Source: a virus (lineage: Duplodnaviria > Heunggongvirae > Uroviricota > Caudoviricetes). Taken from it: a stretch of 14,511 nucleotides of DNA. Positions within the stretch are counted from its first letter, which is position 1. Each line of letters starts with the position of its first letter. The position numbers were made by a program, and so were the translations under genes. The stretch lies in IMG/VR virus record IMGVR_UViG_3300029079_000067, one strand, 5' to 3'. The notes beneath the pieces were generated by a model, which had not been told where the DNA came from, made no database searches, and saw nothing but the letters and a program-made list of their open reading frames with translations. This document shows positions 1 to 14,511 of this stretch, piece by piece.

Positions 1-1209
1 ATGTCGGTTTTTCATAACTGGCTGCTTGATATCGCAAGCGGGAATTACTTTATCTACATCAAACGCCTTTCTGCAAACGACACAGGCGCAACAGGTGGCC
101 ATCAGGTCGGACTTTATATCCCCTCAAATATCGTTGAAAAGCTTTTTCCATCTATCAATCATACTCGCGAACTGAACCCTTCAGTCTTCCTTACTGCGCA
201 TGTATCATCCCATGATTGCCCTGATACCCAAGCACGCGCAATTTATTACAACAACCGTTATTTTGGTAAGACCCGAAACGAAAAAAGAATTACGCGCTGG
301 GGGAGAGGAAGTCCATTACAGAACCCTGAAAATACAGGAGCCCTCACAATTCTTGCTTTCAGGTTAAACGAACAGAACACTGACTGTTCCGAGGTAGATA
401 TATGGGTCTGCGTCAATCCCGATGAAGAGGATATCATCGAGTCTGCTATTGGCGAAATCATACCTGGAACCCTAATTTCCGGCCCTGCCGGACAAATTTT
501 GGGCGGATTGTCTCTTCAGCAAACTCCAGTAAATCATAAATATGTTATTCCTGAAGACTGGAAGAAGCGTTTTCCTTCTGGAAACGAAATTATTCAATAT
601 GCTGCTGGCCATTATGCTAAAAACTCCAAGGATCCAGATGAGCAACTGATTGACCGTCGGCGTGTCGAGTATGATATTTTTCTACTCGTCGAGGAATTAC
701 ATGTTCTTGATATTATTAAGAAAGGATTCGATTCTGTAGATGAGTTTATTGCATTAGCCAACTCTGTCAGTAATCGACGTAAATCAAGGGCAGGCAAATC
801 ACTTGAACTTCACCTAGAGAAGCTTTTTATCGAGCACGGACTACGGCATTTCTCCACTCAGGCAGTTACTGAAGGTAATAAAAAACCAGATTTCCTGTTT
901 CCTTCAGCAGAGGCATATCATAACGTTGAATTTCCTGTAGAAAACTTACGTATGCTGGCAGTAAAGACCACCTGCAAAGATCGCTGGCGTCAGATACTGA
1001 ATGAAGCAGATAAAATCCATCAGGTACATTTATTTACACTGCAAGAAGGTGTTTCTTCAGCACAATACCGAGAAATGAAAGATGCGGGTGTCAGACTCGT
1101 TGTACCATCAACTTTACATAAAAAATACCCAGAAGCAGTTAGAGAAGAATTAATAACGCTCGGAGCATTCATTACTGAGCTGATAGAGCTTTACGCTGAA
1201 CTATCATAG
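1..1209 (+). CDS. ecoRIIR: Type IIE restriction endonuclease, EcoRII-like (complete)
   Basis: 402-codon ORF from ATG at position 1 to TAG at 1207-1209. Translation (MSVFHNWLLDIASGNYF...RLSANDTGATGGHQVGLYIP...) matches, from memory, the EcoRII endonuclease along its length; no identity figure computed. Convergent with a cytosine-5 methyltransferase gene, as in EcoRII. Promoter lies outside the window. Confidence 0.88.
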   Translation: MSVFHNWLLDIASGNYFIYIKRLSANDTGATGGHQVGLYIPSNIVEKLFPSINHTRELNPSVFLTAHVSSHDCPDTQARAIYYNNRYFGKTRNEKRITRWGRGSPLQNPENTGALTILAFRLNEQNTDCSEVDIWVCVNPDEEDIIESAIGEIIPGTLISGPAGQILGGLSLQQTPVNHKYVIPEDWKKRFPSGNEIIQYAAGHYAKNSKDPDEQLIDRRRVEYDIFLLVEELHVLDIIKKGFDSVDEFIALANSVSNRRKSRAGKSLELHLEKLFIEHGLRHFSTQAVTEGNKKPDFLFPSAEAYHNVEFPVENLRMLAVKTTCKDRWRQILNEADKIHQVHLFTLQEGVSSAQYREMKDAGVRLVVPSTLHKKYPEAVREELITLGAFITELIELYAELS

Positions 1210-1214
1210 GCTGA

Positions 1215-1237
1215 CTCCCGGCTTAAAAGGCCGGGAG
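1215..1237. terminator. GC-rich hairpin between the convergent R and M genes (putative bidirectional terminator)
   Basis: ctcccggc (1215-1222) / ttaaaag loop / gccgggag (1230-1237): perfect 8-bp inverted repeat in the 34-bp gap between the two stop codons. No clear T-tract on either side, so terminator function is inferred. Confidence 0.35.
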
Positions 1238-1243
1238 ATGTTC

Positions 1244-2677
1244 TCAAGGCTGCCCAGTCTTACCAGCATCAGCAGAAACAGCTTTGAGGATATAGGGTTC
1301 CAGAAGTCTGGCAACAGCTTCAAATACTGGCACCACAACTGAGTTACCGAACTGCCGATATGACTGAGTATCTGAAACCGGAATACGGAATGGTTTCCCT
1401 CCAGGTTTTTCAAATCCCATAAGGCGTGCGCACTCTCGGGGAGTCAGCCTGCGTGGTCGACGAGCCTGATTACTCTCATTCATAAAGTCAGCCTCTCCCG
1501 TTGCCATATCCCAACCACGATCAATAAGAATTTCTGATCCGTCTTTGTGATATCTGGCAGAAAGTGTGCGTGCAATGCTTTCCTTATTCTCAGGATTGAC
1601 CAACCCAAAGCCAAAACCATTCCCCTTGGCTGCATGCTTTTTGGCGTAGTTATAAAGGTACTCCCATAGTTTTGGCGTAAGTATATATTTACTGTCGACT
1701 ACAGGCTCCAGCAATTCACCAAATGATGGGCGGTGTTCCGGATAAAAACGACTGATATCACGCAAGGTAAACCCCTTGTGAATATTCAGATCTCGTCTAA
1801 ATCCGACCAGAACAATGCGTTCACGATGCTGAGGCAAAAAATGCTTCCCATCGATAATCTTTGGATCGTTTTTTCCCATTTCTGCAGCATCGGCAACTTC
1901 GTAGCCCAGCTCGTCAAGGGTCTCCATAATGACTTTGAAAGTTTTACCCTTATCATGGCTCTTCAGATTTTTGACATTTTCCAGCACAAAAATTGCCGGT
2001 TTTTTTGCTCGTATAATACGTGCCACGTCAAAAAAAAGTGTTCCTTGTGCTTCACATTCAAAACCATGCGCACGACCAAGTGAGTTTTTCTTACTAACAC
2101 CAGCAAGGCTAAATGGCTGGCACGGGAACCCCGCAAGAAGCACATCATGATCCGGCACATGCTCATCAATATATGCATAAGCATCCGTTTCCAATACATC
2201 GGTTTTATCACTCAGCGTGACTTCCCGAATATCGAGATTGAATTTATGCACCTGTTCATCGTTAAACCAGTTGGCCTTGTATGTACGCACAGCATCTTTA
2301 TTCCATTCACTGGTAAAAACACACTGGCCTCCAATGGCCTCAAAACCTTTCCGTATCCCTCCAATTCCAGCAAATAAGTCAATGAAGCGGAAAGCATATT
2401 CCGGATGGTTTGCAGGTGGTTCTGGTAGCATCTTACGCAGAAGAGACTCTTCTACTGAAGTCAACGATTTTGGTAAACACTTGCCATTAATCCAGCGGTT
2501 AATGGTTTCACGGCTCCACTCATTTTTTCCGACTTTTCTCAGTAATTCAGCCACATACTTCTGATCATAGATTTCCAGCACTTTCTCGATAAGCTTTTTA
2601 TCATTTTCCTGTCGCAGCTTTTCTTCCGCCTCGGCTTCCTTCAGCAGATGCTGTGCCAACACTTCAAATTCAGACAT
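1244..2677 (-). CDS. ecoRIIM: DNA (cytosine-5)-methyltransferase, M.EcoRII/Dcm-like
   Basis: Minus-strand ORF 1244-2719. The internal ATG at 2677 has GGAGG 4 nt upstream (plus-strand cctcc at 2682-2686), so 2677 is the preferred start (477 aa); the track start at 2719 adds 14 codons. Canonical C5-MTase motifs present: FAGIGG (motif I), GFPCQPFS (motif IV, catalytic Cys), ENV (motif VI), QHRERIV (motif VIII), RQFGNSV (motif X). Confidence 0.9.
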
Positions 2678-3857
<1,180 letters not shown>

Positions 3858-3876
3858 GTCTTTAAGTGATAAGCAT

Positions 3877-3915
3877 AAACCGCAGCACGATCTTGCATAC
3901 GACGTGCTACGGTTT
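3877..3915. repeat. Imperfect 13-bp inverted repeat overlapping the pin stop codon (possible bidirectional terminator)
   Basis: aaaccgcagcacg (3877-3889) / 13-nt loop / cgtgctacggttt (3903-3915), one mismatch. Lies between the convergent GIY-YIG and pin genes. Flanking T-tracts are weak. Confidence 0.3.
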
Positions 3916-4469
3916 CATTTATCTCCGACCGAAAACTTCTTATACAGTGTCGATATACCAACATCATAGATGATCGCCACCTTCTGGCGAGGAACGCCTG
4001 ATGCAATTAATCGCCCGGCCTGCGCCCATTGTTCTGGTGTAAGTTTGGGACGACGTCCACCAATTCGTCCCTGTGCGCGAGCAGCTTCCAGTCCAGCTTT
4101 TGTTCGTTCAACAATCAGTTCACGCTCCATTTCAGCCAGGGCACCCATCACATGAAAGAAAAAGCGCCCCATTGGGGTACTGGTATCAATTGAATCCGTC
4201 AGACTACGAAAGTTGATGCCTCGTTCGCGCAACTCCTCCACCAGCACGACAAGATGCCGCATACTGCGCCCCAGTCGGTCCAGTTTCCAGACCACCAGCG
4301 TGTCACCTGCCGATAATGTCCTGAGCAGCTTTTTCAGTCCTGGTCTGTCGGACTTTGTACCGCTTATCTTGTCTTCAAAAATCAGCTCGCATCCTGCACA
4401 GTTCAGCGCATTACGTTGTAGATCTGTGTTCTGGTCATTTGTTGACACACGTACATAGCCAATAAGCAT
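3915..4469 (-). CDS. pin: Serine recombinase, DNA invertase of the Pin/Gin/Hin/Cin (Din) family
   Basis: ORF 3915-4505. The product from the internal ATG at 4469 (MLIGYVRVSTNDQNTDLQ..., 184 aa) matches from memory the e14 Pin invertase, with the catalytic Ser in the YVRVST motif and a C-terminal HTH (VAIIYDVGISTLYKK). The 12 extra N-terminal codons of the track ORF are probably not translated. Confidence 0.9.
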   Translation of the reverse strand: MLIGYVRVSTNDQNTDLQRNALNCAGCELIFEDKISGTKSDRPGLKKLLRTLSAGDTLVVWKLDRLGRSMRHLVVLVEELRERGINFRSLTDSIDTSTPMGRFFFHVMGALAEMERELIVERTKAGLEAARAQGRIGGRRPKLTPEQWAQAGRLIASGVPRQKVAIIYDVGISTLYKKFSVGDK

Positions 4470-4495
4470 GGTAGATCTCCCTGACAAAAGCAGGA

Positions 4496-5074
4496 ATGAT
4501 GCCATTTGCTCGTTATTTCTGCATTTTCATAAACGTTGGTTTGGGAGAAGGTTCGGCATTACCCGTTGGCGTGCCTGTTCCGTGGCCTTCCGCCACTCCG
4601 CCAACAGGCTGGCTGAAATGCAACGGTGCCGCTTTTTCTGCAGAAGAATACCCGGAACTGGCAAAGGCTTATCCGACAAATAAATTGCCTGATTTACGTG
4701 GTGAGTTTATTCGTGGCTGGGATGACGGGCGTGGAGTGGATGCGGGACGTGCCTTGCTAAGTCTTCAGGATGACTCTTTTGAAGCGCACAGGCATGAGTC
4801 CTTTTTTTACGCGGGTATTTCTCGCAATGAAATACCATTAAAAAATCTTCCAAGTTCAGACGAGATGCTGACTTTAAGTTCTACAACTAATGCCTTGTCC
4901 CCGGACGGTATTGATGCCACTAATTCGTTAATTGGTAATGATGATTACAACTGTCTGATTGAAGGAAATAAAAATAACAAACGAACAGCGACGGGGTTGA
5001 GTACCAGTATTGTCGGTGCAGCAGAGACACGCCCACGTAATATTTCATTTAATTACATTGTGAGGGCTGCATGA
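4496..5074 (+). CDS. Tail-fibre C-terminal variable cassette (Sv'-like), probably silent in this orientation
   Basis: Translation GVPVPWPSATPPTGWLKCNGAAFSAEEYPELAKAYP...LPDLRGEFIRGWDDGRGVDAGRALL is typical of the host-range C-terminal domain of Mu S / P1 S / e14 Stf tail fibres. It begins at the invertase crossover site and is transcribed away from pin, as in the G/P/C invertible segments. No constant-region N-terminal part lies upstream. Confidence 0.65.
   Translation: MMPFARYFCIFINVGLGEGSALPVGVPVPWPSATPPTGWLKCNGAAFSAEEYPELAKAYPTNKLPDLRGEFIRGWDDGRGVDAGRALLSLQDDSFEAHRHESFFYAGISRNEIPLKNLPSSDEMLTLSSTTNALSPDGIDATNSLIGNDDYNCLIEGNKNNKRTATGLSTSIVGAAETRPRNISFNYIVRAA
4524..4549. other. Candidate invertase crossover site (gix/pix-like 26-bp site)
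   Basis: ttttcataaacgttggtttgggagaa resembles the Gin gix consensus TTCCTGTAAACCGAGGTTTTGGATAA (17 of 26 positions by eye, conserved TAAAC...GGTTT...GGA.AA core). About 55 bp from the pin start and in frame with the tail-fibre cassette. Confidence 0.45.
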
Positions 5075-5298
5075 TGTATAACGCCATCTTGAATAGTAAA
5101 TTTATTGCCACAAAGGCAGGAGAGATTACCGTTTATAACTATGACAGTGAGACACGGGAGTATATTTCTGCATCAACTGAATATCTTGCTGTGGGTGTCG
5201 GTATCCCTGCATATTCCTGTTTAGATGCTCCTGGCACACATAAGGTTGGTTACCCGGAATGGTTTTGCCGACCACGTTGCCGATACACCAGGTCATGA
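5071..5298 (+). pseudogene. Tail-fibre assembly (Tfa/U-like) gene, N-terminal fragment only
   Basis: The first ~55 residues ([37 protein letters not shown]) follow the conserved Tfa N-terminal pattern (I.IYN....EFI......G.PA.S.D.AP). Similarity stops near 5260, where the sequence becomes the antisense of the terminase 3' end. ATGA overlap with the upstream cassette stop. Confidence 0.5.
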
Positions 5299-6832
5299 TG
5301 GGATTGCCGTCATGATGAAAGCGCCCCGATTCAATTGCCGCTTCCAGCTCTTTCATCGGGTCGGACATGTTGGTGTAGTTCTGAATGATGGTGATGGGAT
5401 TCAGGTCTTCATCAGCAAGGTCATGTGACAGCCCGGTCGCCCCGAAGGGGTCGATGGGTGACTCGCTGACCGGGCTGATTTTGTTCGCTGCTTTGGCCTC
5501 TTCGAGGATGTAGCGATAATCCACCTCTGCACCATCGGTAACGGTCAGGACGCCCATTTCCACCCATTTCTGAAAGCGTTCGGCTGTCCGGCGATCTTCA
5601 TTTTTCTCGACGCTGTACACCGTGTCATACGGTACCCAGAAACGCGGGGCCACACTGTAGTAATGCGTTTTACCGTCAATCTCGCGGGTATAAAGTCGCG
5701 CCATGCTGTTCATATCCAGCTTACGCGCCAGGTCAAAGGCCAGAATGCACGGCTGCCCCTCGAACTGCTCAAGGGTCAGTGATTTATCCTCGCAGCTCTG
5801 CCAGCTCACCAGGTTGAAATACGCCGAACGCGCCGACACCCAGATATTGAGGTGTTTTGTTTTAAAGACGTTTGCCAGACGGGCGTTATTTTTCGCACGC
5901 TGCTGCTGACTTAACAAAAATTCGCGATAAACCGACACGCCAATATTTGGATTGGCTTTTTCCAGCACCTGCGGGTCGGTCCAGTCGTCACCTTCATCAA
6001 CGGTATAGATGATCCCGAACAGTTCATCGTTGGGCACCGAGCCGTTGAGCATCTCGATGACTTCCCGCCGCTTGTCGTAGCACGGCCCCTCAATGTTGTA
6101 CCCGGCAGTAGTAATGGCCCACATCAGTGGCTGACGTCGCGCCCCCATCCCGGTAAGCATCGTGGTGTAAAGCGCATCGGTGGCGTGCTCGTGATATTCA
6201 TCCACCACCGCACAGTGGGGTGATGATCCATCACCGGGGTTACCGATCAGCGGTTCAAACCGCGCGCCATCCTCCGGACGGTTCATGTTTGAGGCGTTAA
6301 CCTCAATCCCGAACGCTTCCGTCAGCATGGGCGTGCGTTTACACATCAGTCGCGCCGGGCGAAAGACTTCCCACGCCTGTTTCTCTGTCGTGGCACCGGA
6401 ATACACTTCCGCGCCAAACTCGTTATCACAGGCAAAACAATACAGGGCGACACCGGCAGAGATTGCCGATTTGCCGTTCTTACGGGGGATTTCGGTATAC
6501 ACCTCCCGGAAGCGGCGCAGCCGGGAGCCTTTATTGACCCAGCCAAACGCACAGCAGATCACAAAGAGCTGCCACGGCTCCAGCGTGATGGGCATCCGTT
6601 TGAATGCCCACTCACCCTTGGTGTGCGGCAACAGCTGAATAAATTTGGCGGCCCGTTCAGCCAGGTCCTTGTCGAAGCGGTAACGAAACGACTTACTTTT
6701 TTCCGCCATCAGGTCATCAAGATGGCGCTGGCAGGCCTGAATCACAAACTGGCAGGCCACAATCTTTCCGCGAACGACATCCCGGGCATACTGATTGGCA
6801 GCATTTACGTTGGGGTAAGATTTCCGGCTCAT
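5126..6832 (-). CDS. Phage terminase large subunit (HK97/e14-like); extreme C-terminus replaced at a deletion junction
   Basis: 568-aa ORF with terminase-large-subunit character: N-terminal ATPase region (EIPRKNGKS Walker-A-like) and C-terminal nuclease region. The last ~45 codons (after ...CIGNVVGKT) read through the antisense of the Tfa fragment and do not look terminase-like. Start overlaps the upstream terS stop (ATGA). Confidence 0.85.
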
Positions 6833-7323
6833 GATTCGATGATTTTCAGAAACGGGTTAGTAGCTTTCTTCTGCCCCGCCAGGCCAATCAGACGCTGGCG
6901 GCTGCTGGGGTCGAGTCCGAGCATTGCCCCCGTGCTGCTCATCTCGGACTCCTGTTCTTTTTTGGCGGTCAGCTCAGGATTTTTGACCATACCGCCCATT
7001 GCACCGGTGATGGTGTTGCCCTGTCTGGCAATATTTTTCACGGCACGTCGCCAGAACTCATAGGCCACACACCACCGCTCAAGCACCGCGAGGTCAGTCA
7101 CGCACAGCAGGCCCTGACCGCAAAGTTCTTTAGTTGTCAATTGCCACATGATCGTGGCGAGAGGGAGATCTTCTTCAGCGAACCACTCCGGTGGCTCAAC
7201 ACCTTTGATGGGCGTAAAAACAGGTTCATCTTTATTCAGGGCTCGCTTGCCGGGGTTTCCGGCCAGCGCCTTGCGCGCCGTTGGCTTGGGGCGACGCCCG
7301 GAACGCCCCGCCGTTCCAGCCAT
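6829..7323 (-). CDS. Phage terminase small subunit (P27-family-like)
   Basis: Immediately upstream of and overlapping the large terminase gene. Basic N-terminus ([22 protein letters not shown]). Preferred start is the ATG at 7323 with AGGAG 8 nt upstream; the track start at 7332 is a GTG. Confidence 0.65.
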
Positions 7324-7332
7324 ATGCGGCAC

Positions 7333-7449
7333 TCCTGGTTAAATTTCATTTTTCGCGGGTATAAAAAAACGATGGGGCGGGCAGTCCGGAAGACGTCAGG
7401 TCACAGGGATTTGACCCGCCCCTCCCCCACAGACAGTTGAGAATTATTA
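7333..7449. other. Candidate cos/packaging region between the HNH gene and terS
   Basis: 117-bp non-coding gap holding GC-rich inverted elements (ggggcggg ... cccgcccc). In HK97-like phages cos lies between the HNH endonuclease gene and terS. Positional inference only. Confidence 0.2.
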
Positions 7450-7800
7450 TCACTTTAACCGTTCACGGGCCGTCTTCGCCTTATGACACGGCCAGCACAG
7501 ACTCTGCAGATTACTGTCGGCATCAGTGCCGCCATGTGCTTTAGGGATGATGTGGTCAACGGTTTTCGCCTCACGCACCACACCGGCACGCAGACATAAC
7601 TGACACAGGCCTTTGTCACGTTGCAGTACACGTTCACGGATAGCATCCCATTTCGAACCGTAGCCGCGCTGATGACGGGACTGGCCTGGCTTGTATTGCT
7701 TCCAGCCTTCGCTTTTGTGGCTTTCGCAGTAGCCTGACGGGTCTGTGGTGGTATGGCGGCAGCCACGAACACGGCAGGCTTTTGGGATTCGTGATGGCAT
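7450..7800 (-). CDS. Phage HNH endonuclease (terminase-associated)
   Basis: Product has the HNH zinc-finger pattern CRVRGCRH...C.SH...VDHIIPKAHGG...NLQSLCWPCH. Preferred start is the ATG at 7800 with GGAG 5 nt upstream; the track start at 7899 adds 33 doubtful codons. Confidence 0.8.
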   Translation of the reverse strand: MPSRIPKACRVRGCRHTTTDPSGYCESHKSEGWKQYKPGQSRHQRGYGSKWDAIRERVLQRDKGLCQLCLRAGVVREAKTVDHIIPKAHGGTDADSNLQSLCWPCHKAKTARERLK

Positions 7801-7920
7801 ATGTACTCCAATGAAGAAGCCACCGACATAGCCTCCTCCATTCATCGTGAAACTATTTTCATCTACCCAGTAATGAATTCTTTGTAGAGTTGTGATCAAT
7901 ACAACTCACTAATGGAGAGG

Positions 7921-7942
7921 CTTGTCCAACACGTTGGACAAG
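7921..7942. promoter_or_regulatory. Perfect 10-bp-arm palindrome, operator-like
   Basis: cttgtccaac-ac-gttggacaag: 10-bp perfect inverted arms around a 2-bp centre. A second 7-bp-arm inverted repeat (gagttgt-gatcaat-acaactc) lies at 7887-7907. Both sit in non-coding DNA upstream of the small plus-strand ORF and of the HNH gene. Confidence 0.3.
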
Positions 7943-8022
7943 TTTCCTGTTTGATTTACTGGACACTACAGAAGGACAGAATGCCTTCATCACTCGAATA
8001 ACATCAATTAAGGAGGTTAAAC

Positions 8023-8145
8023 ATGTTTCGTTCCAAAAGTCAGTTGACTGTAATTATTATTACGTCACCTTATGCCAAAGAGCTTTTCCGCTTCACTTTG
8101 AGCCTGATTCACTTCTACCTGACCGGCTCGCCTCTATCTTTCTAA
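8023..8145 (+). CDS. Small ORF (40 aa), hydrophobic, with a consensus ribosome-binding site
   Basis: AGGAGG at 8011-8016, 6-nt spacer, ATG at 8023, TAA at 8143-8145. Product MFRSKSQLTVIIITSPYAKELFRFTLSLIHFYLTGSPLSF. Below the length cutoff of the ORF track. Its 3' end overlaps the 3' end of the Rz1-frame ORF on the other strand. Confidence 0.3.
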   Translation: MFRSKSQLTVIIITSPYAKELFRFTLSLIHFYLTGSPLSF

Positions 8146-8368
8146 TCCCCGCTTTATCCAAATTGCACTGCCATAATGCCGACAATAAACTGACATTTAA
8201 ATCTAGGCTACCTCCATAAGTCAGAGGATTGGGGATAACTGGCTGTGGAGTTTCAGCGAGCAGGTTCGCCGGTAACGGCATCGTTGGAACCTGCACGTAA
8301 ACTGTCCGCGTACTTCCGCAACCGGTCAGCAGCGGCAGCAGGCACAGCACGTGAAGCGCAATCATCAT
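8093..8368 (-). CDS. Rz1-like outer-membrane spanin lipoprotein (o-spanin), overlapped arrangement
   Basis: In the +1 frame relative to Rz. From the tandem ATGs at 8368/8365 the product has a signal peptide plus lipobox (MMIALHVLCLLPLLTGC) and a proline-rich mature region (VPTMPLPANLLAETPQPVIPNPL). It runs past the Rz stop to 8093. Start and true end uncertain. Confidence 0.55.
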   Translation of the reverse strand: MMIALHVLCLLPLLTGCGSTRTVYVQVPTMPLPANLLAETPQPVIPNPLTYGGSLDLNVSLLSALWQCNLDKAGIRKIEASRSGRSESGSK

Positions 8369-8645
8369 TCTCAACAGCCACTTTGATATCTTCCTGGGTT
8401 CTCTGTGACTCCAGTGCGATCTGCTGTTTTGCATGCTGGTTAGCCTCCAGAACTGTATTGACGATTTGTAGTGATTGCAGGACGTTATTGGTAATGGCTG
8501 TTGCTGATTCAGCATTTCGTACAGCCTCATCAGCACGTTTCTTTTCGTGCTGATATTTGCTGTAGTAGTGGTTGGCAGACCAGATGAAAGAACCGATGAC
8601 GGTAAAGAAGAATGCAGCGATAACCAGCTTATAGCTCAACTTCAT
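8253..8645 (-). CDS. Rz-like inner-membrane spanin (i-spanin)
   Basis: 130-aa product with an N-terminal transmembrane segment (LVIAAFFFTVIGSFIW) and a charged, coiled-coil-like periplasmic region. Start overlaps the endolysin 3' end, as in lambda R-Rz. Confidence 0.6.
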   Translation of the reverse strand: MKLSYKLVIAAFFFTVIGSFIWSANHYYSKYQHEKKRADEAVRNAESATAITNNVLQSLQIVNTVLEANQHAKQQIALESQRTQEDIKVAVENDDCASRAVPAAAADRLRKYADSLRAGSNDAVTGEPAR

Positions 8646-9105
8646 TTACCACCCCACCAGCCTCTTTAAACCGGGAAATCAGGTCACCGATTTTATGTTC
8701 ATACTGACCGTAACCTGCACCAGGTAGCGACGCCCAGATATTGCTGCAACGGTCGATAGCCTGACGGATATCACCGCGATCAATCATCGTTAAAGCGCCA
8801 CACTCTTTAATCTGCTGTAATGCCACGGAGTCCTGGCTTCTGGGAGAGAAGTCTTTCAGCCCTAGCTGCTTGCGGTAGGCATCCCACCAACGGGAAAGAA
8901 GCTGGTAACGTCCGGCTGCTGTTGATTTGAGTTTCGGGTTTAGCGTGACAAGTTTGCGAGGATGATCGGAGTAATCAGTAAACAGTTCACCACCGACAAT
9001 AACGTCATAACCGTGGTTACGTGTCGGTTGTCGCCCGTTATCCGTTCCTTCTGACCATGCCACCATATCGAGGAAAGCTTTACGCTGGGAATTTAGTGCC
9101 TGCAT
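8629..9105 (-). CDS. Endolysin, lambda R-type lytic transglycosylase
   Basis: 158-aa product (...QRKAFLDMVAWSEGTDNGRQPTRNHGYDVIVGGELFTDYSDHPRKLVTLNPKLKSTAAGRYQLLSRWWDAYRKQLGLKDFSP...) is near-colinear with phage lambda R as recalled from memory, including the catalytic Glu in WSEGT. Confidence 0.9.
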   Translation of the reverse strand: MQALNSQRKAFLDMVAWSEGTDNGRQPTRNHGYDVIVGGELFTDYSDHPRKLVTLNPKLKSTAAGRYQLLSRWWDAYRKQLGLKDFSPRSQDSVALQQIKECGALTMIDRGDIRQAIDRCSNIWASLPGAGYGQYEHKIGDLISRFKEAGGVVNEVEL

Positions 9106-9108
9106 AAA

Positions 9109-9435
9109 TTACTCCTTCGTGCTACCAAATTTGTTACCGATTACTCGCATTGCAGCCCCACGAATAGCATCGACACCGATCAGCCCAACACCGCCACCAA
9201 TGGCAACAGAAAGCGATTTAGGCCATCCGACATACTCAAGAGCGGATGCAAAGGTCAGCGTCAAAGCGCCACAGAGCAAAATCTCGAGCGTTTTTCGCTT
9301 CCAGCCACCACCACCGCCAAAATAGGCAATGCGCAAGCCAGCCATAACGATCGACATAATCACTGCGCCCAGCGGTGTGTCTCCACGCCACCAGCTCTGG
9401 ACCAACTCCAGCCAGGTATTTGGGTTATGAGGCAT
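9109..9435 (-). CDS. Holin, lambda S-like (class I)
   Basis: 108-aa membrane protein immediately upstream of the endolysin. Hydrophobic segments (GAVIMSIVMAGLRIAYFGGG, LEILLCGALTLTFASAL, VAIGGGVGLIGVDAI) and a basic C-terminal tail, the same architecture as lambda S. Confidence 0.75.
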   Translation of the reverse strand: MPHNPNTWLELVQSWWRGDTPLGAVIMSIVMAGLRIAYFGGGGGWKRKTLEILLCGALTLTFASALEYVGWPKSLSVAIGGGVGLIGVDAIRGAAMRVIGNKFGSTKE

Positions 9436-9580
9436 TTGTAGTTATCTCTCACCTCGCCGATACAGGAGGTGCAAATTGAGGGAGTACCACGAACCGCAAA
9501 TCAGAAGCGGAAACGTAAAAGAAGCCGAGCCACAGGTAACTACGGGATAGACCAACCCCAACGAACACCCAGGCCTAGAA

Positions 9581-9606
9581 ACAACAAAACCCGCTCATCG
9601 GCGGGG
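9581..9606 (-). terminator. Putative rho-independent terminator on the minus strand (tR'-like, upstream of the lysis cassette)
   Basis: Minus-strand reading: ccccgc-cgatga-gcggg stem-loop followed by ttttgttgtttc. The stem is short (5 bp plus 2 bp after a mismatch). The position resembles the lambda 6S-RNA terminator tR' between the late promoter and S. Confidence 0.3.
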
Positions 9607-9771
9607 TTAATCTGCGTGGCAAAGTAACCACTCTTAACAGATTACAAGAATTTTTGCGTACGCGTTAGATTTTTGCTATGTTTCTTATGCACTATAACGT
9701 TAGACATCAATAGGTTATAGCTATCAATCGGATTGTTTTATTAAAAACAGTCGTGCGGTAGCTATGCCTAA

Positions 9772-10527
9772 ATGCACTTAGGTTTTCATTCTGAGGGCCA
9801 AGAACAATTTATGACTTTCAAACTTATTAAGCATACGATTAATGTTGTATGGATCTCTAACATCATTACTCCATTGATGTTTTCATCTGAATGGTTTAGA
9901 AGATACGATTTGCTAAGAGAGGAAGATATAGCAAATTCAAACACAACTTTTGATGGTGATTCAATAACAACAGATTACGGTTGGATTGAGATTACGTGCA
10001 TACCAACAAAAGTAGTATTTCAACTGAAAAAAACAGGGCTTGAAAATTCCTTGGCAGACTTAGTGTCATCAATATTTTCTATGTTTCCTCATTCTGAGAC
10101 ACAAGCTGTTGGAATAAACACCCTTTTTGATTATCATTTTAATAATGAAACCAACTGGAATCAGTTAGGAGATGCATTAGTCCCCAAAATTTATTGGCAA
10201 GAACACAATAAATCAGAAATACTTCAGGATGAAGTTGAATATCATTATGGGATGAGAAATTTAGTCATTGCAATAGAAAACTCTAACAAGGAAGATAAAT
10301 CAATTTACAAAGAGGCTATCAATGTCTCTTATGCTTCGTATAGAAAAGTTAGTCCAGATGTATTTGGTTTAAATGTTCAATACAATCACGATCTAGCTTT
10401 GAAAGATATTCGTGACGCTGTTGCATTCACTCAATTACTCCCAAATATAATTCAAAAACATATTTCCGCAGCAATTAAGAATGATATCCTCAGCCATGAA
10501 CAAATGTTTAAGCGGATTCTATCATGA
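9772..10527 (+). CDS. Hypothetical protein, first gene of the AT-rich island
   Basis: 251-aa ORF with AT-rich codon usage. No motif I can recognise. Alternative start at ATG 9811. Stop overlaps the next gene's start (ATGA at 10524-10527). Confidence 0.55.
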   Translation: MHLGFHSEGQEQFMTFKLIKHTINVVWISNIITPLMFSSEWFRRYDLLREEDIANSNTTFDGDSITTDYGWIEITCIPTKVVFQLKKTGLENSLADLVSSIFSMFPHSETQAVGINTLFDYHFNNETNWNQLGDALVPKIYWQEHNKSEILQDEVEYHYGMRNLVIAIENSNKEDKSIYKEAINVSYASYRKVSPDVFGLNVQYNHDLALKDIRDAVAFTQLLPNIIQKHISAAIKNDILSHEQMFKRILS

Positions 10528-11096
10528 ATATATTAACCTATCCTGAAAATTCTTCCAGCCTTAGTAATACACGTTGCGTAACAAAAAAAGAAAAAAACAT
10601 TGAAACATTTGTAAAGACCCACAACATAACTCTTTCCTGTATAATTAAGACAGGTTTTGAAAATTATTCTGAAACATTTGAACAGCAGCAAGAAACTTGC
10701 AGCACAAAATATTCAACAAATATAATTGAAATACCTACTCCGCAACCATTCCCATCTACACAAAAAGGAGTGAAAAATAGAACTCAGCATAAAAAACTCA
10801 AGGCAAGACTTAAAGAAAAAATAACCTTTCTTGAAAAGGCATTAGATACTTATGGTATAATTGACAAAATTGTCAATATGAAATCAAATAAAGAAATACA
10901 TGCTAGAGTATATGATATAAACTCTCATGAATTCATTGATGAGATAACGTTCTCTTCAGATGAATTTAGTAAAAGCGATCAACAAAAACTTGTCGAAAAC
11001 GCTATTTTTTATTGGTATGTTGGTATGGAAAAAACTTTATTTGGACAAGAAAAAAGAGTATCCGAATTTCGCCTAAGAAGAATTTTTAAACAATAA
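10524..11096 (+). CDS. Hypothetical protein, second gene of the AT-rich island
   Basis: 190-aa ORF, translationally coupled to the upstream gene. Lys/Arg-rich central stretch (KGVKNRTQHKKLKARLKEK). No recognisable catalytic motif. Confidence 0.55.
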   Translation: MNILTYPENSSSLSNTRCVTKKEKNIETFVKTHNITLSCIIKTGFENYSETFEQQQETCSTKYSTNIIEIPTPQPFPSTQKGVKNRTQHKKLKARLKEKITFLEKALDTYGIIDKIVNMKSNKEIHARVYDINSHEFIDEITFSSDEFSKSDQQKLVENAIFYWYVGMEKTLFGQEKRVSEFRLRRIFKQ

Positions 11097-11119
11097 TTAG
11101 AAATTACGCAATACGGTGA

Positions 11120-12211
11120 ATGCAGGTGCCTACTGTTCAAAACTCTATCTGTGAAACAATTGTTTTTGGTAAAGGTATTGGCGAATCAATTGCCGTTCGT
11201 CTTGGGTTAAATGAATGGATGATTATTGATTCCTGTTTAAATGATAATAAACGCCCCGCAGCATTAGATTATCTGAAAGAAAAAGGTGTTAATCCACAAG
11301 ATGAAGTAAAACTGATAGTCATTAGTCATTTTCACGATGATCATATTAAAGGGATAGCCGAAATTATTAATAGTTGCAAAAATGCAAAAGTTGTAATTAG
11401 CGCAGCATTGAACACATCTGAATTTAGAGGATATATTAATGCACTAAGTGTTAATGGTGAGGATATGGCAAAAACTAAAGAAATAAACAAGGTCATGTCT
11501 TTATTCTATGATTTGCACAAAAATGATCGTCTTGTCCATGCAAAAAAAGACTGCATACTATTCAAAAGCAGCGAGAATATTCAAGTACATTCGTTATCGC
11601 CTTCTGATATGGATATAACAAACTCTGATCTTGAATTCGCAAACTCTACAAAATTATCATCAAATTTTAGCGAAATAGCCATGTCTGCTAAATTAGTTAA
11701 TCCTAATCACTACTGCGTTGTAATCAGAATATGCTCTCCAACATCAGAAAATAATGAAGTATTATTAGGCGCAGATTTAGAAGTTAGTAAAAACACTGGA
11801 TGGAATTCCGTTTGCAATGCAATAAATCGTCCAGAACCAAACTTAGCAGGTATTTTCAAACTTCCACACCACGGTTCCCAAACAGGCTTTCATGAGGAAA
11901 CATGGAACAAGCTAATCAAAAAAGGCCCTATTTCGATTTTAACCACTTATGATAAATCATCACTACCACGGCAGGATATGATCGACCTCTACAAATCAAA
12001 ATCATCAGCATTATACTGTACATCGATGCCTAAAAGTGATAACGCTCAAGAAAAATCACCTGCGATTGCTGAAGCACGGAGCATATTAGCGAAGATGAAA
12101 AGTTCAGTTTCATTTTCAAATAATAACAATAAATTTGGAATAGTTGCTGTTAGTAATTGCTTAACGTCTAGTCCTAAGGTTGAAACACATTACGCTGCTG
12201 TTTGCTTATAA
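11120..12211 (+). CDS. Metallo-beta-lactamase-fold hydrolase (putative nuclease or phosphodiesterase), third gene of the island
   Basis: 363-aa ORF with the MBL signature HxHxDH (VISHFHDDHIKG), an upstream Asp strand (WMIIDSC), a later metal-ligand Asp (LGADLE) and a PHHGS motif (KLPHHGSQTG) as in ComEC-type MBL domains. About 90 extra C-terminal residues. GTG at 11126 is an alternative start with GGTGA 8 nt upstream. Confidence 0.75.
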   Translation: MQVPTVQNSICETIVFGKGIGESIAVRLGLNEWMIIDSCLNDNKRPAALDYLKEKGVNPQDEVKLIVISHFHDDHIKGIAEIINSCKNAKVVISAALNTSEFRGYINALSVNGEDMAKTKEINKVMSLFYDLHKNDRLVHAKKDCILFKSSENIQVHSLSPSDMDITNSDLEFANSTKLSSNFSEIAMSAKLVNPNHYCVVIRICSPTSENNEVLLGADLEVSKNTGWNSVCNAINRPEPNLAGIFKLPHHGSQTGFHEETWNKLIKKGPISILTTYDKSSLPRQDMIDLYKSKSSALYCTSMPKSDNAQEKSPAIAEARSILAKMKSSVSFSNNNNKFGIVAVSNCLTSSPKVETHYAAVCL

Positions 12212-12226
12212 GGGGCACCGCCCCTT
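12210..12226. terminator. Hairpin shared by the convergent MBL gene and Q-like gene (probable terminator of the island operon)
   Basis: aagggg-caccg-cccctt, followed on the plus strand by acatatttaaaatac. Overlaps both stop codons (12209-12211 on plus, 12225-12227 on minus). Confidence 0.4.
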
Positions 12227-12587
12227 ACATATTTAAAATACTAAATACGCCTTCCACAAATCCAATTGCGGCTTGCAATTCTTTTCTGACAGTCCCATCT
12301 GAACATTTCCTTTTCTTTGCAATGGTACGTATTGATACTCCTATAACAAAATGGGCAACGATAAGTTCATACTCTTCTGGTTTGTACTTTCTTAATCTAG
12401 CTACGCACCCATCGATCATGAGCCCCTCATCATCATCACACTGAATCCGGGACTTTTTGCCATGAGGTAAAAGCCCCTTGAAGCCTGCTGCTATCGGCTG
12501 CCAGTCCACGCCACTGTTATCTGCTGCAGCCCATGCTCCCCAGCGGTCCAATACTTCATACATATCACGCATCAACTTTCTCCACAA
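12225..12587 (-). CDS. Q-like late-gene regulator / antiterminator candidate with a sigma-70 region-4-like HTH
   Basis: 120-aa product. C-terminal ELIVAHFVIGVSIRTIAKKRKCSDGTVRKELQAAIGFV resembles a sigma-70 region-4 helix-turn-helix. It sits between nin-like genes and the lysis cassette, the Q position in lambdoid phages. Assignment is positional plus motif; family not verified. Confidence 0.45.
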   Translation of the reverse strand: MWRKLMRDMYEVLDRWGAWAAADNSGVDWQPIAAGFKGLLPHGKKSRIQCDDDEGLMIDGCVARLRKYKPEEYELIVAHFVIGVSIRTIAKKRKCSDGTVRKELQAAIGFVEGVFSILNM

Positions 12588-12589
12588 AA

Positions 12590-13573
12590 TCAGGCCAGCA
12601 CGCCAATTGCCAGCGCACGATCGATAAAACGAAATATCAGCTCCAGCTTCTCTTCAAATGCCACGGTATCCGCATGCAGCTCGTCGTGATGCTTTCTGCA
12701 CAAAGGCAACACAAAGAGGTCATGCGCTTTTGTACCCATCCCACCCTGACCGTAGCCTATCAGGTGGTGGGGATCATCAGCAGGCTTTCCACAACATGCA
12801 CACGGCTGTGTCTTAACCCAGCGCGTGTACTTTTCATTAACCCAGCGGCGACGTTTTGGGCGTAACATAAAAGACTCCGGCGACTCCGGATCCACTTTCA
12901 GCGCCAGCACCTTTTTCGCCTTATCCTGGATGATGCTGGTGGCAGGAACCGAAGGCACAAGGTCACTTTCCCGGGTAACAGACGGCACAACAGGCTTCGG
13001 TAATCTCAGTGCCTTACGGGCTGCACTTTCCGGTAAGGCATCCGCCAGATCATTACGAATCAGCCACCAGCACAGTTCCGGCATTGTCACAACGTGACTG
13101 TCATCAAAACCGAGATCCCGACGCACAACAGACAACACCCAGCGGGCACAGTTATCCGTTGCCATTGATTCCAGCCGTTCCGTGAACTGATCGCGCAGCT
13201 GGTTATCGCAGTGCCAGCACAGACGGATTGCGCCCGGCGTGTGTCGCATTGTGGTCATGTTCTCGCTGTGCCAGTCGGAATGAGGCCACTGGCAACCTTT
13301 TTCACGAAGTAACCAGCGTTCAAGACATTCCACTCCACCAGCACGACGGATCACTGCCTCATTGCGGAACACGGCCCGAACGGCAGGATCATCCGCCAGC
13401 GGTTGTGATGCCGCCGGAACGGCACCACTGGCGAAAGATGAATAACGCTCCGGCTCAGGCTCCAGCAGGACACGCCCCTGCATAAACAGGGGCATCAGCT
13501 CTGAACCTGGCCTGAACAATACGATCCCCATACGCGGGGCAATTTCAGGGGTCAGTAGTGCTCTCACGGTCAC
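12590..13573 (-). CDS. Phage nin-region protein with a C-terminal HNH/zinc-finger-like motif (DUF968-like)
   Basis: 327-aa ORF. C-terminus has CACCGKPADDPHHLIGYGQGGMGTKAHDLFVLPLCRKHHDELH (Cys pairs and His-His as in HNH-type nucleases). Track start is a GTG at 13573, one nt after the upstream gene's stop; the first ATG is 14 codons in. Confidence 0.6.
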   Translation of the reverse strand: MTVRALLTPEIAPRMGIVLFRPGSELMPLFMQGRVLLEPEPERYSSFASGAVPAASQPLADDPAVRAVFRNEAVIRRAGGVECLERWLLREKGCQWPHSDWHSENMTTMRHTPGAIRLCWHCDNQLRDQFTERLESMATDNCARWVLSVVRRDLGFDDSHVVTMPELCWWLIRNDLADALPESAARKALRLPKPVVPSVTRESDLVPSVPATSIIQDKAKKVLALKVDPESPESFMLRPKRRRWVNEKYTRWVKTQPCACCGKPADDPHHLIGYGQGGMGTKAHDLFVLPLCRKHHDELHADTVAFEEKLELIFRFIDRALAIGVLA

Positions 13574-13574
13574 C

Positions 13575-14372
13575 TCAATGAACGGTATCGAGCAGCTTTA
13601 ACAGCTCAGGGAATCGGGATTCGAAGAAATGCGGCTGCGTCTCGCGCGGATTTGCGGGACTGGTGATGTTCTTGCCGAACATGCAGCCTTTCGCTGTCAG
13701 CGACCAGAATTTTTTGATGTTGTTAATCGCGGTACGACTGTATCGTTCGCGTTGTTCAACGATCCCCAGCTTCGCCATCTGGTGATATGCCTGATTAGCC
13801 GTCAGGCGGATACCATACTGTTTCAGCAGTGCACTCAGTGACAGTGTCGGGCGACTTGAGCCATCGTGTGCATCAGCAGGAGCATCAATGGCATAGCGCG
13901 GTGCCAGATTCGGTAAGCCAACAGCCTCCTGGAGTTTCTGACAGGCACCAAGCACAGATGAGTTAGACAGGTTTAACTCCCGACGCATAAAGTCCAGCAG
14001 AATCACACCAGCCTGCATCTTGTCAGCAGCCTGTCCGGATAATTTTTCCGGTGCGCTGGTTACCATGTCGAAAGTACGGATCACCTTCAGATGGAATGAC
14101 GGGCTGATCCACATTGCATAGGCATACACCAGTTCTTTGCAGACATACGTCCCCTGGTTATTTCCGCCACGAATAACGTTAACTGGCTCTATATTGACCG
14201 AGTTGCAAATCTGCAACTCGCTTATTAAATGCTCAGTTTGCTCATTGCGGAGCCAGAATGCAGGCTTATGCTTATCCAGAGAACCAGCAGCCCTGTGCAG
14301 ATCGTTCAGGCTGTAACGCCCATAAGCATCACGACGAACTTCAATACCATCAATAACCATCAGATTATTCAT
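13575..14372 (-). CDS. KilA-N domain protein (antirepressor / Roi-like)
   Basis: 265-aa product. N-terminal VIDGIEVRRDAYGRYSLNDLHRAAG...KPAFWLRNEQTEHLISEL...VIRGGNNQGTYVCKELVYAYAMWISPSFHLKVIRTF is a typical KilA-N/Bro-N-type DNA-binding domain. AGGAG lies 7 nt upstream of the ATG at 14372. Confidence 0.75.
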   Translation of the reverse strand: MNNLMVIDGIEVRRDAYGRYSLNDLHRAAGSLDKHKPAFWLRNEQTEHLISELQICNSVNIEPVNVIRGGNNQGTYVCKELVYAYAMWISPSFHLKVIRTFDMVTSAPEKLSGQAADKMQAGVILLDFMRRELNLSNSSVLGACQKLQEAVGLPNLAPRYAIDAPADAHDGSSRPTLSLSALLKQYGIRLTANQAYHQMAKLGIVEQRERYSRTAINNIKKFWSLTAKGCMFGKNITSPANPRETQPHFFESRFPELLKLLDTVH

Positions 14373-14391
14373 ACTTCGTTTCTCCTCTTAA

Positions 14392-14511
14392 TCAGGCGGC
14401 TGCACCCGCCGTTTTCTCGTACTTACTGATAGTGATCTCGACCTTCCCTTCCGGGATAACCGGTCCCCACTCCACCAGCATTCTTTTCACCTGACTGTCG
14501 TCTTCCCACAC
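14392..14511 (-). CDS. Partial CDS (C-terminal 39 codons), unknown product, continues beyond the right edge
   Basis: Open minus-strand frame from the window edge to TGA at 14392-14394 (...VWEDDSQVKRMLVEWGPVIPEGKVEITISKYEKTAGAAA*), directly upstream of the KilA-N gene's ribosome-binding site. Too short to assign. Confidence 0.3.
   Translation of the reverse strand: MWEDDSQVKRMLVEWGPVIPEGKVEITISKYEKTAGAAA

What the first reader, a model, noticed from the sequence alone, without database searches (positions are those of the whole stretch)
3915..5074. Pin invertase retained with a single crossover site and a silent tail-fibre cassette: likely an inactive inversion switch
Only one gix/pix-like site (4524-4549) is recognisable, at the start of the variable cassette. 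The partner site and the constant tail-fibre region should lie beyond the deletion junction and are not in this window. With one site, Pin cannot invert the segment, yet the pin gene looks intact, which raises the question of whether it has been kept for another role or uses a distant site.
Basis: partly seen in the sequence, partly recalled or inferred. Interest (0 to 1): 0.45.

Follow-up and report, generated by a model that had tools for sequence, protein, structure and literature searches.

The report
Broken e14-type Pin tail-fibre switch
This is the leftover end of a well-known phage tail-fibre flipping switch in an E. coli prophage: a recent 16-kb deletion removed one of its two recombination sites, so the intact-looking Pin enzyme has nothing left to flip, which is ordinary prophage decay.

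Summary
The window holds an intact pin gene (3915-4469, minus strand). It holds exactly one 26-bp crossover site (4524-4549), identical to the pin-proximal site of the E. coli K-12 e14 P-inversion system. An stfE-type tail-fibre cassette follows (4550-5074), then the first 59 codons of tfaE. At 5249-5252 a deletion with 4-bp microhomology (GTTA) joins tfaE to a truncated large-terminase gene.

Intact relatives carry about 16 kb here, one of them at the same thrW locus. That stretch includes the constant tail-fibre part and the inverted partner site.

No second site was found in the window, in 44 kb of context, or on the chromosome or the sequenced plasmid stretches of the nearest complete genome (DP051).

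The "kept for another role" idea is not needed. Two assemblies with the intact switch are 100% identical to the window over all 5,252 bases up to the junction, so the deletion is too young for pin to have decayed.

Verdict: a locked, inactive remnant of a known Fis-dependent (Din-family) inversion system. Low interest, already known in kind.

The parts
3915..4469 (-). pin: an e14-type Din-family serine DNA invertase, 184 aa, apparently intact.
   Evidence: Pfam Resolvase plus HTH_7. About 78% identical to Gin 3UJ3 over residues 1-179. 177/184 identical to K-12 PinE. RefSeq annotates pinE at these coordinates in DP051. The same protein sequence occurs next to both intact and deleted switches.
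4385..4447 (.). Candidate Fis-dependent recombinational enhancer inside the 5' end of pin. It consists of two matches to a degenerate Fis consensus, at 4433-4447 and 4385-4399, 48 bp apart. The proximal one lies about 97 bp from the centre of the crossover site. This part is inferred, not shown.
   Evidence: Motif scan. Both matches are conserved in K-12 pinE. A 48-bp pair in this position arose in 0.17% of 20,000 shuffles. [quoted passage not shown]
4524..4549 (.). The single surviving 26-bp crossover (pix) site, pin-proximal type, with central dinucleotide TT/AA. The inner half GGTTTGGGAGAA encodes ..GLGE.. at the start of the cassette.
   Evidence: Unique in the window, 0 of 200 shuffles. 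Identical to the e14 K-12 site at L027 6606-6631 and to the pin-proximal site of all intact relatives.
4499..5074 (+). stfE-type ORF. The variable tail-fibre tip cassette proper is 4550-5074 (Collar domain, receptor-binding end). It is preceded by a short leader that reads through the crossover site. It lacks the constant N-terminal part, so it is locked in the unexpressed or 'StfE' state.
   Evidence: Pfam Collar 1.7e-15. Matches T4 gp37 and gp12 tips in the PDB. 57% identical to K-12 StfE. The same cassette fused to the constant part occurs in 561 of 5,426 complete genomes.
5071..5252 (+). 5' fragment of tfaE (tail-fibre assembly chaperone), about 59 of 200 codons, cut by the deletion.
   Evidence: RefSeq marks it 'incomplete, missing C-terminus' in DP051. 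The alignment to intact tfaE ends at 5252.
5249..5252 (.). Deletion junction with 4-bp microhomology GTTA. About 16.0 kb is missing relative to the intact M37H prophage. The missing stretch holds the rest of tfaE, the second tfa, the tail-fibre gene with the partner crossover site, the baseplate, tail, head and portal genes, and the 3' end of terL.
   Evidence: blastn of the window against M37H. Junction alignments. Each half matches other genomes at 100% up to 5252 and from 5249. The junction itself is present in 1 of 5,426 complete genomes, but its chimeric ORF is on 42 contigs of the larger collection.
5249..6832 (-). Truncated large terminase gene: codons 1-528 of 577. The open frame runs on through antisense tfaE sequence to a stop at 5126, giving a chimeric 568-aa ORF.
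   Evidence: Pfam TerL_ATPase plus TerL_nuclease. RefSeq marks it 'missing C-terminus'. The full-length 577-aa gene in M37H is at L005 16096-17829.

Best explanation
The region is the right-hand end of an e14-like prophage with a Mu-type contractile tail, integrated at thrW. It has lost about 16 kb of morphogenesis genes through one illegitimate deletion at a 4-bp microhomology.

In the intact phage, Pin and host Fis bring together two inverted 26-bp sites and an enhancer located in the 5' end of pin. Pin then flips a ~1.8-2 kb segment. This swaps which of two tail-fibre tips, each with its own chaperone, is fused to the constant N-terminal part.

The deletion removed the constant part, its site, one tip and both complete chaperone genes. 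What remains is pin, the candidate enhancer, one site and one tip. One site cannot synapse with a partner, so the switch is locked and functionless, and the phage cannot build particles in any case.

pin is intact only because the deletion is very recent. It also lies next to defence genes (a PD-T4-3 nuclease and an EcoRII-type restriction-modification system) that may favour keeping this end of the prophage.

Shown: the anatomy, the deletion, the absence of a partner site, and the youth of the deletion. Inferred: the requirement for two sites and for Fis (from Hin and Gin biochemistry), the position of the enhancer, and any selective value of the neighbouring genes.
For: - The site is identical to the pin-proximal site of e14, and e14 has the partner site 1.8 kb away.
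- All intact relatives have both sites in inverted orientation sharing the inner half GGTTTGGGAGAA.
- The window is colinear with the intact M37H prophage except for a 16,001-bp gap between tfaE and terL.
- LR-06 carries the complete module at the same chromosomal locus, between paoD and thrW.
- The junction shows the 4-bp overlap GTTA and lies 700 bp from the pix site, so it was not made by Pin.
- L018 and L019, which have intact switches, are 100% identical to the window over 1-5252. Six deletion-carrying loci are identical or differ by 1 base over 9 kb.
- The same Pin protein is found next to both forms. The deletion marker is on 42 contigs and this Pin allele is on 169.
- The DP051 chromosome has one place for pin plus site by sensitive blastn. 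It has only two places for a query made of the junction plus both site types, which are the junction and its own site.
- No site was found on the 190 kb of DP051 plasmid sequence scanned.
- The joint between the constant part and this cassette exists in 561 complete genomes, so the cassette is a genuine alternative tip.
- Hin needs two sites plus an enhancer (PMC3798978).
- The prophage integrase in DP051 is frameshifted.
Against: - Activity was not measured, and no reads were available to test for inversion or other rearrangements.
- The window is not exactly DP051: it is identical to 12,648 and diverges after that. The genome-wide site search was therefore done on a proxy.
- BLAST at E<=10 sees only near-perfect sites, roughly 21 or more contiguous matches or 26 bp with at most 2 mismatches. 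Divergent gix-, cix- or hix-like sites would be missed.
- About 20 kb of plasmid pDP051-3, and any further plasmids, were not scanned.
- The deleted form occurs in at least three flanking contexts. It has therefore persisted long enough to spread or be rearranged, although without substitutions.
Confidence: 0.9

Rival explanations
1. Pin is retained because it works in trans on crossover sites elsewhere, such as another prophage's P-, G-, C- or H-like segment, a plasmid such as p15B or P1, or an incoming phage. The local site would then be irrelevant.
For: Din invertases cross-react. PMC12529663 reports that PinQ and PinR from Qin and Rac invert the e14 P segment in trans, that PinE inverts the Salmonella H segment and the Mu G segment, and that Fin of Fels-2 inverts the H segment. 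Pin here is intact, with the catalytic residues present and a candidate enhancer.
Against: The nearest complete genome has no other pin/gin/cin/hin-like gene on its chromosome. It has no other close copy of either site type on the chromosome or on the plasmid sequence scanned. An enhancer normally has to be in cis with the two sites. The intactness of pin is fully explained by the youth of the deletion.
Confidence: 0.05
2. The surviving stfE-type ORF (4499-5074) is expressed from its own start and has a host function such as blocking phage receptors. The locus would then be a fixed 'on' or 'off' state of a defence switch like the one proposed for e14.
For: PMC12529663 claims that a chimera starting at the K-12 stfE start (StfE2, formed after inversion) blocks T2 adsorption. 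The window ORF has the same leader: MPFARYFCIFINVGLGE here against MPFACYFFIFINVGLGE in K-12.
Against: In that paper the active protein is the chimera made after inversion, with an stfP-derived end. That chimera cannot form here because the stfP part is deleted. No sigma-70-like promoter was found upstream of the ORF. K-12 stfE is annotated as a pseudogene. No expression data exist.
Confidence: 0.03
3. The single-site layout is an assembly artefact, for example a collapse across a repeat, and the real genome has the full switch.
For: Invertible segments with inverted repeats can confuse short-read assemblers.
Against: The junction joins tfaE to terL, two unrelated sequences about 16 kb apart, at a 4-bp overlap and not at a repeat. 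It is present in a finished chromosome (DP051). It is also present in independent NCBI and ENA assemblies, 42 contigs in all.
Confidence: 0.01

Closest known systems
P-inversion system of cryptic prophage e14, E. coli K-12 (stfP-tfaP-tfaE-stfE-pinE)
   Same: Pin is 96% identical. The pin-proximal 26-bp site is identical. The order of pin, site, stfE-type cassette and tfaE is the same. The ymfQ and Mu-like baseplate genes lie upstream in intact relatives. A defence gene sits beyond pin: mcrA in e14 and PD-T4-3 here.
   Different: e14 keeps both sites and both cassettes and still inverts (PMC12529663). Here the stfP side, the partner site and both complete tfa genes are deleted. The cassette tip is a different allele, 57% identical to StfE. 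The prophage sits at thrW rather than icd.
Hin, Gin and Cin Fis-dependent DNA invertase systems (Din family)
   Same: A small serine recombinase about 78% identical to Gin. A 26-bp imperfect palindromic site of the ..AAACC NN GGTTT.. type. A candidate two-site Fis enhancer in the 5' end of the invertase gene, ~100 bp from the proximal site. For Gin and Cin, the switch also controls alternative tail-fibre tips.
   Different: A working system needs two inverted sites in cis, as in the title of Johnson & Simon 1985, cited in PMC3798978. Only one is present here.
Qin and Rac cryptic prophages of K-12 (pinQ-tfaQ-stfQ'-nohA and stfR-tfaR-pinR)
   Same: These are also prophage remnants in which a pin-named serine recombinase survives beside tail-fibre genes. 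In Qin a truncated stf gene abuts a terminase-subunit fragment. This is the same kind of internal deletion, from packaging genes to tail fibre.
   Different: PinQ and PinR are only 38% identical to this Pin and have no e14-type site next to them. They are reported to act in trans on e14 (PMC12529663). No such target was found for the Pin studied here.

Membership tests
Din-family (Hin/Gin/Cin/Pin) DNA inversion system | A small serine recombinase with an N-terminal catalytic domain (active-site Ser near residue 9-10) and a C-terminal helix-turn-helix domain. | tested here: met
   Resolvase 1.6e-51 plus HTH_7 8.6e-13. S9, R7, D64, R65 and R68 are present. Full-length alignment to Gin 3UJ3.
Din-family (Hin/Gin/Cin/Pin) DNA inversion system | Close sequence relationship to a characterised invertase. 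| tested here: met
   177/184 identical to K-12 PinE. E=4.4e-94 to Gin.
Din-family (Hin/Gin/Cin/Pin) DNA inversion system | Two 26-bp crossover sites in inverted orientation on the same DNA, flanking the invertible segment. | tested here: not met
   There is one site only, at 4524-4549. The partner type is absent from the window, from 44 kb of DP051 context, from the DP051 chromosome at BLAST sensitivity and from the plasmid sequence scanned. Intact relatives have it.
Din-family (Hin/Gin/Cin/Pin) DNA inversion system | A recombinational enhancer with two Fis sites 48 bp apart, in cis and about 100 bp from the proximal site, inside the invertase gene. | tested here: inconclusive
   Two degenerate-consensus matches with the right spacing and distance are conserved in pinE and rare in shuffles (0.17%). 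Fis binding was not tested, and the consensus is loose.
Din-family (Hin/Gin/Cin/Pin) DNA inversion system | Observed inversion, meaning both orientations in a population. | not testable with these tools
   No reads were available. Across genomes, this cassette is found both beside pin and fused to the constant part (561 genomes), but only where the switch is complete.
Phage tail-fibre host-range switch (e14 P, Mu G, P1 C type) | A constant tail-fibre N-terminal part with its promoter outside the segment, and two opposed variable tips, each with its own assembly chaperone, inside it. | tested here: not met
   Only one tip (4550-5074) and 59 codons of one chaperone remain. The constant part, the second tip and the second chaperone lie in the 16-kb deletion.

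The most novel reading that the evidence does not exclude
In the lineage carrying this deletion, the orphaned Pin, with its enhancer and single site, might be kept as a trans-acting recombinase for segments brought in by other prophages, plasmids or infecting phages. This would resemble the trans action reported for PinQ and PinR on e14. Alternatively, the locked stfE-type ORF might be an expressed surface or anti-adsorption factor. Neither reading is excluded, because no expression or read data were available and only a proxy genome could be searched.
Probability: 0.06. Interest if true: 0.4.

Novelty: already known. Interest (0 to 1): 0.1.

Why it matters
It matters little beyond annotation.

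- It shows how a phase-variable tail-fibre switch is disabled by prophage decay. An intact invertase gene next to one site should not be read as an active switch, or as evidence of selection, unless the age of the deletion is known.
- For genome annotation, the 'phage tail protein' at 4499-5074 is an orphan cassette, and the 568-aa 'terminase' is a chimeric read-through ORF.
- The e14-type sites given here (TTCTCCCAAACCAACGTTTATGAAAA and CTCTCGAAAACCTTGGTTTGGGAGAA) can be used to score such switches as complete or broken across E. coli genomes.

Tried and rejected
- **Partner site with few mismatches.** I searched for it with up to 3 mismatches to the pin-proximal site in intact relatives and found none. 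The two sites differ in their outer halves. The partner was then found as an inverted repeat and through the shared inner half.
- **"Private to one strain".** I first read the deletion as private to one strain because only 1 of 5,426 complete genomes has the junction. I revised this: the chimeric ORF is on 42 contigs in the larger collection.
- **Window source.** I assumed the window came from DP051. It is identical only up to 12,648 and diverges after that.
- **Qin and Rac as 'orphan Din invertase' precedents.** PinQ and PinR are only 38% identical to this Pin. The absence of e14-type sites next to them says little about their own sites, so I kept them as a layout analogy only.
- **Pin-made deletion.** I considered that Pin made the deletion by recombining with a pseudo-site. 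I rejected this because the junction is 700 bp from the site and shows only a GTTA overlap.
- **Promoter and terminator scan of 3800-5400.** It gave nothing useful: one sub-chance hit inside pin.
- **NCBIfam.** It gave no specific name for Pin, the cassette or the GIY-YIG protein.
- **Plasmid EcoRII system.** I first took the EcoRII-type system on plasmid pDP051-1 to be a near-identical copy of the one in the window. It is only 80% identical.

Full report
**What is in the window**

The finding spans 3915-5074. On the minus strand there is a serine-recombinase gene. The mechanical ORF is 3915-4505. The alignment to Mu Gin starts at the Met encoded at 4469, and RefSeq annotates a 184-aa pinE at the matching coordinates of the nearest genome. 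I therefore take 3915-4469 as the gene.

Pfam finds the Resolvase catalytic domain (1.6e-51) and the HTH_7 DNA-binding domain (8.6e-13). The protein is about 78% identical to Gin over residues 1-179 and 177/184 identical to PinE of K-12 e14. R7, S9, D64, R65 and R68, which match the catalytic set of the resolvase/invertase family, are all present. The claim that pin looks intact holds.

**The crossover site**

Positions 4524-4549 read TTTTCATAAACGTTGGTTTGGGAGAA. This sequence occurs once in the window and in none of 200 shuffles. It is base-for-base the pin-proximal site of the e14 P segment in K-12 (L027 6606-6631).

A degenerate Din palindrome with up to 3 mismatches gave only two more hits. 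Both had 3 mismatches, which is chance level: 3 found against 1.07 expected.

**The cassette and the junction**

From 4550 to 5074 the plus strand encodes a Collar-domain tail-fibre tip. It resembles the T4 gp37 and gp12 tips and is 57% identical to K-12 StfE, with the first ~80 residues almost identical. The annotated ORF (4499-5074) starts upstream of the site and reads through it, exactly as in stfE.

Next come about 59 codons of tfaE. At 5249-5252 the sequence then switches to the antisense of a large-terminase gene. Compared with an exact parent (L018) on the left and with 100%-matching terminase genes on the right, the two homologies overlap by four bases, GTTA.

The terminase keeps codons 1-528 of 577. 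It reads on for 40 unrelated codons to a stop at 5126, giving the chimeric 568-aa ORF listed.

**What is missing**

The M37H prophage at ssrA is colinear with the window. It has the EcoRII-type restriction-modification system, the GIY-YIG gene, pinE, the same cassette and a full tfaE. It then continues with a second tfa, a 216-aa tail-fibre gene, ymfQ, a Mu-like baseplate, tape measure, tube, sheath, head genes, portal and a full terL. The gap in the window corresponds to 16,001 bp of M37H.

LR-06 has the full module at the same chromosomal place as the window's nearest genome, between paoD and thrW.

In M37H, LR-06, L016, L018, L019 and e14 a second site, CTCTCGAAAACCTTGGTTTGGGAGAA, lies inside the tail-fibre gene. 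It is inverted relative to the first and shares the inner half GGTTTGGGAGAA. It encodes ..ENLGLGE.., where the constant part ends.

Joining the constant part of L018 to the window's cassette at the site gives an uninterrupted 275-aa tail fibre. That joint exists as contiguous DNA in 561 of 5,426 complete E. coli genomes, two of them at 100% identity. The cassette is therefore a genuine alternative tip, and the switch is seen in both states in nature, but only where it is complete.

**Is there a second site anywhere?**

- It is not in the window.
- It is not in 44 kb around the locus in DP051.
- For the whole DP051 chromosome, sensitive blastn with pin plus site gave a single place.
- A composite query made of the strain-specific junction and both site types gave two places, the junction and the known site. 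Other genomes have a median of three and up to sixteen places.
- About 190 kb of DP051 plasmid sequence (IncN, ColV-type and part of an IncF plasmid) has no site. The one exception is a 4-mismatch match just upstream of the IncN resolvase gene, which is probably its own res site.

Limits on this search:
- The window is not exactly DP051. It is identical to 12,648 and then diverges.
- BLAST at E<=10 sees only near-perfect sites.
- About 20 kb of one plasmid was not scanned.

**Why pin is intact**

The chimeric terminase ORF that marks the deletion is on 42 contigs, and this exact Pin protein is on 169 contigs. Pin is found beside both the deleted and the intact arrangement.

Two intact loci (L018, L019) are 100% identical to the window across all 5,252 bases up to the junction. 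Six deletion carriers are identical to it, or differ by one base, over 9 kb. No substitution separates the broken switch from its working parent, so an unselected pin has had no time to decay. The question of whether it was kept for another role does not arise from these data.

The deleted form does occur with three different left flanks, so it has spread or been rearranged. It has done so without point changes.

**Mechanism**

Established biochemistry of Hin and Gin requires two recombinase dimers on two inverted sites plus a Fis-bound enhancer in cis. The enhancer natively lies ~100 bp from the proximal site, inside the invertase gene (PMC3798978).

In pin, two matches to a loose Fis consensus lie at nt 23-37 and 71-85. 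They are 48 bp apart, and the proximal one is about 97 bp from the centre of the site. Both are conserved in K-12 pinE, and such a pair in that position arose in 0.17% of shuffles. This is a plausible enhancer but it is unproven.

With one site, no synapse and no inversion are possible. The junction is 700 bp from the site and shows only microhomology, so Pin did not cause the deletion.

**Comparison with the literature**

The e14 P segment is the direct homologue. A 2025 paper reports several relevant things (PMC12529663):
- PinQ and PinR, from other cryptic prophages, invert the e14 segment in trans.
- PinE does so too.
- The post-inversion chimera StfE2 blocks T2 adsorption.
- PinE can invert the Salmonella H and Mu G segments.

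A distant target for an orphan Pin is therefore a legitimate idea, but no target was found here. The StfE2-type chimera also cannot form, because the stfP side is gone.

K-12 Qin (pinQ-tfaQ-stfQ'-nohA) has a similar packaging-to-tail-fibre deletion, but PinQ is only 38% identical to this Pin.

**Verdict**

This is a recently broken, locked remnant of a known Din-family tail-fibre switch. It is ordinary prophage decay, already known in kind and of low interest.

Noticed in passing
window 3084-3857 (+): The gene just beyond pin, annotated as a LEM-3-like GIY-YIG protein, matches the anti-phage defence protein PD-T4-3 over its full length (PADLOC, E=4.7e-140). It occupies the slot where e14 carries mcrA.
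   Followed up: partly
window 1-2719: An EcoRII-type restriction endonuclease (EcoRII-N and EcoRII-C domains) and a Dcm-like methyltransferase lie at the outer end of the prophage. The same pair is in the M37H prophage at ssrA. DP051 also carries a second EcoRII-type pair, 80% identical, on its IncN plasmid (L007 9532-12289).
   Followed up: partly
window 9772-12211 (+): A three-gene cargo lies between the holin and the Q antiterminator: two hypothetical proteins and a 363-aa MBL-fold hydrolase with weak PADLOC hits (DRT-associated MBL 2.2e-11, LmuA 5.7e-07). The same slot holds Kiwa in M37H and a KAP NTPase in LH10-b-1. It looks like a defence-gene hotspot holding an uncharacterised candidate.
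   Followed up: partly
window 12649-14511: The window is identical to DP051 up to 12,648 and then diverges, with 68 mismatches and 8 gaps in all. It differs from the L013 and L014 contigs by a single indel. The window therefore comes from another member of the lineage, with a mosaic Q/DUF968 region.
   Followed up: partly
L014 (GCA_051593365.1) against window 2886; L017 against L015: The same deleted prophage occurs with different left flanks. In L014 the EcoRII system is replaced, from window position 2886 outward, by an integrase plus a YdfE-like gene. In L017 a 404-aa integrase island lies beyond the restriction-modification system instead of the LysR'/paoD genes. Intact forms show the same two flank variants.
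   Followed up: no
L007 (pDP051-1) 12402-12427: The Din-like palindrome GTATCAAAAACGATGGTTTCTGTGAC (4 mismatches out of 18 consensus positions) lies 107 bp upstream of the IncN plasmid's serine recombinase gene. It is probably that resolvase's own site. About 1.3 such hits are expected by chance in the sequence scanned.
   Followed up: no
L001 39628-40745 (DP051, beyond the window): The prophage's tyrosine integrase next to tRNA-Thr (thrW) is frameshifted. The element is therefore also unable to excise by its own integrase.
   Followed up: no
L006 (LR-06) 23077-23774: In LR-06 an IS1 element sits inside the otherwise complete invertible segment, between the second tfa and the tail-fibre gene. 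This is another way the switch gets damaged.
   Followed up: no

What the first reader, a model, noticed from the sequence alone, without database searches (positions are those of the whole stretch)
5071..5298. Deletion junction fusing a tail-fibre assembly fragment to the 3' end of the large terminase gene
Tfa-like similarity (plus strand) and terminase-like similarity (minus strand) both stop at about the same point near 5260. The whole head and tail morphogenesis module expected between terL and the tail-fibre/invertase segment is absent from this window, so the prophage looks defective in the way e14 is. The terminase gains a ~45-codon foreign C-terminal tail from reading the antisense of the Tfa fragment.
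Basis: partly seen in the sequence, partly recalled or inferred. Interest (0 to 1): 0.55.

Follow-up and report, generated by a model that had tools for sequence, protein, structure and literature searches.

The report
Prophage deletion scar joining tfaE and terL
This is an ordinary deletion scar in a decaying E. coli prophage: about 16-17 kb holding all the head and tail genes was lost, joining the start of a tail-fibre assembly gene to a large terminase gene that lacks its last 49 codons. RefSeq already marks both genes as pseudogenes.

Summary
The window is E. coli DP051, an e14/HK97-like prophage next to tRNA-Thr/proA.

- **Junction:** tfaE similarity (+ strand) ends at 5252 and terL similarity (- strand) ends at 5249. 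They share a 4-bp microhomology, GTTA, with no filler DNA.
- **Deletion:** Strains LR-06 and ECOR29 carry the full prophage at the same site. About 17.1 kb in LR-06 coordinates (about 16.3 kb without LR-06's IS1) lies between the two breakpoints. It holds some 22 tail-fibre, baseplate, tail, head and portal genes and the distal Pin crossover site.
- **TerL:** It keeps 528 of 577 residues and gains 40 foreign codons (not about 45). It loses the counterparts of HK97 TerL K463 and catalytic D471.
- **Tfa:** It keeps 60 of 200 residues and none of its Caudo_TAP domain.
- **Not an artefact:** The exact chimeric TerL is on 42 public contigs.
- **Context:** Other strains, and e14 itself, have different, independent deletions in the same module.

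The most likely mechanism is RecA-independent, microhomology-mediated illegitimate recombination. Pin- or IS-mediated deletion is not supported. PGAP already annotates both genes as pseudogenes, so this is ordinary prophage decay of low interest.

The parts
3915..4469 (-). pinE, a serine DNA invertase that appears intact (184 aa in the PGAP annotation)
   Evidence: Pfam Resolvase 1.6e-51 plus HTH_7 8.6e-13. PGAP names it 'pinE site-specific DNA recombinase'.
4524..4549 (.). The Pin-proximal crossover site (pix-like, TTTTCATAAACG TT GGTTTGGGAGAA). It is the only such site left in the window.
   Evidence: In LR-06 this site is one arm of a 20-nt inverted repeat whose partner lies 2.7 kb away inside the tail-fibre gene. 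The window has a single match even when 3 mismatches are allowed. The 26-bp site was extracted.
4499..5074 (+). Alternative tail-fibre C-terminal cassette of the invertible segment (counterpart of e14 stfE'). The constant N-terminal fibre part it would fuse to has been deleted.
   Evidence: Pfam Collar 1.7e-15. PGAP 'phage tail protein', the same protein accession as in LR-06. Its position matches the stfE pseudogene of e14.
5074..5252 (+). 5' fragment of tfaE: 60 of 200 codons retained. The Caudo_TAP domain (residues 78-199) is entirely lost.
   Evidence: 60/60 residues identical to LR-06 TfaE. DNA is identical to LR-06 for 697 bp up to 5252. Pfam finds no family in the fragment, against Caudo_TAP 1.6e-30 at residues 78-199 of the intact protein. 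PGAP: pseudogene, missing C-terminus.
5249..5252 (.). Deletion junction: 4-bp microhomology GTTA present in both parental sequences, one copy kept, no filler DNA
   Evidence: Three-way alignment of the junction with both LR-06 parental sites. Exact extension test. Split BLAST matches overlap at query positions 100-103.
5253..5298 (+). Foreign 14-codon tail plus stop of the Tfa chimeric ORF, read from the antisense of terL
   Evidence: Translation ...KVGY|[14 protein letters not shown].
5249..6832 (-). Native part of terL (codons 1-528 of 577): ATPase domain intact, nuclease domain truncated
   Evidence: Alignment with the LR-06 and ECOR29 TerL proteins: at most 2 substitutions over residues 1-528. 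Pfam TerL_ATPase 3.4e-26. TerL_nuclease covers profile positions 4-250 of 286, against 4-284 in the intact protein. PGAP: pseudogene, missing C-terminus.
5126..5248 (-). Foreign 40-codon tail plus stop of the terL chimeric ORF, read from the antisense of the tfaE fragment
   Evidence: Alignment diverges after N528 to [10 protein letters not shown]...HSYKR*.
6829..7323 (-). Small terminase subunit (P27 family), intact
   Evidence: Pfam Terminase_4 2.4e-21. PGAP annotation, same protein accession as in ECOR29 and LR-06.
7450..7800 (-). HNH endonuclease, the usual partner of HK97-type terminases, intact
   Evidence: Pfam HNH 3.9e-16. PGAP annotation.

Best explanation
Positions 5249-5252 are the scar of an internal deletion in an e14/HK97-like prophage of E. 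coli. The prophage lies between tRNA-Thr/proA and the paoABCD flank.

Shown: the deletion removed everything from codon 61 of the + strand tfaE gene to codon 529 of the - strand terL gene. That is about 17.1 kb in LR-06 coordinates, or about 16.3 kb without LR-06's IS1. The lost material includes the second tfa, the tail-fibre gene with the distal Pin crossover site, and the baseplate, tail, head, protease, portal and ymfR genes.

Inferred: the joint formed by RecA-independent illegitimate recombination at a 4-bp microhomology (GTTA). This could have been replication slippage or microhomology-mediated end joining after a break. It could have been one event or the last of several.

Consequences (predicted):
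- The prophage cannot build particles.
- TerL keeps its ATPase domain but loses the counterparts of HK97 K463 and the third catalytic aspartate D471. It is therefore predicted to be nuclease-dead, with a 40-residue nonsense tail.
- Tfa is reduced to a 60-residue stub without its chaperone domain.
- Pin is left with a single crossover site, so the tail-fibre switch is frozen.

What remains is the regulatory, lysis and cargo/defence part of the prophage. The allele is carried by a lineage of strains.
For: - Split BLAST of the junction: tfa genes match up to 5252 and terL genes from 5249. Only 1 of 5,426 complete genomes spans both.
- Three-way alignment shows GTTA in both parents and no filler. 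Exact-extension test and deletion size of 17,081 bp.
- LR-06 and ECOR29 carry the complete module between the same two genes, at the same chromosomal locus, in the same order and orientation.
- No structural genes occur elsewhere in the DP051 prophage, and its integrase is frameshifted.
- TerL is native to N528, then unrelated. Its nuclease profile is truncated.
- Alignment to HK97 TerL 6Z6D (E 4e-25) places K536 and D544 opposite chain K473 and D481. These are K463 and D471 in the paper's numbering; the offset of 10 was checked with D312 = D302. The catalytic centre D302/D388/D471 and K463 are described in PMC9410871.
- The Tfa Caudo_TAP domain lies at residues 78-199, beyond the breakpoint.
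- The distal crossover site lies inside the deleted interval, and only one site remains in the window.
- The exact chimeric protein is on 42 contigs from NCBI, JGI, ENA and Logan, in two different left-flank contexts.
- The chance of 4 bp or more of microhomology at a random junction is 0.016.
- There is no extended homology: 20/64 matches in register.
Against: - No direct parent is available. LR-06 flanks are only 96.4-96.7% identical overall, although the 697 bp left of the joint are identical. ECOR29 has its invertible segment arranged differently. The exact size and the number of steps are therefore inferred.
- Four base pairs of microhomology is suggestive (p about 0.016) but does not prove a mechanism.
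- Loss of nuclease activity and loss of Pin inversion are predicted from sequence and were not tested.
Confidence: 0.9

Rival explanations
1. The present junction is the last of several successive deletions or rearrangements, each removing part of the module, rather than a single 16-17 kb event. This changes the history, not the nature of the scar.
For: Sister strains at the same locus show piecemeal decay with two or more junctions. WL297 has portal|tape-measure and circularization|pin joints. ST540 has a terL|tail-terminator joint plus tfa fragments. e14 has oweE|aaaE and beeE|jayE joints.
Against: Only one junction is visible in DP051 between pin and terL, and both flanks are seamless. Any earlier scars would have been erased, so the data cannot distinguish the two histories.
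Confidence: 0.2
2. Aberrant site-specific recombination by the neighbouring Pin invertase between pseudo-crossover sites in tfaE and terL produced the deletion.
For: The pin gene lies 600 bp away. The tfaE breakpoint region (CATAAGGTTGGTTAT) loosely resembles the pix site (CATAAACGTTGGTTTG). The best ungapped scores of 26-mers overlapping the breakpoints are 13/26 and 14/26, in the top 1.4% and 0.5% of background 26-mers.
Against: About 31 windows were inspected per breakpoint, so those scores are not significant. The implied core dinucleotides are GT and AT, which are unlike each other and unlike the TT core of pix. They fall at window 5245-5247, and a crossover there would put the terL base C at 5248, whereas the junction has the tfaE base G. 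From established knowledge, Din-family invertases need an enhancer and Fis and strongly favour inversion over deletion.
Confidence: 0.02
3. IS1-mediated adjacent deletion. LR-06 carries an IS1 in the tail-fibre region.
For: IS1 sits inside the interval in LR-06 and next to the remnant in ST540.
Against: IS-mediated adjacent deletions retain the IS at the junction. Here tfaE sequence runs to 5252 and terL sequence starts at 5249, with no IS sequence or filler.
Confidence: 0.02
4. Assembly artefact, or a chimera of two unrelated prophage remnants, rather than an internal deletion.
For: Only one of 5,426 complete RefSeq E. coli genomes has the junction. GC content shifts from 41.5% to 54.8% across it.
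Against: The exact 568-aa chimeric protein is found on 42 contigs from four independent sources, on contigs up to 4.7 Mb. Intact relatives at the same locus hold both halves in the same order and orientation. The GC shift is what is expected between a tail-fibre cassette and the packaging module.
Confidence: 0.02

Closest known systems
Cryptic prophage e14 of E. coli K-12 (icd locus)
   Same: Same phage family: ymfK/ymfT/ymfL regulators, ymfR, ymfQ, and a pinE-stf-tfa invertible segment. Its terL fragment aaaE is 98.3% identical to window 5249-6235, and pinE is 93% identical. It has also lost most morphogenesis genes by internal deletions, and it also carries a restriction/defence gene (mcrA) beside pin.
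   Different: Different integration site (icd, against tRNA-Thr/proA). The junctions differ. e14 fuses a replication gene to the middle of terL, keeping the terL 3' end and losing the 5' end, which is the opposite of DP051. It also fuses portal (beeE) to baseplate J (jayE). e14 keeps ymfQ, stfP, both tfa genes and a complete invertible segment. DP051 keeps the lysis, Q, terS and HNH genes that e14 lacks.
Full-length relatives at the same locus (E. coli LR-06, ECOR29)
   Same: Same chromosomal site and the same flanking prophage genes: HNH, terS, lysis cassette, a three-gene + strand cassette, Q, DUF968, KilA-N. TerL differs by at most 2 residues over 1-528. LR-06 has an identical GIY-YIG/pin/stf'/tfaE end.
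   Different: They retain the roughly 22 genes from tfa to ymfR and the full 577-aa TerL. LR-06 has an IS1 in the tail-fibre region. ECOR29 has different invertible-segment contents.
HK97 large terminase (PDB 6Z6D)
   Same: Same two-domain architecture (ATPase plus RNase H-like nuclease), E 4e-25. The system includes an HNH endonuclease and a small terminase.
   Different: The DP051 copy ends 49 residues early and lacks the counterparts of K463 and catalytic D471.
Independent deletion alleles of the same prophage (LH10-b-1, ST540, WL297)
   Same: Same locus and the same module affected. Two of them also truncate the terL 3' end.
   Different: The breakpoints differ: terL|ymfQ in LH10-b-1, terL (about 499 codons)|tail terminator in ST540, and portal|tape measure plus circularization|pin in WL297.

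Membership tests
HK97-type large terminase (TerL_ATPase PF03354 + TerL_nuclease PF20441) | N-terminal packaging ATPase domain | tested here: met
   PF03354, E 3.4e-26, residues 86-256, profile positions 1-174 of 178. Identical to the intact relatives.
HK97-type large terminase (TerL_ATPase PF03354 + TerL_nuclease PF20441) | Complete RNase H-like nuclease domain with three catalytic aspartates (HK97 D302, D388, D471) | tested here: not met
   The profile is covered only to position 250 of 286. The D302 counterpart (D367) is present, but the counterparts of K463 (K536) and D471 (D544) lie in the 49 deleted residues. The D388 counterpart was not mapped explicitly.
Tail fibre assembly protein (Caudo_TAP, PF02413) | Caudo_TAP chaperone domain | tested here: not met
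   No Pfam hit in the 74-aa product. In the intact 200-aa TfaE the domain spans residues 78-199, beyond the breakpoint at residue 60.
Tail fibre assembly protein (Caudo_TAP, PF02413) | Homology of the retained part to a bona fide tfaE gene | tested here: met
   60/60 residues identical to LR-06 TfaE (E 4e-43). About 82% identical to e14 TfaE over those 60 residues.
Din-family (Pin/Gin/Hin/Cin) invertible tail-fibre segment | Serine invertase gene adjacent to the segment | tested here: met
   Resolvase plus HTH_7 domains. PGAP names it pinE.
Din-family (Pin/Gin/Hin/Cin) invertible tail-fibre segment | Two crossover sites in inverted orientation flanking the segment | tested here: not met
   LR-06 has both arms (19382-19401 and 22101-22120 of L005). 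The window has only the proximal one (4531-4550), even with 3 mismatches allowed. The distal one lies inside the deleted interval.
Defective (cryptic) prophage | Loss of genes essential for virion production relative to intact relatives at the same site | tested here: met
   All head, tail, baseplate, fibre and portal genes of LR-06 and ECOR29 are absent from the DP051 prophage. The integrase is also frameshifted.
Defective (cryptic) prophage | Inability to produce particles on induction | not testable with these tools
   Needs an induction experiment.
e14 element itself (same deletion alleles) | e14 junctions (oweE|aaaE, beeE|jayE) and integration in icd | tested here: not met
   Different junctions and a different locus.
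Microhomology-mediated (illegitimate) deletion | Parental sequences collinear in intact relatives; short identical motif at both breakpoints with one copy retained; no filler, IS or recombinase site | tested here: met
   GTTA is present at both LR-06 sites and once in DP051. There is no IS or filler. The Pin pseudo-site test was negative. There is no longer homology: 20/64 in register. P(4 bp or more by chance) = 0.016.

The most novel reading that the evidence does not exclude
The chimeric TerL has an intact ATPase, a predicted dead nuclease and a 40-residue nonsense tail. It still sits behind Q, the lysis genes, HNH and terS in the late operon. It might be retained because it poisons the packaging motor of incoming e14/HK97-like phages, acting as a dominant-negative terminase. 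That would add to the defence cargo of this remnant (EcoRII-type R-M and PD-T4-3). The fact that the exact allele persists on 42 contigs in two flank contexts is compatible with retention, but equally with recent clonal spread.
Probability: 0.03. Interest if true: 0.5.

Novelty: already known. Interest (0 to 1): 0.08.

Why it matters
It matters little beyond annotation. It documents, to the base pair, one more way in which e14-like prophages decay, with a 4-bp microhomology joint. It explains two spurious-looking ORFs (75 aa and 568 aa) that gene callers may report as intact proteins. It also shows that the Pin switch here is orphaned. Independent deletions recur in the same module in different strains while the cargo/defence end is kept. 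This fits the accepted picture of prophage 'grounding' and domestication (PMC6379469, PMC7744054) and does not challenge it.

Tried and rejected
- **Local BLAST against L002-L004:** it failed because those loci had not yet been copied to the script machine. I replaced it with DNA alignment and later scripts.
- **LH10-b-1 tfa as the left parent:** it was too divergent to define the breakpoint. The 100%-identical LR-06 gene replaced it.
- **Pin-mediated deletion:** I scored all 26-mers against the two pix sites. The result was not significant and the register was incompatible with the junction.
- **Longer imperfect homology around the breakpoints:** none, 20/64 matches in register.
- **IS-mediated deletion:** no IS sequence at the joint.
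- **Assembly artefact:** rejected because the exact chimeric protein is on 42 contigs.
- **Literature search for the original e14 analysis:** it did not return that paper. Statements about e14 rest on the MG1655 RefSeq annotation and PMC6379469.
- **One paper reading failed** on a term that was too short.
- **PADLOC and Pfam** gave nothing for the two small proteins at 9772-11096.

Full report
**Source and context.** The window is 100% identical to the chromosome of E. coli DP051 (NZ_CP156034.1). Window coordinate equals L001 coordinate minus 17001. It lies in a prophage bounded by tRNA-Thr/proA on one side and by a LysR-fragment/paoABCD flank on the other. The prophage carries the e14-type genes ymfK, ymfT, ymfL and pinE, together with an HK97-type packaging set: HNH endonuclease, P27-family small terminase and large terminase. 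RefSeq/PGAP already annotates a 'tail fiber assembly protein, missing C-terminus' at window 5074-5253 (+) and a 'terminase large subunit, missing C-terminus' at window 5237-6832 (-). The prophage integrase is annotated as frameshifted.

**Checking the observation.** The 75-aa ORF at 5071-5298 (+) and the 568-aa ORF at 5126-6832 (-) exist and overlap convergently. I searched a junction-spanning query (5150-5350) against 5,426 complete E. coli genomes. Tail-fibre-assembly genes matched 5150-5252 at 100% identity (E 1e-45). Terminase genes matched 5249-5350 at 100% identity (E 4e-45). Only DP051 covered both halves.

**Mapping the deletion.** Strain LR-06 carries, at the same chromosomal site, an identical GIY-YIG/pin/stf'/tfaE end followed by the complete set of fibre, baseplate, tail, head, protease, portal and ymfR genes, and then a 577-aa terL. 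ECOR29 shows the same module with a different invertible-segment content.

A three-way alignment gives the following:
- tfaE parent: ...CATAAGGTTGGTTA|TGCAA
- terL parent: ...CATCATCGTTA|CCCGGAATGG
- DP051: ...CATAAGGTTGGTTA|CCCGGAATGG

Both parents contain GTTA and DP051 keeps one copy, with no filler. An exact-extension test confirms the boundaries. The left parent is identical for 697 bp up to 5252 and no further. The right parent is identical from 5249 onward and no further left. In LR-06 coordinates the lost interval is 17,081 bp, which includes one IS1, so it is about 16.3 kb otherwise.

There is no extended homology around the joint: 20/64 matches in register. The chance of 4 bp or more of microhomology at a random joint is 0.016. 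GC content changes from 41.5% to 54.8% across the joint, as expected when a fibre cassette abuts the packaging module.

**Consequences for the genes.**
- *TerL.* It is native to N528, with at most two substitutions relative to LR-06 and ECOR29. It then reads 40 unrelated codons from the antisense of tfaE. Its Pfam ATPase domain is complete. The nuclease profile is covered only to position 250 of 286, against 284 in the intact protein.
- *TerL catalytic residues.* The intact protein aligns to HK97 TerL (6Z6D, E 4e-25). The chain numbering is offset by 10 from the paper's numbering: chain D312 = D302, K473 = K463 and D481 = D471. K536 and D544 of the E. coli protein are therefore the counterparts of K463 and D471. 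According to PMC9410871, D302, D388 and D471 form the catalytic centre and K463 protrudes into it. Both K536 and D544 lie in the lost 49 residues, so the chimera is predicted to be nuclease-dead. This is an inference and was not tested.
- *Tfa.* It keeps residues 1-60, which are 60/60 identical to LR-06 TfaE and about 82% identical to e14 TfaE. It then reads 14 foreign codons. Its Caudo_TAP domain (residues 78-199 in the intact protein) is wholly lost.
- *Pin switch.* The distal Pin crossover site lies inside the tail-fibre gene in LR-06, forming an inverted repeat with the pin-proximal site. It falls within the deleted interval. The window retains only the proximal site, at 4531-4550, even when 3 mismatches are allowed. 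Pin itself looks intact but has no partner site in cis. The 'phage tail protein' at 4499-5074 is an orphan alternative fibre C-terminus.

**Real, not an artefact.** The exact 568-aa chimeric protein is indexed in 105 blocks of the public assembly collection and was seen on 42 contigs from NCBI, JGI/IMG, ENA and Logan, the longest being 4.74 Mb. Most of these share the window's neighbourhood. One variant (L007) matches the window only from position 2886 onward and has another prophage's integrase in place of the restriction-modification genes. The allele therefore sits in at least two flank contexts.

**Mechanism and rivals.** The best-supported explanation is microhomology-mediated illegitimate recombination, by replication slippage or end joining. 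It may have been a single event or the last of several. Sister strains show piecemeal decay, so a multi-step history cannot be excluded.

Pin-mediated deletion is not supported. The best pseudo-site scores at the breakpoints (13/26 and 14/26) are unremarkable given the number of windows inspected. The implied cores (GT and AT) differ from each other and from the TT core of pix. A crossover at those cores would not give the observed base at 5248. IS1-mediated deletion would leave an IS at the joint, and none is there.

**Comparison with e14.** e14 of K-12 belongs to the same phage family. Its terL fragment is 98.3% identical to window 5249-6235, and its pinE is 93% identical. It is also defective through internal deletions, but at different junctions: oweE|aaaE and beeE|jayE. 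It keeps the terL 3' end that DP051 lost, keeps a complete invertible segment, and sits at icd. 'Defective in the way e14 is' holds as an analogy. The two do not share a deletion.

**Recurrence.** LH10-b-1 (terL|ymfQ), ST540 (terL truncated at about 499 codons|tail-terminator fragment) and WL297 (portal|tape measure; circularization|pin) show further independent deletions of the same module at the same locus. This fits the general picture of prophage grounding and degeneration (PMC6379469; PMC7744054).

**Verdict.** The feature is an ordinary prophage deletion scar that RefSeq already flags as two pseudogenes. Interest is low. The only non-excluded unusual reading is that the ATPase-only TerL chimera is retained as a dominant-negative anti-phage factor, and no evidence here favours it.

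Noticed in passing
window 1-2719: An EcoRII-type restriction-modification pair sits at the pin-proximal end of the prophage, in the position mcrA occupies in e14. The REase is at 1-1209 (+) (PADLOC REase_II 1.5e-233; Pfam EcoRII-N/EcoRII-C). The Dcm-like C5-methyltransferase is at 1244-2719 (-) (MTase_II 4e-230). One carrier of the same deletion allele (L007) lacks this pair and has another prophage's integrase there instead; its match to the window starts at 2886.
   Followed up: partly
window 3084-3857 (+): The 'LEM-3-like GIY-YIG' protein is a full-length match to the PADLOC model of the single-gene anti-phage system PD-T4-3 (E 4.7e-140, profile positions 1-255 of 256). It is conserved next to pin in LR-06 and LH10-b-1.
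   Followed up: partly
window 9772-12211 (+): A three-gene cassette lies on the opposite strand between the Q antiterminator and the holin, a typical moron position. It encodes two proteins of 251 and 190 aa with no credible family, then a 363-aa MBL-fold protein (Pfam Lactamase_B 5.9e-7; weak PADLOC hits RTasMBL 2e-11 and LmuA 6e-7). It is also present in ECOR29. It may be an uncharacterised defence or cargo module.
   Followed up: partly
between the LysR-fragment flank and GIY-YIG/pin (window ~1-3000; L003 12984-15015; L004 2853-5082; L005 11397-17932; L009 283-3035): The stretch between the conserved chromosomal flank and the pin end of this prophage differs in every strain examined. Contents seen: R-M system; hypothetical protein; AraC regulator plus IS fragment; BCCT transporter plus DUF2254; IS1 plus hypothetical protein. 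It behaves as a cargo hot spot.
   Followed up: no
L001 39628-40745 and 36457-36767 (outside the window, same prophage): In the source genome the prophage integrase and one hypothetical gene are annotated as frameshifted pseudogenes. The element is therefore probably also unable to excise.
   Followed up: no
window 4499-5074 (+): PGAP calls this 191-aa 'phage tail protein' an intact gene. It is the promoter-distal alternative C-terminal fibre cassette, the counterpart of the e14 stfE pseudogene. Its start overlaps the Pin crossover site, and the constant N-terminal fibre part it would be fused to by inversion has been deleted. It is best regarded as a remnant too.
   Followed up: partly

What the first reader, a model, noticed from the sequence alone, without database searches (positions are those of the whole stretch)
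8023..8145. Unannotated 40-codon ORF with a consensus Shine-Dalgarno, convergent on the spanin genes
AGGAGG with ideal spacing to an ATG is unlikely to be accidental in otherwise non-coding DNA. The product is small and hydrophobic (TVIIITSPYAKELF..LSLIHFYL), as seen for small membrane-active peptides such as type I toxins or lysis modulators. It occupies the slot after Rz/Rz1 where lambda carries the oppositely oriented moron bor.
Basis: seen in the sequence. Interest (0 to 1): 0.45.

Follow-up and report, generated by a model that had tools for sequence, protein, structure and literature searches.

The report
Phage-promoter trap driving a micro-gene
The 40-codon gene is real and conserved, and it sits directly behind near-exact copies of the promoters that two families of lytic phages use for their own RNA polymerases, so it looks like a booby trap that an invading phage switches on itself.

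Summary
The ORF (8023-8145, +) and its AGGAGG (8011-8016, 6-nt spacer) are as described. Its last 53 nt overlap the 3' end of the o-spanin gene lysC, so the DNA is not all non-coding. The frame, SD and ATG are intact in 101 related loci. About 740 of 5426 complete E. coli genomes carry the block. Sampling by a LysC motif outside the ORF found an SD-led 28-45-codon ORF in the same convergent slot in 61 of 67 viral contigs, in more than 12 sequence types. No Pfam, PHROG, NCBIfam, PADLOC or Rfam family matches.

P1 (7896-7917) copies the Berlinvirus (T7-group) promoter. A covarying hairpin follows (7917-7946). P2 (7954-7975) matches the K1E/Vectrevirus (SP6-group) promoter at 21 of 22 bases. Both point at the ORF, and no sigma-70 promoter was found. 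Klebsiella versions carry promoters of Klebsiella podophages instead.

Best model: a silent cassette that the invading phage's own RNA polymerase transcribes, yielding a small hydrophobic effector that aborts or excludes the infection. The sequence features are shown; transcription, toxicity and protection are inferred. The nearest precedent is SPbeta nonA. Ten literature searches found no description of it.

The parts
7896..7917 (+). P1: copy of the Berlinvirus-type (T7-group, BA14/285P/FE44) phage RNA-polymerase promoter, TCAATACAACTCACTAATGGAG. The predicted +1 is G7914, and the site points at ORF40.
   Evidence: It is the only match in the window at up to 3 mismatches, and 0 of 200 shuffles gave a match. 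The 20-mer TCAATACAACTCACTAATGG is identical to a sequence present several times per 38-40 kb lytic contig. It also occurs in 159 phage records at 2-6 places each. The matching site in Erwinia phage FE44 is annotated 'phage-specific promoter'. Among cassette loci, 61 of 101 carry exactly this variant.
7917..7946 (+). Conserved 13-bp hairpin followed by a T-rich tail (GTTTCCTGTTTGATTT). It is terminator-like for host RNA polymerase on the + strand. It would also form the 5' stem-loop of a transcript started at P1.
   Evidence: The scan flags it as terminator-like. Folding gives -21.1 kcal/mol with z = -4.2. Three base pairs change on both sides across 11 variants, 94.4% of cells are paired, and 0 of 500 shuffles reach that value.
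7954..7975 (+). P2: copy of the Vectrevirus (K1E/K1-5, SP6-group) phage RNA-polymerase promoter, ATTTACTGGACACTACAGAAGG. The predicted +1 is G7971. It has one mismatch to the consensus: C instead of T at position -2.
   Evidence: It is the only match in the window, and 0 of 200 shuffles gave a match. K1E itself carries 11 such sites, all on its coding strand. One of these lies between K1E genes 14 and 15. The same motif occurs in 108 phage records at 531 places. IMG/VR contigs of 43-45 kb carry it in multiple copies. The consensus form is present in 628 of 5426 E. coli genomes, 520 of them at 99% identity or better over 31 nt.
7971..7988 (+). Predicted 5-bp stem-loop (GAAGG...CCTTC) at the 5' end of the transcript started at P2.
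   Evidence: Minimum-free-energy fold of 7971-8160. This is a prediction only. The rest of the mRNA is no more structured than shuffled sequence (z = -0.45).
8011..8016 (+). Shine-Dalgarno sequence AGGAGG, 6 nt before the ATG.
   Evidence: Read from the sequence. It is invariant in 101 related loci. AAGGAGG-type SDs also precede the unrelated-looking micro-ORFs of Klebsiella cassettes.
8023..8145 (+). ORF40: a 40-aa micro-protein with a hypervariable N-terminal half and a conserved C-terminal motif, LFRFTLSLIHFYLTGSPLSF.
   Evidence: The frame is intact in 42 of 42 distinct sequences. Changes in the C-terminal half are nearly all synonymous (pN/pS 0.05). The motif is retained in Klebsiella phages through many synonymous changes while the overlapping LysC tail diverges.
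8093..8368 (-). lysC (Rz1-like o-spanin). Its last 17 codons plus the stop codon overlap the end of ORF40. This gene is context for the cassette, not part of it.
   Evidence: Pfam LysC PF23793, E = 5.4e-17. PGAP annotates it in the identical DP051 region.

Best explanation
ORF40 is the payload of a cassette that the invading phage switches on. The order on the + strand is: P1, a promoter for the single-subunit RNA polymerase of Berlinvirus-type T7-like phages; a conserved hairpin; P2, a promoter for the RNA polymerase of K1E/K1-5-type SP6-like phages; a 52-nt leader; a consensus Shine-Dalgarno; and the 40-codon ORF.

In an uninfected cell the gene should be silent. No sigma-70 promoter is detectable, and the hairpin with its T-rich tail can stop host RNA polymerase arriving from upstream. 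When a lytic podophage of either family infects, it makes its own RNA polymerase. That enzyme recognises the promoter copy in the prophage DNA and transcribes the micro-gene strongly, and the strong SD gives rapid translation. The small hydrophobic peptide then harms the infected cell or the phage cycle, most likely at the inner membrane, which gives abortive infection or exclusion.

Shown here: the gene is conserved and under selection; the SD is invariant; the two promoter copies match the multi-copy promoters of lytic phages of the same host genus; they point at the ORF; the hairpin covaries.

Inferred: that the phage polymerases initiate at these sites, that the peptide is toxic or inhibitory, and that the cell population is protected.
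For: 1. Promoter identity.
- P2 matches the K1E consensus at 21 of 22 bases and P1 matches the Berlinvirus consensus at 20 of 20. Each is the only such site in 14.5 kb, and no shuffle gave a match.
- The same strings occur 11 times on the coding strand of K1E, in 108 SP6-group records and in 159 T7-group records. One is annotated 'promoter' in phage FE44.

2. Host matching.
- Klebsiella cassettes carry TAATAGTGGCGAGTATAGAA, which occurs 12 times on the coding strand of Klebsiella phage VLCpiA2a and 7-10 times in many 44-46 kb Klebsiella podophages.
- They also carry a Przondovirus-type site.

3. Specificity of location.
- In 67 loci sampled by a LysC motif (1.19 M positions on both strands) there are 41 sites with PWM score of at least 20.
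- All 41 lie within 240 nt upstream of the micro-ORF on its own strand. None lies elsewhere or on the reverse strand.

4. The ORF is selected.
- It is intact in 101 loci and 42 distinct sequences, and the SD-ATG string is invariant.
- 61 of the 67 independently sampled loci have an SD plus a 28-45-codon ORF, in more than 12 sequence types.
- pN/pS in the parts that do not overlap lysC is 0.07, 0.21 and 0.38 in three Klebsiella types. It is 0.05 in the C-terminal half of the E. coli type.
- In cross-genus comparison, synonymous changes preserve the peptide motif while the LysC tail drifts.

5. Silence in the uninfected cell.
- No sigma-70-like promoter was found.
- The hairpin is terminator-like with compensatory changes.

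6. Variation within the promoter.
- P2 varies mainly at positions -12 to -10 (CTG, AAT, GGT, CTT). From my own knowledge these are the positions that set promoter specificity in T7-type polymerases. Lytic contigs show the same triplets CTG and GGT.

7. Independence from lysC.
- The cassette persists next to iss/bor where lysC is only a remnant.

8. Context and precedent.
- The window is a prophage remnant rich in defence genes: a restriction-modification pair and PD-T4-3 with E = 4.7e-140.
- In the precedent, SPbeta nonA, a small transmembrane protein is induced by sigma factors of the invading phage SP10 and aborts its infection (PMC8270828).
Against: - There are no expression, toxicity or infection data of any kind.
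- The window's own P2 has C at position -2. That position is T in all 11 K1E sites and in most cassettes; only 7 of 101 loci share the window variant. This copy may therefore be weakened.
- The window peptide is the least hydrophobic of the family, with a best 17-residue window of 1.05 against 2 or more for Klebsiella types.
- The N-terminal half of the E. coli type has pN/pS 1.74. That could mean an arms race, or simply no constraint.
- Within the iss-type group the C-terminal half is no more conserved than the adjacent lysC remnant: about 6% variable sites in each. The within-group coding signal is therefore weak, and the argument rests on the cross-genus comparisons.
- The hairpin lies between P1 and the ORF and could also terminate transcripts started at P1.
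- The second Klebsiella motif, AAGTTACACAATAGAAC, has only weak support as a promoter.
- Only open-access full text could be searched.
Confidence: 0.6

Rival explanations
1. Ordinary moron. ORF40 would be a small membrane protein made in the lysogen by host RNA polymerase for lysogenic conversion, possibly acting with Iss/Bor. The promoter-like strings would be relics of recombination with lytic phages and have no role.
For: The ORF is in the classic moron slot, opposite in orientation to the late genes, and in most E. coli relatives it lies directly upstream of iss/bor on the same strand. Weak or unconventional host promoters would escape the simple scan.
Against: No sigma-70-like promoter was found in the window or in an iss-type locus. 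A terminator-like hairpin sits upstream. The promoter copies are preserved in 628 genomes, 520 of them essentially perfect. They always lie on the ORF strand and immediately upstream of it. In Klebsiella they are replaced by promoters of Klebsiella phages, which relics would not explain.
Confidence: 0.12
2. The RNA or the transcription is the effector. Phage-polymerase transcription from P1/P2 would run antisense through the prophage lysis cassette, or onward into the + strand genes at 9772-12211. Alternatively the sites act as decoys for the polymerase. Translation of ORF40 would be incidental.
For: No terminator is evident after ORF40. Transcripts would be antisense to lysC, the Rz-like gene, the lysin and the holin. 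T7-type polymerases are highly processive (my own knowledge).
Against: The invariant consensus SD, the ATG and the conserved ORF length across more than 12 very different sequences, together with pN/pS well below 1 in several types, show selection on translation. What lies downstream differs between E. coli contexts (lysC versus iss). A single site cannot titrate a polymerase.
Confidence: 0.1
3. Type I toxin-antitoxin module that stabilises the prophage. The convergent lysC/late transcript or an unseen sRNA would serve as the antitoxin.
For: The peptide is small and partly hydrophobic with a very strong SD, and it lies in a prophage. The 3' ends of ORF40 and lysC overlap by 53 nt.
Against: No match to any type I toxin family in Pfam or NCBIfam for 14 variants. 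No Rfam sRNA was found. No promoter was found for either the toxin or an antisense RNA. The late transcript is not made in a lysogen, so it could not serve as a standing antitoxin. The cassette keeps its form where lysC is truncated.
Confidence: 0.06
4. The family is real, but this particular copy is a decaying, non-functional member in a prophage remnant. This reading is compatible with the best explanation for the family as a whole.
For: P2 carries C at the otherwise invariant position -2. The peptide is the least hydrophobic of the family. The prophage is degraded: terL is truncated and the structural genes are replaced.
Against: The ORF, SD, P1 and hairpin are intact. The same allele occurs with 98-100% identity in several independent contigs, and the exact protein is found on 382 contigs.
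Confidence: 0.2
5. Spurious ORF. The conservation would come only from the overlap with lysC and from recent common descent.
For: Within the iss-type group the C-terminal half is as conserved as the neighbouring lysC remnant. The N-terminal half evolves without purifying selection.
Against: Substitutions in the overlap are synonymous for ORF40 and non-synonymous for LysC. The SD, ATG and ORF length are kept in sequence types that share no detectable similarity. 61 of 67 loci sampled independently of the ORF have it.
Confidence: 0.04

Closest known systems
SPbeta nonA / phage SP10 abortive infection (Bacillus subtilis)
   Same: A prophage encodes a small transmembrane protein. Its transcription is driven by the invading lytic phage's own transcription machinery, and the result is an aborted infection (PMC8270828).
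   Different: nonA is induced by SP10 sigma-like factors acting with host RNA polymerase. Here the sensors are copies of single-subunit phage RNA-polymerase promoters, arranged in tandem for two phage families. No sequence comparison with NonA was made. The host is Gram-negative, and the payload overlaps a spanin gene.
Engineered phage-triggered suicide systems in lactococci
   Same: A lethal gene is placed behind a promoter that only the infecting phage activates (mentioned in PMC3530524; the details are from my own knowledge).
   Different: Those systems are man-made and use a phage middle promoter with a restriction cassette. This one is natural, widespread, and has a payload of about 40 aa.
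Type I toxins (Hok, TisB, Ldr, Ibs and others)
   Same: A very small, hydrophobic peptide with a strong SD that would plausibly act on the membrane, encoded on a mobile element.
   Different: There is no family match and no antisense RNA or host promoter was found. Silence would come from the lack of a usable promoter rather than from an RNA antitoxin.
Lambda bor / iss moron
   Same: The same slot after the spanin genes, in the opposite orientation to the late operon. In most E. coli relatives the micro-ORF lies directly upstream of iss/bor.
   Different: There is no homology to Bor/Iss and no lipobox. Bor is expressed in lysogens, whereas this gene has no detectable host promoter.
Promoters of Vectrevirus (K1E, K1-5, SP6 group) and Berlinvirus (BA14, 285P, FE44; T7 group)
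   Same: 21 of 22 and 20 of 20 bases identical to sites present many times on the coding strand of those phages.
   Different: Here each is a single copy inside a lambdoid prophage that encodes no such polymerase. Together they drive one micro-gene rather than phage genes.
Satellites that sense helper-phage transcription factors (for example P4 late promoters activated by P2 Ogr)
   Same: A resident element uses the incoming phage's transcription factor as its trigger (my own knowledge).
   Different: Satellites exploit the helper in order to spread. This cassette has no packaging or replication functions and looks purely defensive.

Membership tests
SP6-group (Molineuxvirinae / Vectrevirus K1E-type) RNA-polymerase promoter | Match to the roughly 22-nt consensus ATTTACTGGACACTATAGAAG(G/A) | tested here: met
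   Window 7954-7975 matches at 21 of 22 bases. It is the only hit at up to 3 mismatches, and 0 of 200 shuffles gave a match. Its PWM score is 31.7, within the 28-37 range of K1E's own sites.
SP6-group (Molineuxvirinae / Vectrevirus K1E-type) RNA-polymerase promoter | The same string is a multi-copy, coding-strand element in the cognate lytic phages | tested here: met
   K1E has 11 sites, all on the + strand, and one of them lies between genes 14 and 15. There are 108 records with 531 places. IMG/VR contigs of 43-45 kb carry it in multiple copies.
SP6-group (Molineuxvirinae / Vectrevirus K1E-type) RNA-polymerase promoter | Invariant TATAG at positions -4 to +1 | tested here: not met
   The window has TACAG, with C at -2. 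All 11 of K1E's sites have TATAG. 65 of 101 cassette loci carry the exact consensus string, and 78 of 101 have TATAG at -4 to +1. The window variant occurs in 7 of 101.
SP6-group (Molineuxvirinae / Vectrevirus K1E-type) RNA-polymerase promoter | Initiation by the phage RNA polymerase | not testable with these tools
   This needs in vitro transcription or 5'-end mapping during infection.
T7-group (Studiervirinae / Berlinvirus) RNA-polymerase promoter | Match to the consensus TCAATACAACTCACTAATGG(G), which is multi-copy in lytic phages | tested here: met
   Window 7896-7915 matches at 20 of 20 bases, and the 22-mer has 2 mismatches after +1. The sequence is multi-copy in 38-40 kb contigs and occurs in 159 records. 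It is annotated 'phage-specific promoter' in FE44.
Intrinsic (host) terminator | A G+C-containing stem-loop followed by a T-run, with the structure conserved | tested here: met
   The scan hit covers 7917-7946. Folding gives -21.1 kcal/mol, z = -4.2. Three pairs show compensatory changes. The T-run is interrupted (GTTTCCTGTTTGATTT), and termination itself was not testable.
Type I toxin families (Hok/Gef, Ldr, TisB, Ibs, ShoB, Fst and others) | Sequence membership in a described toxin family | tested here: not met
   Pfam and NCBIfam returned no family match for the window peptide or the other variants scanned, apart from one sub-threshold MscL hit (E = 0.15). PHROGs returned only weak hits to unnamed families (E of 0.019 or higher). 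PADLOC returned nothing.
Type I toxin families (Hok/Gef, Ldr, TisB, Ibs, ShoB, Fst and others) | An antisense or nearby sRNA antitoxin with its own promoter | tested here: not met
   No Rfam hit, even at E up to 10. No sigma-70-like promoter on either strand of 7300-8700. A novel sRNA cannot be excluded.
Type I toxin families (Hok/Gef, Ldr, TisB, Ibs, ShoB, Fst and others) | A single hydrophobic transmembrane helix | tested here: inconclusive
   The window peptide's best 17-residue window scores 1.05, below 1.6. 36 of 58 family members score 1.6 or more, and the Klebsiella types score about 2.0-2.6.
Lambda Bor / Iss lipoprotein moron | Bor/Iss homology and a lipoprotein signal peptide | tested here: not met
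   There is no Pfam hit, and the sequence has no lipobox cysteine. Only the position and orientation are shared.
Invader-transcription-triggered prophage abortive infection (SPbeta nonA type) | A small prophage-encoded membrane protein | tested here: inconclusive
   The prophage location and small size are shown. Membrane insertion is only suggested by hydrophobicity.
Invader-transcription-triggered prophage abortive infection (SPbeta nonA type) | Transcription depends on the invading phage's transcription machinery | not testable with these tools
   This is inferred from the promoter identity and the absence of a host promoter.
Invader-transcription-triggered prophage abortive infection (SPbeta nonA type) | Abortive-infection or exclusion phenotype | not testable with these tools
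   This needs infection assays.
Invader-transcription-triggered prophage abortive infection (SPbeta nonA type) | Sequence homology to NonA | not tested

The most novel reading that the evidence does not exclude
Enterobacterial prophages may carry a widespread, unrecognised class of antitoxin-free defence cassettes that act as promoter traps. In this reading, a modular array of promoters copied from the lytic podophages of the same host (one T7-group, one or two SP6-group) sits behind an insulating hairpin. The array drives a fast-evolving effector of 32-41 aa. The invader's own RNA polymerase is both the sensor input and the executioner. Retargeting would happen by changing the specificity bases of the promoter (positions -12 to -10) or by swapping whole promoters.
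Probability: 0.5. Interest if true: 0.9.

Novelty: new variant of a known kind. Interest (0 to 1): 0.8.

Why it matters
If the model holds, about one in eight complete E. coli genomes, and many Klebsiella genomes, carry a defence that standard annotation and defence-finding tools miss. The reasons are that the gene is only 40 codons long and the sensor is a promoter rather than a protein.

The model would give a simple and directly testable principle of immunity: borrow the enemy's promoter. It could explain part of the host range of T7-like and SP6-like phages, which are favoured for therapy against E. coli K1 and Klebsiella. It predicts a visible arms race at the promoter specificity bases and in the effector's N-terminus. 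It would also supply naturally orthogonal, infection-triggered switches for engineering.

Even if the defence reading fails, near-exact lytic-phage promoter copies conserved in hundreds of bacterial genomes would still need an explanation.

Tried and rejected
- Rfam, at gathering thresholds and at E up to 10: nothing relevant.
- Sigma-70 promoter scans of the window and of an iss-type locus: none found.
- Pfam, PHROGs, NCBIfam and PADLOC on up to 14 peptide variants: no credible family.
- Cluster look-up: only 'hypothetical' or 'uncharacterised' names.
- Peptide and DNA strings searched in the supplements of the EHEC Sakai small-gene Ribo-seq paper and of the 'Cryptic bacterial microproteome' preprint: no hit.
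- I fetched the Sakai Sp3 prophage to look up coordinates, but it lacks the cassette, so two calls were wasted.
- A protein-based scan of genome contigs failed because a 40-aa query cannot reach the tblastn threshold. The replacement scan, using a degenerate LysC-motif pattern, gave only four relevant enterobacterial loci. One had a micro-ORF and two did not.
- A 14-mer scan for the second Klebsiella motif was swamped by chance hits, and BLAST gave only weak multi-copy support.
- I first read the upstream hairpin and conserved motifs as a possible operator, a sigma-70 promoter or a cos-related site. I rejected these because the compensatory changes favour an RNA hairpin, the hexamers do not fit sigma-70, and cos lies beyond HNH (the SfIV record ends 58 bp past HNH).
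- I considered the conserved C-terminal half to be a by-product of LysC coding. I rejected this because substitutions there are synonymous for ORF40 and non-synonymous for LysC, and because LysC tails differ in sequence and length.
- tblastn of the peptides against 50,697 phage records found homologues only in temperate phages and none in SP6- or T7-like phages. The cassette is therefore not simply a captured lytic-phage gene.
- Ten full-text literature searches found no description. The PD-T7 selection paper does not mention T7 promoters.
Full report
**The observation.** The window is an E. coli prophage remnant of the SfIV type. It is 100% identical over the 551-bp query (window 7750-8300) to E. 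coli strain DP051 and about 86-88% identical to Shigella phage SfIV.

The following genes lie on the minus strand:
- holin, 9109-9435
- lysin, 8629-9105
- DUF2570 i-spanin, 8253-8645
- o-spanin lysC, 8093-8368 (Pfam LysC, E = 5.4e-17)
- HNH endonuclease, 7450-7800
- P27-family small terminase, 6829-7332
- a truncated large terminase

The reported ORF is exactly where stated: 8023-8145 on the + strand, 40 codons. AGGAGG lies at 8011-8016, 6 nt before the ATG. One correction is needed: its last 53 nt are also the end of lysC, so the two genes converge and overlap. RefSeq leaves the ORF unannotated. Even so, the exact protein exists as 'hypothetical protein' on 382 contigs, and one phage record annotates the homologue.

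**Is it a gene?** A block covering roughly 7826-8184 is found in 739 of 5426 complete E. coli genomes. In most of them a lambda-type lysis cassette plus iss/bor replaces the SfIV-type one. lysC is then cut down to a 132-nt 3' remnant, and the micro-ORF lies about 180 nt upstream of iss on the same strand.

In 101 loci (42 distinct sequences) the ORF is always open and always 40 codons. The string AAGGAGG, 6 nt, ATG never varies.

Substitutions split the ORF in two:
- Codons 2-20 are hypervariable and almost entirely non-synonymous. Changes by codon position are 11/12/6, and pN/pS is 1.74.
- Codons 21-40 change almost only synonymously. Changes by codon position are 1/1/6, and pN/pS is 0.05.
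- Those third positions are second positions in the lysC frame.

One caution applies. Within the iss-type group alone, the C-terminal half is no more conserved than the neighbouring lysC remnant. The stronger evidence therefore comes from greater evolutionary distance. Klebsiella phages keep the peptide motif F-x-LS-x-x-H-x-x-LTG-x-PL-x-F through about eleven synonymous changes, while the overlapping LysC tail changes in both sequence and length.

**A sample that does not depend on the ORF.** I scanned IMG/VR for the DNA that encodes the LysC motif CNLDKAG, which lies just past the ORF's stop codon. This gave 67 loci. 61 of them have an SD-led ORF of 28-45 codons that ends at the same TAA.

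These ORFs fall into at least 12 sequence types with little or no mutual similarity. Most are clearly hydrophobic: the median best 17-residue window is 1.91, against only 1.05 for the window peptide.

In three Klebsiella types, the part that does not overlap lysC has codon-position changes of 6/0/7, 2/0/7 and 3/3/11, with pN/pS of 0.38, 0.07 and 0.21.

Among the few relevant genome-contig loci, a Pseudocitrobacter locus has such an ORF, while an Enterobacter and a Pseudescherichia locus do not.

None of the variants matches Pfam, NCBIfam, PHROGs or PADLOC. Rfam finds nothing. I conclude that the ORF is a real, translated micro-gene belonging to a fast-evolving, undescribed family.

**What drives it.** Aligning the upstream regions of all cassette types exposed conserved motifs that I recognised as promoters of phage single-subunit RNA polymerases. 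The tools then confirmed this.

*P2, window 7954-7975 (ATTTACTGGACACTACAGAAGG):*
- It differs at one base from ATTTACTGGACACTATAGAAGG.
- It is the only such site in the window, and no shuffle gave a match.
- The consensus string occurs 11 times in phage K1E, always on the coding strand. One of these sites lies between K1E genes 14 and 15.
- It occurs at 531 places in 108 phage records (Vectrevirus, SP6 group).
- It occurs repeatedly in 43-45 kb IMG/VR contigs, but only once per prophage contig.
- The SfIV allele instead matches the SP6-type string (GGT at positions -12 to -10) at 20 of 21 bases.

*P1, window 7896-7917 (TCAATACAACTCACTAATGGAG):*
- It matches TCAATACAACTCACTAATGG at 20 of 20 bases.
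- That string is multi-copy in 38-40 kb contigs.
- It is present in 159 T7-group records such as 285P, P694, S523, Yersinia phage Berlin and Erwinia phage FE44. FE44 annotates the site as a phage-specific promoter.
- It too is unique in the window.

*The hairpin between P1 and P2, 7917-7946:*
- It has 13 bp and folds at -21.1 kcal/mol, z = -4.2.
- A T-rich tail follows, and the scan flags it as terminator-like.
- Three base pairs change on both sides among 11 variants.

Neither the window nor an iss-type locus has a sigma-70-like promoter.

**Generality and specificity.** Klebsiella cassettes have the same layout but different promoters:
- TAATAGTGGCGAGTATAGAA occurs 12 times on the coding strand of Klebsiella phage VLCpiA2a (Molineuxvirinae) and 7-10 times in many 44-46 kb Klebsiella podophages.
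- A Przondovirus-type site, AATTAGGGCCCACTATAGAGAC, lies upstream of the hairpin.
- A third motif has only weak support.

The promoter copies therefore match the lytic phages of the same host genus.

I built position weight matrices (PWMs) from the K1E and VLCpiA2a sites and ran them over the 67 independently sampled loci (1.19 million positions on both strands). They found 41 sites scoring 20 or more. All 41 lie within 240 nt upstream of the micro-ORF on its own strand (per-cassette scores).

In E. coli, 628 of 5426 genomes hold P2 with its leader. 520 of these are at 99% identity or better, always in unannotated DNA.

Variation within P2 is concentrated at positions -12 to -10 (CTG, AAT, GGT, CTT). 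From my own knowledge, these bases set promoter specificity among T7-type polymerases.

The peptides have no homologue in SP6- or T7-like phages. The cassette is therefore not simply a captured phage gene.

**Mechanism.** The most economical reading is a cassette that the invader triggers. It would be silent in the lysogen, because it has no host promoter and has an upstream terminator-like hairpin. Once an infecting Berlinvirus- or Vectrevirus-type phage has made its own RNA polymerase, that enzyme would transcribe the cassette strongly. The consensus SD would then give efficient translation, yielding a small hydrophobic effector that aborts or excludes the infection.

The sequence anatomy, the conservation and the host matching are shown here. 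Initiation by the phage polymerases, toxicity and protection are inferred.

The context fits a defensive role. The remnant also carries a restriction-modification pair, PD-T4-3 (E = 4.7e-140) and an MBL-fold gene with weak hits to defence-associated models.

Points against, or still open:
- The window's P2 has C at position -2, where every K1E site has T. Only 7 of 101 loci share this.
- The window peptide is the least hydrophobic of the family.
- The N-terminal half shows no purifying selection.
- The hairpin could also stop transcripts started at P1. Alternatively it could act as their stabilising 5' stem-loop.
- Nothing has been measured experimentally.

**Rivals.**
- *Host-expressed moron.* This fits the slot, but it does not explain the absence of a host promoter or the host-matched, strand-specific promoter copies.
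- *RNA-only effector or polymerase decoy.* This does not explain the invariant SD, the conserved ORF length or pN/pS below 1.
- *Type I toxin-antitoxin.* This fails on family membership and on the antitoxin. The late transcript is absent in lysogens, and the cassette survives truncation of lysC.
- *Spurious ORF.* This is contradicted by the frame-specific substitution pattern and by the independent sample.
- *Decayed copy.* It remains possible that this particular copy is a weakened member of the family.

**Comparison with what is known.** The nearest natural precedent is SPbeta nonA. It encodes a small transmembrane protein that aborts phage SP10 infection and is regulated by SP10-encoded sigma factors (PMC8270828). 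Engineered 'phage-triggered suicide' systems use the same logic (PMC3530524).

The present cassette differs in three ways. Its sensors are copies of single-subunit polymerase promoters. They are arranged in tandem for two phage families. They drive a payload of about 40 aa with no antitoxin.

It is not a member of any described toxin, holin, Bor/Iss or defence family that I could test. Ten full-text searches found no description, although subscription-only literature could not be searched.

I rate it a new variant of a known kind, namely invader-transcription-triggered prophage defence. Interest is high because it is widespread, invisible to current annotation, and directly testable.

Noticed in passing
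window 3084-3857 (+): This 257-aa GIY-YIG protein is a full-length match to the anti-phage defence protein PD-T4-3 (PADLOC, E = 4.7e-140). Pfam assigns a LEM-3-like GIY-YIG domain.
   Followed up: partly
window 1-1209 (+) and 1244-2719 (-): In the identical DP051 region, PGAP annotates a type II restriction endonuclease and a DNA cytosine methyltransferase here. A restriction-modification pair therefore flanks the prophage remnant.
   Followed up: no
window 9772-12211 (+): Three + strand genes lie between the Q antiterminator gene and the holin, against the direction of the late operon. Two are hypothetical. The third is an MBL-fold hydrolase with weak PADLOC hits (RTasMBL 2e-11, LmuA 6e-7). 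This is a candidate defence moron. A processive phage polymerase starting at P1 or P2 could in principle reach these genes.
   Followed up: partly
window about 3915-6832: The prophage is a remnant. The large terminase gene is truncated (PGAP pseudogene) and abuts tail-fibre fragments and a pinE-type invertase. The head and tail genes are missing.
   Followed up: no
L005 2394-2476 and equivalents (iss-type E. coli prophages): A 132-nt 3' remnant of lysC persists between the micro-ORF and iss. It is unusually well conserved (5 variable sites in 82). Some phage records annotate it as a 47-aa 'DUF4347 fragment'. Why a pseudogene piece is so conserved is unexplained.
   Followed up: partly
window 8026-8085 (ORF40 codons 2-20): The N-terminal half of the E. 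coli-type peptide is hypervariable, with almost only amino-acid-changing substitutions and no indels (pN/pS 1.74). The flanks are far more conserved. This could be diversifying selection or a recombination mosaic.
   Followed up: partly
L171, L168, L177, L130 (Klebsiella prophage contigs), about 40-165 nt upstream of the micro-ORF: Klebsiella cassettes carry up to three tandem promoter-like sites: a Przondovirus-type site before the hairpin, a VLCpiA2a-type site after it, and a third motif, AAGTTACACAATAGAAC. The cognate phage of the third motif is uncertain (weak multi-copy hits in Klebsiella phages KL01 and 6939).
   Followed up: partly
L161, L165, L174, L187, L215 (IMG/VR contigs), 40-70 nt upstream of their micro-ORFs: These cassettes carry further promoter-like classes, such as AATTAGAGACCACTATAGAAC and ATTAAGGGCTGACTATAGAAGC. 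They did not reach the score threshold of the two PWMs, and I did not match them to a lytic phage group.
   Followed up: no
L007 (E. coli WY517-2) 1618-2476: Part of the HNH-to-cassette block is duplicated and the HNH gene is truncated. The cassette here sits next to a different, lambda-type terminase module.
   Followed up: no
LysC C-termini: window 8093-8122, L130, L183, L160, L141: After the conserved ...CNLDKAGIRKIE motif, the o-spanin tails differ in sequence and length according to which micro-ORF overlaps them. The tail of LysC seems to be dictated by the gene on the other strand.
   Followed up: partly
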